Positions 1 to 64,000 of a stretch of DNA of 64,000 nt are shown piece by piece. Both the position numbers and the translations under genes were made by a program. The notes under the pieces were generated by a model that was not told the origin of the DNA, ran no database searches, and worked only from the letters and a program-made list of their open reading frames with translations. The DNA is from Candidatus Aenigmatarchaeota archaeon. Its GTDB lineage: Archaea; Aenigmatarchaeota; Aenigmatarchaeia; PWEA01; JACQIF01. The stretch covers positions 544,001-608,000 of the forward strand of contig CP066684.1 of assembly GCA_016432325.1 (NCBI GenBank). Reading direction: 5' to 3'. Each line of letters begins with the position of its first letter. Position 1 is the stretch's first letter.

Positions 1-66
1 GGCGGAGGTGCGCTGACCGGATGGTTAGTCGCGGTTGTCTACAACCGGTCTATAGGAGCGAAATAG
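1..66 (+). CDS. 3' end of a membrane protein (partial, ...GGGALTGWLVAVVYNRSIGAK*)
   Basis: Open frame 1 ending TAG at 64-66; hydrophobic helix. Confidence 0.45.
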   Translation, partial: GGGALTGWLVAVVYNRSIGAK

Positions 67-108
67 TTCTTAGCGTTTCAAAACGTTTTCCGAATTAGAG
101 GCAGTTTA

Positions 109-1062
109 ATGGCCGACATAAGAAAGGCACTGCTCGCGTTGGCGTTCATCCTGTTTTCCGTATTCGTCGTCGGTCTCTTCTATTTCCTCGTGACGCCCAC
201 GGAACTCGTCTCTTTGCCGCTGGCGTACGCGGCCGGGCTCTCCATGATATTCCTGCCGTGCACGCTGCCTCTGGCGTTCATAATCGTGCCGATGGCGATG
301 CGCGAGAGCCCGAAAAAGGCGTTGGTGATGTCACTGCTGTTCGGCGCAGGCCTCGTTATCACGATAACTTTGTACGGAATCGCGGCCGCTCTCCTTGGAG
401 GAATCTTCAACCTTCAGGCCGCGAACATAATATTCCTGACCGTCGGCGGCGTCACGGCGTATATTTTCGGTCTTTCCGAACTGGGTATTCTTCGCGTCAC
501 CGGGCCGGTTTTTGGAATGTCCGTGCCAAAAGTCGTTCAGCAACACGGAGATTATGTGAAGAGCTTCTTCATGGGCCTCCTGCTGGGCAACATGGGTGTC
601 GGCTGCCCCAACCCCGCGTTCTACGTGCTCCTTTCGTACATCGCGGCTTCGGGCAGCGTACTTGTTGGAGCGTCGCTGGGTCTTGTTCACGCCATCGGCC
701 GCGCGACGCCGCTTCTCTTCCTGGCGGTTCTGGCGATTCTCGGTTTCGATTACACGAAGAATCTGGCCAGAGGCTCGGAGAGGATATCGCACTGGATGGG
801 GTGGGCCCTGATCGTCGTGGGTGCCATTCTTTTGATGACAGGCGGCCCGTTCAAGCCATGGTATGAAGAGAGCGTCTACCACGAGAGTGTCAACGACTTC
901 CTGCTCGGCGTCAGCGGCGGCCGCATAGGCGAGCAAGGCGAAGAGCCAGTGTTCGACGTGCCGTTCGTTCCGCAGTTCCTCGCGCCTTACGTCTTCGTGG
1001 CGCTAATCGCATTGCCGCTGGTTCTAAATAGGATAAAGAAGAGGAGGGACGAAGATGGCTAA
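109..1062 (+). CDS. ccdA: CcdA/DsbD-type transmembrane thiol-disulfide transporter (cytochrome c biogenesis family)
   Basis: Multi-TM; FLPCTLP and GCPNP cysteine motifs. Confidence 0.8.
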   Translation: MADIRKALLALAFILFSVFVVGLFYFLVTPTELVSLPLAYAAGLSMIFLPCTLPLAFIIVPMAMRESPKKALVMSLLFGAGLVITITLYGIAAALLGGIFNLQAANIIFLTVGGVTAYIFGLSELGILRVTGPVFGMSVPKVVQQHGDYVKSFFMGLLLGNMGVGCPNPAFYVLLSYIAASGSVLVGASLGLVHAIGRATPLLFLAVLAILGFDYTKNLARGSERISHWMGWALIVVGAILLMTGGPFKPWYEESVYHESVNDFLLGVSGGRIGEQGEEPVFDVPFVPQFLAPYVFVALIALPLVLNRIKKRRDEDG

Positions 1063-1210
1063 AGATCCTGTATGTGGTATGAACGTCGACGAAAAGGGTT
1101 CGGCGAAGGCACAGTATAAAGGCAAATCCTACTACTTCTGCAGTCCGACGTGCCAATGGGCTTTTGACAGAGATCCAGAACGGTTCGTTGGAAAAAATCC
1201 GAAGTCGTGA
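1055..1210 (+). CDS. YHS-domain metal-binding protein (51 aa; not in ORF track)
   Basis: MAKDPVCGMNVD...YKGKSYYFCSPTCQWAFDRDPERF, canonical YHS motifs; overlaps ccdA stop. Confidence 0.9.
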   Translation: MAKDPVCGMNVDEKGSAKAQYKGKSYYFCSPTCQWAFDRDPERFVGKNPKS

Positions 1211-1215
1211 TGATT

Positions 1216-1380
1216 ATGGTAAAAACTGTCAAAAGAGGCGGCAAAACATACAACGTCTGCGAAGCCTGCGACTACGGTTATTTGGACGAAGAAACGGCGC
1301 GCGCCTGCGAGGCGTGGTGCACGAAACACAAGAGCTGCAATCTGGAGATAACCAAGAAGGGCGAGTATCTGGGAGACTAG
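1216..1380 (+). CDS. Small Cys/His-rich metal-binding protein (54 aa; not in ORF track)
   Basis: MVKTVKRGGKTYNVCEACDYGYLDEETARACEAWCTKHKSCNLEITKKG; CxxC...CxxWCxxHxSC. Confidence 0.75.
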   Translation: MVKTVKRGGKTYNVCEACDYGYLDEETARACEAWCTKHKSCNLEITKKGEYLGD

Positions 1381-1417
1381 ACAACGGTTAAATAGACCCC
1401 ATTCCATCTTTTTCCGA

Positions 1418-1615
1418 GGGCTCGTGGTGTAGCTTGGTCTAGCATTGGAGCTTTGGGTGCTTGCAAGCGCTCGCTTAACGGGTGCACAAACCTCCCGCCT
1501 GCGGGCAGGAGGAGCAGAAACAGCTTCCGACCCCTGTTCAAACCGGGCTTCCTTAGAAAGAAAGCACGGCTGCAAAGAAACGCGGCCACCGTGATTCGTC
1601 AGGGCGAGCCCACCA
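1418..1615 (+). tRNA. tRNA-Pro(TGG) with two introns (~1458-1521 at 37/38; ~1543-1598 in T-loop), CCA encoded
   Basis: Acceptor GGGCTCG/CGAGCCC-A-CCA; anticodon stem GGAGC/GCTTC around TT-TGG-G; T stem CCCTG/CAGGG with TTCAAA|T split by an insertion. Confidence 0.88.
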
Positions 1616-1666
1616 TATGTCTACATATATGCTATCTTTATATCCTGGTGTGGACATATAGGAGTT

Positions 1667-2566
1667 ATGCCTTACACAGAAGTTCAGGAAAGAAACGGAA
1701 AGAAGTACTATTATCGCGTTCTGTCTGTCAGGCGCGGCAAGGTCGTGGCGAAGAGGCGCGTGTATCTTGGAGCGAGCTTGGCTAGGAAGGAGCTGTCGAA
1801 GAAGGAGGCAAGCGCCGATAGAGAGCTGGATGTTCTGAGTGGTTTGCTGAGCACGAAGGAATTGAATTTCTTGGATGGCGTCAAAAGGCGTCTTTCCCAC
1901 GAACCGAAAAGCACTTCAAACAACAGATACGAGTACTTCGTCTCTCTCTTCACCTATGATTCCAACGCCATTGAAGGCAACACGCTGACCCTTGAGGAAA
2001 CCGCACAGCTACTATTCGAAGGAATCGTCCCTCCCAAATCCCTTAGGGAGGTCAACGAAGCGCTAAACCACAAGAAAGCCTTTGACGCTTTGCTCGCATA
2101 TAGAGGAGACATGAGCAAGAAGCTCGTGTGCAAACTTCACGAGCTTGTCGTAAAGGACACCTTGAGAAAGGAACTGGAACCGCAGACAGGCAAATACCGC
2201 AGCGTACAGGTTTACATCAGGGGCGTTGACTGGTTCCCGCCGAAACCCAAGAACGTCCCCCGCGAGATGAAGAATCTGCTTTCGTGGTATTCGAAGAACA
2301 GGAAGAAACTGCACCCTGTGGTTCTGGCGTCTTATTTTCATGCTGCGTTCGAGATGGCTCACCCATTCGTTGACGGAAACGGACGGGTAGGGCGGTTGCT
2401 GATGAACTTCATTCTTAGAAAGAATGGCTATCCCATGGTAAACGTTCCAAACAGAATCAAACGCCGTTATTATGCGGCTTTGCAGTCTGCGCAGACCGAG
2501 GGAAATCTGAGGCCCTTTGTCGAACTGATTCTGGACATTTACAGGGCAGGCAAGGTTGTTTTATGA
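1667..2566 (+). CDS. Fic family protein (class II, inhibitory SNAIEGN motif)
   Basis: HPFVDGNGRVGR Fic motif; SNAIEGN; basic N-terminal extension. Confidence 0.92.
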   Translation: MPYTEVQERNGKKYYYRVLSVRRGKVVAKRRVYLGASLARKELSKKEASADRELDVLSGLLSTKELNFLDGVKRRLSHEPKSTSNNRYEYFVSLFTYDSNAIEGNTLTLEETAQLLFEGIVPPKSLREVNEALNHKKAFDALLAYRGDMSKKLVCKLHELVVKDTLRKELEPQTGKYRSVQVYIRGVDWFPPKPKNVPREMKNLLSWYSKNRKKLHPVVLASYFHAAFEMAHPFVDGNGRVGRLLMNFILRKNGYPMVNVPNRIKRRYYAALQSAQTEGNLRPFVELILDIYRAGKVVL

Positions 2567-2777
2567 AGGATCGTCGTCTGTCGCGCCAGCGTTTTGCGGG
2601 TCGGCGGCGTTCGCCATTGAGTGACCCACCGCATTTATTTGCGTATGCCCATTGTTCTGCATGGCAACCAAGGGTATCTCTCCGAAACTTTTTGCGCCCA
2701 TCGCATCCGCTAAACGCGCATGCACGGGAAAGCGTTCCCGGCACATCGGGAACGGTGGTTCCCGAATGAAAACTTTC

Positions 2778-3830
2778 ATGAAAAATCCGCTACCGCACAA
2801 GGGAATCTCGCCTGTAATCGCCTCCATAATCCTCGTCCTGATAGTAATCTCGCTTTCAGGCGCGTATCTCGTCTTCACCGGGCGCCTCGCGAGCACGCAG
2901 ACCGCCGCTGCCGAGCAGCAGGCCTCGCAGGTGCAGAAGCTGACCACCACGATATTCTCCGTCGGCGACATAGCGGGACAAAGCGTGGGAATCGAAAACA
3001 TAGGCTCCGAGGACTTGGAACTCAACTCTTTGCGCGTCACGCTGGATGGCGCGACAGTGAACTACACGATGGACGGGACCATCGAACCAGGACAGAGAGG
3101 GACGCTGACGCTTACGGGTCTGTGGATGTTCGGTCCCGGCGAGCACGCGCTGCGCGTCTCCGGAGCGGCCAAGAGCGATTCGACGACCGTGCGGGTCAAA
3201 CCGAATCCCGATGAACTCGCACTTGACATGAGATTCAACGAAGGCGGTGGAACAACAGCAAGCGACTTTAGCGAAAACAATAACGACGGCACGCTAAAAA
3301 ACGGAACAGTCTGGAGCGCTGGCAAGTTCGGAACGGCCGTGAGTTTCGACGGCACCGACGACTATGTGACTGCCGCGGATAGCGGACTTCCGACAGGCAA
3401 CGGCGCGCTCTCTGTCGAGGCGTGGATAAAGCCGTCTGTACTCAGCGGATACATAGTAAGCTACGGCGACGGCGTCACGAATGGGAAATGGTTCGAGATT
3501 CAAATGCACGGCGTCTACGGACTGGTCGTATCGTTCGGTGGGAGCGGATGTGACATTTTGCCGAGCGGCGTATCCATACCGACTAACCAATGGCGCCACG
3601 TAGTCGCCACGAAACCATCCGGATCGAGCGTCGTCAGCTTTTATGTCGACGGAGCGTTTGTGTCGTCAGCGTCTCCCAGCAGCTGCACGATAAACCTAAC
3701 GCCCGCCGACAACCTAAAGATAGGCAAACACCCGACAACGGGCTCCTATTTCAAGGGACTGGTTGACGAAGTGCGTATCTTCAAGGCCACATATACGCCT
3801 GACCAGCTCTACGTTCTGGAGAGGGTCTGA
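2778..3830 (+). CDS. Type IV pilin/archaellin N-terminal + LamG domain surface protein (start could be 2661 or 2766)
   Basis: Class III signal KG/ISPVIASIILVL; LamG motifs FDGTDDYV, VEAWIKP, WRHVV, FKGLVDEVRIF. Confidence 0.85.
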   Translation: MKNPLPHKGISPVIASIILVLIVISLSGAYLVFTGRLASTQTAAAEQQASQVQKLTTTIFSVGDIAGQSVGIENIGSEDLELNSLRVTLDGATVNYTMDGTIEPGQRGTLTLTGLWMFGPGEHALRVSGAAKSDSTTVRVKPNPDELALDMRFNEGGGTTASDFSENNNDGTLKNGTVWSAGKFGTAVSFDGTDDYVTAADSGLPTGNGALSVEAWIKPSVLSGYIVSYGDGVTNGKWFEIQMHGVYGLVVSFGGSGCDILPSGVSIPTNQWRHVVATKPSGSSVVSFYVDGAFVSSASPSSCTINLTPADNLKIGKHPTTGSYFKGLVDEVRIFKATYTPDQLYVLERV

Positions 3831-4172
3831 GTGGATGCGCTTGTTATCGCATTAACCGTGTTGCTGTTCCTCGCAATCGCCGTGATTTTCCGCTATCGCG
3901 ACATGTACGCCAGGGAACGCTCCTCCAAAGCGTCGCTCGCGACAAAACACGGCCTTACGTTCGAACAGCTCGCGCCTTTCTCGAAAGATTTCCCCGGCAA
4001 TCCGCGCGCGTTCCGCTTCATCGGGGATCCTGTCGACGGGGTGCTGTTCGGAGACGACGAAATTACGTTCGTGGAATTCAAAACAGGGAGCGCGCGAACG
4101 AATGACAGGCAGAGCAGGATAAAGAAAATCGTGGAAGACGGACGCGTCGCATGGAAAGAAATAAAAAGATGA
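3831..4172 (+). CDS. Membrane-anchored Holliday-junction-resolvase-like endonuclease (Endonuc_Holl family)
   Basis: N-terminal TM; EQLAPF, RFIGDPVDG, FVEFKTG (PD-(D/E)xK). Confidence 0.8.
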   Translation: MDALVIALTVLLFLAIAVIFRYRDMYARERSSKASLATKHGLTFEQLAPFSKDFPGNPRAFRFIGDPVDGVLFGDDEITFVEFKTGSARTNDRQSRIKKIVEDGRVAWKEIKR

Positions 4173-4312
4173 AACCGGATTTGACAATGAAACGTTTCAC
4201 CGTCCGAAACACATAAAACGTCGTTTTAACTGCAAAAAAGAGGCAAAAATGGTTGCCGGTTGGCTTTTTATACGTCCGTTGTGTATGTACGAATGTCGAA
4301 AAGGGGGACAAA

Positions 4313-4486
4313 ATGCTTCTGAAATGTGACATCTGCGGTATCGGCCTCAAGATGGAGACCATAGGCTTCGTTCGACACCCGCATCCGGCTGATGGTTTGG
4401 AAGCCATCATAAGATGCAAGCAGTGCCACAATTCGACCAAGGAGAAGTCGCGCGGCAAGAATTCGTCTTACATGATTTTGGAGTAA
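4313..4486 (+). CDS. Small zinc-finger protein
   Basis: CDICG...CKQCH; AGGGGG SD-like sequence upstream of ATG. Confidence 0.55.
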   Translation: MLLKCDICGIGLKMETIGFVRHPHPADGLEAIIRCKQCHNSTKEKSRGKNSSYMILE

Positions 4487-4516
4487 ACGGGGACCGATTT
4501 TTATATCCGGGTTTCT

Positions 4517-4933
4517 TTAAGAGCAGATAGTCGAGTCTGTGGCGCCCTGCTTGGCGACTACCTTTATCGTGTTCCCTGAATAGAAGACGTTGGCGGGCGC
4601 GCTTATGTGCGTCAGCGAGTACTGAGCGCGGCTGCCTGCGGGCGTCCACGTCACGCTCGTGAGCGTGTTATTGACGAAAAGCGTCAAATCGGCCGTGTCT
4701 ATCGCAGTTCCAAGGTTCCTTATCGTTATGTTGTCTGTCGTGCCGCATGTCAGGGCTTCTATCTTTATCTGTTCGCTCGTGGCGCCTGTTACGCGCTGCG
4801 TTCCTGCCGTGCCACTCTCCGTGGCGGCACTGAACGCGCGGTTGGACCAGACGAGGAATGCGCCTGCGAGAGCGATTACAACTAGTACGATGAGTACTGT
4901 GGCGAGTATGGGCGCTACTCCCTTGGAACGCAT
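4517..4933 (-). CDS. Type IV pilin
   Basis: MRSKG/VAPILATVLIVLVVI class III signal; Cys pair. Confidence 0.85.
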   Translation of the reverse strand: MRSKGVAPILATVLIVLVVIALAGAFLVWSNRAFSAATESGTAGTQRVTGATSEQIKIEALTCGTTDNITIRNLGTAIDTADLTLFVNNTLTSVTWTPAGSRAQYSLTHISAPANVFYSGNTIKVVAKQGATDSTICS

Positions 4934-4934
4934 T

Positions 4935-5342
4935 CTATGGGCACCTCGAGGAGTCTGTGAAGCCCTGCTTCGTCACTATCTTTATCGTGTCTCCCGACGT
5001 TAGCGTGACGGAGTCCGTAGTCGCAGTGGCGCCTGTGGCCAGAGTCGGTGCGCTCCATGTCGCAGACGTCAACACGTCGTTCTTATAGACCGTCAAATCG
5101 GCCGTTGTTATGGACGACGTACCGACGTTTTTGACGCTTATCTGCGGGGTCGCCGTGCACGCCATGCTAAGGATGGCCACTGCTTCCTGCGTGGCGCCTG
5201 TGACGCGCTGCGATCCTTCTGTTCCGCGCTCTGCCGCAGAGGTGAACGCGCGGTTGGACCAGACGAGGAATGCGCCTGCCAGAGCTACAACGATTATGAC
5301 GATGAGAACGGTCGCGAGTATTGAAGAAACGCCTTTTCGCAT
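4935..5342 (-). CDS. Type IV pilin
   Basis: MRKG/VSSILATVLIVIIVV; GAGGT SD upstream. Confidence 0.85.
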   Translation of the reverse strand: MRKGVSSILATVLIVIIVVALAGAFLVWSNRAFTSAAERGTEGSQRVTGATQEAVAILSMACTATPQISVKNVGTSSITTADLTVYKNDVLTSATWSAPTLATGATATTDSVTLTSGDTIKIVTKQGFTDSSRCP

Positions 5343-5347
5343 GGGGA

Positions 5348-5551
5348 TTACCTCTTCTTTCCGCCTACGGCTTCCTCTATCCTGACGTAGATGGTTATGA
5401 GGATTATCACGGTCAGCGTGCTCAGAATAAGCGAGGTTCCTGTCGCTATCTCCAGCGTGCCTCCGACAGTAAGGGCCGCCATGACGAGCGCAAAGGCCGC
5501 CAGAATGGTTACGGAAATGCTGTTTATCGTCCGCAACTCCTCGAAGCGCAT
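5348..5551 (-). CDS. Small 2-TM membrane protein (paralogue of 6055-6255)
   Basis: Two hydrophobic helices, C-terminal KKR; TATA ~25 nt upstream. Confidence 0.7.
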   Translation of the reverse strand: MRFEELRTINSISVTILAAFALVMAALTVGGTLEIATGTSLILSTLTVIILITIYVRIEEAVGGKKR

Positions 5552-5638
5552 GCATAGACTTCTTGAAAGCCCGTATATAAACATATAGACCGGAGGCTGG
5601 ACGAGTCAAAAAAGAAGGAAAAAGAAAAATCCCAGCGC

Positions 5639-6058
5639 CTATGCGCACCTGGAGGACGCGCCTACAGCAGCGCCAGCGACCGTAACGCGAACCGCGTCAC
5701 CGGAAGCTAACGTAACCGTTCCGGTCTTGGTCGCGCCGACCGCTACCGTTCCTGTCCAGCCGGCACCCGTTGGCGTCACGGCAACCTCGTTCACGTAGAC
5801 CGTTACGTCGGTCACGGCAAACGAGACGCTGCCCGTGTTCCTTATGGTCAGGCTGTTGGCACTGCACGCAAGGGCGTCTATGCTAACCGCCTTCTGCGTG
5901 CTTGCTCCATAGGTCTGGACGTTCTGCGTCCCTGTCTGCTGCGTCTGCGTCAGAGTGCCTGTGCCCCACAGCAAGAATGCCGAGGCCAGCGCAATCACAA
6001 CGAGCACTATCAGCACGTTGGACACTATGTCCGAAATTCCTTTGCTCAAACGTTTCAC
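5639..6058 (-). CDS. Type IV pilin
   Basis: MKRLSKG/ISDIVSNVLIVLVVI; GTG start overlaps upstream stop. Confidence 0.85.
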   Translation of the reverse strand: MKRLSKGISDIVSNVLIVLVVIALASAFLLWGTGTLTQTQQTGTQNVQTYGASTQKAVSIDALACSANSLTIRNTGSVSFAVTDVTVYVNEVAVTPTGAGWTGTVAVGATKTGTVTLASGDAVRVTVAGAAVGASSRCA

Positions 6059-6255
6059 CTTTTCTTGGCTGCCTTGGTTCCCAGTCTGGCGTTTATCGAC
6101 AGCAGGATAAGGGCCATCAGCAGGTTGACGACGAGCGTCAGTCCGCTGACTAGGTTCATGTATCCGCCGGCGATGGACGCCGTCACGACAAGGGCCAATG
6201 CGGCCAGTATGAAAGCTGAGACGTTGCTTGACGAAACGAACTCTTCGGCCTTCAT
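6055..6255 (-). CDS. Small 2-TM membrane protein (paralogue of 5348-5551)
   Basis: ILAALALVV..GG..L..L.I.ARL..KKR shared pattern; TATA upstream. Confidence 0.7.
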   Translation of the reverse strand: MKAEEFVSSSNVSAFILAALALVVTASIAGGYMNLVSGLTLVVNLLMALILLSINARLGTKAAKKR

Positions 6256-6306
6256 GTGCGGAATTGGGATAAGACGGTTTATAAGCGTTATGGGGGGTTA
6301 TAGTCC

Positions 6307-6426
6307 TTATGCCTCTCTCTCGGTCTCTTCCTTCTCGCGCTTCAGCTTCCTTACGGTCGGCACGAGTCCGTCAACGTCCGTTCCCAGACGCTGAGCGAGC
6401 GTCCGAACGACGCGCACAGCGTTCAC
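6307..6426 (-). CDS. 39-aa helical peptide resembling the AlaRS dimerisation helices (not in ORF track)
   Basis: GTG overlaps alaS TGA; MNAVRVVRTLAQRLGTDVDGLVPTVRKLKREKEETEREA*. Confidence 0.55.
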   Translation of the reverse strand: MNAVRVVRTLAQRLGTDVDGLVPTVRKLKREKEETEREA

Positions 6427-9101
6427 TTTACCCGTTCCTTTAGCCATTCGACAGCCTCCTCTATCTTTTCCCTCTTTATTGTGCCCTGTCCGAGAACAGG
6501 TGTCCCGCCTCCCTTGCCGCCAACCGTCGCGAAGAGCTCCTTCAGGATGCGGCCGACGTGATAGTCGCGCGCCGCCAGCTCGCCGGCCGAAGCGAACACA
6601 GGAGCGTCCTCGGCGGTTTCGCCTATGAGAAATATCACAGTGTCTTCGCGCGACAGTTCCCCGCTCATCTTCTGCAGGGCGCGCGCGTCTCCTGCGACGT
6701 GGGCGACGAGGACGTGCACGTCACGGATCTCTACGAACGTCATTCCTTCCGCGGCGCGCTTTGCCCTGTGCCCCATCGCCTGTTCGGCTTTCTTTCTCGC
6801 ATCTTTCAGATCCTCCGCGAGCTTTTCTATTGCGTCCGGAACCTCCGCCGACCGTACGTTCAAAAGTTCGCCCAGCTCTTCCAGAACGCCCGCGCATTTG
6901 GATTCATAGTCCTCTGCCGCGCGGCCTGCCACGAAGTGCACGCGCACGATACCGTCCTGCACGCGCTCTGTCCCTGTGATTATTATCTTTCCGACGGTTG
7001 ACGTGTTATCCGAATGCGTGCCTCCGCACGCCTCTATGTCATGATTCTCGATGTTCACTATCCGTATGTCGCCCCAAGGAACACCCCCCTGATAGATTCC
7101 AAAACCGTATTTCGCTTCGGCGTCCTCTGTCGTGTGCACGCTTTTTGTTATGCGCCTGCCCTCGCGAACTATCTTGTTCGCGCGCTCCTCCAGTTCCCCA
7201 AGTTCTTTCTCTGTCAGCGGCTTGTAGTGAGTCACGTCGATGCGCGCGTGGTCCACGTCCTTGAGCGCGCCGTGCTGCCAAGCGTGCGTTCCGAACATCG
7301 CACGCGCGCAGCCGTTGATGATGTGCGTGGCATCGTGGTGCTGCGTTAATTGCATGCGGCGCGGCTCGTCTACTTTGCATCTTACACGGTCTCCGCGCGA
7401 GAGCGCCTTCGCGTCCGCGACCTTGTGGAATACGATTCCGTTGTCCTTCTGAACGTCTGTGACGCGAACCCCGCCTATCGTTCCAGTATCGTACATCTGG
7501 CCGCCCCCTTCGGGGTAGAAAGCCGTTGTGTCGAGAACTATCCATTCGCCCTGAACGTCCGCGACGACAGCGTCGTGTTCCAGCGTTCGCGTATAACAAA
7601 GCTGCTTGGTCGGCGCCAGACTCTCCGTAGAGAACGTCCTCTTTTTTCCCGCTGCCTTCTCTTCCATGTGCTTTTCCGTGACGCGCGCGTAAAAATCGGC
7701 GGGTATCGTGACGTCTATTCCTTCTTTCCTCGCCTCGGCTTCGATGAGCTCTGGCGTGACTCCTTCGGAATCGTAGAGCGTTACTAGCGTTTCGTCCGTT
7801 ATCTTTTGTTTGGACGCGACCAGCGCGGTCACGCGCTTCCTCACCTTCGCTTTCGTATCGGCGAACTTCTTCAGGTCCGTCTCTATTATGTCGCGGACGC
7901 GTTCATCGACCACGAGCTCCGGGTGCATCGCCTTGAGCGAGCGCGCGTGCCAGTCCATCACGTCGAGAAGCGTGTAGTCGAGTCCGTACTCCTCTATCAA
8001 GCCGTGCGCTCTGCGGAGCAGGACGCGCAGGTTGTAGCCTCCGCCGACATTCGATGGGAGTCCGCCGTCGACGAGCGCGAAGAGCAGGGCCTTCGCATGG
8101 TCTGCGATTGTGTAAACGGCTTGCAACGGCCCGATTCCTTTGTTGAGATTGTCAACGCTGACACGCAAGGCCGATGCGATGTCGCTCTTTGCGCGCTTGG
8201 CATCCAGAACGTCCTCAAAGTTCAGCGCTCCGGATATTCTCGAGTATCTCGCAAACAGGTCTCCGTCATATTCGATGCCTTTCTTCATCTTTTCCAGAAC
8301 GGGCCCGAACGCAGAGTCGTATGACGTCAGCGTGCCGTTGAGGTACCAAACCCAGCGGTCGAATCCTGCGCCCATGTCCACGACCGGTCTTGTCAGACGT
8401 TCGCGAACGCCGTTGGTCTCCAAGAACTCCGTGAAGACCGTGTTGCCGAGCTCCAGCCCGTTCGCATGGTACTCCAGAGAGTAACCGAACGCGCCTCCGC
8501 CGGCCCACGCGTCCTCCTTGAACGTGAGCGCGTCGGGCTTGATCCCCAGAACGTTCGTAAGAACTTCCCAGTCCAAACGTATCGCTTCGTCTTTCCAGTA
8601 GCCGTTGCCTTCTGGTATCGCGTGCTGCCCCAGCATCACGAACGCCGAGTGGTGGCGACCTGTGACGCCTATGTTAGGCAGGTCCGTGAAACGCAGGCAG
8701 ACCTGCGGCACGATGAGAGGATTGTGGGGCAGAGCAAACGTGATGCCTTTTGGAGTGCGCCTCTGAAAGTTTATTATCGACGCTATGTTGAAATAGAGGT
8801 CAGGGCGCCATCGGCAGATGACCGGATAGCGCGGCACGCTGGTGTGACCGTTCTTGATGAAGAAACGCTCTACTTGTTTCCACGTTTCGTAGTAGTCCCA
8901 GTCCTTCCTGCGCACTCCGATGAACGAGTAGTCCGCGCACGGGTTCTCTCCGCAGTTCGCCCGCGACGCGTCAAGAGTCCAGAAAAAGCCTTTGCATTTT
9001 TCGCACTGTCTGCGCGCGAAGCCTTCCTTTTCGAAGAGCTCGACCTTCCAGTACTTCTTCCAGTCCTTTTGGAGTTCTTTGATAAGGGCGGATTTGTCCA
9101 T
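6423..9101 (-). CDS. alaS: Alanine--tRNA ligase (archaeal type)
   Basis: N-terminal CxxC, QVCLRFTD, TGRH, editing HxxxH and CGGTH, C-terminal DHHA1 GGKGGG. Confidence 0.97.
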   Translation of the reverse strand: MDKSALIKELQKDWKKYWKVELFEKEGFARRQCEKCKGFFWTLDASRANCGENPCADYSFIGVRRKDWDYYETWKQVERFFIKNGHTSVPRYPVICRWRPDLYFNIASIINFQRRTPKGITFALPHNPLIVPQVCLRFTDLPNIGVTGRHHSAFVMLGQHAIPEGNGYWKDEAIRLDWEVLTNVLGIKPDALTFKEDAWAGGGAFGYSLEYHANGLELGNTVFTEFLETNGVRERLTRPVVDMGAGFDRWVWYLNGTLTSYDSAFGPVLEKMKKGIEYDGDLFARYSRISGALNFEDVLDAKRAKSDIASALRVSVDNLNKGIGPLQAVYTIADHAKALLFALVDGGLPSNVGGGYNLRVLLRRAHGLIEEYGLDYTLLDVMDWHARSLKAMHPELVVDERVRDIIETDLKKFADTKAKVRKRVTALVASKQKITDETLVTLYDSEGVTPELIEAEARKEGIDVTIPADFYARVTEKHMEEKAAGKKRTFSTESLAPTKQLCYTRTLEHDAVVADVQGEWIVLDTTAFYPEGGGQMYDTGTIGGVRVTDVQKDNGIVFHKVADAKALSRGDRVRCKVDEPRRMQLTQHHDATHIINGCARAMFGTHAWQHGALKDVDHARIDVTHYKPLTEKELGELEERANKIVREGRRITKSVHTTEDAEAKYGFGIYQGGVPWGDIRIVNIENHDIEACGGTHSDNTSTVGKIIITGTERVQDGIVRVHFVAGRAAEDYESKCAGVLEELGELLNVRSAEVPDAIEKLAEDLKDARKKAEQAMGHRAKRAAEGMTFVEIRDVHVLVAHVAGDARALQKMSGELSREDTVIFLIGETAEDAPVFASAGELAARDYHVGRILKELFATVGGKGGGTPVLGQGTIKREKIEEAVEWLKERVK

Positions 9102-9215
9102 AGGAAATCTGAATGCTAGCCAGCGATATATAGATATACGCGCTACGCTGTTGCATGAGCAACGACGCGGCCAATTAGAAAAAAACGAAAAATCAGGTCA
9201 TGCGATTGGCCGCTG

Positions 9216-9947
9216 TCACGGCACGGGCCGTGATAGAATGGAGAGCCCACTCGCGAAAGAGTCGAGGCCCCTCCTGATAGCGGGATTCGCGATGAAATTC
9301 ACCGGCCGCATGCTCTCCCCGCCTGCATAGTTGTTGGCCAAGGCGCCAAAGTATTCCGCTATGCACATGCCGTAGTCCTTCTCGATCCAAGCATCGACTT
9401 CGCCTGTCCCGGCTGCTGAAAGCTTTGCGTTAAGTTCTGCCATGGTAACATCTAGGACGCATGCGTAGACCGTCTGGAATTCGTTGGTTCGAGGATTGTA
9501 ATGCTCGCCTATGAACCGTAACGGATCCTTTCGGAGAACGGAGACCGAGACGCCTGTCTCTTCGGCAACCTCGCGGAAGGCCGTCGATTCTAATGGCTCG
9601 GGCTCGTACCGATCCGCAATAAGAACGGCCGCCCTCTGGCCTGCGACACTTGCGAGATCAATCTTGCCCGGCTCCCACTTCTTTTGTAACCCGCGGCGTT
9701 GCAGGAACACCGTACCTCTATTTGTAAAGAGTAGAACAATGACCGAATCATTGGCCAACTGCCCTTTGAATGCCCGCGGGAAAACGGCATCCTTTCCATG
9801 GGCGAACAACGGTTCCTCTAACGTAACCGCACCCGTAACTTGTTGCCGTAACCCGATTCCATCGGCAGTTACCGATTGGATTTCGAACCCTTCTGCGACG
9901 AGCACTGGCGTCCTAAGGCCATCCACAAGCCTCTCTCTGAACTTCAT
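9216..9947 (-). CDS. NUDIX hydrolase (IPP-isomerase-like)
   Basis: LQRR..KK.EPGKID.SVAG; AFREVAEETGV Nudix box. Confidence 0.75.
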   Translation of the reverse strand: MKFRERLVDGLRTPVLVAEGFEIQSVTADGIGLRQQVTGAVTLEEPLFAHGKDAVFPRAFKGQLANDSVIVLLFTNRGTVFLQRRGLQKKWEPGKIDLASVAGQRAAVLIADRYEPEPLESTAFREVAEETGVSVSVLRKDPLRFIGEHYNPRTNEFQTVYACVLDVTMAELNAKLSAAGTGEVDAWIEKDYGMCIAEYFGALANNYAGGESMRPVNFIANPAIRRGLDSFASGLSILSRPVP

Positions 9948-10025
9948 GGTTTGAAATGTTTCTCCGGAGCATATATGATTGACTCCGTCGTATCTGCTGG
10001 AGCCCGAGAGTCCGGATTTGGAACT

Positions 10026-10283
10026 ATGGCGGAGAAAAGGACAGCGACAAGACCGCCTTTCATCATGCGCGGAAAAACCATTTCCGCGACATGGGAGACG
10101 AGCATCAAACGAGTCCTGAGGTCAGGACAAGCGGTTCCGAGCGAGCGCGGCGGCATGTGCCTCGACGGTGTGCCCTTCGAATACGCCCTCGGCGACAAGA
10201 ATTTCAGCTCGCAGCTCAAGAAAGACTACCAGACGTTCGAGAGAAAGCCGTGGACATCCAACAGAAAGGATATTCAATTCTGA
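10026..10283 (+). pseudogene. Possible truncated thymidylate-synthase-like N-terminal fragment
   Basis: IMRGKTISATWETSIKRVLRSG..ERGG resembles the archaeal ThyA N-terminus; only 85 aa. Confidence 0.35.
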
Positions 10284-10322
10284 CTATAGATTCCACTGTC
10301 GAGGTAAAAAAAGCGGCTCCCA

Positions 10323-10625
10323 TCATCCGAACAGTCCGGCGAGTCCTTCAGCTGCTTCCTCTTCCTTCTTCTCGTCTTTCTTCTCTTCCTTCTTCTCTGC
10401 GTGCGCTCCTGCTGCTGGCGCTGCGGCCGGCGCGGCTACTGCGACTGGCATCGCGGCCTTCTCTATGGCGGCCTTGATGTCCACTCCTTGTAGCGCTGCT
10501 ACGAGCGCTTTGACGCGCGCTTCGTCCGCGTGCTCGCCTGTGGCGTCAAGCACTTTTTTAAGGTGCGTCTCGTCGACGGGCTTGCCGGCGCTGTGGAGCA
10601 ACAGAGCTGCGTGTATATACTCCAT
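10323..10625 (-). CDS. rpl12: 50S ribosomal protein L12 (P1)
   Basis: [11 protein letters not shown]...Ala hinge...[13 protein letters not shown]. Confidence 0.97.
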
Positions 10626-10626
10626 T

Positions 10627-11559
10627 TTATTTCACCTGTTCTTTTTGTTCTCCTTCTGGAGGAGCTTGAACCGATTCTTGAGGGACCTGCGCCTTGAGCG
10701 CGACGAACTCGCGCGCGTGCTTCGCGAGAAGCTCTTCGATGACGCCCTTCTCGTACGCGCCGCTCTCGACCGCGACAGCGCGCGCCTCGCGGTAGGCCTT
10801 TTGTATTGCGAGCGGGGCCGTCTGCGCGGTGATGTATCCTGCGTTGAGCGAGAGGTTTATCGCGGCGGTTATCGCCTGCGCCAGAGACGCGTTGAACGCC
10901 GCCTCGTCGATGCGCAGAACGCTCTTATCGTAGACGAGCCCGCCTTCATAGACAGCCACCATGTCGAGCCCGATTTCCATCGGCTTGATGCTCAGCATGT
11001 TCAATACGTTAACAATCTCCGGCTTGATGGCTTCGCCGTACTTGGTGACGATTTTGTCTTCCATGATGTGAATCTTTCCGCCAACTACTTTGGCCTTCAA
11101 ACCTGCGGACGAGAACGTGCCTATCGCCGGACCCGGAGGCATGCCTGTGTCGCCACCCTTGACCAGTATGTCTTTGGGCGCGATGTCTCCTGCCTTTGCC
11201 GGAGCTTCTGACTTGTTCTGCTCGAGAAACTTGAAAAGAGAGAACGGGTTCATGTCGCTGAATATCATCGCAGGCTGGACGTGCGGCTTTGCGAGATATT
11301 CGTCCATCGCCTTCAGTTCTTTCTGGTTGAGACCGTCAATCGCGTGCTGGAATATCGCCTTTTTGGTCGTAAAAATCTTCGCCTTGCCGTCGAGCTTGAG
11401 GCGCATCTCCTGCAGCTGCGCGGCCGGCAGCTTGTGGATGTTTATCAGCCCTATGACCGAGTGTTTCTTCACGTTTTCCTGGACCGTCGCGACGCCCTCG
11501 ACCTTCGCGGGGCTCAGTCCTTCGCGGCCTTTGCGTTTCGCTACTGCGTGAGACATCAT
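10627..11559 (-). CDS. rpl10: 50S ribosomal protein L10 (P0)
   Basis: [19 protein letters not shown]; position in operon. Confidence 0.95.
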
Positions 11560-12191
11560 ACCACCCTTATGCTCGGTCCCATCGTCAGCTTGACGTACAC
11601 GGAACCGAGTTGCTGTTTGCCTTTTGGAAGATTCTTTTCCAAGGCGTCTAGTATCGCGCGCACGTTCTCCTCTATCTTGTGGTCTTCCATGTCCTCCTTT
11701 CCGACCACCGCGTGTATCAGAGGCGTTTTGGGGCTTATCACGAGAGTCTTGGACGCGGACGCTACCAGAGTCTTGAGGTCTGCGCCTGCGGGGAACGGGC
11801 GGGGCATCTTTCCTCTCGGAGCGAGCACCGGCCCGAGACGCTTGCCGACCTCGGCCATGAGCGACGCCTCGGCCAGAAGCAAATCGTAGTCGGCGAGATG
11901 CTTGCCGCTTTCCTTGTCGAGCTTGAGCAGGTCCTGCTTGACGAGAACGTCTATTCCTTCCACTTTTCGCGCTTCCGGGGCCATGGAGTCTGCGAGCACG
12001 AGCACACGACCTGCTTTCCCGCGGCCGTGCGGGAGAATTACGTTCGCCGTGAAGCGGTTCTCGGTCTTGGCGAAGTCTATGCTCTTGAGATTGATGGAGA
12101 GGTCCACTGTCTGCACGAAGTTGCGCTTCTGTCCTGCGCGAGCCTTCTGGATAGAGCCTAGTATGTCTGTCTTCTGCTGTTGCTTCGCCAT
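11556..12191 (-). CDS. rpl1: 50S ribosomal protein L1
   Basis: RNFVQTVDL, LPHGRG, LAPRGKMP, KLTMGP. Confidence 0.97.
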   Translation of the reverse strand: MAKQQQKTDILGSIQKARAGQKRNFVQTVDLSINLKSIDFAKTENRFTANVILPHGRGKAGRVLVLADSMAPEARKVEGIDVLVKQDLLKLDKESGKHLADYDLLLAEASLMAEVGKRLGPVLAPRGKMPRPFPAGADLKTLVASASKTLVISPKTPLIHAVVGKEDMEDHKIEENVRAILDALEKNLPKGKQQLGSVYVKLTMGPSIRVV

Positions 12192-12327
12192 CTACTGGTC
12201 CCTCATAATCGTCTGAGCTGTAGATATGAAACCCGATGGTTTCATGAACAACCTCCTATCCGTCAAGAACGCAATGGCGTCCGGATAGTGAACGGTTCGA
12301 CCTTTCTGGTCGCTTAAGGTATTTAAG
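12192..12327 (-). promoter_or_regulatory. rpl1 promoter and structured 5' leader
   Basis: CTTAAATA TATA at ~12320-12327; hairpins CTATCCG/CGGATAG and ATGAAACC-N4-GGTTTCAT; GAGGG SD. Confidence 0.55.
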
Positions 12328-12387
12328 GTTGTTTTGCGCGCGTTCGCCCGCGAACAAGGATTTATAGATTTCTATCTAAGGACTGTT

Positions 12388-13023
12388 ATGGCAATCCCGT
12401 CGGCAGGCGCGGCGCAACCCGCAGGAGGCGCGGCAGAAAGACCGTCGCCGCTGTTCTATCACCTTCCTGAAGACATCGAGATCATGATTGGTATAGTTGA
12501 AAAAGCGCTGCAGGAAAAACTCCACATGGACGAAGCGTATCTAATAGCGCCTCTCCGTCTCTATCAAGAGGATGAAGTTGCGCCTGAAACAAGACTGCAT
12601 GTAGATGCACGGACTCACTGGGAAAACAAGTACAGGCTCAAATGGTCCAGAGACGCGCCTTTTAACAAAAACTCGGCGAGAACGAGCTACACTCAGGAAA
12701 GCAATTCCGACAGAGACCAGCACGAACGCCCTTCGATTGGAGAGCTCGTACTCGACGGCAAGAAACCATCCAGTGTTGTTTTCTATAGCCTCGACGAAAA
12801 GAAAGACAGGAAGCTACTGATCGATTTCCTCAGGGCTGGCTACAGAGGCTCGTTGCAGTTTTCCCTATCCGCTCTCGACGATGTCGATATCTATCACTTC
12901 AGCCCACAGTTTGTCAAGATTGAAACGGCTCACAATGTGACGCCGCCTAAATTGTCCAGAGTTACAGAATTTGTAGAGGTCCTGAACTTGCGGAAGTTCG
13001 CCGCTCACGAGCTTCCGGAATGA
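12388..13023 (+). CDS. Hypothetical protein
   Basis: Long ORF with TTTATAGA TATA ~27 nt upstream of ATG. Confidence 0.65.
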   Translation: MAIPSAGAAQPAGGAAERPSPLFYHLPEDIEIMIGIVEKALQEKLHMDEAYLIAPLRLYQEDEVAPETRLHVDARTHWENKYRLKWSRDAPFNKNSARTSYTQESNSDRDQHERPSIGELVLDGKKPSSVVFYSLDEKKDRKLLIDFLRAGYRGSLQFSLSALDDVDIYHFSPQFVKIETAHNVTPPKLSRVTEFVEVLNLRKFAAHELPE

Positions 13024-14021
13024 ACGCGCTCGCGCCTGTACACGTGCCTCAGCACTTCCTGCCACATCGGCTCGATGCCTTCGCGCGTAACAGCCGAAAC
13101 GGCAAGCGTCCCTTCGACTCGCGCGACATCGCACTTGTTGTAAACGGCAATAATCGGTTTCTTGTAAGTCGCCTTGATTTCCTTGTACAGGGCTTCCTGC
13201 TGTTCGAGAGGATATGTATCCGTCGGGTCGTACACGTAAACGATAACAGACGCCACGTGGCTCAGAGCCGCGATAGCCTGCTTCTCTATGCGGTTCCGGT
13301 CCTTCAGCGGGCGGTCCAAGAGCCCCGGCGTATCGACTATCTGCACGTCCCCGTAGCGGCCTTCGGCATACGAAACCATCAGGCCTTTTGTAGTAAAGGG
13401 GTACGGCTGTATCTCAGGGCGCGAGCCAGTCAAAGCCGCGAGAAGGGAAGATTTCCCAACGTTCGGCAGGCCTGCGATGACGACAGTAGGGAGATCCTTG
13501 AGGTTAGGCACATTCGTGAGCATTGCCTTGCACTCGATGAGATACGCCAGGTCTTTCTTGACCTTGTCCACTGTCGCGGACGCGATGCCGTAGAATTCTA
13601 TGCGCAGGCGGTTCATCGTGTGGAACTCCCTCGCGTTGCGCAGGCGGCCCGTGTACTTGCTTTGCTGCGTCCCGATCTCCGCGGCTGCCCATTTCAAAGC
13701 GCCCAGCGCCTTCTTGAAGCGGTCTACGTCCACGAGCACCGCGACGAGGTCCTGCTGGAAAGGCGGAAGCTTGTCGTATGAGAACGTGTTCGTTACGACC
13801 TCCTGCAGCTCTGAAACGAGAACGTCGCCTGATATTCCTATGCGTATGCTCTCTTTCTCGCGCGCGGCCCAAAGCCTCCCTCTCTTTTCCTGTTCTTCTG
13901 TCTGGCCTTCCGCCGCCCGCACCACAGAGGCGCGCTTGGACGCGCGGCTGAACGCCCTGTCGAGCAGTATCTTCTTCGTCGGCACGTCGGGCATCCGTAT
14001 CCTTTCGGTCACTTCTTCCAT
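13005..14021 (-). CDS. NOG1-family GTP-binding protein
   Basis: GLPNVGKSS, YPFTT, DTPGLLDR, NKCD. Confidence 0.93.
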   Translation of the reverse strand: MEEVTERIRMPDVPTKKILLDRAFSRASKRASVVRAAEGQTEEQEKRGRLWAAREKESIRIGISGDVLVSELQEVVTNTFSYDKLPPFQQDLVAVLVDVDRFKKALGALKWAAAEIGTQQSKYTGRLRNAREFHTMNRLRIEFYGIASATVDKVKKDLAYLIECKAMLTNVPNLKDLPTVVIAGLPNVGKSSLLAALTGSRPEIQPYPFTTKGLMVSYAEGRYGDVQIVDTPGLLDRPLKDRNRIEKQAIAALSHVASVIVYVYDPTDTYPLEQQEALYKEIKATYKKPIIAVYNKCDVARVEGTLAVSAVTREGIEPMWQEVLRHVYRRERVHSGSS

Positions 14022-14109
14022 AGCGTAGTTTCACCCTTTCTTGAGACGCGACTTCTTTGCTAGCAACTGCGCCAGACGGCTTTTAATAGGCAGCGGCGTC
14101 ACGCTTACC

Positions 14110-14592
14110 ATGTTCGGCATTGGGTCCCCCGGCAAGACGCGTTCCCAGAAGAACGTGGCTCTGTACGTCGACGGTCCCAACCTTCTTCGCAAGGAGCTCA
14201 GCACAGACCTCAACGCGCTGCGCGAGACTGTAAAGAAATACGGACGGCTCGTGACGGCAAAGGTTTTCCTGAACCAGTTCACCCCGCAGAAGATGATTGA
14301 AGCCGTGGCTAACCAAGGGTGGGAACCCGTCGTCGTGATGGCAGGCGCTGCGCGCGAGGAGAAGAGCGACGTGGACGCGATGATGGGCGCTTCCATCATG
14401 GAAGGGGTTCTGGATGCGAAGGTCGACGTCATCGTGGTCGCTACCAGAGACGCCGACTTCACGCCCGTGGTTTTGAAGGCCAAAGCGTACGGGAAGGAGA
14501 CCGTAGTGATAGGCGCCGAGCCCTCGTTTTCCGTGGCCTTGAGGAACGCGGCGGACCATGTGGAAACGCTCAACGGCGCAGAGATGGCGTAA
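14110..14592 (+). CDS. NYN-domain protein (TIGR00288-like)
   Basis: VDGPN, SDVD, TRDADF, GKETVVIG, ALRNAAD. Confidence 0.88.
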   Translation: MFGIGSPGKTRSQKNVALYVDGPNLLRKELSTDLNALRETVKKYGRLVTAKVFLNQFTPQKMIEAVANQGWEPVVVMAGAAREEKSDVDAMMGASIMEGVLDAKVDVIVVATRDADFTPVVLKAKAYGKETVVIGAEPSFSVALRNAADHVETLNGAEMA

Positions 14593-14625
14593 AGGTTTTC
14601 TTCTGGCACCGCGGTTTTTCCACAC

Positions 14626-14641
14626 TTACCACCGCAGTGGT
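14626..14641 (+). repeat. Left 16-bp direct repeat TTACCACCGCAGTGGT (palindromic core)
   Basis: Identical to 15079-15094; one mismatch to 38617-38632. Confidence 0.9.
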
Positions 14642-14680
14642 AGTGCCTGTTTTATATGTTACCAGAGACCCTAAGCTTGT

Positions 14681-15055
14681 ATGGCGTCTGGAAAGGAACT
14701 GTTCCTGAATGCGCTCGTTGTAATAGCAGGCATCCTGACTGCGATACTGCAGATCTATCGCGCGGGCGATGTAGCAAACTTAGTCCTGTTGGGCGCGCTC
14801 CTTATGTTTGTCGTAGTCTACTTTATATATAATTGGCTACGAGAGTATTTCGATAAGATAGAAAAACTCGAAGAGTCTGCGAATAGACTTGAGGGGAGAC
14901 TGGATTATATGAACGAACTGCATGACATCGAAAAGAGAACGGCCCTTCTTGAATACAAGGCCAGTCTGAAAGGCGCGATAGATCCCCGTTACATCATAGT
15001 GGCTATCATACTCTTCCTCTTCGTACTCTACCTGAGAACCGCGGGCTTTATCTGA
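14681..15055 (+). CDS. Small membrane protein (2 TM, coiled coil, C-terminal TM) between direct repeats
   Basis: Hydropathy pattern; AT-richer than flanks; TTTTATAT TATA upstream. Confidence 0.75.
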   Translation: MASGKELFLNALVVIAGILTAILQIYRAGDVANLVLLGALLMFVVVYFIYNWLREYFDKIEKLEESANRLEGRLDYMNELHDIEKRTALLEYKASLKGAIDPRYIIVAIILFLFVLYLRTAGFI

Positions 15056-15078
15056 CGAATCCGGTCGAAAACTCCGTA

Positions 15079-15113
15079 TTACCACCGCAGTGGTCGAAAA
15101 AGCTTGACCTTCC
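15079..15113 (+). repeat. 35-bp promoter module repeated at 38617-38651 (includes right 16-bp direct repeat)
   Basis: TTACCACCGCRGTGGTCGAAAAAGCTTGACCTTCC, 34/35 identity. Confidence 0.9.
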
Positions 15114-15125
15114 CGGCCGCACAAT

Positions 15126-15671
15126 ATGGGCATGAAACTCGGTTACGCGGTCGTCGCAATTCTGCTCGTAGCTAACGCCTACCAGTTCTTGGAGAGGCCT
15201 GCGATGCCGCAGGAGGGAGAAGCCGTTCTCGTGACGGACGACGACTACTTCAGCGTCGCGTACTCCCTGATAGAAAACGCCAATGAGTCTTTATACGTAA
15301 TAGCGTTCGAGATGAAATATTACAGGAACTATCCTGATTCCAAGCCGAACCAACTCGTAAACGCTCTGATAGCCGCGGAGAGGCGAGGCGTCGACGTGCG
15401 CGTCGTCACTGACGAATATCTCAACCAGTACGGAGACGACGCGACCGCGGTTGTGAGGCTTCTGCGCGCCAACGGAGTGGACGCGAAGCTCGACGGCTCT
15501 GAACGCACCACCCACGCGAAGGTGCTGGTTGTCGACGGAACGTACGTTCTGATAGGTTCGACCAACTGGTCTCACACGTCGATGGAAAAGAACGCCGAGG
15601 CGAACGTTTTGGTGCGCTCGAGAGGGTTGGCCAAGGATATGGAAGCATACTTCGAAAGCCTAGCATCATAG
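15126..15671 (+). CDS. Single-HKD phospholipase D/Nuc-family protein with N-terminal anchor
   Basis: THAKVLVVD..GSTNWS..N.E. Confidence 0.88.
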   Translation: MGMKLGYAVVAILLVANAYQFLERPAMPQEGEAVLVTDDDYFSVAYSLIENANESLYVIAFEMKYYRNYPDSKPNQLVNALIAAERRGVDVRVVTDEYLNQYGDDATAVVRLLRANGVDAKLDGSERTTHAKVLVVDGTYVLIGSTNWSHTSMEKNAEANVLVRSRGLAKDMEAYFESLAS

Positions 15672-15701
15672 GTTTTATATCCGAATCCACAATCTTTCCA
15701 C

Positions 15702-16757
15702 ATGCGCTCAAAAGGCATCTCCCCCATAATCGCCTCTGTGCTGATCGTTCTCGTGGTGATAGGCCTCGCGGCGACGTACACGACGTGGTCGTCTCGCATC
15801 TTCGGTCAGGTCACGGAAGAGAGCGGCGAGGCCGTGACGCGAACGACACAACAGCTATTTTCGCAGTTCGACATACAGGGCGCGGCTGACCAGCGCGTCT
15901 TCATAAAGAACACGGGCACCTCGAAGCTCTCCCAGTCCGCGCTGGAGGTTTTCTACGACGGCGAACCTATCGCGTACGCCGCGGATTTCGACGTTCTGGA
16001 GCGCGACGAGCTGGGCACTCTCACGCTGCGCGGGCTGTGGAAATACGGCGCTGGAGACCACGCGCTGCGCGTCACAGCAGGCTCGTTCGCCGATTCTTCC
16101 GGCGTCACGGCGTCCACGGCGCACGGCGTCGCCGGAGATTGGAGGTTTGAAGAGGGTTCTGGCGCATCGGCTGGCGACTCCAGCGGCAACGGCAACACTG
16201 GTGCGATAGCCAACGCCGTGTACGCGACAGACACGCCGCACGCCTCTTCGCACTACGCCCTGAGTTTCAACGGCGCCAACAGCAAGGTATCCATTCCTCC
16301 AAGCACGTCGTTCAACGTCTATCCGGGCGTGCGAACGATTGAAGTGTGGATAAAACGCACTTCGGGCTGGGCCGTCGAACAGGAATTTTCCAACGTCGAG
16401 GTGGGTAATTTAGAGATCGTCGGCTGGAGCTATGAGTTTGCCTCGACATACCAAGACGGGCCTTCCGAGGCCAACTGCGGCTATCCAACCCAATGGAAGG
16501 CGAACACGTGGCATCATGTTGTAGTACAGCAGAACCGCGTGACTGGAGGACAGGGATACCTGCGCGCTTACCTCGACGGAATCCTCGTCTGCGACAGGAG
16601 CGGCCTATCGTTCGGTCAGGGACCGAACAGCTACCTGTATTTCGGCGCGCGCGGCACAAACAACGACCTGTGGCTCAACGGCCTCATGGACGACGTTCGC
16701 GTATACGCGGGCGCGCTGACGCCGGACGAGTTGTATGCACTGAAGCTCAAGAACTGA
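15702..16757 (+). CDS. Type IV pilin N-terminal + LamG domain surface protein
   Basis: MRSKG/ISPIIASVL; WRFEEGSG, TIEVWIK, WHHVV, GLMDDVRVY. Confidence 0.88.
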   Translation: MRSKGISPIIASVLIVLVVIGLAATYTTWSSRIFGQVTEESGEAVTRTTQQLFSQFDIQGAADQRVFIKNTGTSKLSQSALEVFYDGEPIAYAADFDVLERDELGTLTLRGLWKYGAGDHALRVTAGSFADSSGVTASTAHGVAGDWRFEEGSGASAGDSSGNGNTGAIANAVYATDTPHASSHYALSFNGANSKVSIPPSTSFNVYPGVRTIEVWIKRTSGWAVEQEFSNVEVGNLEIVGWSYEFASTYQDGPSEANCGYPTQWKANTWHHVVVQQNRVTGGQGYLRAYLDGILVCDRSGLSFGQGPNSYLYFGARGTNNDLWLNGLMDDVRVYAGALTPDELYALKLKN

Positions 16758-17082
16758 AGCCGTAAGGCCGGAGAGCCGAGGCGACCAGATTGTTTACGAA
16801 ACCGGTGAAAAAGACCAGCGCAAGTACGAACACTCCGACAAGCACTATTGCAAACACAATAGTCCAGTTGAAGCCTCTCTTCTTCGCCGGCGCAACGGCC
16901 TGCGCGTGTTCGGGCCTCGCAGACTCCTCAACGACCCCTTCTTCGCGTACGTCGCCCAGAACCTCGTCCGCCATGCGGGGGTCATAACCGGCCTGCTGAA
17001 GAGACGCGCGTATCTGGTCTTGCGCGAAGCCTGCGGCGTACTGGTCTAGAATCCACTTGCGCATTGCTTCGTCTACTGGCAT
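16747..17082 (-). CDS. Hypothetical membrane protein (N-terminal helical domain, C-terminal TM)
   Basis: AAGF..DQIR.SL..AGY motif and TM segment. Confidence 0.7.
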   Translation of the reverse strand: MPVDEAMRKWILDQYAAGFAQDQIRASLQQAGYDPRMADEVLGDVREEGVVEESARPEHAQAVAPAKKRGFNWTIVFAIVLVGVFVLALVFFTGFVNNLVASALRPYGFSS

Positions 17083-17106
17083 GCGTAGTTTGCGCCGTAT
17101 CCGTTC

Positions 17107-18330
17107 TTAAACCTTATACCTCAGCGTCGCCGCGATTCCGCCTATCTGGTAGAGCTGCTCGCCTTCTGCGGTGTCGCGCGAAATAGGAACGACGCGCGCG
17201 CCTGTGGTCTTGGCCAGCTCTTCAAGAGCCTCGAGCATCTCGCGCTCGCCGACTATTTTCATGTGCTTCGAGCACTGCGCGCAGGCGTGTGACGCACGCT
17301 CTTCCTTTTTCACAATTACTTTCTCCGAATTTCCGCATTCGCACAGGTATTCAACTTCCTCCAGTTTCGCGTGTTCTGAAACTAGAACTACATCAGCCGC
17401 GCCCATTTCAATCGCGCGTCGCACGTTCTGCAAGCCGTACGTCGCCTTGCCTCCGCGGTTGAACTCGTCGAAGAAGCTTTTGACAATCTCTTTTTCTTTC
17501 GCTACCGCGGCCTCTTTCAGGACGTCCTGCGAGCGGTTGAACAACTCGTCGAGTCCGTGCTCGCCTGTGTAGCCCGTGTCCTTCACGGCGATTATCCTCT
17601 TCTTCAGCGCGTCTGCGAGGTAATCTCCATCGACGAACTTCTCTTTCATCGGTCCCGGACCGCCGACGATGACGCCGCGCACGTCATCGGCCTCGAAATA
17701 TTGGCGAAAGAGCGCGGCCGCACGTTTCATGTGGTCTTCTATGAGCCCCTGGCGGACGCGCTCGAATCTGGCAGCGCTCTGACCGCCAGCCGCTACCTTA
17801 CTCGGCACAGGCGAATCCATGTGACCAAGGAACGAGATTCGTTTGCCGCGCAGCAACCCGTAGTCCGCATCGTTCGAATCGATAACGAAAAGTCCGTAGA
17901 CCTCCTTCTCCTTTATCATGTCGCGCAGAGGGTCCAGGTCAAACCGCTGGTCGCACCAGTAGAGTTCGGTGTAGAGCGTGTCTGGAGGCTCCAGAGCCCA
18001 CATCTGCATGTCGTCGACACCTTCTTTTTCCGAGACGTTGCCGCAGAAAATCGCGAGTCCGTTATCGGGCGTGCGCTTGTAGAGCTTGAGGTGCTGGAGA
18101 ATCTTTTCGAGAGAGTTGACGACGTTCTTGCGCGTGGCCTTGGACTTTATGTTCTCTGCGGTGCCCATCTCGTTGCGCAGCTGGTTCATCATGTCCGTGA
18201 CGCTGGATTTCGCGGCGATGTAGACCGTGACGAGCTCCGTGTGACGGCCCTTCCTCTGCTCCAGATCTTCGATCAGCTTCTTCAATTTTCTTCGTTCTTC
18301 GGCTTTGTCGTCTTTATTCCCGTCAGACAT
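17107..18330 (-). CDS. prf1: Peptide chain release factor aRF1
   Basis: NIKS, YWCD, GGQS motifs; Zn-ribbon insert. Confidence 0.96.
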   Translation of the reverse strand: MSDGNKDDKAEERRKLKKLIEDLEQRKGRHTELVTVYIAAKSSVTDMMNQLRNEMGTAENIKSKATRKNVVNSLEKILQHLKLYKRTPDNGLAIFCGNVSEKEGVDDMQMWALEPPDTLYTELYWCDQRFDLDPLRDMIKEKEVYGLFVIDSNDADYGLLRGKRISFLGHMDSPVPSKVAAGGQSAARFERVRQGLIEDHMKRAAALFRQYFEADDVRGVIVGGPGPMKEKFVDGDYLADALKKRIIAVKDTGYTGEHGLDELFNRSQDVLKEAAVAKEKEIVKSFFDEFNRGGKATYGLQNVRRAIEMGAADVVLVSEHAKLEEVEYLCECGNSEKVIVKKEERASHACAQCSKHMKIVGEREMLEALEELAKTTGARVVPISRDTAEGEQLYQIGGIAATLRYKV

Positions 18331-18362
18331 AGTAACCACTGGATGAGCTATCCACTTAAATG

Positions 18363-19019
18363 TTAGATGCGCAGCCTATCTGCCGCATTGAGCTTCATGC
18401 GAATGGGCTGGAGATCGGTAAGGCGGTCGAAGAGGTTGTGGTAGTCGCCGTAGATGTGGTCCAAGCCGCCAAAATGGACCACCGAGTTTCTTTGTCTTCT
18501 CAGCAATCGTTCGGCAAAAGCGTCCCGCTCTGAAAGGAAGGCCTCCAAGTCAGGCGCGTCCCTCACAGGATAGGCTTCTAGCGTGTATTCCGCATCCGTA
18601 AATGCGCGGCGTGGAGGCTGCTGCAGCAATTTTTCAAACTCACGGCCCGGGTTGTTGTCAGGGATAGCCATGACCTGATCGATGATTTTGTCCGTCTCCT
18701 CGGTTTCGCAGAACAGCATGCCTGTCCGATGGCGCCGGCGATAGTCCCGCACGGCGCGCATGTTAGAGAACATGTTCGTGAGGAACAAGCGGACTGTCTC
18801 TGGATGGGCATCTGGATACTCGACAACCAGTTTCCTCTGCTTCTCTTCCAAAACGCCGTCTTTGGACGTCTCGTCCAGATATCCCATCGCTGTCGCGTAG
18901 TAATCGGGCGTGGTCTCGACGCTTATCACATGCGGCTTGAAGGCGTTGAAGATTCGCGTCAGTCGTCTGTACGCTCTTATGTCCGTGTGGTCCTCGCCTA
19001 CCAGAATTATCCTGGGCAT
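18363..19019 (-). CDS. Hypothetical protein, possibly TraB/ChaN-like fold
   Basis: ILVGEDH, ISVE, ERD, GLDH pattern. Confidence 0.5.
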   Translation of the reverse strand: MPRIILVGEDHTDIRAYRRLTRIFNAFKPHVISVETTPDYYATAMGYLDETSKDGVLEEKQRKLVVEYPDAHPETVRLFLTNMFSNMRAVRDYRRRHRTGMLFCETEETDKIIDQVMAIPDNNPGREFEKLLQQPPRRAFTDAEYTLEAYPVRDAPDLEAFLSERDAFAERLLRRQRNSVVHFGGLDHIYGDYHNLFDRLTDLQPIRMKLNAADRLRI

Positions 19020-19094
19020 GCGAATGCTTGCGCAGGAATCTTTAAAAACCCGTTTTAAGCTTCCCCCTTCAGAGAGGGAAATCTGTAATTCTGC

Positions 19095-21455
19095 TCAGAG
19101 CTCTATCGCCAGCTCCTTGCCGAACTCTATCTTCTCTGCGTTCAGCACGGCATAGAGGTCCTCGAGGAACGGCTTCGCGCGCTTCTCGTCTACGTTCATT
19201 ACGAGCCGTTTCACAGGAGCCTTCATTGACAGGCTGCGCTCGGACTTCGCCTTGCGCACGGCCGATATGATTTCCAACAAGGAGTCTCCGAAGGCTACGA
19301 ACTCCGCGTCCACGCGCGCGGCATCGGGCCAGATTGTCTTGTGTATTGAGGTCATCTTTACGCGTTCGCGGAAGTATGATTGGTATATCTCTTCAGTCAC
19401 GTAAGGCATTATAGGCGCGTAGAGTTGCAGAACGGAAAACAGCGATTTGTATAGTGCATGTTGCGCCGCCCTCCTTTCCAGAACGCCACGCTTGTCCGGG
19501 TTGTATATCTTGTCCTTAACGATTTCGAGATAGTTGTCCGCAAAGACGCTCCAAAAGAGACGGTCGGCGATACGGCGCGCGGCCGAATAGTCGTAGTCGT
19601 CGAACGCGCGCGTTGCGGACGCGAACGCCTCCTTGACTTTCTCGAGCATGTAGGCATCAAACCCGCTCGTCTCTTCTTCTCCTGAATGGTCCTGCAGGTT
19701 TTGTATGGCGAACTTGGACGCGTTCCACAGCTTCGTGACTGTCTTCATTCCTGTGACGAGCTCTTTCTCTTCGTAATTGTAGTCGTCGCCGAGCTTCGCG
19801 CTGGCCGTCCAGTAGCGGAGCGCGTCGCCTCCGTACTTGTCCATCGCTGGCTGCGGTTCCACCACGTTTCCGAGAGATTTTGACATCTTCTTGCCGCGCG
19901 GATCCAAGACGTGGCCTGATATCGCCGTGGTCCTCCACGGAAGTTCGCCTTCCGAAACGTGGCTGCGCACAACGGTGTAGAAAAGCCATGTCGTTATGAT
20001 GTCATGCGCCTGAGGACGCAATGCCATCGGAAGGTTTGCAGAGCCTTTCGGAGCGAGTGAGCGAACGATTTGCGGCGTTGTGGACGACGTGGCCCAAGTG
20101 TCGAGCACGTCTTTATCGGGAACGAAATCCGAAGAGCCGCACTTGCAGGCGCGCAGGGGTTTGTCCTTGAGCGGGTCGACGGGCAGCTGTTTCTCGTCTG
20201 CCGCGTTCACGCTCGCGCAGGCTTTGCAGTACCAGACCGGTATCGGCACGCCGAAGTATCTCTGCCGCGAGACGCACCAGTCCCACTGCAGGTTGTTAAT
20301 CCAGTTCTCGTAACGAGCGCGCATGTGCTCGGGATGCCACCTGATTTTGCGACCGTTTTCTATGAGCGCGTCTTTGATCGAAAGCACGTCGATGAACCAC
20401 TGCTGCGTGTGCAGGATTTCGATGTCCGTCTTGCAGCGTTCGTGAACGCCCACGGTGTGCGTTATCCTCTTCTGCGAGACGAGCAGGCCTTCCTTCTTCA
20501 GGTCCTCGATGATGGCGCGACGAGCTTCTTTAACATCCAGCCCTTTGTATTTTCCCGCGGACGCGGTCATCTTACCGTCCCTTCCAACGGATTCCACGAG
20601 CGCCAGGCCGTACGCTTTGTACCATTCGACGTCCGTCTTGTCGCCGAAGGTGCAGCACATCACAGCGCCCGTTCCTTTTTCTTTGTCGACGCGCGCGTCT
20701 GTTTTGATTTCTACATTTTGATCGAAGAGCGGAACTGTAACGGACTTTCCAACGAGCTTCGTGTAGCGCTTGTCTTCGGGATGCACGAACACGGCGACGC
20801 AGCTCGGCAAGAGTTCGGGACGCGTCGTCGCAATGACAAGGTCCTCGCCGTCGGTGAGTTTGAACTTCACGTCGTTGAAAGTGCTCTCTGACGCACGGTC
20901 TTCTATCTCTGCTTGCGCGATTGCAGTCTGGCATACAGGACACCAGACGTTGGGAGCGTCCTTGCGATAGACCTTTCCGTTCTTCAGAAGCTCGAGGAAC
21001 GAGGCCTGCGAGACGCGGCGCGAGTTGTCGTCTATCGTAGAGTAACGCAAAGAGAAATCGCAGGACATTCCCACGCGCTTCCAGTCTTCTATGAACGCGG
21101 GTCTTATCTCGTCGAGCGTCCTGAGGCAGAGCTCGATGAACGATGTACGGTCCATCTTCGACGCGCGCACGTTCTTCAGTTTCTCTATCAGCCGCTCCGT
21201 GGGCAGTCCGTTGTCGTCGGTGCCGAACGGGTAGAGAACGTTGAAACCGCGCATGCGCTTGTAGCGGGCGATGAAGTCCTGCTGTGAGTATGAGGACGAG
21301 TGGCCGATGTGCATCTTTCCAGAGACCGTCGGCGGTGGAGTGTCTATGGAAAAGACGGGCGCCTTCGCGTCCGGCTCGTACGCGTATACGCGCTGCTCGT
21401 CCCAGAACGCGCGTATGCGGGGCTCGGCCTCCTTCGGGTCATAGCGGTCTTGCAT
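19095..21455 (-). CDS. valS: Valine--tRNA ligase
   Basis: DTPPPTVSGKMHIGH, DWCVSRQR, KMSKS. Confidence 0.97.
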   Translation of the reverse strand: MQDRYDPKEAEPRIRAFWDEQRVYAYEPDAKAPVFSIDTPPPTVSGKMHIGHSSSYSQQDFIARYKRMRGFNVLYPFGTDDNGLPTERLIEKLKNVRASKMDRTSFIELCLRTLDEIRPAFIEDWKRVGMSCDFSLRYSTIDDNSRRVSQASFLELLKNGKVYRKDAPNVWCPVCQTAIAQAEIEDRASESTFNDVKFKLTDGEDLVIATTRPELLPSCVAVFVHPEDKRYTKLVGKSVTVPLFDQNVEIKTDARVDKEKGTGAVMCCTFGDKTDVEWYKAYGLALVESVGRDGKMTASAGKYKGLDVKEARRAIIEDLKKEGLLVSQKRITHTVGVHERCKTDIEILHTQQWFIDVLSIKDALIENGRKIRWHPEHMRARYENWINNLQWDWCVSRQRYFGVPIPVWYCKACASVNAADEKQLPVDPLKDKPLRACKCGSSDFVPDKDVLDTWATSSTTPQIVRSLAPKGSANLPMALRPQAHDIITTWLFYTVVRSHVSEGELPWRTTAISGHVLDPRGKKMSKSLGNVVEPQPAMDKYGGDALRYWTASAKLGDDYNYEEKELVTGMKTVTKLWNASKFAIQNLQDHSGEEETSGFDAYMLEKVKEAFASATRAFDDYDYSAARRIADRLFWSVFADNYLEIVKDKIYNPDKRGVLERRAAQHALYKSLFSVLQLYAPIMPYVTEEIYQSYFRERVKMTSIHKTIWPDAARVDAEFVAFGDSLLEIISAVRKAKSERSLSMKAPVKRLVMNVDEKRAKPFLEDLYAVLNAEKIEFGKELAIEL

Positions 21456-21571
21456 GGCTGAAGTGTGAGCGCAACGAATAAAAATAGGTTCCGCGGGGCG
21501 AATCGCGGCGATTTCGTGCGTTTATATACTTTCCGCAAGAAGCCCTCTCTAAACTTTGAATAGTGACTACC

Positions 21572-23770
21572 ATGGCCGAGAAAGAAGGACACAGCGAACG
21601 CGTGCAGCAGCTGATGAACAATCCGAAGAACATCCGCAACATCGGCATCGTCAGCCACATCCACCACGGAAAAACGACCCTGACGGACAACCTCGCCGCA
21701 CAATCCGGCATGATGTCCGCAGAACTCGTAGGCGAGCGCATGCTCACGTGGATAGACACGCAGGAGCGTGAAAGGCTCATGACCATCTACGGCGCGACCG
21801 TGACGATGGCCCACAGGTTCGACGACCAGCAGTACCTTATCAATCTTCTTGACACGCCGGGTCACGTCGACTTCGGAGGCGACGTGACGCGCGCGATGCG
21901 CGCCGTGGACGGTGCGGTAGTGATGGTCTGCGCTGTCGAGGGCATAATGCCCCAAACGGAAACGGTTCTGAAGCAAGCGCTCGCCGAGCGCGTGAAACCG
22001 ATACTCTTCATCAACAAGGTCGACCGAGCCATAAAGGAACTTCAGCTCACGCCCGAGGCTCTGCTGCAGCGTTTGGAAAAACTAGTCATAGAGGTCAACA
22101 AATTCGTGCGCAACCACGTGGAACCCGAGTTCGCGGACAAGTGGGCGTTCTCCGTGAAAGACGGCTCTGTCGCGTTCGGAAGCGCACTGCGCAAGTGGGC
22201 CATAAGCGTGCCTTACATGAAGAAGAGCGGCGTCACGTTCAAAGAGATAATAGAGGCGTGCGCATCGGGAAGAGACGAGGAGCTTGCGACCAAGGCGCCG
22301 ATGTACACGGTCGTTCTGGACATGGTTATCCAACATCTTCCATCGCCGATAGAAGCGCAGCCATACCGCGTACTGCGTGTCTGGAAGGGCGATCCGGAAA
22401 GCGGTGTCGGCAAGCAGATGATAACATGCGACCAGAACGGCAAGCTCGGCGCCGTAATAACAAAGGTCGTGCAAGACCCGCACGCGGGCCTGATTTCAAC
22501 CGTGCGCATATTCTCCGGACGCATCGTCGCCGGCCAGAACGTCTATGCGCTGGGACTCAAGAAACCCATCAAGGTTCAGCAGGTCACCACGTTCATCGCT
22601 GACAAACGACAGCCCGTCGAATACGCGACTGCAGGGAATGTAGTCGGCCTTGTGGGCATTGCCGAAGCGTCGGTCGGCGAGACGCTCTGCGATGCGGACG
22701 CGGTCATCGAGGCGTTCGAGGAAATAAAGCACATCTTCGAGCCTGTCGTTACGAAGGCGCTCGAACCCAAGAGGCCGCAGGACCTGCCGAAGCTCGTCGA
22801 GATACTCAGGATACTCGGAAAGGAGGACACCACGCTCAAGATTGAAATCAACCAGGAGACCGGCGAGACGCTCGTGTCGGGACTCGGAGAGCTGCACCTC
22901 GACGCGAAGGTCGAGCGCAAGATACGCGAGAAGGGAATAGAACTGCTCGCATCGACTCCGATTGTCGTCTACCGCGAGACGTGCACGAAGAAGGCCGGGC
23001 CTGTGGAAGGCAAATCCCCTAACAAGCACAACGCGTTCTACGTGCAGGTGGAGCCAGTGCCCGCCGCCGTATACAAGGCGATGATAGACGGCGCGCTGCC
23101 ATCGAGCAAGGAGATGAAGAAGAAAGACCAGGCGTTCATAGACAAGCTGCGCGAGCTGGGCATGGACAAGAAGGACACCGACGGCCTCGAGCTGCTATAC
23201 GAGCGCAACTTCCTGATAGACGCGACAAAAGGCATCCAGTATCTCAACGAGGCCATGGAACTCATCAAGCAGTCTTTCAAAGAGGTGGCCAACGAGGGTC
23301 CGCTCGGCCGCGAACCGGTCACCGGGATGATTATACGCGTGGCAGACGCGAAGCTCCACGAGGACGCGATACACCGCGGACCGGCGCAGGTCATACCGGC
23401 CGTACGCCAAGCGATAAAGAACGCGGTGCTGATGGGCGGCGCGACGCTGCTCGAGCCGCGCCAGATAGTTCTCATAAACTCGGACCACGAAAGCGTAGGA
23501 AACGTGATGAAAGAGGTCCAGACGCGGCGCGGCGAAGTGCTGGACGTGACGACGGAACTGGGCTCGACGAACGTGAAGGCGAAGCTGCCCGTGGCGGAGA
23601 TGTTCGGCTTCGAGGCGGCGCTCAAATCGGCTACTGGCGGCAGAGGATTCTACTCTCTGGTCGACGTGACGTTCGAGAACATCCCGCGTGAACTGCTCGA
23701 GCGGACGGTCGTGCAGATACGCACTCGTAAGGGCCTCAGCGCCGAGATGCCGAGACCGGAACTCGGTTAA
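21572..23770 (+). CDS. fusA: Elongation factor 2
   Basis: GKTT, DTPGHVDF, NKVD, GELHL, diphthamide loop HEDAIHRG. Confidence 0.97.
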   Translation: MAEKEGHSERVQQLMNNPKNIRNIGIVSHIHHGKTTLTDNLAAQSGMMSAELVGERMLTWIDTQERERLMTIYGATVTMAHRFDDQQYLINLLDTPGHVDFGGDVTRAMRAVDGAVVMVCAVEGIMPQTETVLKQALAERVKPILFINKVDRAIKELQLTPEALLQRLEKLVIEVNKFVRNHVEPEFADKWAFSVKDGSVAFGSALRKWAISVPYMKKSGVTFKEIIEACASGRDEELATKAPMYTVVLDMVIQHLPSPIEAQPYRVLRVWKGDPESGVGKQMITCDQNGKLGAVITKVVQDPHAGLISTVRIFSGRIVAGQNVYALGLKKPIKVQQVTTFIADKRQPVEYATAGNVVGLVGIAEASVGETLCDADAVIEAFEEIKHIFEPVVTKALEPKRPQDLPKLVEILRILGKEDTTLKIEINQETGETLVSGLGELHLDAKVERKIREKGIELLASTPIVVYRETCTKKAGPVEGKSPNKHNAFYVQVEPVPAAVYKAMIDGALPSSKEMKKKDQAFIDKLRELGMDKKDTDGLELLYERNFLIDATKGIQYLNEAMELIKQSFKEVANEGPLGREPVTGMIIRVADAKLHEDAIHRGPAQVIPAVRQAIKNAVLMGGATLLEPRQIVLINSDHESVGNVMKEVQTRRGEVLDVTTELGSTNVKAKLPVAEMFGFEAALKSATGGRGFYSLVDVTFENIPRELLERTVVQIRTRKGLSAEMPRPELG

Positions 23771-23808
23771 GAGACATTATAAAACATTGCGCCCAAATAT
23801 CCACCGAG

Positions 23809-24324
23809 TCACTTTGCCCGTCTGCCGCGCATCGCGTACTTTGGTCCTTCTGGCGTCTTGACAATCTTTAGGATTTTTCTGTGTCCCGCAAGAACATTGA
23901 GGTAGGGGGCCACTTCGTTCGGCTTGATTTTGTAGCCGGCCTTCTCAGCCCGCTCGACTATATCCGGTATGCCCAAGGCCCTCCTGCTTCTTTTGATGAG
24001 ATCAAACGCGTAGACGCCAGGCCTGAAAGAGTCGCTGTCGCTTTTTGCGCGTCTTCCCGCACGTCGCTGCGGGGTTTCCTGACCGTCTTCCTGTCGAACT
24101 TCATAGTCAAACTCTGTTCTCAGATAATCTCGTAGCTCCTGGTCGCTTTCTGCAATCTTGTAAATCTGCGTTCTCAAGTCCCGCGCATGTGAGTCCAGTT
24201 CCGAAACCCGCAAGACCATGCCTATGCACTCGGCAGCGCTCTGCTCGCGAGGCTCTGCGTATTTGCGTGCTAATCGCTGAGCCTTGTAATCCAAACGTGA
24301 CTTCCTTGGCATTCGATTCCCCAT
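23809..24324 (-). CDS. Hypothetical protein with probable C-terminal winged HTH
   Basis: LIKRSRRALGIPDIVERAEKAGY..V...L..L helix pattern followed by beta hairpin. Confidence 0.55.
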   Translation of the reverse strand: MGNRMPRKSRLDYKAQRLARKYAEPREQSAAECIGMVLRVSELDSHARDLRTQIYKIAESDQELRDYLRTEFDYEVRQEDGQETPQRRAGRRAKSDSDSFRPGVYAFDLIKRSRRALGIPDIVERAEKAGYKIKPNEVAPYLNVLAGHRKILKIVKTPEGPKYAMRGRRAK

Positions 24325-24396
24325 ACAATTGATTGGTGCAAAGTTATTTAAAACAATGAGCGCCGTGGACGACCTCTTAGGCCTATTGCATCCTTG

Positions 24397-24891
24397 CTAC
24401 TTGCCCGACTTGACCGTCTCGACCGCACGGACGTCGCGAACTCGTTTCAGTTCCTCTTCCGAGAAGGGGGCAATAAAGACCAGCACGAAACCGTCTGGGT
24501 CACGGAAGGCCGCCTCGATGGTTCCCCAGTAATAGTGCCTAATCGGGACCTTGATGTTCACGTTTGCGTTCTTGAGAAGCGGGACCAATGACTCGACGCT
24601 GATCATCGCGGAGATTTTCGGCGTCTTCACCTGCTCCTTGAACACGGAGGAGTTCGTTATTGCAATGTGACCTTCAGCAATCTCAAGCTTTGCGCCGCCC
24701 GGAACCTCGAACGTCATCCCGCGGTAGCGTTCAGGAGCCGACGCTAGACCCTTCGGTAACGTTGAGCGAAACTTCTCGTCTCCGTACGCGAAGATGGGTC
24801 TGAATCCAAGTGACTCGTAGAACTTGCGCGACCTATCGAAGTCCCCTACCTTCAGGTGTATTCCAAGACCAGTAATCTTGCATTCTGACAT
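24397..24891 (-). CDS. VOC/glyoxalase family protein
   Basis: LKVGDFDRSRKFYESLGF; WG...FRDPDG. Confidence 0.88.
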   Translation of the reverse strand: MSECKITGLGIHLKVGDFDRSRKFYESLGFRPIFAYGDEKFRSTLPKGLASAPERYRGMTFEVPGGAKLEIAEGHIAITNSSVFKEQVKTPKISAMISVESLVPLLKNANVNIKVPIRHYYWGTIEAAFRDPDGFVLVFIAPFSEEELKRVRDVRAVETVKSGK

Positions 24892-25133
24892 TTCCGCAAC
24901 CTCTTTTGTGTAGCTATTTTCTACCCCTCTAGCATTCAACTTGGTTTAGTTTCACGATCGCTTGATATTGTGGTTTGGCTCAATCGGCGAACCGATAACG
25001 CGCCCCAATATGCGTTGCCTCCCCGTTTTCAACCATTCCACATTCATGACAATATTCGGCCTCCTGAGCATTTAAGGCTAACACAAGAGGTCGAACAGCG
25101 CCCGATATTATTATTTAAGGTGGTGGTGGCCGC

Positions 25134-26450
25134 TTAGGCGGTTTTGTTGCGCAGGGCGCCAAATCCGGGAATTTCAAACTCGGCCGCTCCCTTGTAGTAG
25201 TCGCGTATCCTGCTGAAGAGTGTTTTAATCTCTGGATTTTCATACGACTGCGTCTTAGTCGCTATTCGTTTCAGGGTTCTGTCGGGATCCTCGTTGAATT
25301 CCACTTGGAAATGTTCGACGCCGACCTTGAATATCAGCTCGGAGGCGTCCGTCCTGCTCCGCTTTGTTGTCGATTCGGAGAAGATCTCTTCAAGATTGTC
25401 ATCACTCAGGGGAAAATCAATCGGTTTCAGATGTTTTCCTATCCTAGGGATGATTCTAGGAAGTTGTTTCGCCAGAGTTTCGGCGTCGGGAAACATATTC
25501 GGCCACTCGCGCGTAAATATTTCGACCGCTTCAGACGTATATCCGTCGAGCGCCAGAGAGGCTATCGCGCCAGCCGCCTTGTTTCTTTCTAGAAACTGGC
25601 CTACTTGGTCTTCTGTGGGAGCGATCTTTCTCCTTAAAACATCGCGCCAGCCGTAGTTTATAGCAGCGCAGTATGCCCCCCTATCTACTTTAAAGAGTTC
25701 GACGGCGCTCAATCCTTCCAAGCCGTTCTCCTTCAAGTATGCGACAAACCCATCCTTCCCCATGGCTTTCCAACGACGCCACTTTGTATGCCGCCGTCTC
25801 AGAACATTCCTCCAGCCATGTCTCCTAGCGGCGTCGTACGCCGCATAATCCTTTTTTATGAGTTCGCCGGGGGTCAACTCGTCCAATCCATTCTCCTTCA
25901 AGTATGCAACAAACCTATCCCTGTCCATTGCCTTCCAGTTCCTACCTTTCTTGATTCTTATCAGAAGATCGGTCCAACAATACCTTCTGGCGGCATCATA
26001 CGCTCCCTTGTCTCTATCGTCAAGCTCCTTCGGACTTAGTCCTTCCAAGCCGTTCTCCTTCAAGTAATTTACAAACCCATCCTTCCCCATGGCTTTCCAA
26101 CGACGCCCTTTCTTCCGTTCCAATTTCAAAAGGTCAAGCCAACCATATACACGCGCGGCTCTGTAAGCTCCCGAATCCATTTCGTTGAGTTCCTGTGGAT
26201 GCACTCCTTCAAATCCGTTCTCCTTCAGGTAGCCGGCAAAATCCTCTTTGGTCATTCTGCTCCAATCTCTCTGCTGGGTTCCAGGTATAACATCAAGCCA
26301 ATCGTATCTTCTAGCGGCCTGGTAGGCCCCCTGGTCTTTTCTACTAAGCTCCCCATGGTTCAGCTTATTCAAACCGTTCTCTTTCAAGTAAGCAACGAAT
26401 CCGTCCTTGTCCATCTCTTTCCAGTTTCTTGGCTGTCGCGCCATGTTCAT
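25134..26450 (-). CDS. Tandem helical-repeat protein C (5 x ~54-aa repeats + conserved C-terminal domain)
   Basis: WxxMxKxGFVxYLKENGL...ELxxxDxGAYxAAxxxGW repeats; ATGA overlap with upstream gene. Confidence 0.85.
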   Translation of the reverse strand: MNMARQPRNWKEMDKDGFVAYLKENGLNKLNHGELSRKDQGAYQAARRYDWLDVIPGTQQRDWSRMTKEDFAGYLKENGFEGVHPQELNEMDSGAYRAARVYGWLDLLKLERKKGRRWKAMGKDGFVNYLKENGLEGLSPKELDDRDKGAYDAARRYCWTDLLIRIKKGRNWKAMDRDRFVAYLKENGLDELTPGELIKKDYAAYDAARRHGWRNVLRRRHTKWRRWKAMGKDGFVAYLKENGLEGLSAVELFKVDRGAYCAAINYGWRDVLRRKIAPTEDQVGQFLERNKAAGAIASLALDGYTSEAVEIFTREWPNMFPDAETLAKQLPRIIPRIGKHLKPIDFPLSDDNLEEIFSESTTKRSRTDASELIFKVGVEHFQVEFNEDPDRTLKRIATKTQSYENPEIKTLFSRIRDYYKGAAEFEIPGFGALRNKTA

Positions 26451-27913
26451 GCCTCTCTCAGTTTCCCGAAGCCCGGTATCTCGAACTCCATCGCGTTTCT
26501 ATAGTATTCGTGGACTCTCTTGAAAATGCTTCTAACTTCGGCCTTCTGTTGCGTGTTCACCATTCGTTCCAGCTCGGAAAGGACAGATCGTGGGTCGGCG
26601 TTGAATGTCGCCTGGTAGTGCTGGACTCCTATCTCATAAACAATTCCAGCGAGTTCCTTCCTGGTTGCTTTCGGCAAGTCCTTTGAAAATATCGTCTGGA
26701 GGCGGTCTTCATTGACCGGAAAATCCAGCGGCTTCAAGTGCTTTCCTATCTTGGGGACTATTCTGGGTAGCTGTTTTGCGAGCGTCGCGGCTACCGGAAA
26801 GGCGTTGGGCCATTCGCGCGCGAGTATGTCAACCACGTCGGAGGCGTAGCCGTCAACTGCCAGCGAGGCTATCGCGCTGGCGGCTTTGTTGTTCGCGAGG
26901 AACTTTTTTGCCTGGGTTTCTCTCTGGGCGATCTGTCTTTTCAACAGATCGAGCCACCCGTGTGTGCGAGCTGCTGCGTATGCCCCGCTATCTTTTCTAG
27001 CAAGTTCGCTGGGCGTCAATGTGTCCCATCCATTCGCTTCTAGGTAAGCAAGAAATTCTTCCCTACCAATATTCTTCCAATCTCTCCTCTTTCGTATTTG
27101 CCTTTTCAAAACGTCAAGCCAGTCATGCCTTAGAGCAGCTCCATACGCTTTATCGTCCCTTTTTTGGAGTTCCTCGGGGCTCAATTCAAACAACCCGCGA
27201 TCCTTGAGATATTCAATAAATCCCTTCTTGCCCATAGTCTCCCAGTAATGTCCTTCTGTCGGAGCCCTCCTTAGGATGTCTGTCCAACCGTATTTCTCGG
27301 CAGCATAACTCGCATGCCTGTCTCGCTTCTTAAGTTCGCCACGACTCAGGCCGGCTAACCCCTTATTCGTCAGGTATTGTTCGAATCCCGCTTTCCCCAA
27401 GTTCTTCCAATCTACCTCTTCTTTATCTCTCTTAGTCCTCACAACGTCAAGCCAGCCGTGATTTTTAGCGGCTTCGTATGCTTTTTTATCGATTGTTTGT
27501 AATTCGCCGCGACTCAATTTGTCTAGGTTTCTTTTTTGCAGATACTTGACAAATCCTTCCTTACCCATCGCACTCCAATTCCTTCCACGTGGCTGCTCCC
27601 TTTTCACGATGCTAATCCAGCCGTTTCTACAGGCGGCAGAGTAGGCTCTCAAATCCCTCGTCTGCAGTTCGCCGCGACTCAACCCATCCAACCCCCTCTC
27701 TTTCAGGTAAGCAACGAATCCCTCCTTGCCCATCCCTTCCCAGTCTATTCGCTCTCTTTTTACAGCATCGATCCAGCCGTGTACCTTTGCGGCTTCGTAG
27801 GCAGCCGGGTCTCTTTTCCTAAATTCCCCACGAGGCAAGCCTTCCAAGCCCCTTTCTGCCAGATATTCGATGAATCCGTTTTTGTCCATCTCTTTCCAAC
27901 GCTGTCTAGCCAT
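26447..27913 (-). CDS. Tandem helical-repeat protein B (6 repeats + conserved C-terminal domain)
   Basis: Same repeat; C-terminal AIASLAxDGY...EFEIPGFG. Confidence 0.85.
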   Translation of the reverse strand: MARQRWKEMDKNGFIEYLAERGLEGLPRGEFRKRDPAAYEAAKVHGWIDAVKRERIDWEGMGKEGFVAYLKERGLDGLSRGELQTRDLRAYSAACRNGWISIVKREQPRGRNWSAMGKEGFVKYLQKRNLDKLSRGELQTIDKKAYEAAKNHGWLDVVRTKRDKEEVDWKNLGKAGFEQYLTNKGLAGLSRGELKKRDRHASYAAEKYGWTDILRRAPTEGHYWETMGKKGFIEYLKDRGLFELSPEELQKRDDKAYGAALRHDWLDVLKRQIRKRRDWKNIGREEFLAYLEANGWDTLTPSELARKDSGAYAAARTHGWLDLLKRQIAQRETQAKKFLANNKAASAIASLAVDGYASDVVDILAREWPNAFPVAATLAKQLPRIVPKIGKHLKPLDFPVNEDRLQTIFSKDLPKATRKELAGIVYEIGVQHYQATFNADPRSVLSELERMVNTQQKAEVRSIFKRVHEYYRNAMEFEIPGFGKLREA

Positions 27914-29060
27914 GCCGAACACCTTTCATCTTCCCAAATCCAGGTATCTCGAACTCGGCCACAGCACTGTAGTATTCATGTATTCTACAGAAGATGTTTC
28001 TCACTCTCGGATTTTCATACGATTGCGTCTTGGCGTGCATTTTCTCCAGTGTTGCTGCTGGGTCTCTGTTGAATTGAAGTTGGAAATATTCGACGCCGAC
28101 ATTCAAGATTATGTCGGACGCTAGCATGTGGACTCTTTGTGGAACGTGTTCCGAAAATATTAGTTCAAGGTTTTCATTGTTTATGGGGAAATCCAGTGGT
28201 TTCACGTGCTTGCCTACACTGGGCACTATTCTAGGAAGTTGCCTCGCCAGCTCTTCTGCGTCAGGAAACACGCTTGGCCACTCCAGCGCCAATATGTCAG
28301 CCACATCGGAAATGTATCCATCGAACGCAAGTGAAGCTATCGCGTTAGCACTCTGGTTGCTCTCTAGGAATTGCTTTGCCTGCCTTTCTCTCGGGAACGT
28401 CTTTCTCTTCAGTATGTCCAACCAGCCGTGTTTACGAGCGGCTTTGTATGCACCGGGATCCTTTTCAGAGAGGCCTGTCGGGCTCAAGTTCTCCCATCCG
28501 TTCTTTTGCAGATAGTCAATGAAACCCCTCCTCCCCATCTCCTCCCAGTCCCTCGGCGCCCGGCGCGTTCTTTTCAATGCGTCCAACCAGCCGTGTTCGC
28601 GAGCGGCATCATAGGCGCCCGGATCCCTTCTCGCAAGCTCCTTGGGACCCAGCTCCCCCAGCCCTTCTTCCTCCATATAGGAGACGAAGCCCTCTCTGTC
28701 CATCTTCCCCCAGTTCCTTGCTTTCCGTTTCCCTCTCTTCAACACATCCAGCCAGCCGTACTTTTTAGCGGCACGATACGCATCTCCGTCTCTCTTCGCA
28801 AGTTCTGGGGGGCCTACATCGGCCAATCCGTTCTCTCTTAAATATTCGACGAACCTTTCCTTTCCCGTAACGCCCAAGTCCCTCCTGTCTGGGTTCTTTG
28901 CCTTCAAATCCATCCAAGATTCGTGGGCGGCGTCGTATACTAGAGGATTTCTTCTTCGAACCGTTGCTATGTCCTGTTCGTCCATTCCCCTCTCTTTCAG
29001 AAAACCGACGAATCCATCTTCGCCCATTTCCTTCCAGAACTCTTTGTTCCGCGTCATCAC
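27906..29060 (-). CDS. Tandem helical-repeat protein A (4 repeats + conserved C-terminal domain)
   Basis: Same repeat and C-terminal domain; overlaps helicase stop. Confidence 0.85.
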   Translation of the reverse strand: MMTRNKEFWKEMGEDGFVGFLKERGMDEQDIATVRRRNPLVYDAAHESWMDLKAKNPDRRDLGVTGKERFVEYLRENGLADVGPPELAKRDGDAYRAAKKYGWLDVLKRGKRKARNWGKMDREGFVSYMEEEGLGELGPKELARRDPGAYDAAREHGWLDALKRTRRAPRDWEEMGRRGFIDYLQKNGWENLSPTGLSEKDPGAYKAARKHGWLDILKRKTFPRERQAKQFLESNQSANAIASLAFDGYISDVADILALEWPSVFPDAEELARQLPRIVPSVGKHVKPLDFPINNENLELIFSEHVPQRVHMLASDIILNVGVEYFQLQFNRDPAATLEKMHAKTQSYENPRVRNIFCRIHEYYSAVAEFEIPGFGKMKGVRHG

Positions 29061-31135
29061 TTCCCCCTCTTCCTGTCGCCTGCAAAGCTCATCTTGATGA
29101 CCCCGGGCGCGGCCTTGCCGCTCTTTCTCAATACGTAGAGGTCCATTCTGCTCGAACTCACGTTTGCGTGGTTGTCCTCACACTCGAAGCCGTAGAGCCT
29201 GAAGTTGTCCATCAGGTCGTTTCTGTCGGCATCGTCAAAATGCTGCGAAGGCACGACTACGATGGCCGAACCGTCGGACTTGAGAACGCGGTTGACCTCC
29301 TGCAGAACGATGGAACGCTCCTTTTTCGGCTCGGCTATGTGGAGGGCCAGAGAGAGGTTGACGAATCCAAAGCTACCATCGCGGTAGGGAAGCGACGAGA
29401 ACGTTCCTTCGGCGTGTGTACTATATGTGAGGCCGAGCTTGCCGCGACCGACCTTGAGGTTGGCTCTGTTGATGTCCAATATATAGGTGGGATGCCCACC
29501 GTGATAAGCGAGCATGCCCGCGCCGCCCGCGAGGTCGAGCCAAGGCTCGCTTGGAGCCAGCTTCTCTGCCACAGGCACGTATATGCTGGCCGCCTTCTTC
29601 GCGCCGCTGTAGTTCGGGTACATCTCGGCTATCTGCTTGGCGACCTCCGGATTCTTTTTAATTCTTCGCAAGGCTCCATCGGTTCCTATGCTCGGCCACT
29701 TCATGTAGTAGTCGAGGACTATCCTGTTGGTCGTCTTGATGGAGTTTTTAATCTTCGGGACCGTGCTCCGCCCGTCCATGTTCAAGAGGTCCTCTCTGGT
29801 TAGCTTGTAGCCTGACATGAGGTAGTCGACCACGCGTTCCTTCGCCTTGAGCATGTCGTACTGGGCCTGATCGAGAGATTTCCTTGCATCGCCCGGATAC
29901 TGGGCAAGGATGTTGTAGACGGTCACGCGCTCCTTCCTCATCTCCCCCGGGCGGACGGTTCTCTTTATGCGCTGGTTGTATTCGGCCGGTGTCCACGGAA
30001 GAGATAAATTCACGACCGCTGTGGCGGCCGTCAGGTCCACGCCCTCGTTCATGACTCCCGTGGAGATAAGAACCTTTGCGCGCGGATCCGTCTGGAACTT
30101 CCGTCTAATACTTTCCCGCTCGCCGTTGGCCACGTCCACATCGCCACTGATTGATACGGCACCATAGTTGGCGTAGCGTCTCTCGAGCTTGCCGACGATG
30201 CCTTCCTTGAGATGCGTGAAGACCAAGACCTTTCCACGCTTCGTTTCGCTCTCCACTATCTCGTCGAGCTTTTCGTACTTCGGCGAGACTGCCAGACCGT
30301 TTGTGATAAGGCTCTGGTCGGCAAGGGATGTATCGAGCAAAATCTTTTCCAGTTGTTTTATCTTCTTGCCGGGATGTAGCCGCTTCTCCAAGACGTCGTT
30401 GTAGGCCTCGAGCCAGCGACCGTCCATTTCAAGCATGACGTTCCGCTCCTTCCACTGGGGGAGTGCGTGACCTATGTAGTCTTGGGCGTTGCCGCGAATC
30501 ATTTTCCTCTGTATCAGGTGCTTGAAAACCTGAGGATCGTTCCAATAGATTGCCTCAAACTTCTGCCTCGCCTCCCTGTTTATGTCAGGGCTGTCTGAGA
30601 GCGGATATTCTTGAGGCTCCAACAGATGCATCAGCATATAGACATCGCTGATGGTATTGGGAACCGGTGTTCCGGAAAGTAGCGTAACGTACTCAGGATC
30701 TTCCGCGAGGCTGCGGATACTCTGGCTCCTGATGGCGCTGGGATTCTTGGTGTTGTGAACCTCGTCGAGAATGATATGGTCGAACCCATTCCTTTTCATC
30801 TTTCTGATAAACCCGTCCTTCCCGTGGGAGAGGAAGTCATAGTGAACTATCGTCCATTCGCTCGTGCCGTCCCATTTCTGGTAGCTGTCAACCGTCAGGT
30901 CAAAGACTTCCTGACCTCTAGGATATGCCCATGTCTCGATTTCATCCTTCCATTTAGACTTGACCGAGTTTGGGCAGACCACCAGGGCCTTTGTGTCGGT
31001 GTCATCACGTCTTATGACATTGTCGACGAAGACTGCCTGAGCTGATTTGTACATGCCCATGTCATGGGCTATAAGGAACCTCTTCTTCTCATACGCGCTC
31101 TTGACGCTGACATATTGAAATGGCTGCAGTTTCAT
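29057..31135 (-). CDS. SNF2-family helicase fused to C-terminal class I SAM-dependent methyltransferase
   Basis: HDMGMYKS (motif I), DEVH, LSGTP, EGVDLTAA, QRIKRTVRPG; LDLAGGAG, LPYRDGSF, EVNRVLKSDG. Confidence 0.88.
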   Translation of the reverse strand: MKLQPFQYVSVKSAYEKKRFLIAHDMGMYKSAQAVFVDNVIRRDDTDTKALVVCPNSVKSKWKDEIETWAYPRGQEVFDLTVDSYQKWDGTSEWTIVHYDFLSHGKDGFIRKMKRNGFDHIILDEVHNTKNPSAIRSQSIRSLAEDPEYVTLLSGTPVPNTISDVYMLMHLLEPQEYPLSDSPDINREARQKFEAIYWNDPQVFKHLIQRKMIRGNAQDYIGHALPQWKERNVMLEMDGRWLEAYNDVLEKRLHPGKKIKQLEKILLDTSLADQSLITNGLAVSPKYEKLDEIVESETKRGKVLVFTHLKEGIVGKLERRYANYGAVSISGDVDVANGERESIRRKFQTDPRAKVLISTGVMNEGVDLTAATAVVNLSLPWTPAEYNQRIKRTVRPGEMRKERVTVYNILAQYPGDARKSLDQAQYDMLKAKERVVDYLMSGYKLTREDLLNMDGRSTVPKIKNSIKTTNRIVLDYYMKWPSIGTDGALRRIKKNPEVAKQIAEMYPNYSGAKKAASIYVPVAEKLAPSEPWLDLAGGAGMLAYHGGHPTYILDINRANLKVGRGKLGLTYSTHAEGTFSSLPYRDGSFGFVNLSLALHIAEPKKERSIVLQEVNRVLKSDGSAIVVVPSQHFDDADRNDLMDNFRLYGFECEDNHANVSSSRMDLYVLRKSGKAAPGVIKMSFAGDRKRGK

Positions 31136-31316
31136 GTCTACCCCAAACGGTATGGATAGGAAGTTTTAAATAGGTCACCACCTATGGACGACGACGTCTA
31201 ATTGACATCAATGGATCCACCACAAGCTGTGCCTATAGAAGCAACTGTCTGTTCGGCCGATGGTCGACCCATAGACTCTCTCACTCCGATATTAATATGG
31301 TTAGAGAATATCATTC

Positions 31317-32333
31317 ATGCCGTCCCTACGCGACTGCCTTCTGGCAGGCCAGAAACAGAAGGCTCTTGAAAAGCTCAAGGACGCGGACCGCAGAGAGGCG
31401 CTCAACGCGCTCTTTTTCGCGGCCGCCCACTCGAAGGACGCGTACTCTCTCGTACTGGTCGATTCGGTGCGCGAGGCTCTGGACTACTTCCCCGAGGACG
31501 ACAAAACGCTCCTCAGAGCGTGCGCCCTGCGGATGATGGAAACGAAGAAAAGGGACTGGAAAGAGCCTCGGCCCGTGAAATACTCGGGAGACCCTCTCAA
31601 ACACTATCTGGACGCGTTGAGAAGCAACAAGCCGGAGGATGCTCGTTTTTTGTCGCGTGAGGTGCTGAAGAAGGTCGGACTGAAAACGCTCGCGGACTCA
31701 TGGCTGCACGGGACAGTGGAAAATCCGGGACCAGCCGGCACGCACTTCGTCGTGGCGAGCGCTTGCAGGCGCACTCTGGCGTTCGCCGATTCTGAGACTA
31801 CAGAACCTCTCCTGTTCTGGGCGTCCGAATATTTCGCGGGAAAGATTCCTCAGAAGACGGAGGAGGCCATAGAAGTGGAGGACTTCGAAGAGCTGACGTC
31901 TGATGTGGAGAGGCTCAAGAGGATATCGATGCGGCCCGGAGAAGCGTGTTCAAACATCGTTTTCATGCACAGGATAAAGCAGAACCTGAACGCCGTGGGA
32001 CGCCACCACATCGCGCACCTCGTCGGCGTCGTGGAGGAAGCCGCGAAGAAGAGCGAAGAGGTTTCCCTGGTCGTGGGAAAGAAGGACGGAACTTTAAAAG
32101 GACTGAAAGAGGCGCTTGAGAAAGAGGACATGGGTCTGGTCGCGGCTTCCATGGGCGCGCTCGTCGACGAGAACTTCGACGACCTGTGCGTAGAACTGCT
32201 GCGATACGCGTCCGCTAAAAATGACCCGAAGGCTCTGATAGCCATGCACGCCGCGTGCGAAATCGCGAGAACGATGGCTCTGGACACGGCGCTGCCGCTC
32301 GCTCAGGCGACCGCGTATGTGTCTACAGTGTGA
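31317..32333 (+). CDS. Hypothetical all-helical protein
   Basis: Long ORF with typical codon usage; TATA-like element upstream. Confidence 0.7.
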   Translation: MPSLRDCLLAGQKQKALEKLKDADRREALNALFFAAAHSKDAYSLVLVDSVREALDYFPEDDKTLLRACALRMMETKKRDWKEPRPVKYSGDPLKHYLDALRSNKPEDARFLSREVLKKVGLKTLADSWLHGTVENPGPAGTHFVVASACRRTLAFADSETTEPLLFWASEYFAGKIPQKTEEAIEVEDFEELTSDVERLKRISMRPGEACSNIVFMHRIKQNLNAVGRHHIAHLVGVVEEAAKKSEEVSLVVGKKDGTLKGLKEALEKEDMGLVAASMGALVDENFDDLCVELLRYASAKNDPKALIAMHAACEIARTMALDTALPLAQATAYVSTV

Positions 32334-32769
32334 CTTGCAGGGCGTCGCCGACATCAACGCCGTGCTTCTCCGCAAAGCCGCCCTGAACTTCTATCGCATA
32401 ACGGAACGCGACAGGTGAGGCGTACGTCGGACACTCTTCTTCAAAACACGGAGGCAGGTTCCTGAAGAGCGCGACCACTTTCAAGTCGTCCGAGAGAAGC
32501 ACTATATCCAGTTCTTGCGGCACGTCCTTCATCCAGAACGCTCCGCGCGCCGGCGCGCCGAAAACGAAGAGCATGCCTTCGTTCTCTTTTATCGTCGTAT
32601 TCATGAGCCCGCGCTCGCGTTCTTCTGGCGAGTCCGCTATCGAGAGGCTGGTCCGATAGCCATCGTCTGTGGTCAGAAGCGCGCCTCCCGAAGGGCCCGC
32701 GAACTGCAAAGCGAAGACGAAGAGAGCGCCGAGGATGGCTATTGGCATGAACACGGCAAAAGGTCTCAT
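32323..32769 (-). CDS. DUF192 family protein
   Basis: ADSPEERERGLM, GMLFVF, FWMKD, YAIEVQGG. Confidence 0.9.
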   Translation of the reverse strand: MRPFAVFMPIAILGALFVFALQFAGPSGGALLTTDDGYRTSLSIADSPEERERGLMNTTIKENEGMLFVFGAPARGAFWMKDVPQELDIVLLSDDLKVVALFRNLPPCFEEECPTYASPVAFRYAIEVQGGFAEKHGVDVGDALQVTL

Positions 32770-32833
32770 AACAGCGCCCCGCACGCAGACATTGTTCTTG
32801 ATATTTATATGGTCTTCGCCTATACGAAACCGT

Positions 32834-33403
32834 ATGAACAAAGGCGTTTTGGCCCTGATTCTCGTGGGAGCTATCGTAATAGGATATTCCTTGTATGTCA
32901 CGTACCAATCGGGAGCCGCTGACAGGGGAGTCGTGACGTGCACGACCGACGGAACGTGCGTATGGACGCAGCACATACACGCGTACGTTCCTGTGGAGAT
33001 ATGCGGCGAGCGCGTGGACCTCGGAATAGATGAAGGAGAACTCGGCGACGTGCATACGCACAAGGAGGAGAACGTCATCCACCTTCATACGGCGCTTCCC
33101 TACGATCCTCAAACGCACAACGTGACAAACGCTACGCAACTCAGGCTTGGAACGTTCTTCGACTCGATTGGAACGCGATTCGACCGGACGGGCGTGCTGG
33201 ACAAGACAAACGGAGACGCGTGTCCTGACGGAACGGGAACGCTCAAGATGTTCGTCAACGGGCGCGCGAACGAAGAGTACGGGCAATACGTCTGGAGCAA
33301 CCGTGACGTCATCTTCATAGCCTTCGATAACAGGACAGCAGACGAGATAGAAACCGAGTTGGCCGAGAACCCGATAGCGTTCCCGACTGTAGGAGCGGAG
33401 TAA
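32834..33403 (+). CDS. Membrane-anchored His-rich putative metal-binding protein
   Basis: N-terminal TM; HIHA, VHTH, IHLH; LKMFVNG; paralogue of 37251-37757. Confidence 0.7.
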   Translation: MNKGVLALILVGAIVIGYSLYVTYQSGAADRGVVTCTTDGTCVWTQHIHAYVPVEICGERVDLGIDEGELGDVHTHKEENVIHLHTALPYDPQTHNVTNATQLRLGTFFDSIGTRFDRTGVLDKTNGDACPDGTGTLKMFVNGRANEEYGQYVWSNRDVIFIAFDNRTADEIETELAENPIAFPTVGAE

Positions 33404-33404
33404 G

Positions 33405-34262
33405 ATGGACATGCGGAGGATTGTGTTCGCGCTTTCGTCTCTCGCGGCTGTCGCCGCCCCGGTCTACGCGCAGGGCGTTGTCATAGAGGCTCCTAACCTA
33501 TCGCTTCCCATCCTGATCGGCCTCGCGCTGATAGACTCGATAAATCCGTGCGTCATCGGCGTGCTGATTCTGCTCATGACAGTCCTGCTCAAGGTGGGAA
33601 ACAGGAAAGCCATACTGTCGAACGGCGCGGCTTACACGGCCGGCGTCTACTTCACCTATCTGATAGGAGGCATGACTCTTCTTACCGTGTTCAATCTCGC
33701 GCGAACGCTGACCGCTGTCAGCCAGGCGCTGTACGTCGCCATAGGGGCGCTCGTGCTGTTCGCCGGGCTCCTCGAAACGAAAGATTTCTTCTGGTACGGC
33801 CGCTGGTACAGTTTGTCGATACCCGCCGGCCTCGTACACATGGTAGAGGAACGGGCGTCAGGAGCTCACGCGAGTCTCGCGGCAGCGATGTCGTTCGGTT
33901 TCGTCGTCACGCTCATTGAACTGCCGTGCACAGGCGCTCCGTATCTGGCCGTTCTGACGTTAATGTCCCAGGGAGGTCTGAACTACGTGACGGCTCTGCC
34001 CATGTTGCTGCTATACAACCTAGTGTTCGTGTTGCCTTTGTTGGTGATAATATACCTGGCGTACAAAGGAATGGAGATGAAGAGGCTCGAGTCTCTGCGC
34101 AAGGAGCACAGGGGACTGATGCGCCTCGCGATAGGACTGGCCCTTCTGGCGGTCGGCGTGTGGATTGTGACTGCTGTTGCGGACGTATTCGTTCCGCTCG
34201 TATTGTTCCTGTCAGGCGCAATAGCGCTGATGGCGGTTTTGAAATATGTCTTCAAAGTCTAG
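33405..34262 (+). CDS. CcdA-like (cytochrome c biogenesis/GAP family) membrane protein
   Basis: DSINPC and ELPCTGAPY motifs; multi-TM. Confidence 0.85.
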   Translation: MDMRRIVFALSSLAAVAAPVYAQGVVIEAPNLSLPILIGLALIDSINPCVIGVLILLMTVLLKVGNRKAILSNGAAYTAGVYFTYLIGGMTLLTVFNLARTLTAVSQALYVAIGALVLFAGLLETKDFFWYGRWYSLSIPAGLVHMVEERASGAHASLAAAMSFGFVVTLIELPCTGAPYLAVLTLMSQGGLNYVTALPMLLLYNLVFVLPLLVIIYLAYKGMEMKRLESLRKEHRGLMRLAIGLALLAVGVWIVTAVADVFVPLVLFLSGAIALMAVLKYVFKV

Positions 34263-34545
34263 ACGCGCAATAAGGCCGAAGAAGGTGATAAAGAAAGGCG
34301 GCCGCGCGGAAGCGTTCGACCCGCGCAAGATATTCCGCGCGGTTCTCGGGGCTTTCACGGACGCGGGCGTCGAGGACGAGAGCCTCTGCGAGAGACTGGC
34401 GAAGGAAATAACAACAGAGGTCTGCAAGAAGTACGGCGGCAAGGACGTCGACTCGAGAGAGATAAAGAAGGTCGTCGAGCGCGTGCTCGTCAAACACGGC
34501 TACAAGCGGGCCGCGAACCTCTATCTGTTGCACAGGTACATGTGA
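34246..34545 (+). CDS. Stand-alone ATP-cone domain protein
   Basis: VIKKGGRAEAFDPRKI...EI...VERVL...A..Y. Confidence 0.85.
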   Translation: MSSKSRRAIRPKKVIKKGGRAEAFDPRKIFRAVLGAFTDAGVEDESLCERLAKEITTEVCKKYGGKDVDSREIKKVVERVLVKHGYKRAANLYLLHRYM

Positions 34546-35508
34546 TTATTCGATTGAGAATATTCTCTTCGGGTTGTGGTATGTCATGGCGTCCGTCTGG
34601 TTCTCTGTCAGACCAAGCCCGGGCAGGAAGTTCTCCACAAGATCGCGATAAAGATACAGCGACGGGAATCCCGACGGGTGGCCGTCGAAGAGCTTCTCGC
34701 CGATCGTATGGGGCGCGTGGTCTGTACCGATGTAATCGGCTTTCCCGTCCTTTACTCTCTGCCTCAAATCAGCTACCGTATCTAAATCGCGCAGGGGAGG
34801 GTTCATCTTGTATATCAGGCCGTCCGGTCTCTGCAGCATCTCGTCTGTCCACATCAGATGATGCGGCGTGACTTCGACAGCGACGCGCAATTCTCCGCGA
34901 GCCGCATCTATCAGTTCCACGGACTCTGCGCACGATATGTGCGCGAAGCATACGGTTCCTTTGAAGTTCGCGTCTTTCGCCAGAAGCAACTGGTCTTTCA
35001 CGGATTCAATTTCGGCTTCCTTGGGCCTGGCGCGGGCGTGCGTTATGGGTCGCGCCGGGTTCCAAAGCTCCGGCTTCAAAAGGCTCTCTTTCTCGCAGTG
35101 CACGACCACCGGTCCCTCGTACCGCAGATTCGAGAGCGTTTGCCACACCCGTTCCTGCGCCACTTCAGAAACTATTCCGAGGTTTCCGGTCGAATGGCCG
35201 GCATAGAGCTTGAAGCCCGCCACTTCGTCGCGTTTGTGGTAGTACTCTACGGCGCCTTGTATTTGGAGATAGTCGTCGATTAATCCCATAAAAAGATAGT
35301 AGTCGCGTTTTCTTGTGCTGGGCACCATCGCCAACCGCTGGTCCACGTTCAGGTCGAGGAGGATTGGAGGGTCTGCGTTCGGCATGTCTATTATCTTCCG
35401 CACGCCCTGCTTTTCGGCGACGGCGAACGTGTTTTCTATCGTTCCTTTGTGCGCCTGCTTGCCATGCCTGCAATGCGTGTGGGCGTCTATGCGATACGGT
35501 ACGGTCAT
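34546..35508 (-). CDS. pyrC: Dihydroorotase
   Basis: DAHTHCR, DMPN, HCE, EVTPHHL, KMNPPLR, TDHAPH. Confidence 0.92.
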   Translation of the reverse strand: MTVPYRIDAHTHCRHGKQAHKGTIENTFAVAEKQGVRKIIDMPNADPPILLDLNVDQRLAMVPSTRKRDYYLFMGLIDDYLQIQGAVEYYHKRDEVAGFKLYAGHSTGNLGIVSEVAQERVWQTLSNLRYEGPVVVHCEKESLLKPELWNPARPITHARARPKEAEIESVKDQLLLAKDANFKGTVCFAHISCAESVELIDAARGELRVAVEVTPHHLMWTDEMLQRPDGLIYKMNPPLRDLDTVADLRQRVKDGKADYIGTDHAPHTIGEKLFDGHPSGFPSLYLYRDLVENFLPGLGLTENQTDAMTYHNPKRIFSIE

Positions 35509-35559
35509 CCGTTCGTGAACGCAGGGAAAGTATTTAAGCCTGCTGCGCGAACGTCACGC

Positions 35560-36684
35560 ATGAAGGCTCGCACGCTGGCGAAGATAGAGGGCATCGTAAG
35601 GCCTGTGATTTCAGACGTGATGTCGCCCGAAAACCTCATTCGGTTCTATTCCAAGGGCAGGCGGGATTTTCTCGAATTTCTGGGCGACGACAGGCCTGAG
35701 AGTTCGTATGTCCCGCCGGAGAGTCTGAAGCGCACCATGTGGGGACTGACGTTCCAAGGCCCGCTCATGAACGCCGCCGGGATGTTCAAGAACGGCGAGA
35801 GGAAGTACTACGAGGCCTCTGCGCGACAGGGCGCCGGAGCGTGGCTGGCCGGAACCGCGACCGCGTTGCCGCGGGAGGGGAACGAAGTCATGAGCATCGC
35901 CTTCCCATTCGTACCCTACGCCAGATCGCGCGCCGCTTCCAATTATCTGGGCCTGCCCAACGACGGCGATGCGACCATATCGCGCAGGCTCTCCACCATA
36001 GGAAAACTGGCGGGTTGCCCGGCGGGCGTGAGCGTGATGGGCGCGCCAGAACTGGAGGGCGATGGAAAGCTCTGGGCCCTTGTAAGCGGCATGAGATATT
36101 ACGAAGCGGCCGGCGTCGATTTCATCGAGATGAACGAGAGCTGTCCCAATACAGGACGCAGACCGCAGGAGGACGGACTGGCCGAGCGTCTTTCTTACGT
36201 CAGGGACAACTTCCTCGCCTCGCGCAAGAGAAGGCTTCCAGCGATCGCCAAGTTCTCCAACGACACGAAGGTGGAGCAGGTTCCCGGACTGATGGATCTT
36301 CTTTTCGACACGGGGTTCGACGGCGCGAACTTCGGAAACACGTCCACGGACTACAAGAATCTCGAATATTCGATAAACAAAAGAGAGCGCGAGCTTTTCA
36401 ATTACTTCACCAAAAAGTTCGGAGGCGGCGTGAGCGGAGCGCCTCTGAAAATAAGGTCGTTCGGTCTCGCGGCCGCGGCAGTGAAACACGTCAAGGAGAA
36501 CGGCCCCGAACGCGAGTTCCATGTCTGGCGCACCGGGGGGATAAACGGTCTCTCGGATCTCGCGGCGTCTGACATGATAGGAGTGTCGATGAACCAGTGG
36601 TACACCGGTTATTTTGAACGCTTCGCCAAGCACGGCCATCGGGTGTATGCGGAGCTCTACGAGAGGATGTCGGCGAAAGAATAG
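35560..36684 (+). CDS. pyrD: Dihydroorotate dehydrogenase
   Basis: NAAGMFKNG, NESCPNT, GGVSGAPL, GGI; divergent from pyrC. Confidence 0.85.
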   Translation: MKARTLAKIEGIVRPVISDVMSPENLIRFYSKGRRDFLEFLGDDRPESSYVPPESLKRTMWGLTFQGPLMNAAGMFKNGERKYYEASARQGAGAWLAGTATALPREGNEVMSIAFPFVPYARSRAASNYLGLPNDGDATISRRLSTIGKLAGCPAGVSVMGAPELEGDGKLWALVSGMRYYEAAGVDFIEMNESCPNTGRRPQEDGLAERLSYVRDNFLASRKRRLPAIAKFSNDTKVEQVPGLMDLLFDTGFDGANFGNTSTDYKNLEYSINKRERELFNYFTKKFGGGVSGAPLKIRSFGLAAAAVKHVKENGPEREFHVWRTGGINGLSDLAASDMIGVSMNQWYTGYFERFAKHGHRVYAELYERMSAKE

Positions 36685-36714
36685 CCATTTAAAGTTTGCG
36701 TGCGTTATGTGCTC

Positions 36715-37254
36715 ATGGAATACAATGGCATACTTCTGTCGGGCCTTCCGTCTTCTGGCAAGAGCACTCTTGTTAAGCTACTCAACGAGCGCACGGGCTG
36801 GAACGTCCACTCGATAGGCGACCTCTGGAGAGAGAAGCACGCGAAAGAGGCGCCAGACGTCGCGTTCAGCGAATGGTGGCCGCGACAGCCTCTCGAAGCC
36901 CAGTTCGAGGTCAATCGGCACCTGCGAGAGTTGGCCGAACGGCAGAGCGTCATCGCAGACACGAGATTCGCGCCTCCTCTCGACGGATTGCCGCTGCTCA
37001 AAGTCTTCCTGACGGCGGAAGTAGACGTTCGCGCGGAGCGTGCCGTCGCGCAGAGAAGGTACGCGACGTTCGAAGATGCAAAGGCAGACCTTCTCCTGAG
37101 AGAGGCAAGCGAAGTGGATATTGGAAAAACCATGTTCGGCGCGGACTTCGACTATAGGAAGCCGGAGCATTATCACACGGCATTAAATACGGGCCTGCTC
37201 ACACCGAAGCAGGAAATCGTGTCCGTGATGGCGCTGTTGGGGGAGAAAACGTGA
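36715..37254 (+). CDS. cmk: Cytidylate kinase-like protein
   Basis: SGLPSSGKST, SIGDLWR, KVFLTA..VRAER. Confidence 0.75.
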   Translation: MEYNGILLSGLPSSGKSTLVKLLNERTGWNVHSIGDLWREKHAKEAPDVAFSEWWPRQPLEAQFEVNRHLRELAERQSVIADTRFAPPLDGLPLLKVFLTAEVDVRAERAVAQRRYATFEDAKADLLLREASEVDIGKTMFGADFDYRKPEHYHTALNTGLLTPKQEIVSVMALLGEKT

Positions 37255-37757
37255 AGGGAAACATCGCGATAATAGGCGTTGCCGTGGTCCTTCTGACTGC
37301 CGGAGCGTTCTTCGTTACGCAGAACAGGCCGGACACGCAAGCGATGCCTGAAACGATGGAGGGCTTGCACTGGCACCCCACGCTCGCAATCTTCATCAAC
37401 GACGAACCCTATCCCGTTCCGGCTGGCGTAGGCATCACGCTGGGAAACAACGTAGACAACGACGTGAGCGGCATGCGCATGTCTCCGATACACACGCACG
37501 ACGCGAGCGGCGTGCTGCACATGGAACAACCGTATCCGCGCGAGGATACGGTCACTCTCGGTTACTTTTTCAAGGTCTGGGGCGCGCGCTTCGACGAAAC
37601 GTGCGTCATAGACTGGTGTAATGACGGGACGCGCGACGTCAAGATGTTCGTTAACGGCGAACGCAACTACGAATTCGGTTCGTACAGAATGCAGGACGGG
37701 GATGAGATAGAAATACGGTATGACGAGGGGGATTCGATGAATCCGCAGCTCACGTAA
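37251..37757 (+). CDS. Membrane-anchored His-rich putative metal-binding protein
   Basis: HWHP, IHTHD, LHME, VKMFVNG. Confidence 0.72.
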   Translation: MKGNIAIIGVAVVLLTAGAFFVTQNRPDTQAMPETMEGLHWHPTLAIFINDEPYPVPAGVGITLGNNVDNDVSGMRMSPIHTHDASGVLHMEQPYPREDTVTLGYFFKVWGARFDETCVIDWCNDGTRDVKMFVNGERNYEFGSYRMQDGDEIEIRYDEGDSMNPQLT

Positions 37758-38436
37758 CCACTCTGACGTCCACGGCCCACGCGCCTTTCTTCGAGACGAC
37801 CAGAGGGTTGAGGTCGAGTTCGCGCACGTTCTCGCGCATTCCGATTGCTGAAACGGCCTTGATTGCCTGTCTTATTGCTTTCATGTCGACGCGCTCTGAG
37901 CCGCGAGCGCCTGCAAGAATCGGATAGCCCTTTATCTCTTTTACCATTTCGTCTGCGTCTTTGTCGCTCACCGGGCAGACGCGGAACGTGACGTCCTTCA
38001 TGATCTCGACGAAGACTCCTCCGAGACCGAACGCTACTACAGGACCGAACTGCGGGTCGCGCTTCAGGCCGACGAGAACGTACGTACCTTCAACCTGCTC
38101 CTGGACGAGCGCTCCCCTGAACGTGAAACGCCGCTTGCGGCAAATCGTCCAGAACTTCTCGAAGGCTTTGTGCGCGTCCGCCTCGGAGCGCACGTCCATC
38201 ACGACCCCGCCGACGTCGCTCTTGTGCACGACATCAGGCGAAACGAGCTTCATGACCACGGGATATTTGTAGCGGCCCAGAACGCGCGACAGTTCCACGG
38301 GCGTGCGGGCGATGCCGTAGCGCGGCGTGCGTATGCGATATTTCTTTGCGAGCACCTGCGAGTCTTCAAAGGTTAGAACCTTTGAAGGGCCGGAAACCAG
38401 AGGTTTCCGTGCATCTTCGAAAGACAGAACTGCCAT
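37750..38436 (-). CDS. ADP-forming acetate/acyl-CoA ligase beta subunit (ATP-grasp)
   Basis: PVVMKLVSPDVVHKSDVGGV, RDPQFGP, LDLNPL. Confidence 0.9.
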   Translation of the reverse strand: MAVLSFEDARKPLVSGPSKVLTFEDSQVLAKKYRIRTPRYGIARTPVELSRVLGRYKYPVVMKLVSPDVVHKSDVGGVVMDVRSEADAHKAFEKFWTICRKRRFTFRGALVQEQVEGTYVLVGLKRDPQFGPVVAFGLGGVFVEIMKDVTFRVCPVSDKDADEMVKEIKGYPILAGARGSERVDMKAIRQAIKAVSAIGMRENVRELDLNPLVVSKKGAWAVDVRVVT

Positions 38437-38469
38437 AGACAGAAATGGCCAAGTCTGGTAAATAAAGAA

Positions 38470-38528
38470 GTGGTGCCCGTGGAGGGTTCAATCCCGCCAA
38501 GCAGCGGACAACCGATTTCAGAAGTCGT
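38470..38528 (-). ncRNA. Putative small RNA antisense to the neighbouring tRNA(CAG)
   Basis: AAAAGCTTAAATA BRE/TATA ~20-30 nt upstream; 16-nt perfect complement to the anticodon arm; U-rich tail. Confidence 0.45.
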
Positions 38529-47435: not shown

Positions 47436-47779
47436 TCGTACTCTCTCCATCTGTGGCCGCACTTGGCACACGCTAAAAACCGAGTAGGCGGTTCGTCCGC
47501 TGAGCGCGTCTGCTGTATCCACCAGTGGGCCTCGTTGTGCGAGCACTTGGGACACTCTGTTTTCGTTATGGGCAGGGCGTCCATCTCCGTGTTCTTCTCC
47601 ATCACCACGACGCTTTCGGAGGGCTTGGTCTGGATTTTTTCCCTGAGGAGCACGCGTTCGTTGCGCTTCATCGAACGGCGCGTACCGCACGCGCGGCAGG
47701 CTATCACAGTAGTAGTCTTGAGCTTCTTGGGAACCATTATCCCGCCGCACTTCTTGCAGAATTCAACGATGTTAAGCAC
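47432..47779 (-). CDS. tfs: Transcription factor S
   Basis: FCKKCG; CPKC..QTRSADEP..CAKCGHRW; start uncertain. Confidence 0.92.
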   Translation of the reverse strand: MLNIVEFCKKCGGIMVPKKLKTTTVIACRACGTRRSMKRNERVLLREKIQTKPSESVVVMEKNTEMDALPITKTECPKCSHNEAHWWIQQTRSADEPPTRFLACAKCGHRWREYD

Positions 47780-47827
47780 CCGGAGCGTTCTGACCAATAG
47801 AACGTGGGTCGTATTTAAGCGTTTACG

Positions 47828-48400
47828 TCAGCCTGTCGCGGCCAATCCGCCCAACACAGACGCGAACGTGGCCGCAAAGAACACCGTCGCCAGTATGATG
47901 AGCACGACAATCGGTATTACCAAGCCCGCGAACGCTTTGAGCTTGCTCACTCCGTGAACTTGGGCGAGACCCACGACGTTGAGATATATTCCATACAGTC
48001 CCGCGAGAATTCCCACGAGAGGAATCCATGTGAGAAGCTGCGTCGCGCTCGTGGAGCCGAAGACGCGCACGGTTCCTTCGTACGTTCCCTTGCCTCCGAG
48101 GAAGCCCATCACCACCTGTATGACGCCGCTTCCAAGGAACAGTCCAACCAGCCCTCCGACGATAGAAGCGACTACTGAGATGGGAATCGAGTCCACGCCA
48201 GCGCCGACTCCTTTCAGGCCGAACAGGCTCAGAGCGGCCGCGAGGCCCAGGAAAGAAACTATCCCGGACAGCAGGCCGCCTATGGCCAGGTTTATCGCGG
48301 CGAATTTCGCAGGCTCCGCGTAGCCGCCTGTCACAGGCATCTTGGAGAAGAATTCGCTTGGGTGGATAAGAACGCTCTTGACGTTGTCAACGTATCCCAT
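47828..48400 (-). CDS. Yip1-domain membrane protein
   Basis: VLIHPSEFF, GGKGTYEGT, WIPLVG. Confidence 0.85.
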   Translation of the reverse strand: MGYVDNVKSVLIHPSEFFSKMPVTGGYAEPAKFAAINLAIGGLLSGIVSFLGLAAALSLFGLKGVGAGVDSIPISVVASIVGGLVGLFLGSGVIQVVMGFLGGKGTYEGTVRVFGSTSATQLLTWIPLVGILAGLYGIYLNVVGLAQVHGVSKLKAFAGLVIPIVVLIILATVFFAATFASVLGGLAATG

Positions 48401-48452
48401 GGGACTCTGTTCGAGCCGCCGAATATATAAAGGTTGGATGCTATTTGGATGC

Positions 48453-48722
48453 ATGGGACTTTTCGGCGGGTCTAAGACGAGTGCGGAAGATGCCCTGCGC
48501 GACGCTCTAAGAAAGGTGTGTACGGAACTCCCTGCAATGTCGAAGGTACTCGGAATTGGGGAAAAAAACGCGCGCTTCCTCAAAGAAGAGGTAGAGAAGG
48601 GCGCCACACAAAATCTAACATGGAGTACCGCCCAAACCCTGGCAGACAGCTTGGAGAACGAGGCGACTCGCCTCGATGAATTATCTAAAACCCTTAGAGA
48701 CGCGGCCAAGAAGCCCGCCTGA
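48453..48722 (+). CDS. Hypothetical small helical protein
   Basis: ATG ~25 nt after TATATAAA. Confidence 0.5.
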   Translation: MGLFGGSKTSAEDALRDALRKVCTELPAMSKVLGIGEKNARFLKEEVEKGATQNLTWSTAQTLADSLENEATRLDELSKTLRDAAKKPA

Positions 48723-49463
48723 TTAAAGCTTCTTCACTCTTCCGGGCCTCGGCTCATAGCACGCTCCCGACTCCAGCAGTTCGTTTATCACTGGCTCGAC
48801 GTGCGCCTCTGGCAGCGCGACTTCCTTTATCACGGTCCCGTACTCCGCGCCTGAGCCGTCGTCGAGACGCACGATTGCCGCAAGCACGCGCTCCTTTACG
48901 GTCTTTTTGTCTTCCGTGTTCTCGGCCGCCTCTGACACGAGAACGACTGCCTCGGCCAGCTCCGGGCTTATCCCAGCCGCGGCCGCCAGTTTCTTCAGTT
49001 CTTCCGTATCCGAGATCTGCTTGCGTATCTCAAGAATGCGCGCCTTCGCGTTCTCGAGCGCCTTCTTCTGCGCGGCGAGTTCCGCAAGCCTCAGGAGCAA
49101 AAAGTTCGGGTCCTCGACCTTGCGCATTATTTCAGGCTGTACGTACAGCTCGCCTTCGTACTTCTTTATCTTGCCTATCACGTCCACGAAGTCGCCTATC
49201 TCTATGCCTTCAAGGGGCTTGACGTTTTTGAAGAACTTGACGCGTATCGTCTCCGTTTCATCGTCCAGCACGAGAAAGCCGTACTGGTTGTCCTCGGAAA
49301 CGAACTTGTTCATCACAGTACCGAGCACACGCGCGCGCGACACTCGCATGCCTTCCTTCGTTATCACGTAGGCCGATTCAAATCCCTGGGCCGCGTGATA
49401 TATGCCTGCGGCAAGCTGCCCTATCTGCGCCTTCACTGCCGTCAAACGCGTGCGATCTGCCAT
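48723..49463 (-). CDS. RPA32-like OB-fold ssDNA-binding protein with C-terminal wHTH
   Basis: RVLGTV, LDDETETIRVK, GACYEPRPG. Confidence 0.85.
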   Translation of the reverse strand: MADRTRLTAVKAQIGQLAAGIYHAAQGFESAYVITKEGMRVSRARVLGTVMNKFVSEDNQYGFLVLDDETETIRVKFFKNVKPLEGIEIGDFVDVIGKIKKYEGELYVQPEIMRKVEDPNFLLLRLAELAAQKKALENAKARILEIRKQISDTEELKKLAAAAGISPELAEAVVLVSEAAENTEDKKTVKERVLAAIVRLDDGSGAEYGTVIKEVALPEAHVEPVINELLESGACYEPRPGRVKKL

Positions 49464-49473
49464 TCAAATCACC

Positions 49474-51471
49474 TCATACTTTCTGCAAGTGCCCCATTCT
49501 TGGAGCGAACAACATTCCCTTGTGCTTCATTTCGTTCAATATCGTGTTAGCCGCGGTCTCGTCTATGCCCTTGTCTTCCAAAGCGGCCATTATCTCCTGT
49601 TCCGGTATGACCTTTCCGAGGCTTTTCTCCAGCTCTTCTATGGTTTCAACGACAGTGCGTATCCTGTTCCTCTGCGACGCGGATGTGCCGCCCTCGGCTT
49701 TGTCTATGTCAAGCTCGCCCGTTTCGGTGTCAGAACCCAGTTGACGAATAGATTCTTTCATGAGCCGTATCGCGCGTTCCGCGTCTTCGTCGTTTACTTC
49801 CTCCGCCAGCCTCAGGCGCGCCGAAGCTTCGGAGAGCCTCATCAGCGCCTCGTATTGACGCAGAGTTATGGGAACCGCACGGTGTTCGCCTGCCTGCCTG
49901 GCGCGCAGTTCCACGAAGAAGTTCTTGAACATCGCGGCGGCCTTGCGCGTCATCTGCGGCGACGCGGTTTTTCTGGCAAGCGCTATGTACTTCTTGAAGA
50001 ATACCGTGTCCACCTCGGGCTTTACCGCATCGCCACCAAGACGCGAGCGTATCACGTGTTCCACAAGGCGCTCGTCGTTCTCTTTGTCCGGCTTGTCCTT
50101 GAGAACGAACTTCACGTCAAAACGCGAGAGCAGGGTGTCCGGTATCTCTATCTGTTCGGCAATCGAACGGCCCTCGTCGAACCTCGAGAACTTGGGGTTG
50201 CAGCCGGCGAGTATGGCCGTCCGCGCCGGAAGCGTCGTCTGTATCGTCGCCTTTGAAATGGAAACGGTCTGGGCGCTCATCGCCTCGTGGAGGTTTATTT
50301 GGTCCTCGCGCGACATCTTGTCGAACTCGTCTATGCAGAGCACGCTCTTGTTCGACAGGACGACCGCTCCGGCCTCGAGCACCCAGCCGCCCACGAACTC
50401 GTCGTCCTTCACTACCGTCGCCGTAAGGCCGGCCGCGCTTGTGCCTTTGCCAGAAACGTAACGTCCGCGGGGCATGAACTCCGCGACGTGCTGCAACAGT
50501 TGCGTCTTGCCCACGGACGGGTCGCCAACGAGCAGGATATGCAAGTCCCCGCGTATGCGCATTCCGTCAGGCAGCACCTGCGGAACTCCCCCGAAAAGCT
50601 GCAGGATTATCGCTTCCTTGACCTCGTTCAAACCGTACATCGAAGGAGCCAGAGAACGGACGAGCGTGGCGCAGGCGTCTGGTCTCGCCGCGAACTCCCT
50701 TATCGCGCGCTCGTCCTCGGGCGTGATTATGACCTCTTCGAAGTCCTGTTCCACGGCCTTTATAGAGTTTGCTTCCAGGAACATCTCGAGCTGCCTCGAG
50801 CGCACGCCGTCTATCTTCTTCGGCAGCTCGCGGACTATGCCCGTTATCTCCAGACGCGCGCCGGGATCCGTTTTCCTCTGGACCTTCGGAGTCGTCAGAT
50901 CGTCTTTCAGGAATATCTTTATCGTTCCCGGCCTCTCGCCCAGAATCATCTCGAGGTTGTCCTCCATCACTATGTACCGCGCGTCGTGCAGCGTGCGGTC
51001 TATGAACTTGAAGCCTTTCTTGCGGCCGCACGAGCAGCCGTTCGGGTAGGAGAGTGTCTGCGCGACCTGGAGGACTTCGTGCCGCTCTCCGCAGTCCGGG
51101 CATTCGAATATCGCGTTCTGAACTTCGGGCATAACCTCGGAGGCGCGCTTTATCGTTCCTTCCAGGCGGACGAACTTGCCGATGTGCTCGCTTCTCAAAT
51201 CCTTGATGCGGATGCGCACGTCATCGGGCACGCCTTCAAATCTGAACGTTATTCTCTTAGGCTTGTCTGTCCCGAGGTCTATTCCTTTCTGCGCTTCCGC
51301 CAAATCGATGAAGAATCTTTCCGGTGCGTGAAGCAGCACGTCTGAGAGAACAGGGTCGAAGCGGTCGAGGTCCGCATAGTCAACGTAGACGTGGTTGAGT
51401 CCTTCCGAAGCCGCGTTGAGCAACTTCTGATAACACATCTCGCGTATGAACTGCTCCAGTTTTTCTATCAC
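49474..51471 (-). CDS. mcm: MCM replicative helicase
   Basis: Zn finger, GDPSVGKT, IDEFDKM, LLSRFD, ITLRQYE. Confidence 0.96.
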   Translation of the reverse strand: MIEKLEQFIREMCYQKLLNAASEGLNHVYVDYADLDRFDPVLSDVLLHAPERFFIDLAEAQKGIDLGTDKPKRITFRFEGVPDDVRIRIKDLRSEHIGKFVRLEGTIKRASEVMPEVQNAIFECPDCGERHEVLQVAQTLSYPNGCSCGRKKGFKFIDRTLHDARYIVMEDNLEMILGERPGTIKIFLKDDLTTPKVQRKTDPGARLEITGIVRELPKKIDGVRSRQLEMFLEANSIKAVEQDFEEVIITPEDERAIREFAARPDACATLVRSLAPSMYGLNEVKEAIILQLFGGVPQVLPDGMRIRGDLHILLVGDPSVGKTQLLQHVAEFMPRGRYVSGKGTSAAGLTATVVKDDEFVGGWVLEAGAVVLSNKSVLCIDEFDKMSREDQINLHEAMSAQTVSISKATIQTTLPARTAILAGCNPKFSRFDEGRSIAEQIEIPDTLLSRFDVKFVLKDKPDKENDERLVEHVIRSRLGGDAVKPEVDTVFFKKYIALARKTASPQMTRKAAAMFKNFFVELRARQAGEHRAVPITLRQYEALMRLSEASARLRLAEEVNDEDAERAIRLMKESIRQLGSDTETGELDIDKAEGGTSASQRNRIRTVVETIEELEKSLGKVIPEQEIMAALEDKGIDETAANTILNEMKHKGMLFAPRMGHLQKV

Positions 51472-51803
51472 GGTTCTCGCCGTCTTTGTAGTGGGCGGAT
51501 GGTATTATACTGATATTTCTGGTGCAGTTCCGCTATGCCGCTAGCAAGCGGCTAATGAAACCCGCAGGTTTCACGTTGCCGCTACGAAGATATGTCCCCG
51601 ACGAAGAGAGCAATTGCCGCGAATACTATATAAATTGCTTTTTCACGTGAACAAGCGGGCGTGAATACGAGAAACGGCGTGAAGCTGTTCCGGATAAATG
51701 TCTTATGCGGAGGGGACACTCTCTCTGTCTGTCACGAAGACCTTGTATGCGGTTGGCGAGTCTCGCTCGCCGGTTTTCAATATAACAACTGGTGCGTCAG
51801 CCT

Positions 51804-52628
51804 CTAGTTCACCGCTTCGGCGTCCTTCCAGATGGCCTCGAACATCGGCTGCAGGAGCTGTCCTGCGAGATTCTCGCTCTGCGACCAGATGTGCGTATCT
51901 TGCGTAGGATGCGTTTTCTCGTCGTGCGTCAGCGCGACCAGAGCCTCCTTGCCGTCGGCAATCGCGAAGCGTCCCTCGAGGTTCTTGCGTCCCTTGGTGT
52001 TGCGAACCTCGGCGTACGAACGTATGGCCTGCGCTGTCTGCGCGCCGGCGGACGTTATCGGAGCCGCGATGCGCACGCGGACGCCGCGCTTCGAGGCGTT
52101 CTTCAAAAGGTTGCCGTGGTTGGCCGCAATCTCTTCGAAGCCTTTTTCGGACGTGAGTATGTAGACGTGCGAAGACGCTTTCTTGAACATCGACTCGAGT
52201 TGCTGGTGCATTGCGTGCCTGCCTTTCAGAGAGCCCGTCAGGTCGGAAGACGAAACGGTCTCGACTCCTGTCTTGAAGAGCTCTTCGAGTTCCTTCAGAG
52301 AATCGCTCTTTTTCGCGCGCTCTATGCGGTCCGTGGCAGTTTCATAATCTTCCTTGTGTTTGTTCTTCGCGCGTTCCAGAGCCTCGCGCGGAGGAACGGC
52401 GACGTATTTTATGGGCTTGGAGTTCTGAACCACGACAAAGCCCTTGTCTGCGAGAGATTCGAGAACGTCATACGTGCGCGAGCGAGGCACGCCCGAAAGC
52501 TCGGCCAGCTGGCCGGCGTTCGAAGAGCCCTTGCTCAGAAGGGTCACGAAGAGCTTGCGCTCATACGAATTGAGACCCACCATCGAAAGCAGGTCCATCA
52601 CGCGCTGGTTGACTACGCTTTTAGGCAT
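51804..52628 (-). CDS. TrmB-family transcriptional regulator
   Basis: GLNSYE, SGVPRSRTYDVLESL, KY.AVPP. Confidence 0.9.
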   Translation of the reverse strand: MPKSVVNQRVMDLLSMVGLNSYERKLFVTLLSKGSSNAGQLAELSGVPRSRTYDVLESLADKGFVVVQNSKPIKYVAVPPREALERAKNKHKEDYETATDRIERAKKSDSLKELEELFKTGVETVSSSDLTGSLKGRHAMHQQLESMFKKASSHVYILTSEKGFEEIAANHGNLLKNASKRGVRVRIAAPITSAGAQTAQAIRSYAEVRNTKGRKNLEGRFAIADGKEALVALTHDEKTHPTQDTHIWSQSENLAGQLLQPMFEAIWKDAEAVN

Positions 52629-52693
52629 TTACTGGTCCCTCACAACGTTTCTGAGCGGTAAATTCATTTTCAAATACACCCCTTGTTTTATCG

Positions 52694-52710
52694 GCGAACT
52701 GTGCGTTCGC
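52694..52710. promoter_or_regulatory. Palindrome GCGAAC-N5-GTTCGC at predicted trmB transcription start
   Basis: ~25 nt downstream of TTTAAATA TATA; second copy at 63659-63675. Confidence 0.45.
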
Positions 52711-52830
52711 ACCTCTTTAACACGCAAACGCAGGTATTTAAACCTTACTACCATGCCGTGACACCGATTTTGGGCACGTTTTGGCGTATGTAGTTACTAG
52801 AAAGTGAACTATTTAAAGGGCTATTCGGTC

Positions 52831-54510
52831 TTAGCCGCGCCGTCCCTGACTCTCGAAGAGCGCCGCGACCCGTTTCAAATCGTCCGCGTCCTTCGGACCC
52901 TTGTCCGCGCGCACGCGCACGAGCCGCGGAAATCGAAGCGCATAGCCGGACGAGTACGTCGGCGACCTCTGGATTTCCTGGTAGCCGGCCTCGATGACCA
53001 CTCGCGGCTTCAACGAAACGCTCTTGCCCTTCTCGGTTTCGATAAGAGGCTTGAGCGTTTTCGTCATTTCAGCGTATTGTTCTTCCGTCAACCCCGTGGA
53101 CAGCATCCCGCACTCAACGAGACGGTCGGCGTCGCGGCAGGCCAGCACGTACGACGAAAGCCACCTCGCGCGCTTGCCCTCGCCCCACGTCGCGCCGACG
53201 ATTACGAGATCAAGGGTTTCCATGATGGGTTTTACCTTGTACCAGCCGCCGACGTGCCGTCCGAAAACATAAGGCGAATCGAGCGCCTTCAGCATTACCC
53301 CTTCTTGCGCCATCTCGAGAGCGCGCCTGTAGAACGCGTCGGCCTTCTTCACGTCGTCCGTTACGAGCTGCTCGGCCACGACGAACTTGTTGGGAAGTTC
53401 GCGCACGGACTTTTCAAGAATTGCGCGGCGCTCTGTCAGCGGCTTATCCAAGAGTATTTCCCCGTCAACGAAAACGATGTCGAACAGGTTGACCTGGACC
53501 GGCACCTCGCGAACCAACTTCTCGATGTCGTATTTGCGCTGGATTCTTTGCGAGAGCAGCTGGAAGGGCTGCGGCTTCCCGTTCAGGACGGCCCACGCCT
53601 CGCCCTCGACTATGCACTCCTTCGGTTTCAGGGAACTCTTCGCAAACTCCGCTATGTCAGGGAACTGATGCGTGACGTCTTCGAGCCGCCGCGTGAATAC
53701 CCATACCTTGTCGCCTTTCTTGTGAATCTGCGCACGCATGCCGTCGTACTTCATCTCTATGGCGACGCGGCCGTGCTCTTTTATAACGTCCTCGATTTTG
53801 TCCACGGCCAGGCCGAGCATGACCTGGACCGGTTTGCCGAGAGCAGGTCGCACGGCACGCAGACCGCGGACGCCGTCCTCCCGCGCGATCTCCGCGACTT
53901 CTCCGAAATCCGAAAGTATGTTCCACGCGTAGTCGACTGCCTCCGTCGCCTCTTTCTTTTCCTCCTTGCCTTTTCCGAAGTATGCTGCTGCGATTGCGTC
54001 TCTGAGTATTCCTTCCGCCACGCCTATGCGCAAGTCGCTGAGAACGGTTCGAACAAGATAACGCGCCTCAAGGGGGGTCGCTGCGGCAAGAAGCTCCCCG
54101 ACAAGCTCCTGCCTGCGCTCCTGCGAAGACGAGCCTGTCACTGAAGGAAGTTTCCGGAGATTCTCGAATATCTTCTCGACGGTAAGCTGTTTCGGCGACA
54201 GCGTGCGTTGCCTCTTTTTTTCCAGCACGCCCTCCGCGACAAGACCGAGATCGCCTTTTTTGGCGAACATCTTTTCGATGTCCGCGGCGGAGAAACCCGA
54301 CGCCTTTCCAATTATCTTCATCATCGTCTGTTCCGCGATGCCCAGCTCGCGCTGGTCGTAAGAAGGGAAGACGCGGCCCGTGAGCAGGAGAACGACTTCT
54401 CGCGCAGTCTTCGTCTTGTGGAGGAACTCTGCGATTGTCTCGGCCTTCTTTATCTTGGATTGCGTGCTTTCGAGCGCATCACAAACTTCGGCCAGTTCCG
54501 AATATCTCAT
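52831..54510 (-). CDS. lig: ATP-dependent DNA ligase
   Basis: KYDGMR, EGVMLK, WYKVK, LRFPR. Confidence 0.96.
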   Translation of the reverse strand: MRYSELAEVCDALESTQSKIKKAETIAEFLHKTKTAREVVLLLTGRVFPSYDQRELGIAEQTMMKIIGKASGFSAADIEKMFAKKGDLGLVAEGVLEKKRQRTLSPKQLTVEKIFENLRKLPSVTGSSSQERRQELVGELLAAATPLEARYLVRTVLSDLRIGVAEGILRDAIAAAYFGKGKEEKKEATEAVDYAWNILSDFGEVAEIAREDGVRGLRAVRPALGKPVQVMLGLAVDKIEDVIKEHGRVAIEMKYDGMRAQIHKKGDKVWVFTRRLEDVTHQFPDIAEFAKSSLKPKECIVEGEAWAVLNGKPQPFQLLSQRIQRKYDIEKLVREVPVQVNLFDIVFVDGEILLDKPLTERRAILEKSVRELPNKFVVAEQLVTDDVKKADAFYRRALEMAQEGVMLKALDSPYVFGRHVGGWYKVKPIMETLDLVIVGATWGEGKRARWLSSYVLACRDADRLVECGMLSTGLTEEQYAEMTKTLKPLIETEKGKSVSLKPRVVIEAGYQEIQRSPTYSSGYALRFPRLVRVRADKGPKDADDLKRVAALFESQGRRG

Positions 54511-54562
54511 GAGCCTAGTTTTGTCTTTGACTTTTATAAGCAGAATGAACCCAACGTTAGGC

Positions 54563-55669
54563 ATGTCGCCGCATGCCAAGGGAGTCTCGCCCATCATAGC
54601 GTCCGTCCTCATACTCCTCGTTACGGTGGCTCTCGTGGCCTCGTACACGGTCTGGACATCAGGCGTCTTCGGCACGGTTTCCGAGAGCGGCCAGGAAGAG
54701 GTCACGCGCAGCACGCAACAGCTCTTCTCAGACTTCCGCATAGAAGGCCTGAGCAAGCAGGACGTCTTCATCAAGAATACGGGTTCGTCCAGGCTCAGCG
54801 TTTCTGCGTTGACTGTGTTTCTGGACGGCGAGCCCGTGACGCACGCGGCCGACTTCGACACGCTCGAAGCAGACGAAGGCGGCACTCTGACGCTTCGCGG
54901 ACTGTGGAAGTTCGGCGTTGGAACGCACGCGCTGAAGGTGAGCGCAGGCGCGTTCTCCGATTCCACGGACGTCACGACAGAACCGGCCGCCGGCGCGGTG
55001 GGCTTATGGGACATGGAGGAAGGTTCGGGCACGGTCGCGAACGACGCGAGCGGGAACGGGAACACGGGAACGTTCGGCAGTTCGCCTGTATGGACGCAAG
55101 ATACGCCGTCTGCGTCTTCCAAGTTCGGGCTGACGTTCGACGGGACAGACGACTCTGTGAACATGAACAGCCCCATCGTCGTAAAAGACCGCGTGACCGT
55201 AGAAGCGTGGGTGAAGTTCGGCGACCTCGGTTCGTGGAGGACGCTCTTCGGCATGTGCAACGATCCGAACAGCGCCTGCTCCGACGCGGACTACGACTAC
55301 CTGCTTCTGAGAAAGCAGAACGACGATAAAGTGAGCTTCATTCTTGGCTACTACAGGACAGGAGGAGGCACATGCGGCTCTGTGTCGACTGCCGCTGTTA
55401 CGCCGAACGTCTGGACTCACGTTGTCGGTACTATTGACATCGGCGCGGGGAGAAGCGAAATGTTCATGAACGGGCTGAAGATACCCACGACCGACGATTT
55501 GGCGTGCACGACCGCGAACATCAACGTCTATCCGTCCATAGGCGCGCTGGCGTACGGCAACAACGCTAATACAGGCCGAACTGAATTCTTCAAGGGTTCT
55601 ATCGACGGCGTGCGCCTCTTTGACCGCGCATACGGGCCTGACGAACTTTACAACCTAGAACAGGCCTAA
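54563..55669 (+). CDS. Type IV pilin N-terminal + LamG domain surface protein
   Basis: KG/VSPIIASVL; FDGTDDSV, VEAWVK, WTHVVGT, FKGSIDGVRLF. Confidence 0.88.
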   Translation: MSPHAKGVSPIIASVLILLVTVALVASYTVWTSGVFGTVSESGQEEVTRSTQQLFSDFRIEGLSKQDVFIKNTGSSRLSVSALTVFLDGEPVTHAADFDTLEADEGGTLTLRGLWKFGVGTHALKVSAGAFSDSTDVTTEPAAGAVGLWDMEEGSGTVANDASGNGNTGTFGSSPVWTQDTPSASSKFGLTFDGTDDSVNMNSPIVVKDRVTVEAWVKFGDLGSWRTLFGMCNDPNSACSDADYDYLLLRKQNDDKVSFILGYYRTGGGTCGSVSTAAVTPNVWTHVVGTIDIGAGRSEMFMNGLKIPTTDDLACTTANINVYPSIGALAYGNNANTGRTEFFKGSIDGVRLFDRAYGPDELYNLEQA

Positions 55670-56070
55670 CCGATGTCGCGTATGACGCGCTTGACTCCGC
55701 ACGCCTGGCACTTCAGCTTCAGCAGCCTGTCTTCGCGAACGAACTCGGTATCCGGCTTGCCGCACGCGCAGAAGACGAACTCGTTCGCGTATTTCTGCAG
55801 CTTGGCCTGCAACTGGTCCTTGCTGAACTTCCCCTGGAATGACGCGCGGGCGCCTTGCATGTCCCCGGGCACGGCCATCTCGCGCGTGAGATATTTCATG
55901 AGATGCTTGGCTTCACGTCTCAAAGTGCGCGCCAGCTCTGCAAAATTCACGACGACGGTCATGTTCCCCTGATTGCTCACGACCGCGTCAGGCATCTCGA
56001 ACCGTTCGTGCGCGCTCGCGCGGGCTATCTTCTGCTCGGCGCGCTTGAGTAGTGTTTCGTAGTCTTGCAT
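55666..56070 (-). CDS. eif2b: Translation initiation factor aIF-2 beta
   Basis: YETLLKRA, RFEMP, CGKPDT, CQACG. Confidence 0.93.
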   Translation of the reverse strand: MQDYETLLKRAEQKIARASAHERFEMPDAVVSNQGNMTVVVNFAELARTLRREAKHLMKYLTREMAVPGDMQGARASFQGKFSKDQLQAKLQKYANEFVFCACGKPDTEFVREDRLLKLKCQACGVKRVIRDIG

Positions 56071-56121
56071 GCGGAGCGTTCACAGAGGAGGCTTAAATAC
56101 GTTTAACCCGATTGTTCATGC

Positions 56122-56562
56122 ATGCGTAAAATCTACTTCGCCGGCTCCATTAGAGGGGGGAGGGGAGATGTAGACGCATATCGCGCCATCATTACAGATC
56201 TTCAGAAATACGGCCAAGTTCTTACGGAACATATAGGCGATAAAGAAATATCCGCACTCGGCGAGAACATAACTGCAAGGGCAATTCACGACAGGGACTT
56301 GGGATGGCTGCTCTCTTCTGACGTGGTGGTCGCCGACGTTTCAACGCCCAGCCTCGGCGTGGGATGGGAGATCGGAAGGGCCGTGGAACGCGGCAAGCCC
56401 GTGTTGTGCTTGTTCAGATCAGACGAGGGCAAGCGACTCTCCGCCATGATTTCAGGGTGCCCCGACCACACAGTAGCCGAATATAGCACTACCGAGGAGG
56501 CCACGGCTCACATAGGCACATTCTTCCAAAAGCTCGATGGCGCTCAAAAGAGCCCTATTTAA
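56122..56562 (+). CDS. Nucleoside 2-deoxyribosyltransferase / DNPH1(Rcl)-like N-glycosidase
   Basis: IYFAGSIRGGR, VLTEH, IHDRD, PSLGVGWEIG, LSAMI. Confidence 0.9.
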   Translation: MRKIYFAGSIRGGRGDVDAYRAIITDLQKYGQVLTEHIGDKEISALGENITARAIHDRDLGWLLSSDVVVADVSTPSLGVGWEIGRAVERGKPVLCLFRSDEGKRLSAMISGCPDHTVAEYSTTEEATAHIGTFFQKLDGAQKSPI

Positions 56563-56592
56563 CTTTTTCGCCACAACAGACAGCGTGGTATT

Positions 56593-57159
56593 ATGCCGCG
56601 CGCGACGAGTTTCATCGAACTGCAGGCCAAGCAGGAGAGGCACGACAAGTTCCATCACAACGACATCTACCGCCTCTCGACGTTCGAGAGGATGAACCAT
56701 TTCGGCCACCATTTTGCGAAGTATGTCGCACGACTCGCAAGGCTCAAAGACGAAAAGAATCCTCTCCCCGTGCTAAGCCAAACGCTCGCCGATACAACCA
56801 TCGTCACCCTTTCCTCGGCATACAGCCTCAACATGAATCTCGACCAGACGCTCCAGGAAAGGCACGGCTTGCCTACTTCAAGAGGCACGTTTGGGTACAG
56901 CGGCGGCACGAACGGAAATTCCGCGATCGAGGACGTGCGCCTGTGGCTCCTTCACGAACTCGCGAAACCGACAGGCGACATAGCGAAGGTTCTTGAAGAA
57001 CACGACCACATGGGACAGGGAGCCGTGAGAAAGGGTCTTGAGGACGGCGTCACGGACATATCGTACGTGGCGGTTTGCGGCTTCAACGGCCTGCATCTGG
57101 ACATGGTAAGCGAAGTGTACGACCGCTGGGCTCTTATCGAGAAGAACAGGATTCTTTAG
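56593..57159 (+). CDS. Hypothetical helical protein, possibly MazG-like
   Basis: LQ..Q..HD...H; H.AKY..LAD..I; two helical halves. Confidence 0.55.
   Translation: MPRATSFIELQAKQERHDKFHHNDIYRLSTFERMNHFGHHFAKYVARLARLKDEKNPLPVLSQTLADTTIVTLSSAYSLNMNLDQTLQERHGLPTSRGTFGYSGGTNGNSAIEDVRLWLLHELAKPTGDIAKVLEEHDHMGQGAVRKGLEDGVTDISYVAVCGFNGLHLDMVSEVYDRWALIEKNRIL

Positions 57160-64000: not shown

What the first reader, a model, noticed from the sequence alone, without database searches (positions are those of the whole stretch)
25134..31135. Candidate new system: SNF2 helicase-methyltransferase fusion coupled to three modular helical-repeat proteins
Seen: four genes with overlapping start/stop codons (29057-29060, 27906-27913, 26447-26450) in a visibly AT-richer island. 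Gene 1 is a SNF2 ATPase with a C-terminal SAM-binding domain. Genes 2-4 are paralogues carrying 4, 6 and 5 copies of a ~52-56-aa three-helix repeat (WxxMgKxGFvxYLxexGL..LsxxELxxrDxxAYxAAxxhGWld.l + basic linker). All three end in one shared ~150-aa domain (AIASLAxDGY, EWP..FP, QLPRI.P.IGKH.KP.DFP, EFEIPGFG). Known: SNF2 plus MTase pairings occur in DISARM, type ISP R-M and DarB-like proteins, and type I R-M uses swappable specificity subunits with a conserved docking region. Inference: the repeat arrays are HTH-like nucleic-acid readers, the shared C-terminal domain docks on the helicase-MTase, and the result is a multi-specificity defence or chromatin-targeting machine. I do not recognise this gene combination.
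Basis: partly seen in the sequence, partly recalled or inferred. Interest (0 to 1): 0.9.

Follow-up and report, generated by a model that had tools for sequence, protein, structure and literature searches.

The report
Motor-methyltransferase with swappable DNA-reader adaptors
A tiny archaeon carries an undescribed four-gene module in which three interchangeable proteins, each a string of DNA-reader-like repeats ending in one shared docking domain, appear to steer a fused DNA-motor/methyltransferase enzyme to different targets.

Summary
There are four translationally coupled minus-strand genes. One encodes a SNF2 ATPase fused to a class-I SAM methyltransferase. The other three are paralogues with 4, 6 and 5 copies of a ~55-aa three-helix repeat, each ending in a shared ~160-aa helical C-terminal domain (C-dom).

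The docking inference is supported by three lines of evidence:
- The C-dom family has 104 representatives among 1.84 billion proteins. It lies next to a SNF2-MTase gene in all 12 informative loci examined.
- In two relatives the C-dom is fused to the N-terminus of the SNF2-MTase.
- A complex prediction scored 0.68 against 0.00 for the best control, and it uses the C-dom's most conserved motifs.

- Relatives carry bona fide HTH arrays in front of the same C-dom.
- The window's repeat is related to repeats that flank GIY-YIG nucleases.
- The arrays are strongly basic.
- Variation concentrates at two positions on helices 2 and 3.

The methyltransferase is not a canonical DNA amino-methyltransferase. 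No nuclease is present, no known defence family is matched, and I found no paper describing the system. The biological role (defence or regulation) remains open.

This scan noted the same kind of module earlier on two other genomes, with other repeat types and an inactive AAG-like protein.

The parts
29057..31135 (-). Gene 1 (P0001, 692 aa): SNF2 ATPase fused to a class-I SAM methyltransferase
   Evidence: Pfam gives SNF2-rel_dom aa 20-259, Helicase_C aa 286-397 and Methyltransf_11 aa 541-625. DExH, motif III, motif VI and MTase motif I are conserved in 30 homologues. The Walker A is the family-wide variant GM[FY]K[TS].
30359..31135 (-). N-terminal residues and SNF2 N-lobe of gene 1, holding the predicted docking surface for the adaptors (aa 3-12, 36-43, 71-72, 215-220)
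   Evidence: Interface residues listed.
29261..29539 (-). Methyltransferase core of gene 1 (aa 533-625)
   Evidence: Methyltransf_11/25 hits. 12 of 30 homologues also hit Methyltransf_8 (Rrp8 type), best E 7.6e-10. The only PDB sequence matches are generic SAM MTases.
27906..29060 (-). Gene 2, adaptor 1 (P0002, 384 aa): 4 repeats (28395-29042) plus C-dom (27909-28388)
26447..27922 (-). Gene 3, adaptor 2 (P0003, 491 aa from GTG 27922, or ATG 27913): 6 repeats (26927-27904) plus C-dom (26450-26920)
25134..26450 (-). Gene 4, adaptor 3 (P0004, 438 aa): 5 repeats (25620-26429) plus C-dom (25137-25613)
   Evidence: The C-dom model has pLDDT 90 and the three-repeat model pLDDT 89.

Best explanation
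The locus encodes a targeted motor-methyltransferase. The enzyme is one polypeptide: a SNF2-type double-stranded-DNA translocase fused to a class-I SAM methyltransferase. Three adaptor proteins compete for, or alternate on, one docking site on the N-terminal lobe of the ATPase.

Each adaptor binds through a constant, all-helical C-terminal domain (C-dom). The C-dom's conserved FNxxP and FEIPGxG motifs form the contact. The variable N-terminal part of each adaptor is a basic array of 4-6 three-helix, HTH-like modules. The array reads a long DNA site, with specificity carried mainly by two hypervariable positions on helices 2 and 3 of each unit. Docking brings the motor and its methyltransferase to that site, where ATP-driven translocation or remodelling gives the methyltransferase access to its substrate.

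What is shown: gene structure, conserved linkage, gene fusion in relatives, and intact catalytic motifs.
What is supported by prediction: the docking interface.
What is inferred: DNA binding by the arrays, the nature of the methylated substrate (a DNA purine is the best guess), and the biological role.
For: Linkage. C-dom proteins lie directly beside, and mostly overlap, a SNF2-MTase gene in the window and in L005, L007, L009, L011, L012, L031, L032, the P0202 contig, G357, G152 and G240. A profile search found 104 C-dom representatives in 1.84e9 proteins. The domain is almost always C-terminal, behind 0-600 variable residues.

Rosetta stone. In P0028 (866 aa) the C-dom (aa 5-151) is joined by a short linker to the PFQ start of the SNF2-MTase. 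P0222 (1266 aa) has the same order.

Complex prediction. The score was 0.68 and the best of 3 controls 0.00. That mark was reached by 58 of 80 solved complexes and 2 of 110 mismatched pairs; the counts hold only roughly because my own alignments were used. The runs agree in at least 63% of contacts and the partner pLDDT is at least 71. The contact residues are the most conserved C-dom columns (F112, N113, P116, Y146, I154, P155, G156).

Reader arrays.
- 20 or more of 94 family members carry arrays of true HTH domains (HTH_23/28, Sigma70_r4, best E 1e-33) in front of the same C-dom.
- L012 has two adaptors with an identical C-dom but different N-terminal module types.
- The window's unit is modelled as three helices at pLDDT 89.
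- The arrays have pI 9.4-9.7 and net charge +7 to +17.
- The unit is related to the repeats flanking GIY-YIG nuclease domains: hhalign probability 95%, E 3e-8, and database-wide E 7e-10 to 8e-7.
- Columns 29 and 37 of the unit are the most variable in three independent arrays.

Catalytic motifs. DExH, motifs III and VI, and the SAM-binding motif I are conserved in 30 homologues.

Hint at a DNA-base substrate. A divergent branch of the same system carries an AAG/MPG-like gene in two different gene orders.
Against: No experiment or direct test shows DNA binding. Fold searches of the repeat model and the C-dom model found no informative match.

The methyltransferase is of the generic Methyltransf_11 type, with Rrp8/Bmt2-like side hits (rRNA m1A enzymes), and it lacks the DPPY-type motif of DNA amino-methyltransferases. 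Its substrate could therefore be RNA or protein.

The Walker A lacks the second glycine (GM[FY]K[TS]).

The window's genome has neither the DUF488 gene nor the AAG-like gene that accompany the module elsewhere.
Confidence: 0.62

Rival explanations
1. It is an anti-virus or anti-plasmid defence system. The adaptors recognise foreign or self DNA sequences, and the motor-methyltransferase marks DNA for discrimination. This would be analogous in logic to type I R-M, DISARM or BREX, with several specificity subunits.
For: Distribution is patchy: the C-dom is in 4 of 371 genomes of the phylum and the SNF2-MTase in 11 of 371, and it is absent from 60 close relatives. Genomic contexts differ between loci. 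The adaptor genes have deviant GC3. Adaptors show lineage-specific duplication and module swapping. The best PADLOC and NCBIfam partial hits of the ATPase are ZorD, DrmD, HmaA, BrxH and DpdE. An integrase lies near the module in L012.
Against: The conserved module has no nuclease or other effector. Scores against defence families are far below their cut-offs (DrmD 81 bits against 610). The adaptors have no PADLOC hit. Neighbours are housekeeping genes such as EF-2, ValRS and ribosomal proteins. The AAG-like partner in relatives lacks its catalytic Glu.
Confidence: 0.3
2. It is a gene-regulatory or nucleoid-remodelling device. Sequence-specific adaptors recruit a SNF2 remodeller to chromosomal sites, and the methyltransferase modifies a DNA-bound protein or nascent RNA rather than DNA.
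For: SNF2 ATPases typically displace proteins from DNA, and the best PDB match is the Sulfolobus Rad54-like SNF2 core 1z63. The MTase resembles protein, RNA or small-molecule class-I enzymes, not DNA MTases. There is no nuclease. The SNF2-MTase gene has native codon usage.
Against: The patchy distribution and rapid adaptor turnover are unusual for a core regulator. The linkage to an AAG-like base-flipping protein in a sister branch points to a modified DNA base.
Confidence: 0.22
3. It is an RNA or ribosome-directed helicase-methyltransferase (Rrp8/Bmt2-like m1A writer), and the repeat proteins are RNA-binding adaptors.
For: There are Methyltransf_8 hits in 12 of 30 homologues and one Bmt2 hit. 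In L005 and L012 the module sits beside ribosomal-protein operons.
Against: The ATPase has the SNF2 signature of dsDNA translocases, not the DEAD-box one. Relatives' adaptors are classical DNA-binding HTH arrays. The module is absent from most genomes of the phylum, which does not fit a ribosome-biogenesis role.
Confidence: 0.08
4. The repeat genes are unrelated neighbours, for example decayed homing-endonuclease DNA-binding modules, with no functional tie to the helicase gene.
For: The repeat unit is shared with GIY-YIG nuclease proteins, and the repeat genes differ in codon usage from gene 1.
Against: There is start/stop overlap, adjacency conserved across about 30-50% protein identity and two gene orders, fusion proteins, and a predicted interface on conserved motifs.
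Confidence: 0.03

Closest known systems
Type I restriction-modification (HsdS specificity subunit on the HsdM/HsdR motor)
   Same: An ATP-dependent DNA motor and a methyltransferase are directed by exchangeable specificity subunits that share a conserved docking part.
   Different: There is no homology. The MTase is not an N6_Mtase with an NPPY/DPPY motif, there is no HsdR nuclease, the specificity parts are tandem HTH-like arrays rather than two TRDs on a coiled coil, and the motor and MTase are one polypeptide.
SNF2-containing defence systems: DISARM (DrmD + DrmMI/II), BREX (BrxHI/II + PglX), Zorya ZorD, Hma, Dpd (DpdE)
   Same: They have a SNF2-family ATPase associated with a methyltransferase, and they give the best partial profile hits of the ATPase core.
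   Different: Scores are far below the family cut-offs. None of the partner genes (DrmA/B/C, PglZ, BrxC, ZorA/B, Dpd genes) is present. None of those systems has repeat-array adaptors or the C-dom.
Repeat modules flanking GIY-YIG nuclease domains in bacterial proteins (P0234-P0238; DUF723 / PF26058 context)
   Same: The helix 2-helix 3-GWLD part of the ~50-aa unit is shared (hhalign probability 95%), and the units are arranged in tandem.
   Different: Those proteins carry a nuclease and lack both the C-dom and a SNF2-MTase partner. Helix 1 differs.
TALE and other one-repeat-one-base readers (TALE, PPR, PUF)
   Same: Tandem, near-identical helical units vary mainly at a few fixed positions (columns 29 and 37).
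   Different: The unit is ~55 aa with three helices, not 34 aa with two. No sequence or fold relation was found, and no recognition code is shown.
Eukaryotic SNF2 remodellers that assist methyltransferases (DDM1/LSH with DNA methyltransferases)
   Same: A SNF2 motor is coupled to methylation of a chromatin-embedded target.
   Different: There the motor and enzyme are separate proteins and the enzymes are C5 DNA MTases. Here they are fused, the MTase class is different, and targeting is by dedicated adaptors.
Earlier notes of this scan on other DPANN genomes (e1-3256139, e1-2800428)
   Same: The architecture is the same: adaptors built of HTH-like repeats next to a SNF2-methyltransferase fusion.
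   Different: Those loci have other repeat types (5xHTH; a ~65-aa YHGG repeat) and an inactive AAG-like third gene. This window has the GWLD-type repeat, three adaptors and no third gene.

Membership tests
SNF2-family ATPase (Pfam SNF2-rel_dom + Helicase_C) | Both domains score above the Pfam cut-offs, and motifs I, II (DExH), III and VI are present. | tested here: met
   82 and 74 bits against cut-offs of 24.9 and 23.5. DEVH, SGTP and QRxxRxxRxGE are conserved in 30 homologues; motif I is the variant GM[FY]K[TS].
Class-I SAM methyltransferase (Methyltransf_11) | The domain scores above the cut-off, with glycine-rich motif I and the acidic residue after strand 2. | tested here: met
   36 bits against a cut-off of 21.2. 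DLAGGxG and the invariant D554 are present.
DNA amino-methyltransferases of R-M systems (N6_Mtase / MethyltransfD12 type) | A (D/N/S)PP(Y/F/W) catalytic motif and a match to a DNA-MTase family. | tested here: not met
   No such Pfam, NCBIfam or PDB match was found. The motif IV region reads [VC]SLA[LF][HQ].
DISARM | DrmD equivalog score (cut-off 610 bits) together with DrmA/DrmB (DUF1998) and a DrmMI/MII methylase. | tested here: not met
   DrmD scores 81 bits. Neighbouring genes have no such domains.
Type I R-M | An HsdS with two TRDs, an HsdM, and an HsdR with a nuclease domain. | tested here: not met
   None of these was found by Pfam, NCBIfam or PADLOC in genes 1-4 or their neighbours.
Zorya / BREX / Dpd / Hma | Full-length match to ZorD, BrxH, DpdE or HmaA, together with their partner genes. 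| tested here: not met
   There are only partial ATPase-core matches, E 1e-25 to 1e-11. NCBIfam scores are 53-79 bits against cut-offs of 500-1500. The partner genes are absent.
C-dom adaptor family (unnamed; defined here by profile A2/A4) | A C-terminal ~160-aa helical domain with the WP..F, FNxxP and FxIPGxG motifs, encoded next to a SNF2-MTase. | tested here: met
   E 1e-72 for all three window proteins. The family has 104 representatives. The linkage is shown.
Pfam PF18780 HNH_repeat (homing-endonuclease-associated repeat) | A match of the repeat unit to the family profile. | tested here: inconclusive
   The window proteins give no hit. GYW-type units of relatives hit only weakly (E 0.016; 'faint'). 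hhalign of the window unit against GYW-type units gives probability 1%.
GIY-YIG-associated GWLD repeat | Profile-profile similarity of the repeat unit. | tested here: met
   hhalign probability 95%, E 2.7e-8 over helices 2-3. Database-wide E values are 7e-10 to 8e-7. The GIY-YIG domain is confirmed at or near the Pfam cut-off in P0234 and P0236.
TALE-like repeats | 33-35-aa two-helix units with a repeat-variable di-residue. | tested here: not met
   The unit is 52-56 aa with three helices, and no Pfam TAL_effector hit was found. Only the pattern of focused variability is alike.

The most novel reading that the evidence does not exclude
The ~55-aa units form a programmable, modular DNA-reading code: the residues at unit columns 29 and 37, plus their neighbours on helices 2 and 3, would specify bases. 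Arrays of these units, swapped like cassettes on a universal docking domain, would direct a motor-methyltransferase that writes a non-canonical purine methyl mark. In sister lineages that mark would be read by catalytically dead AAG-like or DUF488 proteins. Together this would be a writer-reader epigenetic or immune system specific to ultra-small archaea.
Probability: 0.15. Interest if true: 0.92.

Novelty: categorically new. Interest (0 to 1): 0.82.

Why it matters
If the model holds, this is a previously undescribed way of aiming a DNA motor and a methyltransferase. A universal docking domain carries interchangeable arrays of small DNA-reading modules.

It would add a new class of epigenetic or immune machinery in DPANN archaea, organisms with very few genes to spare. 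It would define a new protein-protein docking domain. It may also offer a new modular DNA-recognition scaffold with fixed hypervariable positions, which is of obvious interest for engineering.

The link in sister lineages to a catalytically dead alkylpurine-glycosylase fold suggests an unusual DNA base modification that could be identified directly.

Tried and rejected
Searches that found nothing:
- A word-based homologue search with P0004 found only the window's own paralogues.
- No relative was found in 60 related genomes, in IMG/VR viral contigs with the C-dom profile, or in phage records with P0003.
- The search for related loci on genome contigs failed because the alignment had no sufficiently conserved stretch.

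Fold searches:
- The C-dom model (pLDDT 90) gave no match in Foldseek PDB at E<=0.001. VIA-wide gave best Z 7.0, only generic helical bundles. The ESM atlas by shape gave TM <= 0.41. The atlas by features gave nothing usable.
- The three-repeat model gave nothing informative. Foldseek best was E 1.0 and VIA-wide best was Z 3.9. The unit is probably too small and the inter-unit geometry uncertain (pTM 0.49).

Other checks:
- hhalign of the window unit against GYW/HNH_repeat-like units gave probability 1%, so I do not claim that relation.
- Synteny with the sister genome was uninformative because its contig ends right after EF-2.
- The downstream ORFs (orf171 and the glyoxalase-like gene) have no counterpart in related loci and are not counted as parts.
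- DUF488 and the AAG-like genes are absent from this genome.
- Literature searches for the gene combination found no description.
Full report
**1. Observation**

The region holds four minus-strand ORFs whose starts and stops overlap: 29057-31135, 27906-29060, 26447-27922 (or ATG 27913) and 25134-26450 (translations).

Gene 1 (P0001, 692 aa) has SNF2-rel_dom, Helicase_C and Methyltransf_11/25 domains above the Pfam cut-offs.

Genes 2-4 (P0002-P0004) have no Pfam, PADLOC, PHROG or NCBIfam family. They contain 4, 6 and 5 units of 52-56 aa with the consensus W..MgK.GF..YL.e.GL..Ls..EL..rD..AY.AA..hGWlD.l followed by a basic linker. The units are also detectable at DNA level as 15 copies at about 165-nt spacing.

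All three proteins end in a shared ~160-aa domain, here called the C-dom, that is 52-55% identical between paralogues.

The region is AT-richer than the rest of the window. By codon position this is a GC3 drop in the three adaptor genes (0.56-0.58). It extends to the two downstream ORFs (0.59 and 0.66). Gene 1 (0.71) resembles the flanking housekeeping genes (0.69-0.77).

The host genome is a single 875-kb contig estimated 90% complete. Archaeal-type EF-2 and ValRS lie next door. The closest SNF2-MTase homologues with a name are annotated as Candidatus Pacearchaeota.

**2. The SNF2-MTase fusion is a family, and it always travels with C-dom proteins**

About 35 full-length fusions at 30-50% identity occur in metagenomes. 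I first looked up the contigs of five of them.
- In L005, L007, L009 and L012 the gene overlapping the 3' end of the fusion encodes a protein with an N-terminal repeat array and the same C-dom. There are two such genes in L009 and two in L012.
- In L011 the adaptor gene sits upstream of the fusion instead.

A profile of the C-dom searched against 1.84 billion representative proteins found 104 members. The domain is nearly always at the C-terminus, behind 0-600 variable residues.

I then sampled four of these members from the adaptor side.
- P0141 and P0165 lie next to a SNF2-MTase.
- P0202 also lies next to one, together with two further adaptors.
- P0153 follows a truncated 5' gene on a short contig, so that locus is uninformative.

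Three genomes of the same class (G357, G152, G240) carry a divergent branch in which an HTH-array protein with a weak C-dom match lies upstream of an 855-aa SNF2-MTase.

In total, all 12 informative loci show adjacency.

Two proteins are Rosetta stones. In P0028 the C-dom (aa 5-151) runs through a short linker straight into the PFQ start of the SNF2-MTase. P0222 has the same order.

**3. Docking**

The C-dom was folded with a 58-sequence alignment. It is an all-helical domain at mean pLDDT 90 and pTM 0.81, and no fold relative was recognised.

A complex prediction of P0001 with the C-dom, both given as alignments, passed the tool's mark.
- The score was 0.68 and the best of 3 controls was 0.00.
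- That mark was reached by 58 of 80 solved complexes and 2 of 110 mismatched pairs. These counts hold only roughly because my own alignments were used.
- The runs agree in at least 63% of their contacts, and the partner pLDDT is at least 71.

The touching residues of the C-dom (109-116 and 146-160 of the modelled piece) are its most conserved columns, FNxxP, Y146 and the I-P-G of FEIPGxG. On the enzyme they are residues 3-12, 36-43, 71-72 and 215-220, that is, the N-terminal peptide and the first RecA lobe. This geometry agrees with the fusion proteins, where the end of the C-dom is a few residues from the start of the ATPase.

This is a model's confidence, not a measurement. It converges with the linkage and the fusions.

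**4. The arrays**

At least three kinds of N-terminal module sit in front of the same C-dom across the family.
- The window's type. My local HMM finds it in 46 of 108 members.
- A GYW-type unit with weak PF18780 HNH_repeat similarity.
- Arrays of bona fide HTH domains (HTH_23, HTH_28, Sigma70_r4; best E 1e-33) in at least 20 of 94 members.

In L012 two neighbouring adaptors have identical C-doms but different N-terminal module types. The N-terminal part is therefore a swappable cassette, and wherever it is recognisable it is a DNA-binding one.

Properties of the window's unit:
- It is modelled as three helices at pLDDT 89. The inter-unit geometry is loose (pTM 0.49).
- The arrays are strongly basic, with pI 9.4-9.7 and net charge +7 to +17. 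Two of the three C-doms are acidic.
- The helix 2-helix 3-GWLD part is related to the tandem repeats that flank GIY-YIG nuclease domains in bacterial proteins. Database-wide E values are 7e-10 to 8e-7, GIY-YIG is confirmed at or near the Pfam cut-off in two of them, and hhalign gives probability 95%. Such modules plausibly read long DNA targets.

Within the window's 15 units, and independently within the near-identical units of P0127 (6 units) and P0141 (11 units), variability peaks at columns 29 and 37. Lesser peaks fall at columns 26, 30, 33, 34, 40 and 41. This is the spacing expected for one face of helix 2 and one face of helix 3, while the hydrophobic scaffold is fixed.

This agrees with separate first-reader notes (e1-5605571, e1-5605582). 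It fits a recognition surface but does not prove a code.

**5. The enzyme**

Among 30 homologues, DExH, motif III (SGTP), motif VI and the SAM-binding motif I with its acidic partner are conserved. Both activities are therefore probably intact.

The Walker A is the family-wide variant GM[FY]K[TS], without the usual second glycine.

The ATPase core is closest to the Sulfolobus Rad54-like SNF2 structure 1z63. It is also close to phage helicases (phrog_62; about 25% identity).

The methyltransferase is a generic class-I enzyme. 12 of 30 homologues also hit Methyltransf_8 (Rrp8 type) and one hits Bmt2. PDB sequence matches are only weak ones to generic SAM MTases. There is no DPPY-type motif. It is therefore not a member of the DNA amino-methyltransferase families used by R-M systems, DISARM or BREX, and its substrate is open.

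**6. Accessory genes in relatives (not in this window)**

In the window's branch a DUF488 gene follows the adaptors in L009, L012, L031 and L032, and lies close by in L005.

In the divergent branch an AAG/MPG-like gene accompanies the module. It is upstream in L011, G152 and the P0202 contig. In G357 it is downstream and overlaps the fusion gene.

Aligned to human AAG, all three AAG-like sequences I could read replace the catalytic Glu125 by W, A or G, while keeping the intercalating Tyr127. A dead base-flipping fold linked in two gene orders suggests that the product of the system is a modified DNA purine that is read rather than excised. This is inference.

The window's genome has neither gene.

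**7. Distribution**

The C-dom was found in 4 of 371 genomes of the phylum searched, and the SNF2-MTase (E<=1e-30) in 11 of 371. Many of these genomes are incomplete. None of 60 close relatives has the adaptor. Flanking genes differ between loci.

The module is thus accessory and mobile on evolutionary time scales. This fits a conflict system, but it does not exclude a lineage-specific regulator.

**8. Comparison and verdict**

The logic resembles type I R-M: a motor plus a methylase plus exchangeable specificity subunits with a constant docking part. It also resembles the SNF2-plus-methylase defence systems. Every membership test for those families fails. There is no nuclease, the methylase class differs, and the adaptors and their docking domain have no described relatives.

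I found no paper describing the combination.

The scan itself has noted the same architecture on two other DPANN genomes, with other repeat types. This window adds the GWLD-type repeat, a three-adaptor locus and the minimal two-component form.

I rate the finding as real, undescribed and of high interest. My confidence is about 0.8 in docking, about 0.7 in DNA reading by the arrays and about 0.5 in a DNA-base substrate. The biological role is unresolved.

Noticed in passing
L009 13494-13853; L012 11748-12158; L031 4640-5002; L032 4159-4584; L005 12452-12826: A DUF488 (PF04343) gene follows the adaptor genes in five related loci, twice with overlapping stop/start codons. It may be a third component of the system. 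It is absent from this window's genome.
   Followed up: partly
L036 3341-3850 (-); L037 7553-8158 (-); L011 5303-5752 (+): An AAG/MPG-like protein is linked to the divergent branch of the system in two gene orders. The catalytic Glu125 equivalent is W, A or G, while Tyr127 is kept. It is probably a base-flipping reader rather than a glycosylase.
   Followed up: partly
window 23809-24939 (-): Two ORFs lie downstream of the adaptors: a 171-aa ORF with no family and a 180-aa glyoxalase-fold protein. They share the lowered GC3 of the adaptor genes (0.59 and 0.66) but have no counterpart in related loci. They may belong to the same imported tract.
   Followed up: partly
window 31048-31063 (aa 25-30 of gene 1): The Walker A of the ATPase reads GMYKS, and GM[FY]K[TS] across the family, instead of GxGKT. 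The second glycine is replaced by an aromatic residue in all 30 homologues.
   Followed up: partly
P0028 and P0222 (metagenomic proteins): These are natural fusions of the adaptor docking domain to the N-terminus of the SNF2-MTase. P0222 also has a long low-complexity basic C-terminal tail.
   Followed up: partly
L012 9131-11366: Two adjacent adaptor genes share an identical ~150-aa C-terminal domain but have unrelated N-terminal module types. This implies recent cassette exchange or gene conversion.
   Followed up: no
window 38673-38759 (+): tRNA-Leu(CAG) with a long variable arm. Another note of this scan has already studied it.
   Followed up: no
G001 contig C24 (L033): The sister-genus assembly breaks right after the EF-2 gene, exactly where this window's low-GC3 tract begins. 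Presence or absence of the module there cannot be judged.
   Followed up: no

What the first reader, a model, noticed from the sequence alone, without database searches (positions are those of the whole stretch)
25714..26107. Repeat units keep an identical scaffold half but diversify the putative recognition half (TALE-like code?)
Seen: 25714-25780 and 26041-26107 are 67-nt copies differing at 4 positions (encoding RRWKAMGKDGFV[A/N]YLKENGLEG). The following residues differ strongly (SPKELDDRDKGAYDAARRY vs SAVELFKVDRGAYCAAINY). Across the 15 repeats the D-x-x-A-Y-x-A-A-x-x positions vary (PA/E, LR/S, KK/E, DK/G, SG/A, QG/Q, SG/R, KG/D, YA/D, RG/C, GD/R, PG/D, PG/K). Inference: recent repeat duplication or shuffling plus diversifying selection on surface residues, as expected for a programmable per-repeat recognition code.
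Basis: partly seen in the sequence, partly recalled or inferred. Interest (0 to 1): 0.75.

Follow-up and report, generated by a model that had tools for sequence, protein, structure and literature searches.

The report
Repeat-array adaptors of an archaeal SNF2 motor
The two near-identical 67-base stretches are a short patch copied between two repeats of one gene, not a sign of a TALE-like code, and that gene is one of three repeat-array proteins that probably bind DNA and dock onto a neighbouring SNF2 motor-methyltransferase, an arrangement I found in no family library or paper I searched.

Summary
The sequence facts hold: 25714-25780 and 26041-26107 differ at 4 of 67 bases, and there are 15 repeats of about 54 aa in three overlapping paralogous genes. 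The general claim, a fixed scaffold half and a diversified recognition half, does not hold. Variable positions lie on all three predicted helices (mean entropy 1.41 against 1.49 bits per half). In the A3/A5 pair, synonymous sites are identical in codons 1-20 (16/17) but not in codons 21-48 (2/14). That fits a short gene-conversion tract, not duplication followed by diversification. Synonymous sites are saturated (pS about 0.8), so dN/dS says nothing.

Context is the stronger result. Each protein is a basic array of three-helix modules plus a conserved 160-aa C-terminal domain, downstream of an SNF2 ATPase-methyltransferase. This neighbourhood recurs in 22 of 23 DPANN loci chosen by the SNF2 gene alone. 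In other loci the array slot holds true HTH domains or Pfam HNH_repeat units. A control-tested complex model places the C-terminal domain's conserved FxIPGxG tail on the SNF2 N-lobe (0.71, best control 0.00), and one Micrarchaeota protein fuses the two. Function is untested. The scan noted this operon before, on this genome only.

The parts
25714..25780 (-). Conversion tract, copy in repeat A5 (start of the fifth repeat of gene A plus 5 linker bases)
   Evidence: 63 of 67 bases identical to 26041-26107. Synonymous sites identical in 16/17 codons. The exact 37-base core 25744-25780 is a separate double-depth contig in two of four runs.
26041..26107 (-). Conversion tract, copy in repeat A3
25134..26450 (-). 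Gene A, 438 aa: 5 repeats (array 25629-26423) plus C-terminal domain (25137-25628)
   Evidence: ORF list; repeat coordinates; no Pfam or NCBIfam family
26447..27922 (-). Gene B, 491 aa: 6 repeats (array 26936-27898) plus C-terminal domain (26450-26935). Its stop overlaps the start of A.
   Evidence: AF2 model: each repeat has helices of about 15, 7 and 9 residues, and linkers have pLDDT under 50.
27906..29060 (-). Gene C, 384 aa: 4 repeats (array 28404-29036) plus C-terminal domain (27909-28403). It overlaps B by 17 bases.
29057..31135 (-). SNF2 ATPase fused to a class I SAM methyltransferase, 692 aa, first gene of the operon (ATGA overlap with C)
   Evidence: SNF2-rel_dom 5e-23, Helicase_C 1e-20, Methyltransf_11 1e-8. 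About 35 clusters of the same fusion at 30-50% identity.
31164..31172 (-). TATA-like box TATTTAAAA, 28-36 bases upstream of the SNF2-methyltransferase start codon
   Evidence: read directly from the sequence; function inferred

Best explanation
The finding lies inside gene A of a four-gene operon. The first gene encodes an SNF2-type ATPase fused to a class I methyltransferase. Three paralogous proteins, C, B and A, follow it.

Each paralogue has two parts. The N-terminal part is a basic, beads-on-a-string array of 4-6 independent three-helix modules of about 54 aa. The C-terminal part is a conserved all-helical domain of about 160 aa.

I propose three things. (a) The C-terminal domain is a docking domain. 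Its conserved tail (Y145, F151-x-I153-P154-G155-x-G157, with Q108/F111/N112/P115) binds the N-terminal lobe of the SNF2 ATPase. (b) The arrays are the target-binding part, most likely binding DNA, so the three paralogues give one motor-methyltransferase three different targets. (c) The 67-base near-identity between repeats A3 and A5 is a recent short gene-conversion or recombination tract that started in the most conserved stretch of the repeat. The second halves are old, synonymously saturated sequence.

Shown: the anatomy, the tract, the conserved gene neighbourhood and the swapping of array types. Predicted: the docking. Inferred: DNA binding and the role of the motor and the methyltransferase.
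For: Tract: 16/17 against 2/14 identical codons on either side of codon 20.

Family: a profile search of 1.8 billion representatives gave 565 clusters at E<=1e-3. Some carry repeats plus the C-terminal domain, some repeats only, and some the C-terminal domain behind other N-terminal parts. The repeat is homologous to two variant repeat types in those proteins (hhalign probability 97-98%).

Neighbourhood: loci fetched with the SNF2-methyltransferase alone have a C-terminal-domain or array gene abutting it on the same strand in 22 of 23 DPANN loci, L024-L046. The same holds in five more loci of the window's own phylum. Metagenome loci fetched with the C-terminal domain alone show the SNF2-methyltransferase upstream wherever the contig reaches: L019 at 48.5% identity and L021.

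Slot swapping: the N-terminal arrays of these neighbours are our repeat, Pfam HNH_repeat, both in one protein, or true HTH domains.

Fusions: eight HNH repeats are fused to an SNF2 ATPase in L047, and HNH repeats to the SNF2 in L077. A C-terminal-domain-like segment ending in NIPG lies 20 aa before the SNF2 motif I in a Micrarchaeota protein, L048.

Docking: the complex model scored 0.71, 0.72 and 0.69 against a best control of 0.00, with partner pLDDT of 72 or more and at least 60% of contacts shared between runs. That mark was reached by 58 of 80 solved complexes and 2 of 110 mismatched pairs. My own alignments were used, so those counts hold only roughly. The interface falls on the conserved columns of the C-terminal domain.

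Charge: arrays have net charge +6 to +17 and Arg/Lys-rich linkers.
Against: No experiment exists. No sequence profile links our repeat to HTH or HNH_repeat (hhalign probability 0.1-6%), and no Pfam HTH family hits it. DNA binding therefore rests on analogy of position, on charge, and on weak fold matches to phage endonuclease-like proteins (E 5e-4 to 7e-3).

The fold of a single repeat was never compared with solved structures. The methyltransferase resembles small-molecule, RNA or protein methyltransferases (Methyltransf_11, UbiE), so its substrate is open.

In this subfamily the glycine before the Walker A lysine is Y or F (MGMYKS; consensus DEMGMFKT), so ATPase activity is not certain. The complex score is the model's own confidence, not a measurement.
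Confidence: 0.55

Rival explanations
1. The array is a programmable code in the manner of TALEs or zinc fingers. A fixed scaffold carries a few specificity residues in helix 3 (D-x-x-A-Y-x-A-A-x-x) that are under diversifying selection, and each repeat reads a defined piece of nucleic acid.
For: The four most variable positions (35, 27, 31, 24) lie in predicted helices 2 and 3. They alternate with invariant A33, Y34, A36 and A37, so they probably sit on the exposed face of helix 3. The same positions vary in homologues such as P0003. The slot holds HTH arrays elsewhere.
Against: Helix 1 varies just as much at positions 3, 7, 11 and 14, with helical periodicity, which is the ordinary surface pattern of any small helical bundle. 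Repeats are only about 25-60% identical. There is no excess of non-synonymous change. Arrays do not evolve faster than the docking domain. The A3/A5 pattern that prompted the idea is a conversion tract. The model is beads on a string, not a solenoid.
Confidence: 0.12
2. The arrays bind proteins or other ligands, not nucleic acid. On this reading they are scaffolds or decoys, for example for viral or host proteins, and the SNF2-methyltransferase acts on that partner.
For: No HTH signature appears in our repeat. The methyltransferase is not of a DNA-methyltransferase family. The distribution is patchy, with the C-terminal domain detected in 3 and the SNF2-methyltransferase in 13 of 371 genomes of the phylum, as expected for conflict systems.
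Against: SNF2 ATPases are double-stranded DNA translocases (established knowledge). The equivalent slot holds true DNA-binding HTH domains in many loci. The arrays are strongly basic.
Confidence: 0.15
3. The 67-base identity is not a biological event. It could be an assembly chimera in a repeat-rich gene, or be kept by selection at the nucleotide level, for example for an RNA structure or an internal signal.
For: Short-read graphs collapse the shared 37-base core, and contigs break there.
Against: Four runs give the same three pieces around the core. The 350-base middle piece has single-copy depth, no alternative letters and no joint that skips it. The 4-base difference inside the tract is kept. 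The genome is one 875-kb contig. However, the runs are from one study and may be the source of the assembly, so they are not independent.
Confidence: 0.05

Closest known systems
Pfam HNH_repeat (PF18780, 'homing endonuclease associated repeat') arrays
   Same: Units of about 55 aa in tandem arrays, starting with a conserved W. They occupy the same slot in front of the same C-terminal domain next to the same SNF2-methyltransferase (P0080 E 6e-29; L024, L027, L031, L033, L037, L039). They occur together with our repeat in one protein, L024:6614-7663 and P0073.
   Different: No detectable sequence relationship: the Pfam model does not hit genes A, B or C, and hhalign probability is 1-6%. Our repeat has its own signature, W-x-x-M ... 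Y-L-K-E-N-G ... E-L ... D-x-x-A-Y-x-A-A ... G-W-L-D.
Tandem HTH or Myb/SANT-type three-helix DNA-binding modules, including the SANT-SLIDE modules of ISWI-type SNF2 remodellers (from general knowledge)
   Same: Independent three-helix units of about 50 aa with aromatic cores, strung together and working with an SNF2 motor. True HTH arrays fill the same slot in L032, L034, L035, L036, L041 and P0068.
   Different: Our repeat matches no HTH or Myb family, and its fold was not compared on its own with solved structures. Here the modules sit on separate adaptor proteins, not on the ATPase.
TALE repeats (and PUF/PPR codes)
   Same: Tandem helical repeats in which some positions vary from unit to unit.
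   Different: TALE repeats are near-identical except for two residues and form one continuous superhelix (general knowledge). Here the units are about 25-60% identical, vary at 15 or more positions and are modelled as separate bundles.
Specificity subunits of type I restriction-modification systems (HsdS with HsdM and the SF2 translocase HsdR) (general knowledge)
   Same: An SF2 translocase and a methyltransferase are paired with separate, multi-copy DNA-specificity proteins. Recombination in conserved segments can re-assort variable parts, as the A3/A5 tract could.
   Different: No nuclease, no N6-adenine or C5 DNA-methyltransferase motifs, no HsdS fold and no R-M family hit. This is an analogy only.
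Bacterial defence SNF2 proteins (DISARM DrmD, Zorya ZorD, BREX BrxH, Dpd DpdE)
   Same: The best NCBIfam and PADLOC matches of the ATPase (81 bits to DrmD, 88 bits to ZorD), a patchy distribution and a lower-GC island.
   Different: The NCBIfam DrmD score is far below that family's cut-off (81 against 610 bits). None of the partner genes of those systems is present, and genes A, B and C match no defence family.
CDCA7-HELLS (a separate DNA-binding adaptor that activates an SNF2 ATPase linked to DNA methylation; title and abstract of PMC10538959 seen)
   Same: The logic: a separate adaptor delivers an SNF2 motor to its target, coupled to methylation.
   Different: Eukaryotic, a zinc-finger adaptor, nucleosome substrate and no sequence relationship.

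Membership tests
TALE-like coded repeat array | Repeats near-identical except for a pair of specificity residues | tested here: not met
   Roughly 25-60% identity between the 15 repeats. Fifteen positions exceed 2 bits of entropy and are spread over all three helices.
TALE-like coded repeat array | Repeats pack into one continuous superhelical solenoid | tested here: inconclusive
   The AF2 model gives separate three-helix bundles, linkers with pLDDT under 50 and pTM 0.36. The alignment behind the model had only 3 sequences.
TALE-like coded repeat array | One repeat reads one base or a fixed number of bases | not testable with these tools
   Needs binding assays or a complex structure.
Pfam HNH_repeat (PF18780) | Match to the family model at or above its cut-off (26 bits) | tested here: not met
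   No HNH_repeat hit for A, B or C at E<=1. hhalign probability 1-6% against units from P0080, P0050 and P0093.
Classical helix-turn-helix DNA-binding domains | Match to an HTH family model, or an HTH fold match | tested here: inconclusive
   No HTH family at E<=1. hhalign probability 0.1% against the HTH units of P0068. Three helices of 15, 7 and 9 residues are predicted, but a single repeat was not folded and searched alone. Whole-model searches were filled by the C-terminal domain.
SNF2 family ATPase (upstream gene) | SNF2-related N-lobe plus helicase C-lobe with motifs I, II (DExH) and VI | tested here: met
   PF00176 5e-23 and PF00271 1e-20. D124, E125, H127 and K30 are invariant in 29 homologues. 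The glycine before the lysine of motif I is replaced by F or Y.
Known defence systems with SNF2 proteins (DISARM, Zorya, BREX, Dpd) | Score above the family cut-off, and the system's partner genes present | tested here: not met
   81 bits against a DrmD cut-off of 610. No partner families in the operon or its neighbours.
Array plus C-terminal-domain adaptor family (defined here) | C-terminal helical domain of about 160 aa ending in F-x-I-P-G-x-G, encoded next to an SNF2-methyltransferase gene | tested here: met
   The three C-terminal domains are 51-55% identical. P43, P154 and G155 are invariant in 54 homologues. AF2 gives pLDDT 88 and pTM 0.82. Neighbourhood found in 22 of 23 loci.

The most novel reading that the evidence does not exclude
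The array proteins are exchangeable specificity subunits of an undescribed system in DPANN archaea, with fused forms in CPR-type and other bacteria. Modular arrays of small DNA-binding units, each reading a short piece of sequence, would dock by a common domain onto one SNF2 translocase-methyltransferase and direct it to chosen sites. Recombination within the conserved parts of the repeats, as in the A3/A5 tract, would re-assort modules and create new specificities. That would be a nuclease-free counterpart of type I restriction-modification specificity switching, and possibly a programmable DNA-targeting scaffold.
Probability: 0.15. Interest if true: 0.8.

Novelty: new variant of a known kind. 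Interest (0 to 1): 0.5.

Why it matters
The feature that was flagged is ordinary: a short patch copied between repeats. The genes it sits in are not. The repeat, the C-terminal domain and their link to an SNF2-methyltransferase appear in none of Pfam, NCBIfam, PHROGs or PADLOC, nor in the papers I could search. Yet the arrangement recurs across Woese-, Pace-, Nano-, Aenigm- and Micrarchaeota and Nanohaloarchaea. Forms with the array or the domain fused to the SNF2 occur in Micrarchaeota and in bacteria (Fermentibacteria, Doudnabacteria).

These organisms have tiny genomes, so keeping one to three adaptor genes beside a motor suggests a real function in genome handling, defence or gene control. 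The system also gives a clean test bed. It has one motor, a predicted docking motif of a few residues, and natural adaptors carrying three unrelated kinds of DNA-binding array.

Tried and rejected
- Tandem Repeats Finder found nothing at the DNA level, because the repeats are too diverged.
- Pfam, NCBIfam, PHROGs and PADLOC gave no credible family for A, B or C.
- PDB sequence searches with the repeat profiles (A2, A12), the C-terminal-domain profiles (A3, A7) and P0080 gave only chance-level hits. The best was Deinococcus L4 at E 0.001, which fell to 1.8 with the broader profile.
- Fold searches of the C-terminal-domain model found no Foldseek hit at E<=1e-3. The best VIA Z was 7.3, to a designed helical bundle, which is within the noise for helical proteins.
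- Whole-protein model searches against the PDB were uninformative. They returned generic solenoids, or only the C-terminal domain was matched.
- The ESM Atlas gave nothing usable for the C-terminal domain. For the array it gave unnamed, partly phage-derived clusters, a lead only.
- tblastn of the B array against 50,697 phage records gave no match.
- The word-index homology search found only the window's own proteins. The exhaustive HMMER search was needed.
Alignment A3 in genome contigs found nothing.
- In the same-genus genome G001 the contigs end on both sides of the island, so presence or absence cannot be told.
- dN/dS was computed but is uninformative because synonymous sites are saturated.
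- No RNA holder was listed among the sequencing runs. The contigs showed no repeat-number variants, but contigs drop rare variants.
- The methyltransferase domain matched only generic SAM-dependent methyltransferases in the PDB, at E about 0.005.
- Three literature searches found no description of the family or the operon.

Full report
**1. What is at the coordinates**

The window comes from a single-contig archaeal genome of 874,869 bp, about 90% complete. Earlier unchecked notes of this scan call it an Aenigmatarchaeota (DPANN) organism from groundwater.

The finding lies on the minus strand inside gene A (25134-26450). This is the last of four genes whose stops and starts overlap:
- an SNF2 ATPase fused to a class I SAM methyltransferase (29057-31135)
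- gene C (27906-29060)
- gene B (26447-27922)
- gene A

A TATA-like box, TATTTAAAA, sits 28-36 bases upstream of the first gene.

A, B and C are paralogues. They carry 5, 6 and 4 copies of a repeat of about 54 aa. Its 48-aa core has the consensus WKxMGKxGFVxYLKENGLxxLxPxELxxRDxxAYxAAxxxGWLDxLKR. A C-terminal domain of about 160 aa follows and is 51-55% identical between the three. These 15 repeats and 3 C-terminal domains are the only copies in the genome. GC content falls from about 57% to 50% over 24000-28500. The neighbouring genes are housekeeping genes (aEF-2, a class I aminoacyl-tRNA synthetase, aRF1, dihydroorotate dehydrogenase), and no integrase is nearby.

**2. The observation**

The two 67-base stretches are real and differ at four adjacent bases.

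The decisive test is at synonymous sites. I looked at codons where A3 and A5 share a degenerate amino acid.
- In codons 1-20, 16 of 17 are the identical codon.
- In codons 21-48, only 2 of 14 are.
- The background over all other repeat pairs is 0.42, which gives P about 9e-6 for the first half.

A recent duplication of the whole repeat followed by fast protein change in the second half would have left the synonymous sites of E25, L26, D30, G32, A33, Y34, A36, A37, W42 and D44 identical. They are not. So this is a short tract, copied between two old repeats, that ends after codon 20. The most conserved stretch of the repeat is where homologous exchange is expected to start.

Contigs from four groundwater runs reproduce the arrangement. 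All four come from one study and may be the source of the assembly. The contigs break at the exact 37-base shared core, which has about double depth. The 350-base piece between the copies has single-copy depth, and there are no variants.

**3. Is there a scaffold half and a recognition half?**

No, not in general. Over the 15 repeats, positions above 2 bits of entropy are 3, 7, 11, 14, 19, 20 and 22 in the first half and 24, 27, 28, 31, 32, 35, 38 and 39 in the second. Mean entropy is 1.41 against 1.49 bits.

The AF2 model of B places helices at about positions 1-15, 23-29 and 31-39 of each repeat. The variable positions follow helical periodicity and alternate with the invariant core residues F9, Y12, L13, A33, Y34, A36, A37 and W42. 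This is the ordinary pattern of exposed against buried residues. The four most variable positions (35, 27, 31, 24) do lie in helices 2 and 3, which fits a binding surface there but does not show one.

Synonymous differences among repeats are saturated (median pS about 0.8). Even at the 15 variable positions pN is 0.55 against pS 0.74. Arrays and C-terminal domains have diverged equally between the paralogues, 47-49% against 51-55% identity. There is no evidence for diversifying selection, and these data cannot provide any.

**4. What the proteins are**

No curated library names them. An exhaustive profile search of 1.8 billion representative proteins found 565 clusters at E<=1e-3 and 152 at E<=1e-10. 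They fall into three groups: repeats plus the C-terminal domain, repeats only, and the C-terminal domain behind other N-terminal parts.

Our repeat is clearly homologous to two variants seen in those proteins, WSKMSDEELIEYGKxHGLYGLSPSEAxKKDxGYY... and FYxNMTKEQWLxYGxENG..., at hhalign probability 97-98%. In other members the N-terminal part is an array of Pfam HNH_repeat units (P0080 at 6e-29, also P0093 and P0050) or of true HTH domains (P0068, HTH_23 at 6e-25). The three array types show no profile similarity to each other. They are different modules used in the same slot.

The C-terminal domain folds with confidence into nine helices (pLDDT 88, pTM 0.82). It has no specific match among solved structures. 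It has no invariant polar residues that would suggest catalysis. Its conserved columns are P43, F46, L56, P57, P69, Y107, F111, N112, P115, Y145, F151, I153, P154, G155 and G157.

**5. Conserved neighbourhood**

I fetched loci with the C-terminal domain alone from metagenomes. This gave seven mostly short contigs. Where the contig reaches upstream, an SNF2-methyltransferase is there:
- L019 has an SNF2-methyltransferase at 48.5% identity, then a protein with 10 repeats plus the C-terminal domain, then a second array gene.
- L021 shows the end of the methyltransferase, then a C-terminal-domain gene.

The reverse test is independent of the C-terminal domain. Loci fetched from species genomes with the SNF2-methyltransferase alone have one to three C-terminal-domain or array genes abutting it on the same strand in 22 of the 23 DPANN-type loci, L024-L046. 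In the exception the contig ends at the gene. Five more loci from the window's own phylum show the same. Their arrays are our repeat (L025, L038, L040), HNH_repeat (L024, L027, L031, L033, L037, L039, L043, L045), both in one protein (L024), or HTH arrays with whole-protein E-values of 1e-17 to 1e-35 (L032, L034, L035, L036, L041).

Fusions point the same way. Eight HNH repeats are fused to an SNF2 ATPase in a Fermentibacteria genome (L047), and HNH repeats are fused to the SNF2 in a Doudnabacteria genome (L077). In a Micrarchaeota genome (L048), a C-terminal-domain-like segment ending ...YDYYSELKKLNIPG sits 20 residues before motif I of the SNF2. There the flanking eight array genes lack the C-terminal domain.

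Within the window's phylum the system is patchy. The C-terminal domain was detected in 3 of 371 genomes and the SNF2-methyltransferase in 13. Divergent copies of the C-terminal domain were missed by the first of these searches.

**6. Docking**

A control-tested complex prediction of the SNF2-methyltransferase with the C-terminal domain of B scored 0.71, 0.72 and 0.69, against 0.00 for the best of three controls. Partner pLDDT was 72 or more, and the runs shared at least 60% of contacts. In the tool's calibration this mark was reached by 58 of 80 solved complexes and 2 of 110 mismatched pairs. I supplied my own alignments, so those counts hold only roughly.

The interface uses the conserved columns Q108, F111, N112, P115, Y145, F151, I153, P154 and G155 of the C-terminal domain. 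They contact residues 3-12, 36-43, 71-72, 201-220 and 440-443 of the ATPase. This agrees with the Micrarchaeota fusion, where the same segment is joined to the N-terminus of the SNF2. It is a prediction, not a measurement.

**7. Most likely mechanism**

One SNF2 motor-methyltransferase is served by several adaptor proteins. Their common C-terminal domain docks on the motor, and their basic arrays (pI 9.3-9.7, Arg/Lys-rich linkers) bind the target, probably DNA.

What the motor and the methyltransferase then do is open. Remodelling, marking, defence and gene control are all possible. The methyltransferase is of the Methyltransf_11/UbiE type, not a known DNA-methyltransferase family. The DPANN subfamily has Y or F in place of the glycine before the Walker A lysine.

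The A3/A5 tract shows that repeats exchange short segments. Whether that ever creates new specificities is speculation.

**8. Verdict**

The sequence observation is correct, but its generalisation fails. It is wrong on diversifying selection and on a TALE-like design.

The surrounding system appears undescribed and is moderately interesting. Earlier first-reader notes of this scan flagged the same operon on this same genome. I found no note of it on other DNA.

Noticed in passing
window 31043-31060 (-), residues 26-31 of the SNF2-methyltransferase: Motif I reads MGMYKS. The alignment of 29 homologues has the consensus DEMGMFKT, so the glycine before the Walker A lysine is F or Y throughout this DPANN subfamily. 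The Micrarchaeota (L048, GLGKT) and CPR (L061, GLGKS) relatives keep the canonical glycine. The effect on ATPase activity is unknown.
   Followed up: partly
L048:3346-13520: In a Micrarchaeota genome, eight tandem genes each encode 2-5 copies of the repeat but no C-terminal domain. They flank an SNF2-methyltransferase whose own N-terminus carries a C-terminal-domain-like segment. How arrays without the domain would reach the motor is unexplained.
   Followed up: partly
L047:4328-8398 and L077:4370-9409: In bacterial genomes (Fermentibacteria, Doudnabacteria), HNH_repeat units are fused in one reading frame to the N-terminus of a related SNF2 ATPase. Many CPR relatives (L049-L088) have reading frames of about 1,000-1,900 aa with long N-terminal extensions that I did not characterise.
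   Followed up: partly
window 23809-24939: The lower-GC stretch also covers a 171-aa ORF with no family (23809-24324, -) and a glyoxalase/bleomycin-resistance-fold gene (24397-24939, -), both on the same strand downstream of gene A. Whether they belong to the island is not known.
   Followed up: no
window 30766-31068: One low-depth contig (depth 4, 26 bases on the shorter side) of run X3 skips 301 bases near the 5' end of the SNF2 gene. It probably comes from another organism or is an artefact.
   Followed up: no
L024:6614-7663 and P0073: Single proteins mix one HNH_repeat unit with several units of the window's repeat type. This shows that modules of different families are combined within one array.
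   Followed up: partly
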